64,000 bases of DNA, from contig OZ320313.1 in the NCBI GenBank assembly GCA_976226885.1, positions 74,958,001 through 75,022,000 of the forward strand, in the 5' to 3' direction. Shown here piece by piece: positions 1-64,000 of the stretch. The notes under the pieces were generated by a model. It ran no database searches, was not told where the DNA came from, and was given only the letters and a program-made list of their open reading frames with translations. The number at the start of each line of letters is the position of its first letter. The stretch's first letter is position 1. The position numbers were made by a program, and so were the translations under genes. Source of the DNA: Iphione sp. A-MEVVRFRX5 (taxonomy: Eukaryota).

Positions 1-898
1 AACTATTGTACACTTGGTGCTTTCACGAATGAGTTCTCACTTTGCGATATTTTATGATTTTTAATTGCTATCCTGAATAAAGCTTAATAACGCCGACTTA
101 TAATTGCCAAAACAACATAATTATGGGAAAGTGTGGGCAAGAGATCTTATGAAATGATTATAGGTGTATACAAATGGGTTTAACTGATTATCCCTTCAAT
201 AAAGCTCTGAATGTAAATAACTTCAACTACCCTTCCCTCTCCCCCTCCCGCCCACCAAAATATTCAATCGCTTCAGAGCGTACTTCGTATTAGCTAGAGA
301 TCTTCCACACAAAAAACAGCTATTTGAAACTGTGCGAACTGGCACAATATTTGAACATGTGTATACATTTAAATTGCTTCCAAATAGTGCGTTTATCAGT
401 ACACCCGAATGTATCATAAAACATGAAAAGATAAGAAAGTAACCCTGGAAAAAGTCCGATATGTCAGAAATGACCCTTTTGCCTCCTTACTAGCGTAGGT
501 TTTTACTCATTCGTACTAGTGGAACTCGCTGAAACTCGGATTTAAATAATGAATGGAAGAAATGGTTAATAAAGTTATGTGTATTAATGACATTAAACCA
601 CACCTTTTACATCTAATAGTGTTGCTGGAAACGCTGATACAACCCTAGTTAGTAGGCTTACTTTCATTTCTATTTCTGAAAAGCAAGATTTTTTCATGGT
701 AAGCTCATCCTCGCTACCCACTAGGAAAAGTGATAGAAACTTGCTTTTGACCCAGAACAATATCCATAAACTAACAGTCTTCCCAAGGGCAGTCCGAAGA
801 AGGACAAGCTTGCATTTTCAAGTGGAAACGTCTACCCAAGAGCCAATTCGTATTGGACCAAGGAAGCTGCCTGAGGAGGTTCTGCCCACTCATCATTA

Positions 899-1220
899 GG
901 CCTAAAAAAAAAAGTTCTGTGTTTCCAGTAACAAGCTGAAAAAATATAGGGTCGGTAGGTCGGTGGCATATTTTTTTTTATTTCTCTTTTTTTCAATGTA
1001 AAAAAATGCCCCCATCAACAAATCAATCTGCAATATATGTTCTAATGGATAGATCTTGATGAAAGCTTATATCATAAGGAAGACAATGGTGATCATATGA
1101 GTCTCTATCTTTATTCATTGCTGAAATATTCATAAAACAAGTATAAAATAAAAATTTACATTGACACCAAAATTAGGGTTGGTCGGGTTACCGGAAACAC
1201 AGATATTTTTTGTTTAGGCC
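899..1220. mobile_element. PIF/Harbinger-type (Tourist-like) MITE, copy 1
   Basis: TTA at 896-898 and 1221-1223 (TSD). Imperfect TIRs GGCCTAAAAAAAAAAGTTCTGTGTTTCCAGTAAC / GTTACCGGAAACACAGATATTTTTTGTTTAGGCC. Non-coding; similar copies at 7151 and 32968. Confidence 0.85.
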
Positions 1221-4200
1221 TTACTAAACTGTAATAATGCAAAACGTTAAGACTTCAGGACCACATTTCCTTTTCCCACATAGTAAGCAGAATCTGAGTT
1301 GTTTGGGAAAATTTTCCCTTTTTAATCGATTACTTTCTATCATTTGAAGTAATTTAGGATTTTATTAGAATAAAAAAGAAGGTAATAGTGGCACAAATGA
1401 TTTGAGCCATATAAATCTTAAAATGTTTAGCTGCTAGCTGAAAAATAGCACTGTATTTCCTACAAGAAAACGTTCACTAAACAATCTTATACCTCGGGCC
1501 GGTTGGTACATGGTTAATTTGGCCAGGAAGTAGATGCCAAGGTAGCCTGTGATTGACAGACGTAAGCTTTAAAAAGAGACCGTCCGGTCCCTGAAAAGGC
1601 ATGTAATGGGAGGAGCTGACAGTCATGACATTGGATGGAACGACCTCACGACAGGATTCCTGTGTAATGCAATCTGCGTGGTGACGGTGCACCAATATAA
1701 TAGTCACTGACACACGAGAGGCAACGTGTTGGCTTCAGGGATAGCCGGACACGAAAAAGCTGTCAAGATGCAATGACGTTGCTGTCGCACAAATGACGGT
1801 GTTCTGTACCCTAATGATAGGAAATGTAGGAATGCGTTTCGGGTGACTCATAGAAACCGTATTCGGTTAATTTATATGCATACATGTATATATATATCTG
1901 CTGAGCCAAGAACATTATTTTACATTCATAACAACACTGAGATCCCTAAAAAGTTTTAGTTTCTCGACTTGTTTCTGAAAAGAATTAACCGAGAGGTATT
2001 GTTGAGTCATCTATCTATCTCTTCTTTCGAGATATACTATAGCTCATGTTACACTGGTAGAGTGTGTGCGTCAGTACATATTAGAATGATGATCACTGTT
2101 GAAGAAGAGGGGGATTCTGACTGCAACATTCACACGATTAGTAATTGATAAAACATCGATCAATCGTCTAATATTTTGGAGTGTGAAAATTATTTTGAAA
2201 AGGATCATCCTATCGTTGAATGTAAGTTAACCGGTCATATCCGTTAGTGCTAATTCATGTATACACTATGACATCACAATGCAAATAAGTATAAACTATG
2301 AAAAAAGAATACTACTATTGCATAAGATTTTAGAAGATCTAATGATACTGTGAATCTCATAAAAATGTCAAACAGTTCTGTATAGGCAAGCCACATTAAT
2401 CAATATCACACTGTTTTTGCAGCACAGTGCTTAGAGTGAAAGCACAACATACTATTTGTATCAGGATAAATACACAAGGATAAGGCTGTTAACTGTAGTT
2501 GGTCCGATGGGTCCAACGGAGGTCAATTGACAAAATGTTCCACAGAAAGTAAGAGAATTTCATATCAACAGAGCCGAAATAACCGATAGTGTTCTATAGC
2601 ATCAAGCCAGTCAGAAAAAAAAACAGCCATATACCTTCTTTTGTCCGAGAGAAATGGGATTGTCGGTTCCTATCATGTTTTATTTACAAGCTATTATATA
2701 GAGAGAACTACATGAAAGTGTTGCGGCTACCATCATGGTTTGATGTCTAAACGTGCTCGTCAATGTCACGTGGTATCTTTAGGTTCTTAAATTTGGCTCT
2801 GCATCATCCAATGAAAATATTATTATAAAAATGATTACTACTCTTGATAACAATACTGAGTTTATCTGCCTTATCAATTACAACTGTGTGGAACAAAGTT
2901 CTCTCGATATTTGTACCATGTGGGGAAGCTATGTGAACGAATATATTTTCTGATTTAAAGTCAAAGTTATCTGGCTCATACATAGGCTTAATGCTGCAAC
3001 AATTTCCGAACAGCTGCAGCGCCCAGTACTCGACGAATCCTCATGAATGAAAATCTACGTTGAAAATGACTAGACTCTCCGCCTAACGCAATGCCGATAA
3101 GGGGAGTAACTTGAACCATGGCCCCCAAGGGACCATGAGGTGCATATTGTGTCCCTACACATTTCTCGCCGTGATCAACTTAAATCTCCACCAACTTAAA
3201 GTATGACTAACTAGTTCCTTCTGCCAGAGTATGAGTCAACTTTAAAGTCTAATAATATGATTCTGTGGATAATATCGCAGTTGGTTCTGTTATAAAGTTT
3301 GAAAACAATCTCTTCTAGCTTGATTGCAATAGCAGGGGTCATGCCGTATACCCTGTTCACCAAGAAGACTGACACAGAATCGCGTAAAGGTGAATATAAC
3401 CCAGGTCATAGCATGACAAGGAGCCGATACTATACATAAATATAAGGAAATACACAGCCTAAGGCACCGACTATGCCAGCAGAAGTACCAGAGACAACGT
3501 GTAAAACATGCCTTTCATAGTATGTCTGACGTCAGACATATTGGAACTTATTACCTCAAATATTGAAGCAAATCACGAAGAGAAACCTGATGTATGACAA
3601 TTCAAATTGGCAGGAGCTCATGGTAGGAGGCACTTATTGCGACTTGTCCGGCTTTTCCCTTCGATCTTCTCTCTGAGAGCACCTACCACGCCCAGGTGAT
3701 TTGTGTTGCGATATCTCAGTCGGTGACCGCCAATTTTGTCATCACTTTCACATTTTTTTTCGGATCATGAAAACGAGATAGGTGAATTAGCAACATAAAT
3801 TATCTATCTAAAAGTCTGTGGAATCCGACAATCCTGAGAATTATGAAAGACTGGTGAAAGTTCTCCTGTTACACATTGATATATAGAGATACGTATTATT
3901 TAAGGTGCTAGCTTTGCACGATTTGAGCACACTTGTACCTGTCATTTATCGTTCATTTAAATCATTCACCAAAGTTCTTCAGTTCAAAAATATACAATAA
4001 AATCTTTTACAACGGCCTTAACTTACAAGGGCAGACTGAAGAGCTATATACATGTATATACATGTATTGTATATGTATGTTGTATGCGAAATATTTCAAC
4101 GTAGAGATTAACGAAGCCAATGAGTTAACGAAGCCAATGAGTTAATCTCTAGTAAAGGCTAAGCAGTCTAGCCGAAGCATGGCCGCTCCCGATGCCAAAT

Positions 4201-4509
4201 GATAAATTCTGTTTGTTGCACGATGGGAACAATGCGTAATTTATCATATACAGACCCACGTTTGTCCCCCATGCAGCACAAGTAAAAAGAGGCTAGCAGC
4301 ATATATCTAAAATGGCAGACTTCGTGGCTCAGTGAGTAGAACATAGGCACGTGCGTAGGATACAGCAGGTGAATGAGGCAGTGCTGGAGGATGGCGTTAA
4401 CTTCCCAGGTCAACCAGAGCTGACGAGATCATAGAACAACGTGAACAATGTGTAAATCAACCTAACTAAAGTGTTTTGCCGGCAGATGATCGTACGCCCC
4501 GGAGAAATT

Positions 4510-4735
4510 AGGATTGCAAATTCATCCAGAAATCAGCAAAACTAAGCCAAATTTGTCTGAAAATCGACAAAGTTCAGGCAAATTCGTCCAAAAACCAGCG
4601 AAACTCAGCCAAATTCATCCCAAAATGGGCAAATATGGTCCAAATTTGTCTGAAAATTGGCAAAATGCAGCCAAATTTGTCTGAAATGGGCAAAAATGAT
4701 CAAAATTTGTCAAAAAAATCATTCAAATTTTAGAG
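4510..4735 (+). repeat. Degenerate minisatellite, ~32-bp unit (CAAATTTGTCTGAAAATTGGCAAAATGCAGC-like)
   Basis: About 7 imperfect tandem units are visible. A related reverse-complement fragment lies at ~24795-24875. Confidence 0.75.
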
Positions 4736-5834
4736 AGAAATGTTCAGTTATGTGACTATATCAACAGTGAAAAATGATTGGTCCCTGCAAAATTCATTCG
4801 GATTTCGGGAAATTCAGTTTGGACTGTTTGGTTCTCGCATATCCTCTATAATGCATTCCTACTGTCAAGCACAAGGAAGTTTACTTATTGGAGTTAAGAT
4901 AGGAGTTAAGTGTGGAGTTAGCTCCAGTTAGAGGAATATAGGCACACTTGCTTCAGTACAGCATTTATCTTATGGAGCTCGTCACAAAGAGGTTAATATA
5001 AGCTATTTCCTTTATGAACAAGTACAATGTTGCCTTAACTACCTTCCAGAAATGGTTGATAAATAGCCAAATATATTATTTTCAAATTTAAAGTAGATAT
5101 CAAAATGATATTCCAATGTTAGGATACTTATTTTTTCATAATCTAGGAAAAATAAAATAGCTGGAACCAGTAAGTCAGAGCTGTTGTAATGGGTAGATGC
5201 TCTGAAAATGGCAAAAAAAACAGGGTTAACCCCACAAATTTGAGGGGTTAAATTGATCTGGATAAAGATCAAAAAGGTACATTCTGGAAACAGGTTTAGG
5301 CTCTGGTTATCCAGATAAAAGTTTAAAAGTTGAAAGTTGAAAATGTGTTAGACGAAATCATGAGTTAAAGCATCTTTAGATAACCTCTGGTACAACTCTT
5401 ACATATAAATCAGCAGTATCTTTAGCATACCTTCCGGTGAAATTTACCATTTTTTCATCCATTCACACATATTTAGCTGAAACTCTAGTAAAATTGGTTG
5501 CTTCTTATGCACAACCTCCAGGAAAACTTCGATTTGTCATTAGTTGACAAATGCTTTAGAAACAAATTTATACATATTATTTTTTCATGCACCTACAATA
5601 CCATTCCCGTGACAATTGAAAATCACTTGAAAGCCATCTCAACTTCGCCTCACCCGACCAAACAACCTCGACGTACAGTCAACTCTCCCTCCCCCAACAG
5701 ACACCTCTACAATAAGGATGCATCCCAGATGTGGATGATTTGGAAAAGAAAGGGGTTCACATGACCACTCCTCCCCAATAGAACATATGGAAGGTCTAAG
5801 ATGTGGATGGAGCCGTTACAAGGGGATATACTCA

Positions 5835-5960
5835 TGAAATTCAGAGCATTTGTACTTTTTGGGACTTAAACCCATCAAATTCAGCACTTTGAGCACTGAA
5901 ACCTCTCCAATTCAGCACATTTTGGACTGCTACTCCTGAAATTCAGCACTTTTAGGACAT
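5835..5960 (+). repeat. Degenerate tandem repeat with AAATTCAGCACTT core, ~32-bp spacing
   Basis: Four recurrences of AATTCAG(A/C)(G)CA. Confidence 0.6.
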
Positions 5961-7150
5961 GTATTCACTTGGTAGAATGAGGGGAGAAGGGGATAACATC
6001 TCCAGGTTCAAGCCCCCACTCTTTTCCATATGCTACTAACAGAACTGAAATCTCCCTGGATGAAATGTGGACTGTTTGAGGAAGAACGGAGGGTGTCCGC
6101 ATTTGGGAGAGGCAACTGTAATAGACACTAGAAAGTTAAGTTGGGGCAGAGGGGGCTTTAAAACAGATACCTTCATAGCAAGGAAAACATTCTATTAAGT
6201 CACTGTTTGCTCCTCAAAGCTCGTACTTTGTATAGTGTATTCCTTGCAGCTCATACTTAATCTACTACATAAACGGCAAAAGTAGGACCTAGGACCTAAT
6301 AACTGAGTAGACCTCACTACCAGGGTGCTACTGAAATAACATTTGTTCACTTCGTCCATTGGCAGTTGATAAGCATGCTGGCTTTGTACAATATTATATC
6401 AGATTATTTTAGATTACATTATTAGAGTCAAGGTAGAGTGTTTATGGTGTTTCATGTAGCAAGTATCACTCGAGAGAGTTTATAAACTTCGACAGGTCCA
6501 TCTGGTGCGGGAACATCTGGTGCAAGTTGATATTTCTTGATATGGATGTGGCAAGAAGAGCTGATATTAGGGCCCTAGTCAGACATGCTGGGGACATTAG
6601 CCATGCAGGCTAGGTCTGTGTTAAGGGAAATTAAAGATTCTGTTTAAATATGACAGGATCATTAACCCTGATACTGAGTATAGTGCCTTTAAATTTAACA
6701 ATTTTTTACACAAACCACATTAATGACGTAAGCCTTCCAACCTGTGGTCTTATGATACAGGCCATAGTGTTGGAGACAGCTGACTTCTAGGTATCAAACA
6801 GGCTAGTTGCTCCACTTTAAATAATAGCACTGCGATGTTAGTTCCACACTGTTAATTAAAAAACTGCTGCTCATCCCGAGAGACGGCTGGTGACTGGTAT
6901 CTGCATTTATCAAGCCTGTTGGATGTTTACCCCAGACGAAGTTCCTGGAGTTATATTGAAGTAAGATCACCAAAGATAACTCGTCCAGAAGGGTATTTTA
7001 CCTAGTGTAAATATATTTAAGTCAATAGTTGTTGCTGTGGAGGTTTACAATATATGACAGCCTCTTTCTTTGCTTGGACAGAGAGAAGTGTTAGCGTCAT
7101 CTTGCCGTATAGTAATCAACGATCTCTGATTCAATGACATATTTCCTTTA

Positions 7151-7489
7151 GGCCTAAAAAAAAAAGTTCTGTGTTTCCGGTAACATGCTTAAAAAATAAA
7201 GGGTCGGTGGGTCGGTAGGTTTTTTTATTTTTTCATTATTTTTTCAATGTTAATTCTCAATTAAAGTTAAAAATGTATATGGTAATATAGGTTCTAATGC
7301 TTATATCTTAATGAAACACATATCAAATGAAAGCTTATGATCCAAGGAACAAAATGGTGTATATAATGTGCCTCTATCATTTTTCATGCCAAAGATATTA
7401 CCAAAAACACAATAAAATAAAATGTTCCAGTAAGACAAAAAACAGGGTCGGTCGGGTTACCGGAAACACAGATAATTTTTGTTTAGGCC
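7151..7489. mobile_element. PIF/Harbinger-type MITE, copy 2
   Basis: TTA TSD at 7148-7150 and 7490-7492; same TIRs and GGGTCGGT(A/G/C)GG subterminal motifs as copy 1. Confidence 0.85.
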
Positions 7490-7999
7490 TTAGTATTTGC
7501 TATTTTGAACATGTTAAAATAATGTTACCTTGCTTATAAAACCCTTCTTCAATATTGTTATGTATACATGTATATACACATTTTTGTAATAAACCCATAA
7601 TTGAACTAACTATGGGCGTCTCTACAGACTCCCTAATCTGCATATTGCAAACTTCCTAATCTGCATTGCAGTTCCTCTTCATCTAGCTTTGTGTCTCTCT
7701 TAATCGGTACCATGTCAATTTATGGTGCAGTCACATTCTGCATATTGTTCTCTCAGTCTACATACTTCTAATACGTAAAAGTTTCATGAAATTAAACCAA
7801 AAATATTTAACTTCATTGAACTAAGGTTTATTACAAAACCCCATATCTTTGCCAGATTTACCAACTTGGGCCAATGCCATTTAAAGCTTTATAACTCAAT
7901 GGAATAAAATGACCTTTCAATACAATAGTAACCAATATATATGTCTGCTACACTAAGTCCCATTATGAGTTAACCTCATGGACAACCTTAAAAGTTGCC

Positions 8000-8995
8000 A
8001 TGTTAAAGATTATACTCCTCGGGCTGGTCTAGTGCAATTTACAGGTGTGAGTTGGCGACAGAGGTGATAATGGCGGAAGTTGTTGGGCATCCTCTCAAAT
8101 AGTTGCTGCAGTTCTATGGGAATATTAACAGATCAATCTATGTTTAGACGGGAAGGCTGAATATACAGAATATGTATAGACTACCAGAGTCTGTCTCAGT
8201 TTGGTGATCAGCAAAAATGGTTTGTGCAAAAAGAGTCAACTCGTTATCACAGATTTGATTATCATCAGTGCAACCCAAGACTCAGTGTTATGCAGTGGTA
8301 AAAAGGTAGTAGTGTTGCTAGAGATATTGTCTGCAATGGTAATTGACTAAAGTTACCCTTCTAGCCAAGCTCATGTACCATAACAGTAGTTACTTTGCAA
8401 CAGCTAGCTATAGCAATCTTGGTAGTATACTTATGCAAGAGCTGCCACACAAGCATTGTTAGCAAAGAAAGTGTTGGTAATATGATAAGTTCTGTGATAA
8501 TGTCTATGTGCAGACAATCAGTCACTGACAGTCATAGTCTCTGTCGTGTATCTCGGTTCATCTCCCTGTCTACCCTAGGTCAATCATATGACAACCCTAG
8601 ACCAGGACAGACAGGGGAAGGCTCTGTAACTGCTTCTTGTCAGGCAGCAGAGCATTCCACCTTACTATGCCTTGGTAGGCAATACTTTTGGCAAAGGCCT
8701 TGCTTCTGGGTTTTGCCATGACACCTCTGTTGCTTAAGCTGCTTTGGTGGTCAGTGCTTGTGTCAGGCAGCCTATTTTCATCAAGCGATGAACTGCCCTT
8801 AGACCATGCGCTCTGATGATATAGTTAACCCTGTTCATATGCAGGATCCACATGAGCCTGGAAGCACTCAGAAATTTACCAGCTTGAACCACCAGCCTTG
8901 CGCAGTGGTTTACATGCACCTGCAACTCACAGAGGTCAGCCTGTCTCAGGCCAATGAAGAGTACTGCACGATAGTGAAGATGACAGCTCACTAAG
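8000..8995 (-). pseudogene. 3' remnant of a CR1/L2-group LINE (ORF2 C-terminus plus putative 3' UTR)
   Basis: Minus-strand translation includes HYRAVLFIGL...NHCARLV (similar to the 14.9-kb LINE) and KSIAYQGIVRWNALLP (WNxLP-like terminal motif). The left boundary is approximate. Confidence 0.65.
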
Positions 8996-9499
8996 ACTTA
9001 AGGGCTCAAAAAGGCTGCAAATAATGTTATGAAATAATGTTCCTACAGCATTATTTAGTGCTGACACCACCAGTGATGCAAAGGACATGGGTTCAAATCC
9101 CTGACATGGCAATATTTCAGATCATAGGAAATGAAAATACTCCTGTATAAAAAGTGAAATTACACAAGGGGATGATGGAAGTGTAATGTTATTACAACCA
9201 CCAGCCACCACCAGTGTAATGTTTTGCAACTTTCTTTTGTGTCGTGTTTTTGTTGCTTTTCACTACACAGCCTCGAAATGGCTATTTCTCGTCTGTGTCT
9301 TAGACGTGTGGTTGTTATGAGAGGTGAGGATTCTGCTTTCCTCGGGGATCGTATGGGTATGAATGAAGCACCTCTTATCTCGGGGCGTCCTCGAGTCCTT
9401 AATGATCTTCTTCGTCTGCTGCCCGTGCTGATTCCAGTCTCGGGCTTTCGATCCGATGATTCCCTTCTTCGATAGGGACTAATAAAGCTTTCCAACAGG

Positions 9500-10100
9500 T
9501 TACACGTCCCGTGTTGCTTTATTCTTAAGTGTTCAGAGAGTACTTAGTCGGTCTCTTCGAACAGGATGATATGCTGGTGGAAGCGAGGAACACTAAAACC
9601 GAGAGTAAGTTTTACAGAGGGCTTTATTCCGAGCACATCAGAGGGATGATACTCTCCTCCCTTGACAGCGGCTTATGGATGACAGATCAGTGGCAGAGCT
9701 GAGCTTACATATTGGGGAGAATTGCAGGCTTGCGAGCCAGACCAGAGCCTGTGGGTTCGAACATCTGGACGGTGAGTGTTAGAGTCCTTCTGGATGTGGA
9801 GTCCTTCCTAGTGAACGGGTGCTTGGTGAAGATCGCGGGATGGACGACTCCTCCAGCAGGACTCTGGTCTGGTCTCAGCCGCTTCTAGAGACTTCTATGC
9901 TGGATGGAACTCAGACCTCAGAAAGAGAGGTGATCTCAGAATATAGGAACCCCCAGGGGGATGTGGAACTCTCTCTTATATACGAACTCTGTCCCAAGTC
10001 CTTACTTCCCATTGGCTGAAAAGGGACTATTCCGATTGGAGGATTGGGAGAGGGGACTCTTCCCATTGGCTCACATAAGTAAGCACTGCACGGCCGGTCC
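9500..10100 (-). promoter_or_regulatory. LTR-like block: four CCAAT boxes, TATA box, downstream AATAAA signals
   Basis: Minus-strand CCAAT (plus ATTGG at 10011, 10035, 10043, 10065), TATATAAG (9975-9982) and AATAAA (9623-9628, 9518-9523). No TG..CA termini, PBS or TSD were established. Confidence 0.4.
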
Positions 10101-10739
10101 CAAAAGATCAAAGGGATTCCAGGAAAAGACAAATGAGGGCCCCAAAAATTGCACAATCTTCTGACGAAGATTGATGAGAGTCATAAACGTCAGCTTAAGC
10201 TAAAAGGGGACCCAAAACTGTCATGATGGTCAAAACACTTGGTTTATGGGCAGGGAAACTAACTAGATAGATAATGAGAAAAGGCCCAGCCTCTTTGAAG
10301 GGGCCGGGGTCCGAGCTCAGCTCATTCGGGGAGGAATTCGGACCGGAGTTACACAGGCGGGAATTTGGCAGGTATGCCCGTAAACAGGGCCATAAAAAGG
10401 GGAGAAGTATTCCTCACCTGTCGGATCCCTCTCAGATTGAGTCATGGCAAGGTGTAAGTTCTCTTTGATCTAGTAACTGCTCTTCAGGTAGGCTTGCGAA
10501 AGAGGGGAATTGCTCATTCCTGCCTGGATTGCTTCGAATTGCGTCATGAAATGTTGGAAACTTGCTGACTATGCGTTTGAAAAGGAACGTTGATGTTCCC
10601 GAGATGGGGAAAGGCCGGATGAGTATACTGGGTATGCTGAGTTAGCCCGGAGGGCTTGGGCATGGTCGATCCAGTTTTTGCGATGGAGTCGATCTTTAAG
10701 GGAGTCGTTGATCTAACAGAAGGAATATATGATGGAAAA

Positions 10740-10994
10740 ATAAGGCTTATTTTAATTTTGAATTTTGAAATTAAAAATTGTATAAAACATTTTTAAAATG
10801 TTTTCCAAAAATATTTGAAAATGTTTTTCCAAAAATGTTTTGAAAATGTTTTCCAAAATTGTTTAATGGAAAATGCTTTTAAGACATTTTAAAACATTTT
10901 CAAGACCATTCACTTAAATGTCTTTAAACCATTTTTTCAAGATATTTATGAAAACATATTTAAATGTTTTTAAAAGGCTTTTGTGTTTGCTGGG
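10740..10994. mobile_element. One end of a non-autonomous DNA transposon with AT-rich AAAATGTTTTCC subterminal repeats (possibly EnSpm/CACTA-like)
   Basis: The repeats end in TGTGTTTGCTGGG (reverse complement CCCAGCAAACACA). The partner end was not found. Confidence 0.4.
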
Positions 10995-11769
10995 ACACTA
11001 CGCTCCTACCGCAACATTTAGAATCAATTAATCCTGTGTGGGTCTGAATTCCTCACATGAAGTAAAAATTCTGTTGAAAATGTAGGAAATATTTTTCATT
11101 GTGATATCAAATTCCATGCAAATATATCTGCAGGGACAAGATTTGTTGCTGCTTGAATTGCATCTTCATTAAGGCCAGTTCCTGATCGTGTTTCTTTTAT
11201 CCTTGGTTTATCTGTATGTTGAGTGAGTGTCACTGAAGGCTGGCTACATATTCTTCCTGAGCAATATAGGTCTTGGTCAGTTTCCAAAGTGTATGACATA
11301 CACTCGCTAGTGATATGTGTGGCATCGCTAGCCGCATTTCAGGCGAAGTACAAGTAAGTCAAATGGTGTATCATTTCCTTCAACATCTGTCCCCATTTTA
11401 CCAGATAGGGACTTATCTATTCAGTCCTTTGACATGGACGAGCTTTGTCTTCATGTGAACCATTTCTATAGACATAAATACATGTATATGTATATGCAAA
11501 ACACTCTTCCACCTGATCTTCTCTGTCAAGAAAAATTCAATCGGATCTTTTTCAGTAGAAGTGCTTCACAGGTTGACCATTTATACATCCATGGAAAAGC
11601 GCATTTGTTATGTGAGATTTATTTCATTAATTTTTTTGGCAGTGGCCTATTTACCCATATACAACACCATGTCATTTTTACCACTTTGCTGTGGCATTCT
11701 AGACTTTCAATACCTCTTGATCACGACCAGACAGATTTACTGTAGCCCCAACCCAGAGTGGTCCACAAC

Positions 11770-11885
11770 TGGTAAAAAGGCTGTGGGTGTAGAGGATTCT
11801 GTCCCCTATGCACAAAAAGACCCCAGAAACCTATTTGAAATAAGAGTAGGGGACAACCCCGGGTATTCTGGTCTCTCAATTCTCA
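11770..11885 (+). mobile_element. Possible SINE core fragment (Meta-domain-like)
   Basis: GCACAAAAAGACCC...GAAATAAGAGTAGGGGACAACCCCGG resembles my recollection of the metazoan SINE Meta domain; not checked against a library. Confidence 0.3.
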
Positions 11886-14714
11886 ACAATAGATGGTAGT
11901 ATGCTACCCCAGGAGGATATGGAAGAGCTCTGTCATGTGATAGAGAATATCTAGTTCCTGGTTAAAGATACAATGAAATGAAAAATGAAAACATATCAAG
12001 TGATGGTGCCGATCTTGTCGGGTAGGCTCCTCCCTCCTTTTTTTCTCTCTCCATCACATTCTCTCTACTGAAAACTGTATTATTATTTGAATATACCAAA
12101 TGATGTTGTAAAGAGGTGCACGTTTCTTAGAAGGGCATAGAGGTTTTACAACGCTAGATGCTGTTGCATCTTTTGATGAAATCCTTCGCTTTAAATCAAG
12201 GGAAAAATCGAGCAAAATCATAAATCAGTTAATTGAGCCGTTTCTCAATATTCTAATACATGTATCATTAACTGAAATTTTATAATAAAGCACCATTCTG
12301 TCTGTGCGTCGAAGTTTAAAAACATCTGGATCAATCCAATACTGATGAAAAAACTGCATTGTAAAAAATCATAGCATTTGCTTTCAAAACTAGGTTTTAC
12401 AAATGTGCTTCGATGCGGCCTATTTGTGCGAACATCAGACATGATAATCATAGTTGGAATGTTTAAAATTTCTTTGTGTCTTGAAAAAAATGCTTCATTA
12501 TTAATTTTTTTTCTTCTTTTATCTCCAAAATGAGAGCGCTATGCTACTTGCTTATTACCTTTACGAAAGGATTTCTCGACATAACCACTATTTCATTTCT
12601 GTGATAAACCTTTTCTGACTAGAAAGCAGGATTACTTTCTTTCGTTGTGATACGCACTGTTGTCTTACTAGTATGCGATGCATACCAAATTACGTGTATA
12701 TTTATGTGATTTTCAGGAGCACATGCAATCCTTCCCCAGGTCGACCAAGTTAATTATTAACACACAGAAAAACACCAGAAATTCGCGGAGGTTTACTTTA
12801 AGTGTATCTATAACTCTCACGGAAAAAAGGCAGTCAGGAGACCATGTTTTATGTTTGAAAAGCTTCAAATTTTACTTCTTGCCTCATTAGTACTAGTGCG
12901 TCAACTGCTATAATTGGTTTCCGACTTACTTCTATGGATGGAAAAGCCCAAGGTAATTATAAATATGTGTAAGTGTTTTAGCTTGCAGGCAATAGGCAAC
13001 TGTATAGAACAAGTATGAGAGAGTAAAGTCTTTTTACCTACGAAGAAACTTAAATCAATCAGAGATAAAAGGTTGACGCAATCCGAGTGGAATGGGATGG
13101 CACGGGAGCCCGAGAAGATATGGCAGAACGAGTGAAATAAGCGTGAAGAGAAACATTCAAGACAGCTTGCAAGAGGAAAGACGTTAATCACTACTGCTAT
13201 AACGAAACGAGCCAAGCAGAAAACCAACTGGACAAAGAAATTGCAATGAATAATAGACCAGTCCAATGAGAACAGCGATCAAAACCAACAATGCGACTGA
13301 ATGTCGAAGCTGGCACTGAAGAGTTGCAGACAACAGTCAGTAGTAGTCCTTAAAACAGATGAAAAGACTAATGTAAAAGAGACGCTTGTCAGGTGGAAAG
13401 AAAAGAAAGGGGATTACTAATGTTTTTTTTTGTGGGTCGTCGGGCTAAAAGGCATCGGATGCAAAATAGTTTTCTATCCGGTTACCACGTTATTGATGGA
13501 CATAATTCGCGTTAACCTTGCAACTACGGCAGGTTCTCTTTCGAATAAAATGCTTCTTGATAGGGGTAATCCATTGTATACGAATACTTTGTATACTTTA
13601 ATCTATTTAAATAAAGAGACAAATAAATAGTCTATTTTCTTATTCATCTTTTCTTACACGCGAGAAAGTCTTTCAGAACAGGACGAGGGGAAAAGTATAG
13701 AAGAAATTTCATTTTTCAATTTTTATTAACAGATTCTCCGATGTGATTACAGAGCTCTTCCTGTTAACAAGGTGCAGGCAACAAACAAACAGTCATGTGC
13801 AATGGATGCTGTTCGACATACATCTTCATACTTGTTACGTAAAGACAACGTATCCAATAGACTGACAGTGCAGTTTAAGCCTTACTTAAAGATGCTGAGT
13901 TAGACTAAAGACTGTTGTTACATCTATGGGTCGAAAGGAATCATGTACTCAATTTAAACTTGAGCAGCAATGGCTGGAGACATAATATCACAGGCTCAAA
14001 TTGACTGATTGCTACTATTTAAAACAGACCTGATTAACAACCCAAGAGTGCTGGTGGAAAAATACATGCAGAGTCACAATCATTACATAAAGATGTTAAG
14101 GTATAGATATCAGTCGATCATTTTAGGAAAATGCACAAAATTTGTAGCCTATGTAGTGATAGTACACTGTAACTGATAGTCTTTCAGTACTAGGAACATG
14201 AGGCAGGCATTGTGTCATGATTATCGATGACTTGAAAAAAGCTGATCAGTTGTTGGATGTTTGACTATAGGGCAGGGCACAGTCACCTGATCAGGATTAC
14301 AGCTAAGCAGCGTAATGGGTGGGTGACCTAGAGAAGGATAATTAAGCTGAGAGGATTGGATTAGTGTCAGCAAGATCACAGAGTTAGTTAATACAGTGTA
14401 TTCATAGTATAAATAGAAGCGGGAGCTCGTAAGAATTAGCTTTGATGGCTTTGATTACGAGTAAAGTGCGAAAGCTAAGTGGTTTGGTCTCTATTCTCAG
14501 AGTTGTTGGTACATCCCCTCACAAAAGTGAGGGCAAGAGGATCTGTTACAGCAGCAGATCATCCTGATGTGAGCTAGCATCATAGGGGTCATTGATGTTC
14601 ATCATCCTGGAACATGTCTATTCCAGACCATCTGTTAGAGTGGACCCATATTTACTCACTTAGTTACTTTGGAACACTGTCCAACACCCCCATTAGGTGA
14701 TGTCTCTTGAGTTT

Positions 14715-16790
14715 TCAAGTCATCTTCAGGTGGGGTGGAAGCCTGTTCCATCGCTGAGTCGCAGCATAGCTTAGGCTCTTTGCGTGATGGGAATCTCTCA
14801 GCTGCTCAACAGCTCCTAGTGACTCCCTTCCCCTTCTGGTCCTAGTACACTTCTTTGGTGAAATTAGGCCCAGGTGAAATTGATTGTGGGCTGCTATTAT
14901 CCCTCATTGCTCAATTAGTTCACACACCCTTGGCATGCTGAACCTCCTCCTTAGAGTGCCTACAGGAAGGAATTGCTTCTCTTGAAGACATACCCTGGCG
15001 CATCTGTTTAGATGCACATGCATGCTCACCACATCGGAAGAAGTCAGGCAATACCATAGAGCCGCATGATAGTGATACCTTGAGATAACCAGGGCCTTGA
15101 ACAACAATACACGGGCAGGCAAGGGTAGGAAATTCTTGGTCCCTCCGATTCACAGGGATGTTGCCCATGTAAGGCTCTTGACATTCTTACAGCTAGCCCA
15201 CCTTTTCAGGCCACTATCAATGTAGTAGCCAAGCAGTTTCAGGCACATCTCCATGGCCAGCTCAGTCCCATTCAATCATAGATCCAGGGACAAACCTTGC
15301 ACTCACTCCATGGGGCAGTAGGACTCCCTCCTGTCGACACCAAGATGAGATGCCAGAGCTGAACCCCTTAACTATAGCAAGTCGGACAAATAGACCAAAA
15401 CTGACAAATCATCTGCGTAGAGCACCGCAGTGCTCTCGTGTGGAAGAGAATCCACAAAAGAGTTGACCACAAGATTGAATGCAAGGGGTCCAAAGATGAA
15501 CTCCTGCGGAACACCATGACACAGCTCAAGGCAGCTGGAGTCCAATTCTCCACATCTTACAAATTGCTGTCTGCCTGTTAGATATGATTTGACCATGGAT
15601 ATTAGCTTTGGGCCTGCTCCCATACCATGTAGTCAATCCAGACCAGTCCAGATGGGGGACCAGGTCAAATGTCTTCTCATGGATTCTATTAACCAAGCGG
15701 ACAACCACTGTCTCTGTCACACGGTTGGGTCTGAAGCCATGTTGAGCAGGGGTAATGAGTTCCCTATATTCCAGTTACTTCGCCAGGTTTGAGCAAAACC
15801 AACGATCGCATATTGTCCCTGGCAAGGGGAGTATGGACACTGGTCTGTAGTTGCCCAGTTCTTCCATATTCCCCTTTTTGTGCACCGGGGTGATGCAGGC
15901 AATTTTCCAGCTTTTTGGATATTTGCCGCTGTCATAGATGCACCTGAAGATCTAAGACAAGTAGTCTGGGCATAGTGCTAATAAAGGCTTCAAAATGCAG
16001 GTAGGGACTCCCTCCACCCCAGAGGATTTCTTGATATTCTCCAATCTCTCTCACCTGAATAGCCGAGGGTGAGCAAAGCTCAAAGATATCCTGCCATTGA
16101 GGACGCGTAGCAGCATCTCCTGATGGCCTCAGAGTCACTAATGCCTCCACTTCCCAGACAAAGAACTGATTGAACGATTCTGCTAGGGAGGTGTTGTGGT
16201 TAGTTCGCCACTTGTTGGCATTAAGGCAGCTTCGTTACTGCAGTCGCTTTATTGAGGGGCTCATTCAGACACTCCCAAGTTTTCGCAATGCTCCCACTTC
16301 CATCACATAGTTTTGTGTCCAGGTGTGTTTCCTATGAGTTTTCATTGCAGATTTTGTCCTCTGATTGAGGCAGTTGAATATCCTCCTGCTGTCTTCGCAT
16401 TTGTCCCATCTCCACTTTCAGTAGAAGTAGGCATGATCCTACACTAGGTTCACAATGGTGTCAGAAGACCATCCAGGCAGTTGATTGGGTTCTCTCAGCA
16501 CAGTGTACGGCGGACATTGATCATCCAGGGCCCCTTTTTTATGTACGAAGTGAAGTTACTCCAGGATTCCTCATGACCACCCATTATATCCATTGCTACT
16601 GCCCGGACTTCATCGTGCAAGCTGGGTACATTTATTCTTCCCCGAGGTTGGAGAGTTACCCTCTCACATTGGATCCTCATGCTTCCCTTCTTTATGTCGA
16701 CACAGATTGGGATATGGTCACTCAGGAACCAGTCAAGGGTTCCACCACCCCTGTGTCCCTCAAAGGAACCCCAAAAATGGTCCAAATTAA
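14715..16790 (-). pseudogene. 5'-truncated, degenerate CR1/L2-group LINE ORF2 (end of APE, RT, C-terminus)
   Basis: In correct minus-strand order: SDHIPI (APE end), WKIACITPVHKKG..NYRPVSILP, QHGFRPNR, GVPQ..GPLAF, LYADD, LLFKALVISRYHY, KSLSYAATQRWNRLP. Many frameshifts and stops. Confidence 0.9.
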
Positions 16791-16799
16791 AACGTTAAT

Positions 16800-17630
16800 A
16801 ATTTTAGTAGACAATTATTGATCTTATATCCACAGCATTTATAAGGCAGTATAGAATATTCTTTTAATACACTTGTTGTAGCATTGTTGCAGACCCTTGT
16901 GCAACCTTTACATGCTCCAACGATGAATTGAACAATATAATTATTCTAGGTGTGGATCTACGAATATGATTATTAATACCTGACGTATTTCTTTTGGTAG
17001 GCAATTTACAGCTTTACTAATGTTGTAAGAGGCTTTTGTAATTTTTTGTTGTGCAATGTTGATACTCTCTTTCCAGGAGATCCTCCCATCTAAGATATAG
17101 CCCAAGATTTTTACCTGTTTTGACTGTTTGATTATGGTTGTATTGAACTGGATACCACCAACAGATTCATACTTATTGTTAATAACAATGAATGTTGATT
17201 CATCTGCATTCAATCATATACCATTCTGTGTAAACCAGTATACCATTTTCTTTGTATATGTCTGAAGATGTTCGGTTAGGTCAATGTTTGTCCCCGCCAG
17301 TACCACTATACTCAGGTCGTTTGCATACATCGTGGGTATACAACATTTTGGGAAGATCTCAAGGAGGTCATTAGCCACTATATTGAAGGCCAAAGGGGCT
17401 ATTGTTGAGCCTTGTAGTACCCCTAGTCCCTGCGTGATTAATTTAGAACTAATTCCATTTGCTTCAACATACTGGATTCTGTTTTCAAAGTGGTCCCTGA
17501 GTAATTTGATATATCTACTATCAATACTTATCCCTACACGTTTGCCTGTCAATAGATCTCTGTTTATTAAATCGAAAGCCCTACTAAAATAGAACGTGAG
17601 CAAGGCTTATTCTTATGCATAAATCAAGGC
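16800..17630 (-). pseudogene. Second LINE RT remnant (different, more AT-rich family)
   Basis: YFSRAFD, GVLQGSTIAPLAFNI, MYANDL, KILGYILD..ISWKE, FVDPHLE are RT palm/thumb motifs. Confidence 0.85.
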
Positions 17631-17692
17631 TATGAATACTGCATCTGAAAAGAGGATGCATTCACTACTTCAGTGAGATGCTCTGGGTATAA

Positions 17693-18274
17693 GGTCCAGT
17701 TTCCTTACCAACAGGAGAGTGCGGGAGATGTCTCTGTGTGTTTGAATGTGTTTTTGTTTTCCCACAGCCTCATGCATAGAGGTGGCTTATGAGGCTGCAT
17801 TGAGGCTGCATGAGGCTGTGGAAAAGGACAAATATTATGCTAAAACCTATGAAAAATCGTGAATATCCCCAGAAAATCTATTAAAAAAAAGACAAATATG
17901 ATGCTAAAAGCGACAAAAAAGGTAAAAACCCTGGAAGCGAGTGTGGTCAAAGACAGATATGTGCGTAAATGTGCTCTGATGGGTAAATGTGCATAAATGT
18001 GCAGATCTGATGGGTAAATGTGCATAGATTTGCATAAATGTTTGTAATTGTGCATATTTTCAACTGATTCAAAGGATATGCCGTATACTACAGCGCGTTC
18101 TTGTGTGTGTGGACATTTTCCAGCATGTACTGAAAACGGACAATGCACACCAATGCACATAGACATCTTCTGCAGGTACGGAAACCAGGACATTAGAATG
18201 AATCTGTTCTATAAAAACACACCTCAACACACACAAATGCACATGGACACCAATGCGCATAAAGAAACCAGACC
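17693..18274. mobile_element. Probable Harbinger-type MITE
   Basis: TIRs GGTCCAGTTTCCTTA / TAAAGAAACCAGACC (12/15), flanked by TAA and TTA. Low-complexity AAATGTGCA-rich interior. A similar terminus occurs twice at ~57059-57100. Confidence 0.55.
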
Positions 18275-20115
18275 TTAGGTGTGTTTAGATTTCAGAGAAG
18301 AAACCATAATTATTTGCAAGACAAAAGGATAAAAGCAGTTGTCTGGCTGTGCATGTTTTGAAAAGGAGGCAAAAATAGGAATGCAAAAGTTAATCACATA
18401 ATAGCATTATTGAGAACAGGCCAGGGGCAGAGGAAGGTACAGAGTAAAACATAACAAATATGGGAAATGCCGTCATTATGGGCATGGGCAGGCCATAAAA
18501 CCTGTCCCTTGGTGATCGGTAACCTTAGGAACTAATCGATAGAAATCCATTTGTATCAGTGCGCCCCTCTGCCATTTGTGAGACAAGCTGTCCCTTACAT
18601 AATCGTGCATTTTTTGTGCGATCAACTCTCGTGTGTACGTGTATATGTGGATATTTTTCTCCGTAAAAGTTGGCTTGCTGAGACTCATGTTGCATGGATA
18701 AAGGAAACAAAATGCTAATGTGTGGGGATAATGAGAGCCAGACAAATCCTCATCGAAAGCACAATGAAATATAAATTCCTGACGTGCTTTTAGTTAATGC
18801 GGCACATCGATTTCTTTGACCCAATACACGTGGAGTCAGATACAAAACCGAAAAAAAACTGTAATTGCATGAATATGACGATTTAAATATTCAAATAATG
18901 AGTCTGCACATGTGCAATGATATAAATAAATAGTTAAGTGGATATATTTTGATATTAGCAAGACCTGATGGCTGGGAACGCTGTTAAAACAGGCAATTGG
19001 GAAAGGCAAGAAATAACTTTTCCTTTCTTGGGATTGAATGATGTGGGACTTAAATATGTAGTTATTAAACCTACACTGGCGCTTGTTCGTTATTAACAAA
19101 AAAGGACCGACCAAAGTGAAAAGAGAAATTAATTCCACAGCTTTACCACGTGTGTGCGTGTAGCCGCAAAGAGGTTGATAAATTTTAAGCCTTTTGGGTT
19201 CCTTCGCGACCAAAGGTGACACTGAATAGTATTTTGTGCGTGAAATACAAAACAATTTTTTGTTAAGAATCTTACAAGCACATTCGGGTCACAGTCTCGG
19301 CCAGCTGATGTCGGGAAAGAGGAAACATCACTAAAGAGATAGCTGATGCCTAGGTAGCATTCACAGCAGAGAGCATGTCAGGTATAAACCTGGAGGTTAA
19401 TGGAGGCAACATGTTAATAACTGCACATGGTTGTAAACAGAACTGGCCCACCATGAGCACTGGAATAAATACAACAGATTTTGTTCAAAGTGAGTTGCTC
19501 TTTGGAAGAGACTATATCAGAAGTAAGATAGTACCACCCTCACTCAACATTGTGTCGGCTCGCCTCTTTTTAACCAAGTAAACCGTGCAGCATATGGTTG
19601 ACATATATCAAGCAGGAACACGCTGGGAACCATCATACTTCTTGTAAGCCTTCTAAACGGTGAGCTAGTCGGTCCAGCTAAGAGGAAATTTCACGCAGGC
19701 GAGGAAGTAAACACAGAAAGCCTTTATTCATCCCATATGCCAGCTAGACAAGCGACATGAGGTCGTGAGTCATTTGCAGGCAGTTAGGTGACCGTTACGA
19801 ATGGTGATCCTCTTGTCTAAAGACAGAATGGGTTTGCTACCTTACCTAATTCGGTCTTCCGGCACGGCATGGAGCCCCATTCAGAGCCCCATTCATCGTC
19901 ATTTATTTTGCAAGGCTCCATGTAGACACACGTCCTACCGGATTCGATATTAACTGTAATGAGTCAGCTCTTCGTAGTGCAGTCGTTCGGCGTCCCTGAT
20001 TGTTTTTGAGGGAGTCAGCGATATGTTCTTATAACGGCTTGTTTTACATATACGGTGAAAGCCCTGATTCAGGCCAACTGGCCAAAATATGCAGGACCGT
20101 TTACGACATGTAATC

Positions 20116-20473
20116 GACAGAAGGAAAACAAACTGCTGTGTATGTACCTTTCAGGGTAACGTAGACCACGACCTCTAACTGTGGACAGCTGTGATCCAGA
20201 CCCAACCCCTGCTAGTGTCCATTTAGTAAGTTGCTACTGCATTCTGACAGAAGGAAAACATAAATTCGATGTATGTACTCTTCAGGTTAACGTAGACCAC
20301 CACCTCCAAATGTGGACAGCTGTGATCCAGACCCGCTAACTAGTGTCCATTAAGTAAGTTGCTACTGTATTCTGACAGAAGGAAAACATAAATTTGATGT
20401 ATGTACTCTTCAGGTTAATGTAGACCACCAACTCCAAATGTGGACAGCTGTGATCCAGACCTGCTATGTCCAT
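20116..20473 (+). repeat. Tandem repeat, ~129-bp unit x ~3
   Basis: GACAGAAGGAAAACA recurs at 20116, 20246 and 20374. All units have TTCAG; GTAAGT occurs at the two internal unit junctions. Confidence 0.9.
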
Positions 20474-23400
20474 AGTTAGCCTAGATAGACTAGGGTTCAG
20501 AAAAAAATCATTCAAAATTGAAAATGTATTACGCTTCATTTTCAGCTCATGATATTCCTCAATATCCTCTTAAAATTGAACTTTGAGATATATGTGTTAT
20601 CAGCAGACTCGATTGCTTTTTATTTTGAAAGATCTTATATTCATCAGAAATAATATCTCGGAGATTTTGTTTTACTATATTCAGAAACATTTCCATGACC
20701 AGCTTTTTTCAATACTGTTTGCTTGACACACTTTATGTGCCTGTTTCTAAGGCATTCTTGAGTTTCATTTTAATTGGTCTCTTATATGGTGGGTTTAGCA
20801 ATATCTTCAATTGTGTGGATGAGAGATGCTGTCATAGAGAAGAAATCCCAGTAGGAACTCGGTTAAATTAAAACTTGCTATATATAATGTGTTTCTACTG
20901 AAAACGGTTCAGCGAAAGTGTTCAGATGACGAATTTATAAAAATGATCGGTATTAATATGGCTACATTCTAGTTGAACAATTATTCGTACTTATTCTCTA
21001 GTCCACTGAAGAAGCATGAGCTGCGATTGAGTTATTCAGGTAATGAGGCACAGACACAGAGCAAGATGAGTTCGGCTACAACCAAGTTTTAATATCGCTG
21101 ATTTACGCCATGCTTATATCAGCTTGTCTATCTTGCGGATATATCCAGGGATACCGTCTTCGTTAAGTCAGGTGAGAAGTGGCAAGTTACTTGTCTGTGA
21201 CTATTTGTGGGGAGATGCCTATTGCTAACTCTATTGTTACGTAGGCTGTCACTCGCGCTGCCCTCTCTTCCTCTGTATTCTCCTCTGTTGTCCCCGGCAT
21301 CTCTAGTCCTCTCGCTATATATTTGTAAATCAGTCTGTGCCATATACGGGCATTGCGGCGTGTTATCCTTACTATTATATACACGAGATAGGACATATTG
21401 GTGGATTTAAACAGGATGGAATACGTGTATACATTTACCTGAATCTGGTTACCATGAGTCACCTCGACACAAAAACAAATGCATCACGGTGGAGATTGTC
21501 GCTGCTGGCCTTGTAACAAATCGACCAAATTACTGGATATATCGCTACTTGTCGCTATTGTAAAATCAGTATAATGCCTCTACTCCTTTAGAATGTGAAT
21601 AATAGCATTTTAGAAACTACAAGGCCATCCTTGATCGATTACGGTTATTAATCTACTCAATAGGATAAATGTGACACGTTCCATACCAAAAGAAATTTCG
21701 CGGTACGCGATGTAAACAAGGTAACAGCACTAACACACCTACTATTGGTCCTTTAAGAGTAACACAGCTATGAATCCAGCGATCGAAATAACGGAAAGAA
21801 AGAATTCGGCGTGAAATCGAACTAATTACAAGGGTAAAATATAGAAAATATCACCTCAACTAAAGAAAAGTGAGTTTTGGCTGAAAACATTAGAAATGAT
21901 ACCCAAATTCCCTATTCGAAATTATGATGTATCGAATCAAACGTGTAAATAGTTGGAATCGGTTTGATAGTTTGAGATAAATGTGCATGTGACTGCCTCA
22001 AGGAATAATGACAGACACTTTGATGACCGCGTACAGAGAAAAATGAGAAAGGGTCCTGTTCTAGTTCTATCAAAATATAAATATTTATCTGTAACATCTG
22101 TTCTCGGTACACAGTACTGTATACAGTAATATGACATTACCTAAGCTGATGCCTGCTCTACAGATCGATTTCGTAATGTTTACTGTACACATTTGCATCG
22201 ACAGGACGACAGTGATATGCACTCATCCCCATTATCATGCAAAGTACTTTTGCTCCCGAGATGAAAGATTATTTACATATAATCAAAGTATAAAATTATA
22301 CTCTAGGGCGTTTCGAATATAATGCTTCGTTGAAAAGCAAAATGAAATAGGAAATGATGCATTCACCTGCGATACATGCAGTCAAGTACGTATGATATAT
22401 AATTCTGGAGGCAACCAGAGTTTCAACCACATAATTATGCACATTAAAAATTCGTCAAAGTCAAAAAAAATGATTATGCGCTCTCAAGCAACTCAATTTG
22501 CCTCGGGAGAACGGTGGATCTGGCAGCGCCTGCCCACGGCCATGCCCCCATCTCTTTGATGTCAGGGTTGGTCTGGTAGTGACCGCTTGAAATCAGCGAG
22601 GAGATGACCCAGCAGCGTTAAGCAGGTCAGGCTCCCGACCCAAGCGTTGTCAGTAAGCCCCTACAGGCTACCCTCCCAACGAGCTACTGCCTACTGCCAA
22701 GTACCCAATTATCGATCAAGATGAACGAGCCCCAAGTGACATTACAACGAACTAAATATGCCTCTTGTATGCTTTATGTATGTCCTTTCCATGCCCCAAA
22801 CAACCTTATATTTGTTCACAGCTTTCGCGAAACTTGTGAATCCCGCAGCAAGTTGCGTATTTGTCTGGCCTTTCAAGGGACTCATCCATGTACTAATTTT
22901 TTTGCGAGCGTTGTCATACCGGGACATTTGCACTGGACTTGTTAAGTACACAACGTACGTATGCTGAATTTTGAAACATAGTGTAGGATTATCTTTTCCT
23001 GGAAGTAGGTGTGTTTCTTAATGTGGGCTTATTTCTTTATGAGCCTTTGAATGTACAGATACACCTGTTTCAAACCTGCATATCCGGTATCATTTGGTGA
23101 AAAATAACTGAATCCCTTAAAGAAGCATTTAAGTTTGTGTAAGGCCGCCAAGATTACATTGAGACATATACATGTACTAAAAGGTTCCTCTCCGGGATAT
23201 TAGTGGCTATCGATCTTGCTTTGGAATAGGCCCTATTGACTCGTTAGATGAGATTTTTTATTCACGAAGCGATGTACATCCCGCGTAACAAGATGCATTT
23301 TAATGGAATCGGGTATAAAGAAATATTATTGCATGCTGGATATGCGCCAATGGCGCCAAAACTGGTGTTGAAATTGCTATGATCGGTCCATTTCAACCTA

Positions 23401-25472
23401 TGTTATAATGTTCTCAATTATTTTTCTAAAGGTTTGCAGAGCATTTGTAATACATACATCTGATTACAAGTTTCATGCCACTAAAAATTTATAATGAAAT
23501 AATTCATAAGAATGGATGGCGTGTTCACCGGCATCGTTCAAAAACAGCTAGTATCTATCAGGCTTCGTATGCATAAGCTAAAACTGTAGTTCTACTTCGA
23601 CTTCCACTCACTCATCTTCTATGCTTTCACCCAATAATATGAGCACGAATATTACCACTTATTTTATCATCAAGTAATCTTTTACTTTCATTTATCGTGC
23701 AGTCTGCCGGAAGTTGTAAACTGATGCGACGATGTTAGGTTTCAGTAGGGCCAATATGGTAAAAGTCATTTGACCTATCCATTTTCTAAATAGGTTAAGG
23801 TTACACTTCGTTTTCTCTGGCCTCATATGCAAATAGATTCAACGTAGTTGCTGTATTTTGTAAAGGCGTGATGAACTAGTTTTTTGAAGGTTTCCTTTCC
23901 ACTGGGATAATATACGTAATGTATGTGGTTCCAGCATCTTCCTGTTGGCAGGTGTAACCAGTGATGCCTGTACAGTGAGAATGTGATACAATAGGATGGT
24001 TACCGTTCTATGTGTACTGACTTGAAACCCCAAGAAAATCTGTTCACATATTCTATGACTCTCAACATATACAAAAAATGTTTGATGTTATATATTACTG
24101 GAATATATATCTACTGTTACAGCAGGATCACAAAATGCTTTGATCATTCATTTCCAGACTCATCTTATGCTTTTCATTCCATATTAGATGTACTAGTACA
24201 TATTATTGTAAATGAATAGTTATAAACTGATTGTTGGTTGTAATCATATTTGTTTCTTAGAGGCAATTGCTCCATATCTACGTTTGCTCTGGTGGCTCCA
24301 GTTAGGTAGCGGCATAGCCCCTAACACCGGACGTTTACATGCACTTATATAGACCATTGTCTGCTAAAGGTAGCGGCATTGGCGAGACCTATTTATCCCT
24401 CTTAAACAGTACATGTTGATGCTGGCCTCTAATTTCTGCAACTTATTTACCCTTACTTCACGGTACTTTGAAATCCTGGAGGGTGATCTGTTTTGTGCTC
24501 CAGTGTACATTTCTTACATCTCTATATTCATGGCGTTTTCCCAGCCCTTACAATTTTTATTTTAATACACCTACACTATTTATGACTATATTATTGCTTA
24601 CTGCATATTCAGTGATCAGTAATATCATACATTTTACAATTCGTACAGCATTCTGTCGATCCGGAAAGCGCCTGATAACCTTTAAGTGATTCATTTTTGC
24701 AAACGTTCTCCTTGTTAGTTTTTTTGCTGAGGTTCCATGCTTAAAAAGTCATCTAGGTGTACACCTAGATATTATCACTTCCTCACTACTTAGTAGTTTT
24801 TGCTGGTTTTCGCCCGACTTTGACTGATTTTTGCCGTTTTTCGGACGAATTTACCTAAATTTACCGATTTGGGGCTGAGGAATATGATGAGTATGTTGAA
24901 AAGTGGCCTTAGGCCATCATTCGAAATCCGAATTAACCGAAATCTGAAAGAAATTATCTGAAACGGCAATCTTTTGGTTTTTGAGTATTGACTGTATTAG
25001 TCTCTGTCCAATGCCATGGTCCAAGTACATGAAATATGTACAGAGAGTAACTGCCCATGGTGGGCAAGTGTCCCCGATTGCCATTCTCCTCTAACAGGCT
25101 TGTGTTTGCAGTGCACTCAACCAATATGTTGTAGGTAGTGAATCAATGAAATACTTTGATACTTTGAAGCATGTTTTCCAGGGAAAACTTTTCCAGGGAA
25201 AATGTTTTATCCCGTCAGTGAGCACAGTCCAGTTTGTAGGCGTGATAACTGGAAAAGACTGTATTCATAAAGGGCAAATATCTCACATCTGTACAAAGAA
25301 AGGACTACAGATGATTTTCCACACACTCAATGCCAACACATTCTAAATCTGAACAAAGTACACTGGGACAGACCATTTCCAACTATAATCAAACTCAAAT
25401 AACGTGTGTATTTAAAATCCGAACACTTAGCTCTTCATTCCTAACAGAACATATATGTTTGTGTAATCTTTT

Positions 25473-25585
25473 TGGAAATTGAAGCATATTTTGTGAAATT
25501 TGTGTTTATTTTGGTGGAAATTGAAGCATATCTGTGGAATTTGTGAGGATTTGGTGGAAACTGAAGCAAAATTATGGAAATTGTA
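25473..25585 (+). repeat. Tandem repeat, ~40-bp unit x ~3 (TGGAAATTGAAGCA core)
   Basis: The core recurs at 25473, 25515 and 25555. Confidence 0.7.
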
Positions 25586-28500
25586 CAGACCTTTTGGCAA
25601 TTCAAAATCTGAATTAATATGTTGGGAAGTGTTGCACTTTTGGATTATGTCTGTGTATTAGGCGGAAACTGATTTTAATTCCGCATTGTTTCCAATGCCC
25701 CCGTTCCCTTACAATGTGGGATATTTATAAATCCATGCTCATTTGAGAATAGATTTCACTTCCAGTTCGTGGTAAATAGTGGTCATTTACTAGTAGTTCG
25801 AGGGAATGGTAACAAATTCAATTTAGACTAAATTGTTATGATGTTTTACAAACATCATCTACTTTTAAGATATTTAAGTGTGAGAAACGATAGGAGATAT
25901 GCATGCCCTTCGGATTTCATAACCACACTGAGCGTGATGTCACACACATAGTTCCTTTCCTATGTTGGATGGCAACCAGAACAATTGTGCCTGGGTGAGG
26001 CATCAAACTGTGGCAACCAACCCTTCCCATGTATGTTTGTGGGTTGTACAACCTTTAATATCAGAAAATCTGAAAAATTAGAGTTTAAAATCTGTCAAAA
26101 ATGCCAAATGGAAGCCTAACAAGGGCTCTAGTTCTATACACCGAGGGAAGGAGTGTGGGCAATGGTGTGGTTTCAGCTTTCAGGCCTCATCGGGTGAGAG
26201 ATTTACATTTGCTCAATAACTATTGTCTATGTAACAGCATGATTCATGCACCCCCGCTGATTTAACACAGCGTTATATTGGGTTGGGGTAGTCCCTTTAC
26301 CAAATTTGGGGTTAAAAATTGCGCGTGGTTGGACTACTGAAAGTGGCCAAATTACTTTAAGTGATATAGTACAATAATTTTATCCGAAATATCTCCTCCA
26401 ACCACTATGCAAGATAACAACATCGTTCTTTGTATGACGCCGCTGTAATTTACGCATCATTGAAATTGGTACGCATATCAAAACATGTTTATGACGCATC
26501 AAGCTATCTGCTGTACAATGCGTAGATATCTCCCCTTAATTCGATGTTTGGTAACCTTTCCCTGTGCTTATCTACAAGGCACTTAAGGACATGCATTCTT
26601 TGCAATAAGTAACAAGCTGATTAGGTATTATCTGTGGTTCTCCAAACCAATTTAAAAGTACAAAAACCTGCATAACAGTCAAGATGTATCACATTTGGTC
26701 GAATTATCTACCATATAAAAATTCCCATAATCTTCGATGTTCTTCTACTAAATTGTGTCCGCATGTTTTGGACAGATGGTCGGGAGGTCATACTCTTGCA
26801 TGGTAGCATTTCTAGGGGTTCCCTGCTATAAATGTCTGCTCCATTTTGATGAATTGATATATATGTGTACTAAATTAGCAATCAGTGTTATTCACGAAGA
26901 AACATCTGAAATAGACTTTAACCGACCTAAGACATTACGCAGTATATCACACAGCATGTATTGACTGTGAACTCCCGAAATACAACAAATACATAAGGAT
27001 GGAGTGAAACCTATACACAAATTATTCGCCACAATAATATGCACAAGTTTGTATGTATATATATATATCACCAGTAATACAATATTTTCCCCATTCCCGG
27101 AAACTACCATCCCTTTGAATGGTTTCCGATTACTGAAATTGTATTACGATTTGAGAGCAACGGCAGCTTACCTGAGAGATGATGGGCTCCACGTTTCCTT
27201 CTGAGGTTATGAGAAGGATGTTTGTACCGTTGCTCACAAACAATCGATCTGAAAGAAAAACGGATCAAAACGATCATGTCACAGATCACAAGCCTTAACA
27301 CATGATACATTGTCCGGAGAGGCATTCATCAAAGACATTTGAGAAATATGGACGTAAAAGATCGTGGTCGCTGCAAAAAGACTTAAGAAGGTCTCCCCCC
27401 TACAAAATGTTAAGCATTATTTAATGATTTCATAAAAATCGGAATTTGAAATATAAAGACGATTAAAGGGGTTTCGTTACTTGAATATTTATTTTTAAAC
27501 GGTGTTACTGAATGCGCGTCTCTTGTGAAATCGGCGGATTTTACTGGTACTAAAAAGTAACTGCTCTGTCTTTCAAGACACGTATATAGTGATATTTCTA
27601 TTTCGAGTGTGGTTCACATGGTTTAGTTTCCATTTTTTCTGTGACCAATTCCTTCATTTGTTGGCATGCATTTTTATTGTGCAATGTTGCGTGGGACATG
27701 GTTCTTTTATTACTCCATAGAAACTACAATGTTCCATGTACGCACAAATGACACGAGCAATTAAGTTAAACAGCTCCATGAAAGTAGACGAAGAAATAGA
27801 ATCCAGTTGACTACAACTCTGCTTTAACAACGGATACTATTCATAAGGTCCGGAACCGCCTTCAATGCACGGCCATTTTGGTGGTTGGTATAATGAACCC
27901 CGTTGGTAGTCGGACGATTTCAACACCGCCTCAACCGCGAAGAACGACCGACCCTGGCTTAGAATGTGCAGGAGTCAGCTCCACAATAGCCGGCGACAAC
28001 GTAGCAGGGTCGCCGAGGGGCTGGGTCGAGGGCGGAAAAGACGCTCATTCCATTATCGGATTACTCAGCGTAGGTGAGAGCGAGCAGCCCGATGATTGAT
28101 CCTCTTGCTCCTCGATCTCCCGATGTCAGGCGCTCTTCCCACACCAACAAGGCCGCTATGTATACTGGACACATATTGCTTAGACATAGCCCTTGTATGT
28201 GCCTTAACAATGGACTGGTTACGAAAAAGCAGTTCCGAGATAGATCGATGGGTGCGAGGAACGGTTGTCTAAAAATCTTCTCCTTAACCCTCTCAAGGCT
28301 CAGTCTTTCCTTCTTCCTTGCCGTGCCCATATGTTTTGTCCTGACTTCACTTACTTTCCGTTCATCTGGCATTTGGCACGAGGCAGCGATATGATTATAC
28401 AGGAGGTAAAGTTATCCGCGGATCTTAATGTACACTTCAGCCTCCGAGAACGCGCCGCATAGAAAGAGCTGGGCACAGCTGGCTGCTCTCCCAACCATGG

Positions 28501-31500
28501 AGAACACTCGAAAATGACAGCTTATCGCTTGACTTGCAATCGCGACTACTATTACCATGTACGAATCCTATTATTCAACAGAGCTATCTTAAAACATCTC
28601 GTTCCGCAGCAACGTGCAATCCGAGTACAGAATAGATCACTTAAGCCATTATGCAAAGCGAAGTTCTATTCACCGGAATAAATAGCCGGTATAATTACAT
28701 ATACAACACCAAGGGGAAAATGGCATGTAGTACGATAGAGAAGTAGCCTTTGATGCATTTCGGAGATGTTAATATGACTGTTTCCCCTTAGTTGCCTCAT
28801 TCACCGAAGTATGAGCTGCTTGGTATCTATCTATACGGCTGACTGATTAATAGGTGGACCCGAAGAGAGAAAACGGCGTCCATGGCATGCCCGCTGAGCA
28901 ACGCTACGCCAGTAAAGATGTCATATTTTTGAGGTTTTATTTGGATGCCGAGATAGTTTGGATAGGTGAGTCAGTTTACAACGGCAAAATACAGATGCTA
29001 CCGATCGAATACTTGCTTTAACCCTCACAGATGTAGTTACGACACTAAATAGCCCGAGGCAAAACCTTCAAGGAGACAAAAGAAACAAGACCTGTTGTTG
29101 TCTCCTACCCACCAAGAATGGAAACAAGACCACTGCCATGTCAGATAGAATTGTAAGGCAGGTCACGCAGACAGCAAATGTCGAGTACTCTCACTTATCA
29201 ACGACAAAATGCAGCGCAACAAGGGACAACAACGCAAGAAGAGGAAGACGAGTCAGAGGCAAATGGAGAGAGGGAGGTTGGGGTCCTTACAACAAGAGAT
29301 TTATCAAATGCAGAGAGAGAGAAACATGTCTTGCCGATGACGAAGCGAATGTCGTATTATTAATTGCTCAGCACTTTAGTAATTCCACGATGAATTTCTA
29401 CCTTCTTCTCTTCGATCATGATACGTAATGCGATGTCATTTCTGATGGGAACTGCCTCTTCTGAAGGTGCCATGTGCGTCACAGAGTGCAGCATCCCTCC
29501 CAAGCAATCAGACTAATAAGCGATACATCCATCTCAGCATCCATTGCTGAAAGTTGTCAGCCAGTCCTTATCGCAACCCACCACCAGAGCAGAGTAAATT
29601 TACTAAGAGGGTGGACACATCGAGAAGTGTTTATTTTATCCACCATCTTCAATGACTGATCAACGACAGTCGCGACAGTACATACAATAAAACGACCACT
29701 AATAAAAAAAAGTGGTTACCCGATGATGAAACGCCGCGTTCCATCACGGGATCTCCCCAAAATTATTGTCACCCGGTAGCGCTGCTTGTGTGCCATGCTG
29801 GTCTAAGGGATCCGGTTCATTTCTGATGTATGTAATTGAATTAGGCTCTGTTAGCGGAGTTAGATACTTGACTTGTCAAACCGACGCCCCATAAAGCATA
29901 ATAATTGCTGGTGGATGACAGATACTTAGATTAGGCGGCGACGCCTCCAGGACCACTTTCTGTCCATGGGTCTTCGATGGCGAGCATCCTTGCTGAAGTT
30001 TATTGCTTTTTTTATGATCATTGAATAGGGTCCTTTCTTCCGCTGTTGAATCTTCTCCAAATGTAGCCTGCTTTCTAAAGCTGCGTGAGATTTTAACCGA
30101 TTCCTGAGTGAGATGTGCTTCACACGGGCAAATGTATTTATTGATAGGCATCGAAACAGCGAAGATTAAACGGGATTAAAAGAGCAATTGCGCCATTTTC
30201 TTATTGTAAAGCGGTTGAAGATTGTGAGGTTTACCTTAACAGGATAGTAAAATCAAAAGTTTTTGTGACACAGGCAAGTCGACTAGAGGAATTGAAGGAA
30301 TTAAACAAGAGACATCAAAGGATGTGGCGGCCTTGTTAAAAGCAACACGCGTGAAAAAGGTGTAATGCTATGCAAAAGAGAACTTAACCTGTGAATGCAA
30401 ACAGTGCTCCAAACAGCTACTGCGGGGTTGTAGATAAAAACCACAAAGAAATGTTGAGAGCATCTGGGTTCCGATTGTTGGTAGCAATCAAATTATGAGC
30501 AATCAAATTATGAAAAGCATGCAAGCTTTTACTATTCTCGTACCACAGTATAGCTTCCACCAGCGCATAGAGTACATGACGTGAATCATTTCTACTGTCT
30601 GATATTTCTTGAGCTATCAGGATTTCAATACCATCTGAGGGAATGAAAACAGAACCACCAGATGAAAAGCTACTCTGTGTAATATCACCACAGAGAATAG
30701 CAATCGCCCCCACACATGCACATGTACTTCGTCTCTCAAGAGGCCGATACAGTGCACCAATACTTCCATTTCGCGGCCACTAGAATCAAACGCACCGCAC
30801 GTTACTCAAATGTTCAGCGTTTTCATCCTGGGAACGGGGAGGGCTGTACCATAAAATGAAATATTAATTCACCGCCGTCCCCCGTCTTCAATTAAAGGCT
30901 TATCTATTGCATAAAACATGGAGATTTGTTTAAATCGTGCGTTCGGTTCCATTAGGAGAGCTGGTAGTAAATACCGCAATGCAGCTTCCATGGAGTCAAA
31001 CGGCATGGGATGAGCGCTATTTGTTTTAATCCCAGACGGAGGAATGGAATCACAGAATGCAAAGAGGGAGCAGACATAATGGACAGATAAAAGAGCAGCA
31101 GTGGATCCCAGATATCGACAGAGAGATGTGTGCAAATAATGTGATCGAATGACTAGAGATTTTAAATATGAGTTGAAACTAGTTAGTGAAAACCGGTGAG
31201 AAAGCTTTGTCATGTAACAGAGTTGACTATAATTAAAGACTTCCATTCATTTATTCATTCATTCAATGACACTTCGTTACTGCCATCGCCTTGAAAAACT
31301 CTCATGTATACAGAGATGGTCAATAAACTGAATTTAAATTGAATTTGAAACATGAGTTGCATATGGTATAGAGGAGTAGGTCTATGGAACACTCTGCTGG
31401 AGAGAGAAAAAAGACAGGCATGACCAAACTTGAGAGCATTCCTAAGTCCTGTCTCCAATAGGACAGTTTGTCAGTTCACTGGTGACTGAGCAGGAGTCAA

Positions 31501-32967
31501 TGGTCTTCCACTACCACCTGTGTATGGAAAGTTGACTGTATGGAGGCGCAGTATCTGCTGGCAGAAGAAAATGTTCCATAGTGCGATACTACAGGTCTAT
31601 CTTGATGTTAATGTTAGCATCTTCCTTTAAATTTCACTGTATTCATCTGTGGAATGTAATGACCCTGCTGAAAGCAAGGTATCGCCATGGAAAATTGGTA
31701 CCTGATCTGGAGGAAATTTGGTAATTGCACACAGAGTCAAGCATGGATCTGTGATATATCCAGTTCTTTTTTTGATTCTGCCTAGTTGACATTGACAGAT
31801 GAGGACGGTTTTCTGTCTTTAACAACTAACTGGTGATATCCACTGCTCTAAAACATACTAGTCAGTGATGGACATGTGGATGACTATCTAGCAATGCAAT
31901 TGGAACTACAATTAAGCTGCAACTGACATGCAATCCACTTACTTAAAGACGATTTTCTAGTGGCATCCTGATGTACATACTACTACTTCAGAAATATGTC
32001 AATAACGTGGATGCCAGACAGTTTATCCAAACTGACCCAATAAATTTATGAAACTAGCAACTATTAATGATCTGCCACAGGAGGCAAAACGAATGAATAA
32101 AATGTGTTACTCTAAGAAGCTTGTATTAGCAGGATCCACATACCCAGTACAAATCTCAAGCATTCATATAAGGGTATTGTTAGAGTATTGGTAAAAATCA
32201 TGGCAACCTGCTCTTCAACACTATGTGCTTTACTGTGTAAATACTACAAATCAGATAATCTCGATCCAGTGTGATAAGTGTACTAGCTGATTGTTACCAC
32301 TAATGTATTATTACATCGTAATTCTTTATTCCCATGGAGAAGCTCAATAAAAAATTTGAAAGAGTTTGAAAGAATCTATAGATTCATTGTTAGAGCCTTT
32401 GGAATCTGGCACTACTATGTATTAGCCATGTGTACTCTGACGGTGTTTCTGACATGTTAAGTCTATAGAACTCCATAGATACTTTCATATCGGTCGTTGC
32501 CTGTTCCGTAAAAAATTATATTAGTGTGTACTGATGACATCTTATCTTATTACACTACGGTTGACAAGTTTCGTTGGGGGTGAGAAGTAAATAGGCTAGA
32601 TGAAGTCAACAAAGCAGTTCTCCGATAGTTTTCCCTCTTTGCCTCTCTATTGACTTAGCCATCTTACATACGTATTTACACAGTTGTATAGCATATATAG
32701 ACTAACATTACAATCTACAGTATTTTTGTGACGCCCGACACTACCTACTGACCAGACTTTCAAAAGAGCCGTATCTGTTTTAGCCGATGTTTGTATGTAA
32801 TGATACATATCCACGATAGCGATATGTTAAGCATCTGAGGGATCACGCAGTCAATATTAGTTCTTCGCACCAAAAAACTACAGACGTAGATATTGCTTGG
32901 ATCACCTAAGGTTTAATATTCATTTGGGACTGACAACGTATATTTGGCTTTGCATGTGTTGATATTA

Positions 32968-33273
32968 GGCTTTAAAAAGTTTCCGGTAACATGCTTAAAA
33001 AGTAGAGGGTCGGTAGGTCGGCAAATTTGCTTTACTCAATTTTTCTTTTTTTCCCAGTGTCAAGGGACGTTGAAAGCAATACATGTAGATGTATATGCTA
33101 ATGGCACTTCTGCTGCTCAGAATTGAATGAAACTTATATCCAATGAACGCTAGTTATGTAACGAAAACATTGATTTCATTATTCATTCTGAAGATATTAA
33201 CAAAAGAAAAATAAAAATAAAAAGCGTCAAAACCTACAAAAGTAGGGTCAGTCGGTGTGTTCTTTTCTAGGCC
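32968..33273. mobile_element. PIF/Harbinger-type MITE, copy 3 (more diverged)
   Basis: TTA/TCA flanks; TTTCCGGTAACATGCTTAAAAA and GGGTCGGTAGGTCGG are shared with copies 1-2; ends in AGGCC. Confidence 0.75.
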
Positions 33274-36200
33274 TCAGGTAGGGAATAAGAGTAGCTGACC
33301 GTCTAATGGAGAGCGCTTATTTTATGTGCAGAGAAAATCTATTTAGTCAGAGACGGTCATCAGCTGCAATGAAGAGATGACCTAATGTTGTAATAGTGGT
33401 CACTAGGAGGATTTGATTTCAAACTGTCAGAGGCCCAGAAAAAAGTGATGATATAAGATTCATGGTTTTTATTTCGGGATGTAGTCTTTCTTATTTCACC
33501 TGTTGTGTATACATGGTCCTCGGGTAGGTTAATGCCGACCCTTTCTTCGGAGATACCAATCTATAAGCCTACAAGTTTACAACTCCTTGGAATCCCTTTG
33601 AAGTTCATTCTTACCGTAACTCTACAATTAATGTCTTATAACCGTAAAATCCTTGACCTATCATGTTCATAAACCATAAATACGTGTATATACAATTACC
33701 TATTTCCAGTTGAAGATGCTTGCTATGGGGAAAAGGTTTCCTTGTCCTGAAAACATCGATTAAATTTAAAGGGTGGTTTCCTCACCGGTACGGTTCGGGA
33801 TAGTTTCACAGTCCATTTCCACCCACAGATTCTCCGGCTATTCAAGACAAACAACATTCTGGATACACTTTCATCCCACGGGAACAGGGAAAGCTCGTTC
33901 TGCGTTTTTTAAGCCTGAGGCTGTGCGAACATTTTACGGTGCCAGAGGAAAAGTACATTTATCTCTGTATAATCGCTTAAAGCCAAACAGCAAATGACGT
34001 CAAACCTGATATAAACATGGTCTGAACATTCAGAGTCCCGTGCCTACGTGAAGGAACAAAAAAGGGAGAATTATTCTCCAACAGCCTGAAGAATAACCTT
34101 TGTGTTGGGTTTAACCGACTTAATGTTATTGATTCTTGACGATAGTGTGCGTGTAGCGAGAGATGGAAAAAAGAACTTCAAAGTCCCAATAGGTGGCTGT
34201 CCCTCAGGAACAGTCCTTACGAATATGACCAGCGCGCATGCGCGTAACGTCCGCACATGAGATAAGCTGCCACGATCGATCAGAGACACTGTGGCAGAAT
34301 CTGTCATTTGGTCAGGGAAAGGTGCAGGTTTTAGGCGCAGCCATTGAAGCAAAAAGCCGTAACTTTAAGGTTGGTGACCTGGCTCAGGTTCTGGTCATAG
34401 GTTCTTTCATGTGAAATGGAAATAGATAAGAGAATTGTAGACTACATTTGCATGGTAAATCAGCTGATCTAAAATTAATCAGAACTGGAGGTATTTTACA
34501 CTGGATATTCAATTGTTATGCATGCTAAATGTACTTTCTTGTTTCTTCTTTTTAAGAAGTCTGCAGTAATTTTGATCGCACATAGAATTAGAAGTCGTGG
34601 TGAAGCTGGCCTCTCACATGTGCTGACTATGAGGGTCGCACCAACGGCTGCAGCGCAGTGTTTAGGTTCCAGCTCGCATTCTTTGCATAGAAAACCAAGA
34701 CCATATGGTTTTGAGGTAGATCCCCACCTGACACTGACCTTTGCTAGCGACCTCAGTCACGAAACATATGTAAGGTCAGCAAGGTCAAATAATCCACCAG
34801 TGAAAGCTAGCAGAAACGTTATTTTCATACTGCGCATTTAGATGAGTAAAATATAGGTATTATATTAAGTCCTTTATAACTTAATTGCATCTGTTTCGGA
34901 CTGCTTTTGTTCTTGAATTTGTCTTGGAACTCTGAATCGAAATCAATTAAAATTGTTCTTTATAGAAACTTGTTGAAAAAGAAATTGGATTCATTGTTTT
35001 TCGCAGTCTTTTACAACAATGAAACTCAATTAATGACAGCATTTTGCAAAATATGATCGCCCTACAATCTGCGCAGGAAGACTTTCGTAGCTGCATGTAT
35101 ATACGATAAGAGAAAAATGTGTCGAGGTTAGCAATTGGATGATTCGATCCAAATTATCTCAAATAGAGTGCATAAATAGAGTAACGCACGTACAAGAAAA
35201 CACTGGTTGGTCTCATTCCAATAAAAACAAAGCTTCCAATAAAAGCAAGCATGTGCCGCGGCAGGAGAAGTTGATCGGGCTTCTTCCGGTCTGGCGACGG
35301 CCAGATGATATAATCACATTTCATGCTGGAATCTCTGCATAGACATGGGGCCTTCTCCATTGTGTCTTTCTGCCTATCGATCTCACAGGCAGAGCCCAGA
35401 TAGGGTACCACTGGGACCAGATGGAAACAAGCCAGGCCCCAATAGCGCGGCCAGGACACCCATTCAATCTGCGTTATTATATGCAGGCGAACCACTAATT
35501 CCGGCTAATGCAGAGATAGGTTTGTCTAATTGCGGTCGTAACATTTTCATTGGCTACAGGTATTTATTAGGAAAACAGGGCTGCACAACAAGCCGAGCCT
35601 CTGATAAGGATTAAATAAACTCTTACGAGGGGAAAAAAGTTGCCAAAATAAAAGAGAAAAACAAAAATCCTTCACGGTTAGCTCCAATTTCCATGGCTGA
35701 TTAAGCCGAACGAAGTGGGTTACTTTTTCAAAGCAACTAGGTCGCCCATTGCCTGTGAGATGATCAAGTCAGGTGCAGATAGTGATCTATTATTGTGGGA
35801 TGTCACAAGCACCTTATGGCCATGATGTCACTCCGCTCAGCTTTTATTCCCAACGCGACTGCACATGACACTGATTTCATTTAGATATAAAAACCCGAGG
35901 TTCCATCTTTTTCATTACATCGGGTCGGCGTTTGGGTGATAAGCGCATTATATATATGTAACTTATGAGAATGTCACTAAGGTATCGTAATTGAATGCAG
36001 ATATAACAGAGAAAATGATCGCTTCTTCCATCAATGTATCTACTGTTGTCGAAGTACTGGAAAAATTGCCTCCATCTCGATTTCCAATAGCTATCCCCGG
36101 TCAGAAAAACTACAGCTATCCAAGAACTAGTAAAAAGGCGATGGCTATGATTGCTTCAGACAGCGAATACCATTCCCTCCTTACTGTACAGAGATTGACA

Positions 36201-37818
36201 TTTAGAAATATCATACTGAGATCACCAATTTATAAGAGATATGCATGAAATACGCAGAGCGACGTAAATTCCAGTTATATTTTTTACAAAGTGTGATTAC
36301 AAAATTCTGGCTATTCCATATTATGAAGGATGGAGCCGTCGTGGCTATGTTTCAGTACACATAAATGTTGCTTAACCTGATATATTTTACTTGACTACTG
36401 ACCTTTGAAACATCGATAGGGGAATTCCGTGTACCCACTGACCATGGAGACTCGTACATATTTAATTCACCAGTCTCACACAGCGTATTGGTGAAAAGGC
36501 ACACGCGTAGGGAGAGGGCCTTGAGCGAGTAGGAACTCATTACAGGACTAGCCTCAAACGGGAAATCCCCCCGGTGACCCGGTTGACAACACAGAAATCA
36601 AATGGAGAGGAATCCTTATCTTTCGGTTAACATCCTTAACAAACCCATCACGCAGCTGGCTGAACATGACTCCACCAAATGAGCAAGAATGGCTGGTGTG
36701 CACCCAGTGATATCTACAGAGGAAAGCCCGGGTCCAATGTCTCGGTTTCCCTCTGCAGTACTACATAGCCTTCAGTCTTACTAACCATTAACTAAATACA
36801 TGTGTATTGTTTCAATTTGTATCAATTAAACCATTCAGAGGCGAGGCATTTCAGTTTCTTGTTTTAATGCCACATGTATTTTCCATGCTACACATTTCTA
36901 CCACTAATGTTTGAGTACCAGTCACTGCTCCGGTTTGGTAAACGTCCTTCCGACTAAAATGTAGGTTAAGTGTTCTCAATGTAAATGGAATAAATGTAGA
37001 TCTCACAGACATTCCAAAATGCTTTGTAATTGGTGTTAGCACCTCATTGAAGTGAAATAAACTTTGAGATTCCATACTAACTACGAGGATGGGCAATACC
37101 TCAACATCTACTCTAAATATTATAGATAAACGTACAGTAACTTGTGGTGTTAGTTACTTTCGGAAGATGCATATAGACATGTGACCCATTCTGGTGAAAT
37201 GAGTTGCAAGCCACAGGGGCTGAAACCATGATATGGGCCTCCAAAGTCAGATGTCAGTCAAATTACTGAAAATGGGGTTTTGATTGTTTTCATATCTATC
37301 CTGTCTTAAGTTTATTGTATGTAGACTCCTATGATGTCTATTAGTGCCTGCAATATGGCTCTAAAGTTGGTGGACGCTTGAGTGCACAATCACAAAAGAA
37401 CCCTTACTCAGAGCTATTTTTCCAAACTTCAGCAGCTCGCCTTACAGTCCTCCCATAATCCTGGACCTACTTCCCAGGTACCTGCTGAAAGGGCATGTAG
37501 TTCTCTAGCTAATGATATCTTCAGATTTTGAAAGGGCATTCTTTCAGAACAATGACCAGGTGTTTTCAAGAGAGCCATGATGTAAACTATTGTTACCATG
37601 GGCATCACGTGTAGCGAATGTAGTGTGCTGATTGGTTGAGGGCCTCCCGCGTGCATTTGTTTAGATGTCTGACTTTGCAGTGAGCAGGCATTGGTCTCTG
37701 CTCTAGCAGAGTATAATAACTGATAGAAATGGATATTATGTAGCATTTAGATCATGAAGTGTCTGCCAGTAACCAGGCATGGCAACGGATCAGCCTCAAG
37801 CCTTAACTTTAACCAAAT

Positions 37819-37915
37819 CAGGATGGCATGTATCCTTAAGGATACACCACACAGGACAGCATGTATCCTTAAGGATGCACCGTCCAGGATGGCATGTATC
37901 CTTAAGGATACATGC
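37819..37915. repeat. piggyBac subterminal 33-bp tandem repeat x3 containing the palindrome TGTATCCTTAAGGATACA
   Basis: Units start at 37819, 37852 and 37885. The third contains the perfect 24-bp palindrome GCATGTATCCTTAAGGATACATGC. Confidence 0.9.
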
Positions 37916-38137
37916 AGAAAACACGCAGTCAACAGGTATACATGTAAGGAACAAAGCTGTTAAAATTTAATCATATGGGAAGGGTAAAGGTAAATTATGG
38001 ATATTAAATAAATTGTTAGGTATTTTTGTGAAATAAGGGTAATCTTTACACTTGAAGTTTTTTTTTCCCTGACACAGGTACATCTATATTGGGGATTGTT
38101 GAAGTTTACCTTCATTGTTTACACATAAACAATCAGC

Positions 38138-40050
38138 ATGTTGTGTGATTTTTCCTCAGACAAGGAATTGAGAAAGGAAACCCTTACTTTAGAGGTAAAT
38201 CGCATCATAGATTGCAGAGATGAACATCATGACAGTTCAGATGAGGAAAAAGAAGAGAATGAAGATGATCTAGAAGATGCTGGAGATGATGATGAATATG
38301 TTGACGTTTCAAGTGATGATGACAATGATGATGACAACCTTTCCATCACAGATTTGATGAAGCAGATACAAAAGGAAAGGAAATATGAGGAATGGCATAT
38401 AGAAGGAGGTGGGCAAGCCAACCCTGGTCCAAAGACTAAATTTGATGAACAAGAAGCTGGTGTGAGGCTAAACAGTGAATGGTCAAAACAAAGTCAACAA
38501 ATCAATATTTTCTTTTTTTTTCTGTCACTCTCATCAATTTCATATGTAAAAGAACCAACAAACATGCTGAAGATAATCAGAAAGGAAAGAAAACATTGAA
38601 TCAGAGACATAAGAAGGCCTGGACCCCACTGACCCCACTGGAATTCAAGAAATTCCTTGGATTGTCTTGCATAATGGGCATGATAAGGGAAATCACCCTG
38701 AAGGCATATTGACAAAAAATCAGATTCCTGACAATGCCCATTTTTGGTCAAGTGATGGCTCATTAAAGGTTCCTTTCTCTATTGAGGTAAGTAGAAAAAA
38801 TATGACTTTTGAAATAGAATGCAATGATACAATCATATCGCAGTAGTTTTTCTTTTATTATCCTAATTTTCTCATATTTCTGTCCATGTATTTTCATTGG
38901 TCCTAATTTATTGCAGGAATTTGACTTGCTGCGACTCCTATACTGGAAAGGAAAACAGAAATGGTGTCCTGCTAGCTGAATTAGTGGTCATGCAACTTTT
39001 GACATTGTCTGGACTCCTAAGGAAAGGTCATCAAGTATTTATGGACAACTTTTTTTTCTGGGAGTTCACTTTTTCAGAAGTTATTTAGGCTAGGTACATA
39101 CTGTTGTGGAATAACAGAAAGGGCCTGCCAAGTAAGCTGATGAAGAAGAAACCTGCTGGTCTGTCAACACAACATGGTTCTTGTATGTTCTTAAAAAAAC
39201 ACCTCATGCTAAAAATTTGGAAAGACAACAAGGTAGTTCACTTGCTTTGTACAATTCATGGCACTAAGTGTTCAGATATAAACCAAAGTGGTAAAGACCC
39301 CAAAAGTGGAAAATTCAGTAAAAGGCAACTGCTGTGTCCTTTTTCAATTCAAGATTATGTAAAGTATATGAGGGGGGGTTGATCTTGGTGATCAGTTGTT
39401 ACAAAATTATGATTTCAAACGAAAAACAGTGAAATGGACATTCAAGATGTTCTGGCATTTCTTGGAAGTAATAAAAATAAACTCACATAGTGTATATGAT
39501 GCACTGAATGGGAAAAAAACACCCCTAGCAAAATTCACAGTTATTTTGATTACCTCTTTGCTCACAGATCAGATGCAAAGCAAGTGTGTAAGAGAAGCCC
39601 CTAACAAGAAAAATGATGAATTTAGGCTGAAAAACAGATGTATGCCCTTTGTTATGGGAAGAAAAACACATAAATTGACCCTTCCAGTATCAGTGATTTT
39701 GCCGTATTTTATTAGAATTTAAAAACTACGACATCATGCTAACATAAAATTTACCATTGAAACCCACCTTTGAGCTAATCAAATGTTTTTTTTGCTCTTA
39801 ATGGTCAAATGTACACTACTGAATTGTCAGAAATTCTCTTTAGCAACGTAAAGCAAATGTCGTAGTTTTAAAATTTTCTACTAAAATACACCAAAACCAC
39901 TCATAGTCGATGGGTCAATTATGTTACACTAGAATGAAGGCAGGTATTTGTACTAAGGTTAAACAGACAAAATTCAGATGTGCTGACTGTGACATAAACT
40001 TGTGCTTACCTGACTGTTTCTGGACATACCATATGGTTCCAGACTTCTTA
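38138..40050 (+). pseudogene. piggyBac transposase remnant with intron and C-terminal Cys-rich domain
   Basis: Acidic N-terminus; WTPLTPLEFKKFLGL; RFLSLLR|gtaagt; YTGKE; VFMDNFF; WKDNKVVHLLCTIH; DYVKYMRGG..DQ; TKFRCADCDINLCLPDCFWTYH. Multiple frameshifts and stops. Confidence 0.9.
39690..39903. mobile_element. MITE inserted in the piggyBac transposase
   Basis: ~45-bp imperfect inverted termini (TCAGTGATTTTGCCGTATTTT...AAACTACGACAT / ATGTCGTAGTTTT...AAAATACACCAAAACCACTCA), TA on both sides. Confidence 0.7.
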
Positions 40051-40555
40051 GGTGTAGATATAGAATGCTAAACCCCAAAATGTCCAGCACATTGCGAATA
40101 AACTTTGTTTTCCTCCTTAAATTCCATATATCTTGTTGGTTTATCCACTATTTCACCATGAAATAAATCCTAAATGCATACAAATGTCCAGCACGCTTCT
40201 AGTGGTGTAACCATAACAGCTGAGTAAGCACGTCACTTGTAATGGTTCAAAAACCTCTAATCATTATAAAAGGACCAAATATTACCAAACCTGAAAATTG
40301 ACATAAAAAATAATGATCGCTTCATTTATCAATAGATTTTATTCATGAATTAAATTAAACCCTTATATTTCACTATTTCCATACATCAAGGCACCCTACG
40401 GGTGCCACGCCGCCCAAGAATGCGCCATCCCCAACGTCATGATACGTCACAATGGGCCCTGTCTTTAACTCACATGTAAAACACCAGGTGGCTGTCCTGA
40501 ATGGGTTAAACAACATCAGTCGGGCCAATTTACAAGGCATGGCTGCAGAGGCACA

Positions 40556-43538
40556 ATGGCGGAATCTCATTGATGAGTCTATGAGGAGGAGGTGGAGGAG
40601 GGCTTGGAGGAGGAAGAGGATGTCGAGGAGGTGGAAGAGTAATCTGAGGAAGAGGAGGAACACTTAGTGGAGGTTGATGATCCACTGGTACTCACTGATC
40701 CTGCAGAAGAGATCCTGAAAGATGAGTGGACATGCTGCAAAAACTTACATTGAGTTATATGAACCCGCCATAATGAACTATGATGGAGAAAACACACTAA
40801 CACAACTCGGCGAATAAGTTGATATGTTGTTTTTTATTGAAAATCCCAACATTTCGGACACTTCATGTGTGCCTTCTTCAGGGGCCATGTGTGCCATAAT
40901 GGTGACTTGCAGTTGCTTGCAACAATTTAAGAAACAACCTATTAAAACATTGTCTCTGTAAATCCCCTTGCAGATTCTGAAGTATTTTGTGAACTTGTTA
41001 GAATAGGTTTTTACCATTGCAGTTATATTCAGGGCCATTTTTAATCCATCTTGATGATCACTTGTGGTCACTCTCATCAATCTAAGACAAACCTCAAAAC
41101 ATTGTCTATGTCATTGCAAATTGCCTTGCAGGTTCTGAAGTATCTTGTGAACATGTTAGAATTGGTTTTTAGTGTTGTATTTAGGGTCATTCTAAAATAT
41201 CTTAAATTATGGGAAACTGACCATGTGACTGTGAACATTTCCTGTAGGTGTTCTTGCAAACACTACAATGATGATAACTGTAGTAAACAGTTCATGTCAA
41301 CTGAGTTGACAGACAGACAGCAGGAAGTTTTCCAGCTGTCCTCAGGTACTTATTGTTTCCTGAACTTGTTGTAAAACTTGTTGAGACTGTCAGTGACCAT
41401 TTTCGGAAGATCACTTTGATTTGACATTTGCCCAAATTATTTATTATTATTATTAACTTGTCAATTTCACCTTACCAGAAAAAACAATCCCATGTCAATC
41501 CTATTCATCTTGATGAATGAAGAGTTATGTATACCCATCTCTTCTAGGGGAAAAGGACATGCTACTCCAAGGCATAATAAGCACAGTTACAGAAATGACA
41601 TCAATGTTGAAGAAGGGGGAAAAGGGGAAGCGCAAGAGATGTGCTCTGCACAGCCACTACATGATTGGTTCCAAGGTCATTTGCAGGGACACCTTTAAGT
41701 TTATATATTCGTGAGTATCCCTCATCCTTGTACTTTTTTCCTTCCAGATACCATAATGATAAAATGTAATTTCCATGTGCATGTGTTGATAGTAGTATTA
41801 GTAGTATTTCAAATTAATAGATAACAATGTCAGAGAGTCATGGATTTGGAGTATGTAACCACCCACCAATTAGATGGTACAACCCACTTGCATTAATGGC
41901 CTCCTGTTTTGGTTAGATATTAAGGGTATTTCACTTTACCTTCCAGCATCAGCCAAAACAAACTCACCAACATCATTCAATGGTATAAGGACAACGGCAT
42001 TGTCCCCCATGTCAAGAGGGCTGGAGGCAGACAGTCCAAAACCAAGATCCTCCACCTCACTGACATCCAGAGAGTTGCAGGGTTAATCACGTCATTCGCG
42101 GAAAACAATGCCCTTTTCCTACCTGGCCGTGTAGCCACCCACAAGCGCAATGATATCCTCCTCCTCTCCTCATCTGCCACTAAGGCAGACATCTACAAAC
42201 TGCATCATCAAGCTATGGAGGAGTCTCAGTACAGGTGTGTAGAAGACTCTACATTCTGGAATCTGTGGCTGCAACTTCTTCCCCATATATTTTGTTCCCA
42301 CCCCAGAACTGACCTATGTTGGGAATGTTAATGTAACTACAGGGATATTTTCTCAACTAATAATCTCCCCAAGGCAGTTAAGGCAGCAAAACTTAAGAAG
42401 CAGCAGAAACATCTGGAGGTAGTAACAGCAGAAAGGACATTTTATCAGAATATGGTGAAGAATGCCAAGGTCGCATATCAGGAAGCCGATGCCCCAGCCC
42501 TTTGTCCACACCCACCCTGTTCTGTTGATGTAGCTACTCGGATCAGTTTTGACGATGGCCAGCAGGTCCACCTTGCCTCTTCCCCCATACAGCCTGGGCC
42601 ACTTTATTTTCTAGTCCCATGGAAGGTGGGTATCTTTGGGGTGTGTGATGAGGCTATTCCCATGCAGGTCAACTATCTTATAGATGTGGGACACTGTGAG
42701 AGTAAGGGAACCAATGCTGTAATCTCGTATTTGCACTACAACTTCGAGATGTTTGATCTGGGGTCATGCTCTGTTGATCTATACTGTGACAATTGCGGTG
42801 GCCAGAACAAGAACAATTGGGTGTTAGCATATCTCATGTGGAGGGTCCTGACTGGTCGTCACCAACCAATTACTTTTAACTTTCTTATTACTGGCCACAC
42901 AAAGTTTGACCCAGACTGGTGCTTTGGTTTGCTGAAACAGAAATTTTGGCATGAATCTGTTTCTAGCCTATCCCAGTTGTCTCAGACAGTACTTAAGAGT
43001 ACCCAGGATCAGGTCAATGTTCTCCAACTTGTTGGCAATGGGTCTGGGAATGTTGATGTGCCATCCCATGACTGGCAAGCTTTCCTCTTATTATTTGTCT
43101 GATGTTTGCAAGGTATTAAGCAACTTCAGCATTTTGAGTTCTCAAAACAGTACCCTGGGATGACCTCCTTCCGTCAGTATGTTGACAGCCAGCCAAACAC
43201 TTTCAAGATGCTAAGTGTTAACCCCCAAGTGGTCCCCTCCTCCACCTGTTCCCTCCCTCAGTTTGTCTACCAAGAGACAGTGATATCTGTTCAAGACCCT
43301 CAGAGACTTCTGTACAGAGGAGACAAAAGATATCATATCTCTGAAGCCCTCTGTTCCTGAGCCCGCCTTGACAGAAGCAGAGTTGGATACAGGGCCAGGA
43401 TGAGCTCCAGGAACTCCTGAGGAAGGCCCTGCACAAGGCAGAGGCCGGGGCCAAGGCAGAGGTAGAGATTGAGGTGGGCATGCCCGGACCCCAGACACTT
43501 CAGAGGAGGAGGAGGAGGAGGAGAAGATGATGTTTAGA
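40556..43538 (+). pseudogene. Sola-type DDD transposase, spliced, inactivated
   Basis: Acidic N-terminal segment; exons 41248-41345 (CSCK..CSKQF), 41548-41710 (ICRDTFKFIYS), 41947-43538 (PRTDLCWEC, ISFD, QPGPLYFL, CDNCGGQNKN, GHTKFDPDWCFGLLK). Stops at 42329-42331 and 43100-43102; frameshift near 43260. Confidence 0.85.
40925..41210 (+). repeat. Diverged ~152-bp tandem duplication inside the Sola element
   Basis: AAAACATTGTCT at 40944 and 41096, each followed by CCTTGCAG.TTCTGAAGTAT.TTGTGAAC.TGTTAGAAT. Confidence 0.8.
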
Positions 43539-46500
43539 CAAATGGAGAGCAGTTCATTTTTATAATTATTATTTTAATAAGACCTCCAAAACTATGCTTT
43601 TAATCAACCCAAGACAACAAGGAACACTTATACTGACTGTTTTTCAAGACCAGGGCAAACCTACAGCCCTTTTTAAGCTTCTAGATTGAGGTACTGTGAT
43701 ACATTGTGCTTGCCTTTCTAGGTTAAGTTTCCATTCCAGAGCGAAATTTTGTCACAATTTCAGAAGCCAGCATGAATAAAAAATTATGTCTCAAAATGTA
43801 TGATCCTTTGCTATTTTGTTGCTTAAATAGACTATGTTGAGTTTCAGAAAGATTGAGGAATAAGAAATATCCATTGCTAAGGAAAACTGCGGTAGAGTGC
43901 ACCTACCAAAACTTCAAAGGCCAATATCTCAGTTTCTCATTTACAGTTTACAGCATCACTACATAACTTTGTCACATCACTATATTGTGCCTAATTATGG
44001 TAGGAGGACATGCTATACCTCATTAGAAAGGCAAGAAACAGCACTTTTTTATGTAATGAATAACTCAAATTTAATTTTTTCCAACTTCTGACTCATTTCA
44101 CCAGAACAGGTCACATATAGAGTTGTTCACTCCTTTCCTAATATCTGTTTGTGCTCTTTACACTTGCATCGCCAATGTTAGAACCTGTCAATATCAAGTC
44201 TTTCTGTGCTGCACTGTCTATACAGAGCACATATATCTGCTCTTACATATAAGGACACAGCAATGGAGATCAGACATATAGGCCAAGTTTCCCTAAGTCT
44301 GTATGAAATGCATTTGTCCATGTTAAGAACAGATACATAAATAGAAAAGAACGCACACGAAATTCTGCTTGACCCCCCTGTAGTACGGGCAATGTAGCCA
44401 TTTTTAGGCATGTTTCCTTCGTGTAGAAGGAAAACGTGCCTTGACGTCTAAACGCATCCATAAAGCAAGAATATGTACTTCATGGATACGTCGACCTGAA
44501 GAAATATTGTCTAATAGCACGGTATTAACGTGCTACTGCTGACTAAATGTAATATACAAACAACAGATGGCCCAAGGCTCTTTCCAGATTAGGCCTTTGG
44601 TGTAGTCGGCCTAGCATAGAATCTCGCCCGGTCCTTCAACTTGTTTTGTCCTTTGCGTCACTAGTTACCGTTGCACGTTCATAATGAGATTAACAAAACA
44701 TAAATTAGATTTGGTCATCCCCTAATGTGTTCGAGCTGGAGAACTGTTCAGAGAGCGTTCGGAGTTACTCGAACCAAGTATTAGTGTTTTCTTCGATGGG
44801 TTCATTTCATTGTTTCTCCATGGTTATGTCCAGCTTGTAATAACCAATGTTGTTTCTGTGGAAAAGATGGCTTTTTATTCTTTAACATGTTTGCATGGTT
44901 CTAATGTTAAGAGGAACTACTTACTTTCCAATACATGCCCGTAAGGCCCATAGTCCAGGAGAGTGGGGTGCATCTGTGCATGAAGAGTCTGTGCATATGG
45001 ATATTTTCAGCGTATGAGAAATAAGTACGTAATCTGATTCGATAAGTCCGGTGTGTGTCCGTGTCCGTGCATGTGATGTCCAAAATAAGCACTGTGTGTT
45101 AATTTCCTGTACAGATACATCCTGGGCACTCAGACACCTGCTGGGACATGTAGGAATTGCCTATAAGAAGCATGGCAAAGGTCAGAAAATACATGTATTT
45201 AACTTTTTTGCGCAAATCTCCTTGAATATGAGACAAATTTGAATATATTCTGCTTTTTATGCAAATCACCTGGAATATGAGCCAAATATGCATAAAGTGT
45301 GCCTTATTTTTTAACTGACACTTTTGTGTGTAAGTGCAGATAGAGAGCGAGGCCACTATGCTGCAACTTTTGTAAACAAGATGAATAGAAAGTATGGCTC
45401 TTCAGGCTATAGCAATATATGAATCTATCAATATGATACTAGAGCATCCTGAGACGATAGATCGCTTCCACAGCTAGGCGTACGTTTGCAATCGGATTAC
45501 GGAGGGAGACCCGTTCCATTTTGTGTTCGAATCCCACAGATGTCCATTTTAAACTCAATATGCAGTCTGAGGAATTGCATCATCGATTTCTCTCTTCTTA
45601 GCGGCATTAAAATTGGCTAGCGCAGACAACACTCTGATCCATCCAATCGTGGATAGACATGGTTATTCACTGACATATTTTTCCTAGTAGAACGAGAGCA
45701 TAATTTCTTCCGGCACAGATAATATATTTGTGTACGTTTATATGTGCACATGTAAATGTGCTCCAGTTTTAAGGCCGTTGTTCCATGGATGAGAACCAAG
45801 CGTGTTTCCAGCAGAGGTTGATTATGTGGCTGCATACATTGTGTGTATCTCTCTTTCTCTGTCTCTCTCTCTCTTTACATATCGTTGTGTGTATTCCTAT
45901 ACAATCCTTGCTTTCCTATGCTCCAATGCACTGTCTTTGTATGCCACTGGTGCAGGCTGGTATACTGGGAAATTTATGGACATTGCTTATTTCATACATT
46001 GCATATATGGACCCAGGCTCATACACTGAACCTATTAAATGACGCCAGTACATGTCCCTAATAAAAATAATCCCTGGATGCATGCACCCACCCCCCTTCC
46101 CTGCACAGCTACAACACAGAAATGTAGAATGACGTGGTCTTTCCATGCACACGTATTTTACGCACACGGAACAGATTCCAGATGTGTGTGCAATACCAGA
46201 TTACTATATTTTAAGGAACAATACTCATTTTACTACTGCGGGGCATGAACTACAGATCAATCAATTAGGTACCAGTTTTCCCAAACTCACATCTGTGTGG
46301 ATGGTGTGTGATTGGTATATGACGTACCAAATAAGTCCTCAACACTCCTCCTAGGTGTCCCTTTGTTGTCTTCATTACATACATATGGAAAGATATTTTC
46401 CATGATGTGTGCAGTTGTGCATTTTTTAACGTTCATTCAGTTGAGATTGAATAGTGGGCATATTTGTCCAATTATCAACTTGTCTTTAAACATTGACTTT

Positions 46501-49268
46501 TCGGTTCAAATAGGAAACTTAATTCTTTCTGCATACTTTCTATGTTCGGGGCTGGGAGGGTGCATAAAAGATGTGTGCATAACAAGACCGCCTTAGGGCA
46601 TAATGCTCATGACGTAAAGATTGAAGTGTCTTCCTCTCGACTGTACCTTATAACCAAGGTAGTGATCCACTCGGAAGAGGAAACCTGAGATACCTAGCAT
46701 TAGCAGGCTTCTGCAGAAATGATCGGCCCAACATACAATCCACCGAATACGAAGTTCAAATCAAAGTAGCTATTACGCCTGGAGGCTGTCGTACCATGAG
46801 CGACGCTGCTTTCTCCCGGGCAGACAGACCAAGAGGGCCCTGGAGCGTCGTTCGGCAGGCAGTGCCCACTCCTTCAGGCATTGTTCCTGCAACGCCGCCT
46901 AATCTTACAAGGGTTACATGGGGTGGAGGCTACGTGCGAGCTGGAAAGTAGCTGGCAGGCAGGCCCTGCCTCTGGCTGCGACGCGTCAAGAAGGCTGTCC
47001 ATGTCTGTCCCCCTACATTATTGAACGGCTTGTAATGGCAAACGGCGACCGATGGGCAATTGCACGGCTAGTCTGCCCTCACTGAGCATCACCCGCAGAT
47101 AGGCTACAAAGCGGCGGCCAACCTTCTTCCCACTGCACGTAAGACAAATAGAATCACTTGCGGAGGGCTTCTGTCCTGTCCGTGCCAGGGTGCCTTCCAC
47201 TTCTATTTGTACGATTATTTAAGGAGACGTCGTCGGGCATCGCCAGAGCGGCTTTGTGTTGGATCTATTAAAACATTCACTTAACATTTGCACGCCGTTC
47301 TCAAGAGACTCAAACATCATTTTATGCTTCGTGTCCGAAAATACAAGACACAAAACACCGCATTCCCAATGGGAATGAACAGGAGTGACTCTGGCTCTGC
47401 TGAATTACTGACTGTAGGTTTACTTAAAAGCGACTAGTACACAGACGATACGCAATCCCACGACATGACGTGAACAGACCTGTGTCTCATTAACAATCAT
47501 CTGGCCAAGTGGGTGATCATGCCCACACAGTCCAGAAGTGTATCATGGCAAACCAGTCGCAGCCTAATTGGTGACCGACACATCATGGTCTGAATCATAT
47601 GCTGAAACCTTGTAGGGGAGGATGTATACCTACCTCATCAAGTGGACTACACGGTAGACCGTTTCTGTCAGAGATACGCGACAAACGGAAATAACGAGTG
47701 ATTTTTCATGCATAGATACTGTAACAACACAGTAACGTCCTTGTGAGTTCCTGCCCTGACATTTACCATAGATAAGCAAGAATAATAGGTTACACCAGGG
47801 CTTTTCCTATGACTCATTATGACTTTATGATTCGTGACCTTTTGTAAAATTGGTTTTAAGCCACCTTCGTTATTCTCATTATCGTAAGGCACTCTGCAGG
47901 ATCTAAAGTTAAGGATGTGCTCCCTGCTATTATTTTTTGGTAATTTTACTCGGACTAGTTTTCCTGTTTCATTTACAGCTTCCCTAAATACGTTCTTTTC
48001 ACGGCGAGACATTGATTATTAGTGTCATTTATCTCAGGCAGACGGTGCAAAAAGCTACTCAGCTTCAACTATGGCGCCATTTTGACGCAAAATCTATCGT
48101 AGGCGTGCTGAAAATTTGCCCCCTTTCCTCTTTGAACTTGCCATGCAATAATACCTAGATGCTCTTTAGAGAGACGCATTACACTTTGCAAATGGCATCG
48201 ATAATGGTTCTTTCCCTTACATGGCTCAAACATTTGTCATGTTCATACAGAAAGGTCATAAACATCCAAGATGGACTTCTTACAAATTGACCGATGTCCG
48301 TTCTATGCCGAAATGTCCACAATAGAGATTTACGTATCAGAGGTAATCCAGTAGTGATGTGTCTGCGGTCAAGCACAAAGCCTTACAGCTCCACATAAAT
48401 TTAAATACTGAATTTAATATAAAAGTGGTAACGGATGCGATGTGCAAATATTTAGTTACACTTTGTCCCTCTCACACCCGCTTACATCCAACAGACAAGA
48501 GTGGTTTAGCTGCCCGACGGTTCTCAACACCTCTTCCCATCGTTATCTCAACCCTAGCTCAATATTGTCCTGACTTATTCATGATTTAGCTGTTTGGTGT
48601 CTGCCAACTAGCTCTTCAGTTAGTTATTTGCCACTGCGACATCGCATATAGTTTTGATGAATTTAGGGTTTAAAGTTTAGGGGCCTCCTTTATTCCCACC
48701 TGGTACGGTGATATCATTACGGTCTTTGTTTGAGGTACTGTTTAGTCTGAGGAACGATATGGGAACCTTGAAGAGCCTCTGAAGTCAAACATTGTAATGA
48801 GAGTTTGCATGTTCGTGCTTCATTATGTCTATCGGATTCGAGCTACGATCTTAAACCCTACAATAAATAAGTGCCTGGTAAAAGAGCAAGACTGTGATTC
48901 TGCAGGCCTCCCACACCCCTAGTAGATGCGCGTGCTGCAAATTATGCCTATCTGCATACAAGTCTTCCAAAGGACCGGCCTTTATCCGCCAGCAAGAAAA
49001 CTGAGTTGCTGATGAAGATTCATTAGCTCTCTACTGATGAGCTAATCCTTTGCCTGTCCATGCCGCTTTAATCCCGACATCTTCGAGAAATACTGGTTAA
49101 AAGAGAATATTGCATTGGGACATACCAAGTTCAATAAAACTTTTTTTAAATGCATTCAATCATTTTGATGTAGTAATTAAATTTACTGGAATTTAATATT
49201 ATTTTTATGCAGAGGAGAGGTCCTCGGCGCTGTGACACAAAAATAAATTAATTTCTGGTCAAACTCAC

Positions 49269-49371
49269 CTGTTGTAAACCTCGAAATTCCAAGGTCAGTC
49301 AGGGCATACATGAAGGCGAGGACCGTCGTCCATCGTTGCCATAGGAACCGACCTGGTAACAATCCAGCCAT
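49269..49371 (-). CDS. Candidate first coding exon of a host gene, signal-peptide-like (MAGLLPGRFLWQRWTTVLAFMYALTDLGISRFTT-G)
   Basis: ATG in GATCATGG context; hydrophobic core; ends at a consensus CAG|GTGAGT donor in phase 1; CpG-rich upstream sequence. No downstream exons were identified. Confidence 0.45.
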
Positions 49372-52300
49372 GATCGTGGGCAGACGTTGCCAAGTACTCC
49401 AGGGCTTTAACCCAGGTGGGTGATTGCTCTCCAGTCCGCGGGACTCACAAGCTTGACAGCGAACAGCAGATCAGCACATGCCGAATGTCCAAAACTGATC
49501 TCGTCAGGCGAGAAGTGACACTTGACAAATCAACCAGCAGTAATTCAAAAGAGCCGCAATGGATTGCTGTCTCTAGTTCGTGGCGTCTTTCCGTCCTGAC
49601 GCACGCTCTACCGTTGTTGACATTAGCTGTGTTGGAAGATTGTCACCGTCGTTTTAATCAGATACTGTGTTTTTGCAACGTAGGATATGCTTGTAGTAAT
49701 TTGTTTAGACTTTCTCGGAAGTATTTTGTCCCTCCTCTCCCTTGGTAATTCCTTGTTCAAGAAAGTCTTTTAATTTGGTAAACTGATACTTCAAGTTTGG
49801 TGGTTTTTTTTGTTTCGACGGTGAACCAATTATCGTGCAGGAAATTAATCGTGTACCATGTATTTATTCACATTATTGACACCGAATCACCAGGAAACCG
49901 AGTGGATTTTCACTCCAATTGCTCCTCATCAAATTACTTAACAACCAGGGTGTACTAGACTATTTCTTGGTACTGTTTGGAATAACATTTAATCAGACGG
50001 CATTCTATGCGATCAACGGATTAATTACGGATTGCATTCCGAGTGTTTCTCAAAACACAAAAAAGAAACGAAATTGCTGCAGGGTAGGTTATGAAACCAG
50101 TCTGTTTTACTTCAGTCAGAATGCAAACTTCATACACGAAATGTGAAGAATGAATTATCCAACGCTTATACTGTAGATGGGGCTGTAATAATCCAATCTC
50201 TCTTCCGTATCAAAATCTGAAAAGACAATAATGATGTTTTAGTGGATAAACCGTATGCAGTGCACATGCAGCAACGAGGAAATCCTCGTCCGGTAGTCAT
50301 TCTCTTTCTTCGTGTTTTATATTTAGTTGTTTCATCTGGTTGATAATGTCGACGGAGAGTTTATCATATATATATAATTATGTATTAATAGACTCATTAC
50401 TACTCATGGAAAACGGCCAAGATCATAAATGATTTTGCTTTGACCTTGCTGAATCTGCCTATATGAACGTAAATTATTATGTATCTATTTGCAGGTCTGT
50501 AATATATGGAGGGGATGCTAACTACGTTGCAGTATAAAAGAAGCTGCGTGTAAGTCCATCAATGGCAAATAAATATGAATAATCGAAATAATTAATTGAA
50601 ATGTTAACATTTCATCATGTTATGGTCATTCCAGTAAGATTTAATTCCAATGGTCCACAATAGGGGAAAAGCAATTGTATCAAAAAGTTACATTTGCTCT
50701 AATCCTGAAGCCAACGTGCCAATAGTTAAAAAAAATTCAACTCTGCACTAGAATTGTGGTACCTAGAAATTCATTTGTCGTTGGTTCCCTCTCCCTAAGA
50801 TTTTCCTATAAGCCTGCGGTGCTAAGTAGCCCCTTTTTCACCAGTCTTGCTGGAAATACATCTACACACAATTCGCTTTTATCGACAGTATGATTCCGAC
50901 ATATCTGCATGCGTTCACTCAAACTGAACTGTAGAGACTCTACATATCACAGTGGTAGATTAACAACTAACAGTGTGCAAGTGGCTGAGGCAAGCTGATG
51001 CTGTAGGCAACAAATGTATATGACAATATGACTTGTTCTGCTTGGGTTTTAATGACACTAAAAGCTAGTAACCCGAAGAAGACGATGGTGTATAGTATAA
51101 GTCTCTACCATTATTCATTCTAAAATTACGCAAAAAATAATAAACAATCAAGTCTTCCATTGGTATCAATGGGTAAGCCATTGGTATCAATAGGTAAGTC
51201 ATTCAGGTTTGGTGGAAATGGAAGAACTAAGTTTTCAAACACCAGAGCTACTATAACAAGTTCCCTTTGTTTTTTGTTTCGATTTCTAACCATCATCTCT
51301 AACTTTAAAATTCTACTCCTTCGTCTTTATTATAACTCATTATCACTTGTTGCTATTTGCTACCATGATGGACAAACTCCTGTCATACATAGTTAATAAG
51401 AATGATTATTTCATACGGAACAGTCCATTGTTTGGGCTCGTAACAAAGGCAAGTGGCTTTATGTGGCACTGGATGTTTTACTAGACAAAGCTTTGCTCCC
51501 AAAATAAATGCAGCAGTGTCTAAACTTATGCATATTCGCTCAAATCTGGAAAAGTTCAGGAATATCCTATGAAGTTTAGGCTGAATTGATCCAAGACTGT
51601 AACATCGACAACATTATAGGAATCTTAGGCAACTCTTACTCTAAAAATGTGTGAATTCGGCAATACTGTATACATTTAAATGCATTCACATATACATGTT
51701 TATTATATATATACACGTATACAAATTGGGTACACCTGCATCTGTAAAATCTGTTTCACTGCTCTCTCCGCAAGCACATGATGCATGCAGAACACACAAA
51801 TACACACACATATATATACACACAAACACGAATTTACGTTGGGCCTAACAAATATCCCCATCAACTTGCTAATGTCGAACTGAAAATGGAGCAAAACGGC
51901 TCATGTCCTGAACGTTGGAATTGCACGAACTAGTTGTGATAATAAATACCCTCGTGGGTTCTTATACTTTCCTATGGAACGATGCCTCTTCGTCGTTCCC
52001 AACAAAGAGTGTTGCTTTGGGTCCACATCACGCGTGGGTGTTCTGTGTTTACCAAACACAGTCAACGCCATGTGTCGATGTCTCAGAATCACGTGAACTA
52101 ATGGTTTCTATACCACGCAGTACCAATACATATACGTTGTGTATTGGCATCACGAGAGACATATATCGGCCGCAGGATACCGTTGAATCAACATATCAGT
52201 TAACTACAACTGATCTTCACGCTATTGGTAGGGTTCGGTACAATGTGCATGTACTATCAGGTTCTTAGTTCGGAATCATACTGTGCTTCATTAACATTAT

Positions 52301-53621
52301 ATCAATTTGTGGGTATGTGTATAGATGGTTTCCAAAATAAATGTTCTGCCAATATATTTTCGGAATGACCTAAGACCACTTCAGCAGGGGAAATAAATAG
52401 GTAAAACCTGAACAGAATGCACCAAGTGTTTATTTAATGCCAGCGACTGGTCCCGTGCAGGGCGATCTTGACAGGAAGAAAACACTTGCCGTGGTCAAAA
52501 GAAAAATCTAAAACATTGTTAAAAGTACACATGTGTTCTAGCAAACATAAAACTGAGAGGACCCCATTTTCTTTCTTGTTGCTGTGCTTTTGAAACAAAC
52601 TAGCTTCACATAAAACGGTATTGCAGTGAAAGTGAACTGGACATATACAGTCATGTATTTGAATAATAGATATCGTCAGTATTGGTCTTCGGTAATAAAT
52701 ACTGAGTGCATAGGTCAGCACCGGTCAGGGTCACTCTCCCACTTATCATGTCACGATTGCGTTCTTCTTTCAGGTCTCAAATATCCCATAATGAGATCCA
52801 GGTGTGTGCCCCAACCAGACGCTTATCAGTTCATGCTATGAAGAAAACGTCCCTGGACGCCACGTACACTGTCTGTTTCACGGTTTCAGTAATTGTAAAT
52901 GTGTGCGTGTGATATTTGCATGTAGGTATAGAAGAAAGAGTGTGAGTTCGTTCGTGCGAGCCACGGATAACCAGTGCTGCCAGATGCTAATTTTGCTCAT
53001 GTCGAAGGTAGATATAACGTCAGGCGTGGTGAGCTACACAAAAAATAGGCAGTGATAACTAGGGCGTTATCCATGGTGAGTGTTAGTTAGAACATATCTT
53101 CCCTGAACAGTCGCTGGCCAATTACTTATCAGCAAGATTAGTGCTAATCTTCTAAGGCAATAAACAAAATCTGACGGGAAAATGATGAGGTCCATCTTGT
53201 AAAATAGGCTTTATATCAAGGGGAAGACATTAATAGTTTTCTCTAAAGAGTAAAGATAGGAGAACGTTTACTTTAAGATATAATTACACAAGTCATTTTT
53301 CCGCTTGTGACACAGGTTGGACTAGTTATGATATCATCTATTGATAAAGGCCATAATATTTAGGAATGGTAGGCCTACAAAAACATGTGCTTCAAATACA
53401 TGTTCATATATATATATATATATGCACGAATACTCTACTATAGTACATTTATATTGTCTTGAATGAAAACATAACATTGGATGGGGCCCCTTTCAGGTCA
53501 ATATTTCATTCTCTTAAAGTTTGCCCGTGTGCTTATGTGAAGAGGTCATAGGTCAGGTACTCAATCGTACCAAGTCGATATCAGGTTGGACTTGATCAGA
53601 CGTCATGAGTGATTAACTCAC

Positions 53622-54200
53622 CTGCCTTCCAAGACACTATTTAACAGCTGTACGGTGTTTCCCAGTCATCAGCAAGTGCGCTTGAAACTTCGTTGCTTGC
53701 GCCCCATTCACAACTAGCGTAGCCACGTGTTTAGAGAAAACAGTTGTCAGGTAGACTGTGCCAGATAGCGAGCTGTGGAATTTCCAAACGCGATCTGGTG
53801 CATTATCTATCGCACACAGACTCCTTCAGTGAGCTACTGTCATCTTGCACCGAGTCCTTCACCTCCTTTTGAGAACCAGACCGCAGTGGTCAGTGGGTTG
53901 TCGCAGCACTGTATGTGACTACACAAATGGCAGCCGGTCCATCAGTCGATAACGTTGGAGGGGCGGTGCGCACAAGGCACTGAGCTCCTTGGAGGCGGCG
54001 CAGGCTGCTGCGAGGGTGGCGGTGCGTTTGGCCACAGTTCGGACTACTCGAGCGGTTCCCTTGGCGGCCAGCGGCCGACTGAAGCCCCGCCGGCTCTTTC
54101 TCGCCAATACAACCGCCTCCCCACCACCGTCTCCTACAGCTTCCCGCGGATAAGAGCAGACGACTCCATCCATACAAACTACCCTAGAGGTCGCGTCAGT
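53622..54200 (-). promoter_or_regulatory. CpG/GC-rich island ending at a consensus donor; possible non-coding first exon
   Basis: GC-rich against the AT-rich background; GCAG|GTGAGT on the minus strand at 53622/53621; no ATG-led frame reaches the donor. Confidence 0.35.
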
Positions 54201-55952
54201 TGTACATAAATTGTTATTTTCTAAGTCGGCTCCCGTTAAAAGTATCCGACAAGATTATCTCTACAGGCGGCCTGTGGAGCACGTTCATGATGTACTTGAC
54301 AATACAAAACTTAAGCTTTAGCTTCCAATACGAAGTTCGTTGAATGACTGAGTTTAACCACCTGCATTCAGACCAAATGTCACGCGGTCTTCATACTGAC
54401 ACATCGTCACATGCGCTAGTCGTGTAAGTAGTGTTGGAAATTGGACATTTTTACATGGTATTCAATATTTAGTCTCCTATACTATTGTTGTTGAAAAAAA
54501 ATACAGTAGTGTACTTCTAGAGGAATAGAAAGTAAGAGTGTCTCTGAAAGTGAACGGGAGCGTGTGGGTTGAGAGTTGATTTTGTTGGTGACGTCTCTGT
54601 CTAGCACAGGTCCCCTGATCTAGAGGTTCCAGGCGATGTAGATTCAAGCCGGACCGTTTGGTCACGACCATGCAGACAGATTTAATGGGCCCTTATCCAA
54701 GAGTGGTCCACAACTTGCTCACAGTGTCAGTACGTTTTACATAAAAATTCACAGAAATATATTTGCAATAAGAGCCGGGGACAATCTGGAGTGTTTTGGC
54801 ATCTTAAATTGTATGTAAAAACTAGGTGAGGGACATCCTAATGTAAAAACCCTAAACATATTTGCAAAAAAATAAAATAGCTGCGCTGGAATGGTGAGAT
54901 TATTATACACTTCTTTTCCATCAGTAAATAGCAGTAGAAGAGGTCCTATCAGCATCCTGATGCAATGCATTCAATAGCTGGGTTACAGACTTACGCCCAG
55001 TTCCATGTGTATAGGTTATTTCCAGATCTTGACCACGGACTGCGTGGCACAGAAAAGAACGGTTCTGTGACAGACTACAGGTTTTTTTCCATGTGTCCAT
55101 GTCTGTGGTCCATGGTCCATGGTCCAGAGGAGCCTGGAGATGGAAAAAAAGAGGTACATAGACTATATCGAGGTACATAGACTATATCTAGATGGAAAAG
55201 TTGAAACAAAGAAGAAAACAAAATCTAGACTAGGTAACCAGACTCAGCTGGTTGTTCGAAGAACAAAGAACACAATATGTGAAACTTTCTAAAAGAGGGG
55301 ACAAAACTATGGAATACATTACCGGCTAGAAACAGAAATTGTGACAATCTTGTAAAGTTCAAGGAAATTATGTCCTATTGTCCAGTTGAAATGTTTGTTT
55401 CACATCACCATGTCCCTGTCTTCAAACCTTGTACTAGTACGAGATGGCATGACAATAAAAGATTTTATTATTATTATATATGGGAAATGTATTTGGACAC
55501 ATGGAAACAAGGCTTTACATACATACACACTTACATAGTAATAAGGCGATCTTTCAATGTATACGAAAACATCATACGAGGGTGTTGAGGGTATGGATAA
55601 TCCCGGAATGGTGTCCTTGGCATCTTTTCAGGCATATGTAGTGAGCAAAATAGACAAAGGGACCCCTTGCAGTATTGCTGAGAAATGGTATTGTTGAAAA
55701 TGAACTAACTACACATGCTGATCTCTCTGCACTTTCCCATTAGGGTATGTGTATGTACATGTTTTTCACACACACAGAACTGGTGCACGAAATGCCAGCT
55801 CACTGTATCCTACTGAGCCCTACCCATGTGTACATATATTTTACACATCATGAGATGTTAAGTACATGTTGATACGAGAGGTACCGATATTCTCCAACCC
55901 AGAACCATGTATGTGGTGCATTATTGGTACATAATATACCATATTAGTTCTC

Positions 55953-56536
55953 AACCATCCCCCTAGGGGTCTCTTTGTCTATTGTATTCCTCATGTATGC
56001 ATGAAAAGGCATTTTCCGTGACATGCATGGTCATGCATACTTTTCAGATCTGAAACTGGTCACCCTCTTTTGGCTTATAATTTGGATTCTCCTGCAATGC
56101 CAGCCCCAGCTCCAAGTATGACTTTATTGTACACATGGAAAGATGGCCTAAAGAGGGTGAGCATAATGTTCTGTCCAAAGTGTTCTTTTCATTGCATATA
56201 TTTGGATGAGGCCTTCATTTTTTTTACTAAACGTATTTGTATAATAACCATCCCCCTAGGGGTCTCTTTGTCTATTGTATTACTTATGTACGCATGAAAA
56301 GGCATTTTCCATGACATGCATGGTTGTGCATACTTTTCAGATCTGAAACTGGACACCCTCTTTTGGCTCATAATTTGGATTCTCCTGCAGTGCCAGCCCC
56401 GGCTCCAAGTATGACTTTATTGTACACATGGAAAGATGGCCTAATGAGGGTGAGCATATGTTCTGTCCAAAGTGCTCTTTTCATTGCATATATTTGGATG
56501 AGGCCTTCAGTTTTTTACTAAACACATTTGCATAAT
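55953..56536 (+). repeat. Tandem duplication, ~293-bp unit x2
   Basis: AACCATCCCCCTAGGGGTCTC at 55953 and 56246; the copies differ by scattered substitutions. Confidence 0.92.
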
Positions 56537-57470
56537 TAACTACCCATTCTCATATATACCTTGACCCTAATCAACTCGGCAGCACAGAGCAAATCGTGGA
56601 ATAGTGGCAATAAAGCACCTTTTAACACCAAGTCACTGAAAAGTTCTATGTGAACCAAAACTAGGCCCCCCCGATCAAATCGCTTCTTTTTAATGATTTT
56701 GGCGGCATACAAAAATAAATGAAGATATCTTTTCCTAATAGAACTACATTCTATCAAGGCAGTGATCTGTTTCAGATAGCTCAAATTCAAGGCACATAAC
56801 TATGTCTATTAATGGGAAGACTTTTGTTTTATGTCAGTATTTGGATACTTTTTTGAAAATAACTGGCACCACCAGGTAGGCTGTGGATGGAATCAATAAT
56901 TCGTCAATATATATATATATCACTATCTATGATTTTATGATACAAAGACGAAATTCTTACCCCTCCCCCCCAAGTGATAAACCATCAGTATCAATGTATT
57001 CACATTGAAGTGGAACTCACGCACTGGCAGGTTTTGTTGGAATCTCAAGCCGCCTTAGGGCCAGTTTCCATACTTAAATTTTAGGCCAGTTTCTATACTT
57101 AAATTTGTGCATGCGTCTGGTATTGTGTTGTTCATTGACTGAAACAATGCGTTGGAACACAGTGGGTGTTCTTTTATTTGCGTTTGTGTTGCCTTGTATC
57201 GCATTGTTTACTGCCATTTATTACCAATTGCAGTCATTTAACCCATTAAGGGCGGACAATGCCCACAGGCACTCCCCGCATACTCCCGGATAATGCCTGC
57301 AGGCACTCCCCGCATAGTCCCAGATAATGCCTGGAGGCATTATTTAGGCCATATTCTAAGGTTATTGTCATATCTTTGGTAATATTTGATGGATTTTAGT
57401 GATTTTTTGAAGGAATGGGCAGTGAGAGTGTATGAGTTGACTGAGCTGGAGACAGTAACCAAGCGTTGCT

Positions 57471-57602
57471 ATGTACGCTACTCCCTAGGGGATTGCAAGG
57501 TATTACGAGACGCAGACAGACCCGCCACCTGTTGTTTTGGCCTTGAGGCCGCTGCGTGGATATATTTAGCACATAGGTGATCACATTCGTTGCTTCGCTG
57601 TC
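57471..57602 (+). repeat. Split direct repeat A1
   Basis: Matches 61658-61789 with 1 mismatch; contains a TATA-like GATATATTTAG. Confidence 0.95.
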
Positions 57603-57636
57603 GTACAGGCCACTTCAAAAATAAGTGGCCGCAACA

Positions 57637-58614
57637 ATGCCGGACCCCAAGTCAGGTATCACCGAGGAGGAAGGCGAAATTCTGGTCAAAATGCTTGAGA
57701 AGATGAAAGCCATTGAGGACCGTTTGGACAAATTGGACCCCAAGGAGCCCAAGGAGTCCAAGAGTTCCCAAAAGACCAAGAAATCCTCAACCACGACGGT
57801 GACCACCCGGGCTGCCGCGGCCAAAATGGCCGAAGGTCAGTCGACTGCTGTGGCCGGTTCAAGTTTAGACGTACACGAGGACGAGGACAACAATTCGTCA
57901 CCTCCACCTCAACCAGCTGCCTTGAAAACTGAGGCAGCATCCAAGATACAAGAGATTTTCACCCATATGTATCCGGCAGCCCTTGAAACTGTAGGTAAGA
58001 AAATGGCTCGTCCGAATCCCGCCTCCTACATTGTTATGTCAGAGACTGATAAGCCGGACCTGAGAAAATTCACTTTTCCTCAGTATGTGTCCTCCACCAT
58101 GGGTATATTACTTGACCCCTCCATTGTATACCCTGCAGACATTATGACTCTCATCACTCACATAAGAGATACTGCAGAAGAGGTCCAGGCCAGCGGCTGG
58201 GCCCCGGTCAGGGAATGGCTTGTCGAAATTTGGCACCTTACTGGGAACGACAGGCTATCATGGCCAGATGCTCAACGTATCGAATCAATTAAACAACGGT
58301 GTATTAATGCTCATACCAGGGCCAGTCGTGAAGGCTCCACCCTACAGAAAGACTCAGTGGTTCCTTGCCCTGCTTGGTTCAGTGCAAAATGCACCGAGCC
58401 CTCAACCCATGTTGTTAATGACGTGACGTTCTCTCATATATGTCCGTTTTGCTTTCTCCTCCACAATAAGCAGCTCAAACACAAACTGGATCAATGTCGG
58501 TCCAAAAAGAAGGCCCAGCAGCAGAATCTACAAGACCGTCAACAGTCCAAGCCCTGGACAGCGAACCAGCCCAGAGACCAACGACCAGCACGAGCGGACA
58601 ACCAAGAGTGGTGA
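57637..58614 (+). CDS. gag: Gag-like protein with C-terminal Cys/His zinc-finger motifs
   Basis: Intact ORF from ATG 57637; CPAWFSAKC..H and HICPFC..KHKLDQC; first ORF of the element; homologous ORF at 62983. Confidence 0.88.
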   Translation: MPDPKSGITEEEGEILVKMLEKMKAIEDRLDKLDPKEPKESKSSQKTKKSSTTTVTTRAAAAKMAEGQSTAVAGSSLDVHEDEDNNSSPPPQPAALKTEAASKIQEIFTHMYPAALETVGKKMARPNPASYIVMSETDKPDLRKFTFPQYVSSTMGILLDPSIVYPADIMTLITHIRDTAEEVQASGWAPVREWLVEIWHLTGNDRLSWPDAQRIESIKQRCINAHTRASREGSTLQKDSVVPCPAWFSAKCTEPSTHVVNDVTFSHICPFCFLLHNKQLKHKLDQCRSKKKAQQQNLQDRQQSKPWTANQPRDQRPARADNQEW

Positions 58615-60439
58615 TTTCATCCGACTGCCAAGACGATGCAGATTACTTCGATGACTGGGCCGACAACCAAGACTTCCCCACAACTAATGACAATAATTCC
58701 ATTTCCAGATCACACCACCAGATGTTGGCCCATCGAATTTTCAACTGGCCTTTACATACAGCATACCTCCCCTCTGATCTGGCCGATACCTACTCTATAG
58801 TCAAATCCACTGGACTACCCAATTTTATGGAAGCAAGGGTGCTTCTGCAGTCTCAACTTAACCTTAGTAACTGGTCAGATATATTACTGCCATTAGGTGA
58901 TAAAGGTACAATATTCATAGATTTTTTAAAGCATGGCTTTCCACTTGGTTATACTTATGACATGCTGCCCCTCCCCGTGCCGTTGTACCCTACCGATCCC
59001 ACAGACGAAGCCCACATTACTAAATATGTATGTACTGAGCTTGCATGGGGCGCTATCAGGGGCCCGTTTGATCAACATCCATTCACCCATCCACAAGTCC
59101 TCAATCCTATAATGACGAGGCCCAAGAAAGATTCCCATGAGAGGAGAGTAATATTTGATCTCTCACACTCAGGTGTAAATGCTGGCATCCCAAAGAATGA
59201 CTATTATTCAATTCCCCTCAAAGTCACCCTCCCATCCCCATTAGACCTCGCTCATATCATCTCTACCTCCTCACACAAACCATACCTAGCTTCTCTTGAC
59301 CTCAAGCGTGCATATAGATACTTTCCTGTCGACCCCCTTGACTGGCCCCTACTCCCTTTCGTATTTAATCAGAATTTCTATCTGGATCTTTCTCTACCTT
59401 TTGGGACCCGCTACTCCTCTCTCCTCCTTCAAGAACTCTCATCCGTTATTGTCAACCATATCTCATGTAAATTCCCACACGTTACCCTATTTGCATATAC
59501 TTAGACGATTATGTCTTCATCTCACCCTCCTATTCAGAAATTTCCAAAGCCTTTTCCTATGCACAGCTTCTTATCTCAAATTTAGGTCTACAACTGGCAC
59601 ACGACAAGTGTGTCCTCCCCACACGAAACCTAACCTGGCTTGGTGTCACATTTGATACCAACACACATACCATGTCAATCCCTCAACAGAAAATCCAAGA
59701 TCTCATACAATCTATACAAAATATTATTTTCCTCCCTTCAATTCCCCTTAGACAGGCTCAGAGTGTGGTCGGGTTAATCAATCATATAGTAAAGTGTTCC
59801 CCACCTGCCTGCTATTTCATCAACTCCATCCTACATGAGATACGCCAGGCTTCATGTCGCGACTCCTCATCTGTTTCACTTACAGATCCAGTGAAAAGAG
59901 ACTTGAGATGGTTTCTTGTATTTCTCCCCCATTTCAACGGTGTACGCCTCATCACCCCACCAGTAATCAGCGATGTTATATATTGTGATGCCTGCCTTGT
60001 AGGCATGGGGGCATATAACTCAAATCATTACTATACTCAGTCCACCCCCCCCTCCCTAGCTCATCTGCACATCTCTCAGCTGGAGGCGTTCAATACTGCC
60101 GTGGCGATTCATCTCTTCATCGGACCTCACAACCAAAACTCTAGGATTGAAGTAATCTGTGATAATAGTGCCACCATTTCAGTTCTTAGCACAGGCAGAT
60201 CCAAGGATTATTTCTTATCCAGAATTTTAAGAGCAGTCTGGTATCGAGCGGCCAGATTCAATGTTTCCCTGGTTTTTTCTCATCTGCCGGGAGAAAAAAT
60301 GATAACTGCTGATGCCCTCTCACGTCTCCCCACAGCTCCCAAGTACAGGGCAGTTGTTAAGAATTTCATTGCACAACACCCTCATATCATACGTCTTTCA
60401 ATTCCATCATCACTGATATCGCATATCTCTTCATTTTAA
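58494..60439 (+). pseudogene. pol: Reverse transcriptase-RNase H, frameshifted by a 2-bp insertion
   Basis: RPKKDS..RVIFDLS, DLKRAYR, LPFG, then GCA-TA-TAC-TTA-GAC-GAT (YLDD displaced by an extra TA at 59496-59497). Continues WLG..FD into RNase H motifs CDAC, LEA, CDN, ADALSR. Confidence 0.93.
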
Positions 60440-60529
60440 TTCCTTCCAGACCCCCACATCTCGGCGTGGCTTTCCTCTGCGCACCATAGACAGCGACAAT
60501 CAGTCACCCCCCGCACACACTCAAGGAGA

Positions 60530-61540
60530 ATGCAGCAGGCAGCACTAGCCGTGGCATTTTTTCACCATTATGATATGGATATCAAGAATCTTCACGTATA
60601 CCACATCCTTGTCTACATTGAATACCTAGTACACCTAGCCTATACCCCCTCCGTCGTTTCACAGTACATCTCTTCCCTATCATTCATACTACTACAATGT
60701 GATTTCAGCCTATCGGCCATCAATTCACCTAAGGTTTCCAACGCCCTTAAAGCAGTAAGACTAACCTCACAGCACACTCCATCCCAGAAATCCCCTATCA
60801 CAACATCACTCCTACAAAGAATCATTCATTACTGCAATAATCTTGGCCCATTGGGTACCTGCCTGAAAGCCATATTCTCTTTTCTTTACTTTTCCCTTGT
60901 CCGCCAGAGCAACATCTGCGCCAGATCTCTATCATCCTTCGACCCCTTCAAACAGGTAACTAGGGGTGATGTATCCGAGACATCATCAGGTCTGACCCTT
61001 GTCATCAAATGGTCAAAAACCATTAAACAGTCCGAACCTCGCACCATACATCTTCCCCGTTTGGATAATGCCATCTGCCCTGTGGCCCTGTTGCGAAATA
61101 TGTACCAGTTGATTCCCACCACTGACAATATACAGCCCTTATTTACAGACCCAGTCCATAAGGCCCCCTTTGACACTACCAGACTTACTAAGGTCCTGAG
61201 ATCCATCCTATCCCATTTGGGTGAGTGCCCTCGAGCATTTACTCTTCATAGCTTCAGGAGGGGTGGGGCCCAGGCCCTCCAAGAGGCGGATGCCTCAGAT
61301 ATACAGATAATGTCCCAGGGCACCTGGAAGGTACTTCCTTCTTCCATGCACTATACCAGCTCCACCATTGCAAGTAAAAAAGCAGCATCGAAGATGAAAT
61401 CCCTCCTGTCGTCGGCGAAACTAGCCTTTGGCCATATGGCCGTAATCCTCTCTCCCTTGGAGATCATCAGAGTTCATGTATATTCGCTTCTGTCTCTAGA
61501 GACAATATGTATTTTGATGTATTTCGACCTCAAGAGGTAG
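60530..61540 (+). CDS. Tyrosine recombinase (DIRS/Ngaro integrase); frame is open from 60440
   Basis: Catalytic-type motifs SLVRQSN (R), KWSKT (K), HSFRRGGA (H-x-x-R), GTW...HY (W, Y). Confidence 0.88.
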   Translation: MQQAALAVAFFHHYDMDIKNLHVYHILVYIEYLVHLAYTPSVVSQYISSLSFILLQCDFSLSAINSPKVSNALKAVRLTSQHTPSQKSPITTSLLQRIIHYCNNLGPLGTCLKAIFSFLYFSLVRQSNICARSLSSFDPFKQVTRGDVSETSSGLTLVIKWSKTIKQSEPRTIHLPRLDNAICPVALLRNMYQLIPTTDNIQPLFTDPVHKAPFDTTRLTKVLRSILSHLGECPRAFTLHSFRRGGAQALQEADASDIQIMSQGTWKVLPSSMHYTSSTIASKKAASKMKSLLSSAKLAFGHMAVILSPLEIIRVHVYSLLSLETICILMYFDLKR

Positions 61541-61658
61541 CTACAATTGTCTATTATGTTCCCAGAATTAAAAGATTGTCTTTGCCATTGAAACTTTATT
61601 GTATTATTATTTTGTGTTTGTCTTATTGTTATTTTGGGTCGGTTAGTAGTGAGTAATA
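61434..61658 (+). repeat. Split direct repeat B1
   Basis: Matches 61863-62088 with about 2 differences; contains ATTAAA. Confidence 0.95.
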
Positions 61659-61789
61659 TGTACGCTACTCCCTAGGGGATTGCAAGGCATTACGAGACGC
61701 AGACAGACCCGCCACCTGTTGTTTTGGCCTTGAGGCCGCTGCGTGGATATATTTAGCACATAGGTGATCACATTCGTTGCTTCGCTGTC
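61658..61789 (+). repeat. Split direct repeat A2
   Basis: Copy of A1 directly abutting B1. Confidence 0.95.
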
Positions 61790-61862
61790 TATGCCCACCC
61801 CCCCATTATTTCTTGTTGTTTTTTCCTTTTATGTATGCATAGTTTTCATTATTCTTCTTTGT

Positions 61863-62088
61863 ATATGGCCGTAATCCTCTCTCCCTTGGAGATCATCAGA
61901 GTTCATGTATATTCGCTTCTGTCTCTAGAGACAATATGTATTTTGATGTATTTTGACCTCAAGAGGTAGCTACAATTGTCTATTATGTTCCCAGAATTAA
62001 AAGATTGTCTTTGCCATTGAAACTTATATTGTATTATTATTTTGTGTTTGTCTTATTGTTATTTTGGGTCGGTTAGTAGTGAGTAATA
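61863..62088 (+). repeat. Split direct repeat B2
   Basis: Copy of B1, separated from A2 by a 73-bp spacer; forms the element's 3' end. Confidence 0.95.
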
Positions 62089-62214
62089 CGAGAGGATTCC
62101 ATTGGAATGCGTTGTGGTCCGAGCTCATCCATCGCACTGCAGGTGCGTGACTTGAGGAGGGCTAACCTATCGATTGTTGGAAGGAGATCGATATTTTTGG
62201 TGGTGATCGATACA

Positions 62215-62807
62215 ATGGCTGAGGAAAATTGTGATGATGAATTTTCCAGTGGAGAGAGTGAGTGGGAAGACGACTTCCCACTCACTACATTGCTTTTGAT
62301 CGATGGAAGAAAACCAAGGGATAGTGAGAGCAGCTCTGAGGAGGAGGAGGAGAACGACAATAGTGAGGACAAGGCAGAAGAGCCACAAGCAAAGAAGGTA
62401 CCTGAACCAGAGAGAAAATGGGTGAGAATAACCAAGGAGCTCCCCAAAACTCCTCCTGTTGAGGATTTTGATGACAGTGATGTGGGAATCCAACCAGAAG
62501 TAGATCTCCAGAAGACCAGAACAATGCTGGATTTCTTCAGGTTGTTTTTCACGTTTGACTTCGTCAGGCAGCTAACAACTCAAACGAATGCGTATGCCCA
62601 GAGGCAGAGGGAAGCGGACCCCCAGAAGCATAAAAGTCGGTGGCATGAAGTATCTGAAATCCAGATATGTCAATTTGTAGGCCTTTCCATGCTCATGGGT
62701 TTATTGAAGAAACCTAGGATCAAGGACTATTGGTCTAGGATGTACGAGATACTGACACCAATCTTCAGTTGCGTCATGCCTAGGGACCGTTTCGTCCAGA
62801 TTATGAG
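62215..62807 (+). CDS. piggyBac transposase, first coding exon (open)
   Basis: Acidic N-terminus; FFRLFF..QTNAYA; FVGLSMLMGLLKKPRIKDYWS; MPRDRFVQIMR followed by the donor AG|GTAAAA. Confidence 0.85.
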
Positions 62808-62982
62808 GTAAAAATTGCTTGATTTGTTAGCTACTCCCTAGAGGGATCGCATGGTATTACGATTGAAGATATAGAGTCGCCACCTGTTGTGGTTGACCAG
62901 TAGCAAGGTGACCGCTATATTTAGAATATGCATTCGCTGATTTGACTTCGCACGGGTCAGACGTTACTAAGCTGCTACAGTC

Positions 62983-63951
62983 ATGCCGGACCCACAGAAA
63001 GGTATCTCGGAGGAAGACGGTGAGATACTACTCAAAATGCTGGAGAAGATGAAATCTATTGAGGACCGTTTGGAACGCTTGGAACCGACTGAACAGAAGG
63101 AATCCAAGGGGAAATCCAAGAAAAATCCCACTCCAGCCGTCACCACACGGGCTGCCGCGGCCAAAATGGCTGAAGGTCAGTCCACCTCCGCTGCCGGTAC
63201 AAGCACACCCGTTGGTGAAGACAACTCAAGCGACTCACCACCACCACAGCCAGCCGCTCTCAAGTCTGAGGCTGCATCGAAAATTCAAGAAATATTCACC
63301 CACATGTATCCTGCTGCTCTTGAGTCTGTAGGTAAGAAAATGGCACGCCCGAACCCAGTGTCATATGTCGTTCTCTCAGAGACTGATAAGCCAGACCTAA
63401 GGAAAATTTCCTTCCCACAGTACGTTTCTGCTATAATGGGTATGCTGCTTGACCCCTCAATTGTCTATCCAGCTGACATATTAACTCTCGTTAGCCACAT
63501 ACGTGACACTGCAGAGGAGGTCCAAGCTAGCGGATGGACACCGGTTAGGGACTGGCTAGTTGAATTATGGCATCTCACTGGTAACGATAGGTTAACATGG
63601 TCAGATACAGCCAGAATTGAGTCCATTAAGCAGCGCTGCATTAATGCTCATACTAGGAGTACACGAGATGCCCCAAGCCAGCAAAAAGACTCAGTTATCC
63701 CATGCCCTGCATGGTATACAGGCAAATGTAACGAAAACTCTGCCCATTTGGCACACGATATTTCTCTGTCTCACATTTGTCCATTTTGCCTTTTGATTCA
63801 CAATAAACAGCTCGAACACAAATTAGACCAATGCAGGTCAAAGAAGAAGGCCCTCCAACAGAATCAACAAGACCGTCAGCAGCCCAAGCCCTGGTCGAGC
63901 ACACAGCAGAGAGATCAACGCCAGCAGCGCCAGGATCCGCAAGAATGGTGA
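62983..63951 (+). CDS. gag: Gag-like protein of the second Ngaro-type element
   Basis: Intact 322-aa ORF that aligns end to end with the 57637 gag, with the same Cys/His motifs. Confidence 0.88.
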   Translation: MPDPQKGISEEDGEILLKMLEKMKSIEDRLERLEPTEQKESKGKSKKNPTPAVTTRAAAAKMAEGQSTSAAGTSTPVGEDNSSDSPPPQPAALKSEAASKIQEIFTHMYPAALESVGKKMARPNPVSYVVLSETDKPDLRKISFPQYVSAIMGMLLDPSIVYPADILTLVSHIRDTAEEVQASGWTPVRDWLVELWHLTGNDRLTWSDTARIESIKQRCINAHTRSTRDAPSQQKDSVIPCPAWYTGKCNENSAHLAHDISLSHICPFCLLIHNKQLEHKLDQCRSKKKALQQNQQDRQQPKPWSSTQQRDQRQQRQDPQEW

Positions 63952-64000
63952 TACAACACTCGGACGACATCCACGACAGATACGACCTATGGGCTTTCAA
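63831..64000 (+). CDS. pol: Start of pol ORF of element 2 (runs off the window)
   Basis: Open -1 frame MQVKEEGPPTESTRPS...DRYDLWAF, equivalent to MSVQKEGPAAESTRPS...DYFDDWA of element 1. Confidence 0.7.
   Translation, partial: MQVKEEGPPTESTRPSAAQALVEHTAERSTPAAPGSARMVIQHSDDIHDRYDLWAF

Follow-up and report, generated by a model that had tools for sequence, protein, structure and literature searches.

The Ngaro retrotransposon at positions 57470-62088 (+ strand) of the window (the whole 64,000-nt stretch of Iphione sp. contig OZ320313.1 that was analysed) very probably uses alternative splicing, with one donor and two acceptors, to make three proteins from a single transcript. Gag would come from the unspliced RNA. 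For the two enzymes, a donor in codon 120 of gag would be joined either to 58473/58474, giving a Gag-leader/Pol protein, or to 60449/60450, giving a Gag-leader/tyrosine recombinase (YR) protein. Both junctions are present in genomic DNA, where the GT-AG ends are exact and the reading frame is preserved, and the splice signals have been held constant from subfamily to subfamily. The spliced RNAs would be translated as messengers, and the Gag:Pol:YR ratio would be set by competition between splice sites.

The element is complete, with the layout A1-gag-pol-YR-B1-A2-B2 on the + strand. Its left end is the split direct repeat A1 (57470-57602), which pairs with A2 (61657-61789; 99% identity), and comparison of repeat families within the window placed B1 at 61434-61658 and B2, the right element end, at 61863-62088. 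The coding regions are gag (57637-58614, 325 aa, probably translated from the unspliced RNA), the pol exon with RT and RNase H (58474-60439) and the tyrosine recombinase exon (60450-61540; motifs VRQSN, KWSKT, HSFRRG, GTW and HY). Domain matches were to PF00078 and to Phage_integrase PF00589 (E=3.5e-6, YR), the RNase H motifs were read from the translation, and pol ends ~40 residues past the last of them, without a methyltransferase. This gene order, the missing methyltransferase and the split direct repeats match Ngaro elements (order DIRS) as they are described in the available text of PMC3783388, PMC8547959, PMC9210276 and PMC4157794. A DIRS-like or PAT-like identity was rejected: the domain search of the element proteins gave no match to a methylase family, and the window holds 0 inverted repeats of at least 40 nt. 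A profile search found 832 relatives of gag, which matched no Pfam family. Read from the splice sites, all three frames (gag, pol and YR) stay open in 27 of 61 copies. Element termini are uniform among the inspected copies, with flanking repeats of 18 bp (L021) and 56 bp (L031).

Four genomic copies lack one intron, three of them as Gag-YR (L025, L031, L244) and one as Gag-Pol (L240), and in each the codon-120 donor is the left end of the missing segment. Intron 1 (57995-58473, 479 nt), whose removal would give Gag-leader/Pol, is missing with exact ends from L240. L025 and L031 lack precisely intron 2 (57995-60449, 2455 nt), whose removal would give Gag-leader/YR, and in L244 its absence is in register. 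The junctions of the three family-A copies (L025, L031, L240) are exact against intron-bearing relatives, which for L031 include the 90%-identical L073. L025 has precise element ends and an open Gag-YR frame of 439 aa. L240 codes for 116 Gag residues fused to Pol in an open frame of 770 aa (RVT_1 match, E=3.9e-12), followed by an open YR and B1-A2-B2; its A repeats are 100% and its B repeats 99.6% identical. In L244, a family-B copy with a stop codon, the deletion is in register with the acceptors of its relatives, the closest intron-bearing one being only ~68-70% identical. First-exon identity among L025, L031 and L240 is 69-74%, and the tree requires three origins. Exact removal of a U2-type intron is seen in the DNA of all four copies. 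Because these copies lack exactly the segment bounded by splice signals, the enzymes are most likely spliced onto the first third of Gag. The intron-less copies probably arose from spliced RNAs that were reverse-transcribed and mobilised in trans by intact elements; they would record at least four splicing events, a number from which neither frequency nor translation follows. Families C and D yielded no junction copy, their matches being decayed copies with a mutated donor (L260, L262) or at chance level. L257 was rejected as a junction copy, as it is a decayed unspliced copy with a TAG acceptor.

The shared donor (57992-58000, TAG|GTAAGA, phase 1) ends the exon at 57994 and starts both introns at 57995. 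It is a GT donor with a U1-type consensus. All four intron-less copies retain the coding portion of this common first exon (57637-57994, 119 codons plus 1 nt). The donor sequence A-G|G-T-A-A-G was found in 70/70 pattern-matched copies, with three of these positions left free in the pattern. In a test of 39 representatives (41 fourfold and 40 twofold conserved codons), gag third positions were invariant only at donor -2, +2, +5 and +8; of the 41 fourfold sites just two are invariant, and both lie within the donor. In distant families, with Gag identities of 29-45%, the donor GT is kept in 56 of 60 copies even though the residue before it is V, K or R. A second Ngaro element in the window (L021, ~70% identical), whose 5' part occupies 62850-64000 (+) and which extends past the window end, has its donor at 63331/63332 and its pol acceptor at 63810/63811, the same sites as in the first element.

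The pol acceptor (58444-58474, a pyrimidine tract and AAGCAG|CT) starts the pol exon at 58474 in the pol frame; like the donor and the YR acceptor it is phase 1. Since the codon-120 donor also joins this site in the pol frame, Pol appears to be spliced too, which the earlier note had missed. CAG is present at the pol acceptor in 63 of 65 aligned family-A copies and 22 of 26 family-B copies. This CAG is missing in families C (present in 1/13) and D (0/11), where most copies have only an AAG one codon upstream. A pol-frame stop lies 1-2 codons upstream of the acceptor in 38/39 representatives, and the first Met of pol is not fixed among copies. AG is absent at -30 to -9 in all 36 family-A representatives.

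At the YR acceptor (60425-60450, TTCCAG|AC, phase 1, exon start 60450) the pyrimidine tract overlaps the pol stop. All bases described earlier around it, TAA at 60437-60439, TTCCTTCCAG at 60440-60449 and CTGAT at 60413-60417, were confirmed, as was the first in-frame YR ATG at 60530, 90 nt past the stop. CAG is conserved here beyond chance (60/61 family-A copies with a YR start). In families B-D it stands at the mapped site in 35 of 38 copies with a YR start and nearby in 3 more; the AG is missing from one decayed family-C copy (L105). AG is absent at -25 to -4 in 37/37 representatives, while 945 of 1369 background segments contain it, and the pyrimidine share at both acceptors is 0.73-0.75 vs 0.51-0.57. 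In family A a YAG acceptor, pyrimidine tract and AG-free zone, as in U2-type introns, are all present. The exclusion of AG is not universal, because in family C a TAG stop lies 13-15 nt upstream of the YR acceptor. The proposed branch-like CTGAT did not hold up, being kept in 3 of 36 representatives, and no alternative branch point could be fixed. YR conservation begins at the acceptor, 27 codons ahead of the first Met, with Asp in 37/37 representatives. The first Met varies between copies: in family A it is replaced by Leu in 5, and in family B it ranges from codon 4 to codon 214. In family A, 34 of 37 representatives retain the codon-28 Met, so some additional YR could come from internal initiation.

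The earlier note had derived YR from a spliced RNA that joins gag to 60449/60450. The acceptor and the splicing stand, but the donor it chose, at gag codon 7, does not. That site is present in the window (TCAG|GTATCA at 57655/57656; AAAG|GTATCT in the second element) and, being phase 1, is compatible with the acceptor. GGT is also the commonest codon there, with 36 of 66 copies (those of the 70 in which the gag start was found). However, the GT was said to be conserved and is gone from the other 30 (GGG 16, GGC 8, GGA 2, no Gly 4), which include L009, L010 and L012-L014 with all frames open. A junction-pattern search for the codon-7 product returned one unrelated chance match, and an acceptor-side search that allowed any A/G/T-AG upstream returned only L025 and one unspliced copy with a TAG acceptor. 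Codon 7 stays within the exon in all four junction copies, and a recombinase with a six-residue leader spliced from it is very improbable. Since all four use the codon-120 donor, the product carries a Gag leader of ~119 residues rather than 6. Production of Pol and YR by ribosomal frameshifting or stop readthrough, with splicing as an incidental event, is almost as doubtful. Frameshifting is the published model of Ngaro expression; in the excerpt quoted in section 17 of PMC13003380, the review by Poulter and Butler 2015 calls it 'probable'. It fits the -1-frame overlap of pol with the final 46 codons of gag, which is open in 35/39 representatives, and in the window copy YR stands in frame behind a stop. 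The reported identity of the YR and RT-RNase H frames is correct for the 3' part of pol (59471-60439) but not upstream, where pol in the window copy is frameshifted at the YLDD motif. The intervening in-frame stop is a trait of the window copy's subfamily, seen in 14 of 61 copies. The pol-YR spacer is 6-11 nt in 58/61 copies, and the YR frame relative to pol is 0 in 14, +1 in 21 and +2 in 26 of the 61, so no single recoding event fits, and readthrough, the alternative named earlier, would serve the 14 alone. None of 39 gag/pol overlaps contains an X-XXY-YYZ slippery heptamer (Y = A or T), and recoding leaves both the synonymous freeze at the donor and the junction copies unexplained. As a route to YR, readthrough and frameshifting were rejected in each of the four families; as a route to pol they were rejected in family A, and recoding may still serve in families C and D.

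The junction copies could also be deletions, made in DNA or by RT template switching at the 2-nt AG microhomology, with YR and Pol started from internal ATGs. An AG common to donor and acceptors does exist, as in most introns, the codon-28 ATG is common in family A, and ordinary deletions occur in the Ngaro family. Those that were mapped (L107, L090, L095) have separate ends each, none at the donor 57994/57995, whereas the junction copies represent four independent events with one left end and two conserved in-frame AG sites. By hand arithmetic (3 registers among ~9 million end pairs in a 4.3-kb element), one random deletion would have both given ends with a chance of ~3 in 10 million. The YR and pol ATGs are, moreover, not conserved across subfamilies. 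Deletion is accordingly a very remote prospect.

Splicing from one donor to two acceptors can be compared with known systems. In the full-text literature searched, which most subscription papers lie outside, no paper reports that Ngaro or DIRS elements splice their Pol or YR. Spliceosomal introns were reportedly mentioned in some Ngaro elements by Goodwin and Poulter in 2004, and these may overlap with the present ones. The available sections of the four Ngaro accounts (PMC3783388, PMC8547959, PMC9210276, PMC4157794) propose no splicing for Pol or YR. A closer parallel than the one drawn earlier with retroviral env alone is found in foamy viruses, in which pol and env share one donor. As described in the relevant part of PMC3705302, the foamy Pol mRNA is spliced from the donor common to env to an acceptor within gag, so that one donor serves both downstream genes, as proposed for the window element. 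The foamy Pol mRNA contains no Gag sequence and is translated from a start of its own, whereas the Ngaro enzymes would keep ~119 Gag residues. The third gene of the window element is a recombinase, and env, protease and DDE integrase are missing; the element works alike but is not a member of the foamy-virus type. In the BARE Ty1-copia element, going by the accessible text of PMC3735527, splicing within the retrotransposon RNA likewise sets protein ratios. There the spliced RNA makes Gag and pol is in the unspliced frame, while in the Ngaro element unspliced RNA would give Gag and both enzymes would need splicing. DIRS-1 of Dictyostelium, also a YR retrotransposon, differs: it has inverted repeats plus an internal complementary region, ORFs that overlap one another and a methyltransferase, and natural splicing is not described in the portion of PMC7192593 concerned. 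The same source reports that its proteins act in trans and that spliced marker RNAs retrotranspose, so intron-less copies can arise in the order DIRS.

The Gag leader is predicted to contain a helix (10-31), a basic patch, a disordered linker and helices at 93-123 (AlphaFold model of Gag, mean pLDDT 65.6). Foldseek found no match to the Gag fold in the PDB, the best VIA-align score (Z 5.2) is not meaningful, and the YR profile had 0 matches among PDB sequences. Speculatively, and with the chances about evenly balanced, the shared leader of 115-140 residues may let the enzymes co-assemble with Gag via the N-terminal helix and enter the nucleus via the basic patch, and so do the work of the Gag-Pol fusion of LTR elements. 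It is a coin-toss whether animal Ngaro elements in general are expressed by splicing from one donor to several acceptors, with a Gag leader joined on, and not by frameshifting. The leader would then be a tag for packaging and nuclear targeting, loading RT and recombinase into the particle, and spliced RNAs would found non-autonomous, enzyme-only elements that spread by the normal cycle. Since both enzymes would share the leader, annotated Ngaro Pol and YR proteins would lack their true N-termini. The fused Gag-YR protein had no match in public protein collections, a weak result as these are ORF-called, and none of 138 pattern matches in metagenome contigs was confirmed as a related locus.

The question of how the downstream genes of tyrosine-recombinase retrotransposons are translated has been open, with frameshifting as a guess. 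The new evidence comes from the intron-less copies, in which the genome preserves apparent spliced products of both enzymes, mapped to exact coordinates. It raises the question of how unspliced RNA is exported despite strong splice sites, which retroviruses solve with export elements. The proteins are redefined as Gag-leader/Pol of ~770 aa and Gag-leader/YR of ~440 aa, and the redefined N-termini are relevant to recombinase expression work and to element annotation.

Splicing from one shared donor in gag is very probably, judging from genomic sequence, the route to Pol and the tyrosine recombinase (YR) in two Ngaro families, A (the window element and its relatives) and B. Exon-exon junctions preserved as DNA and constraint on the splice signals were both observed directly. 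The donor lies at 57994/57995 (gag codon 120), the pol acceptor at 58473/58474 and the YR acceptor at 60449/60450. Structural tests identify a complete element of Ngaro type, in which repeat A1 occupies 57470-57602 and gag 57637-58614, pol ends at 60439 and YR at 61540, and B1, A2 and B2 follow, ending at 62088. YR matches PF00589 (Pfam), and the two pieces of pol, which is broken by a frameshift at YLDD, match PF00078 weakly. The YR frame extends about 40 codons beyond the stop of its relatives, into B1 (61420-61540; 363 vs 323 codons). The A2-B2 spacer (61790-61862) is strongly pyrimidine-rich and contains an AG.

A DNA search of the same genome (1.18 Gb), with 40 of 413 candidates scored, gave 53 matches. 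Family A was sampled as 70 copies, all analysed, which were retrieved with a motif for conserved gag residues around codon 120. Three further distant groups (families B, C and D; Gag 29-45% identical) were located beside family-A insertions and sampled by 60 loci. All these numbers are samples, not copy numbers. At several loci family-A elements lie inside or adjoin distant Ngaro elements (L003/L103, L016/L104/L105, L063), and two Ngaro elements are adjacent in the window; this nesting may reflect a target preference. In family B, four near-identical elements stand in tandem at ~7.5-kb spacing (G000:C22:62319084-62341978).

The donor reads AG/GTAAG in 70/70 family-A matches, the search pattern having left the third positions of Val/Ile, Gly and Lys free. 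A synonymous-site test covered codons -19 to +109; 11 of the 70 copies were dropped for gaps, and the remaining 59 gave 39 representatives below 95% identity. Among these the third base is invariant in only 2/41 fourfold and 2/40 twofold conserved gag codons, and all four such bases sit at donor positions -2, +2, +5 and +8. On average the major third base has a share of 0.53 in the fourfold and 0.73 in the twofold class. In families B-D, GT is found at the homologous Gly in 56/60 loci (counted by eye, with frameshifts misregistering two rows), mainly as GTAAG and after Val, Lys or Arg codons.

The YR acceptor CAG is present in 60 of the 61 family-A copies that have a YR start (the other 9/70 lack it). 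The single exception, L024, carries an insertion of ~550 bp on the acceptor, beginning with a short tandem repeat. In families B-D the CAG is kept in 35/38 loci, with 3 more nearby (22/60 loci lack YR). The pol acceptor CAG occurs in 63/65 family-A and 22/26 family-B rows and is nearly absent from families C (1/13) and D (0/11). Upstream of both family-A acceptors the zone is pyrimidine-rich and AG-free, and a stop lies in the pol frame 1-2 codons upstream of the pol acceptor in 38/39 representatives.

A search for the exon half of the donor followed by any non-G base returned three matches, all intron-less copies: L025, L031 and L240. In L025, gag codon 116 is fused directly to the YR acceptor, and the frame is open over 439 aa; compared with its closest relative, the absent segment begins GTAAG and ends TTCCAG. 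Its element ends are those of full copies, yet it has a single B repeat and no A2-B2. The same junction is found in L031, from a divergent subfamily, where it is exact against L073 (90% identical, 2458-nt intron); this copy is 3'-truncated and lies between 56-bp flanking duplications. In L240 (G000:C11:55780500-55788500, minus strand), a young element that is complete except for intron 1, the donor is fused to the CAG inside gag (58473/58474) in the pol frame, leaving 770 aa open (RVT_1, E=3.9e-12; RT motif YLHD). Further 3' come the YR acceptor with its intron retained, an open YR frame and B1-A2-B2; identity is 100% between the A repeats and 99.6% between the B repeats. Without intron 1 full Gag cannot be made, and the Gag-leader/Pol and YR frames are open; L240 thus appears, on its sequence, to represent a non-autonomous type that arose from spliced RNA. 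Exon 1 of these three copies is 69-74% identical, and three origins are required (39 representatives plus the three). In family B, L244 has the homologous donor fused to YR in register with its relatives' acceptors (A1=A2 at 100%, one stop, no close parent). The three cleanly mapped deletions among other rearranged copies examined (L107, L090, L095) all have unrelated ends. Both L025/L241 (C19:31858683-31860425) and L107 (C15:71620196-71623385) stop after one B repeat without A2-B2, and L244 apparently has A2 and lacks B2; these losses could stem from recombination of B1 with B2 or from a shorter RNA.

Every base cited in an earlier, sequence-only note on this element was found in the window. 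The feature it described is real, the case for splicing is stronger than first stated, and the YR acceptor it named is the conserved one; the donor is different. The note had placed it at gag codon 7 (57655/57656), where GT is lost in 30/66 copies and no junction copy was found, and this site was rejected. Its alternative was readthrough into a pol-YR fusion. YR lies in frame 0 relative to pol in just 14 of 61 copies, in +1 in 21 and in +2 in 26, and therefore neither readthrough nor a pol-YR frameshift can be general. A classic slippery heptamer is absent from the gag/pol overlap in 39/39 representatives. Internal start codons may make a minor contribution to YR, because its first Met is kept in 34/37 family-A representatives. 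Such starts are not conserved, however: five family-A copies have Leu in place of this Met, its position in family B varies from codon 4 to codon 214, and the 27 codons upstream of it are conserved, starting at the acceptor.

Under the splicing plan, one transcript would yield three messengers: unspliced RNA would encode Gag (325 aa), joining the donor to acceptor 1 would give leader plus Pol (~773 aa in intact relatives), and joining it to acceptor 2 leader plus YR (~442 aa). The Gag leader is 114-140 aa long across families. One predicted helix stands at its N-terminus (10-31) and another terminates at the donor; the leader also has a basic patch and a disordered linker, and might conceivably act in co-assembly and nuclear import. 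A nearly invariant Thr-Arg in it is reminiscent of arginine-anchor nucleosome binders; a literature search on this likeness gave no match.

Of 73 YR relatives from other sources, 32 could be aligned close to the YR start, and 14 extend upstream of it. In 7/14, Ser/Thr/Pro/Ala is followed by a residue with a G-initial codon at offset 0 or +1, the expected trace of a phase-1 CAG (background 7.1% per position; ~1 in 800 by hand arithmetic, with offsets picked post hoc). Of the others, three have Ile/Leu-Asp at offset 0 and four the pattern at -4. These protein-level data hint at such an acceptor elsewhere.

A full-text literature search found no report of such splicing. Goodwin and Poulter reportedly mentioned spliceosomal introns in some Ngaro elements in 2004, and a prior description is thus possible. 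In the published view, YR is expressed by programmed frameshifting (Poulter and Butler 2015, as quoted in an excerpt of PMC13003380), and splicing is not proposed in the available portions of PMC3783388, PMC8547959, PMC9210276, PMC6681497, PMC4157794, PMC9341512, PMC5718144 and PMC7192593. Foamy viruses, according to a section of PMC3705302, likewise use one donor for spliced pol and env, but those products lack Gag sequence, whereas the Ngaro products would keep a Gag leader. In BARE, as an excerpt of PMC3735527 describes, splicing yields Gag, while here unspliced RNA would do so.

The second Ngaro element of the window (locus L021) begins near 62850 and is ~70% identical to the first. The interval between them holds, at 62083-62811, part of a piggyBac-like transposase (PF13843, E=2.7e-18), its frame ending at the start of the second element. 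An 18-bp direct repeat borders the second element (62804-62821 and L021:6095-6112), as the 56-bp one does L031; long target duplications are unexpected for recombinase integration. At 42332-43102 an open frame of 256 aa matches DUF7869 (PF25273, E=3.3e-15) and is probably a fragment of some other mobile element.
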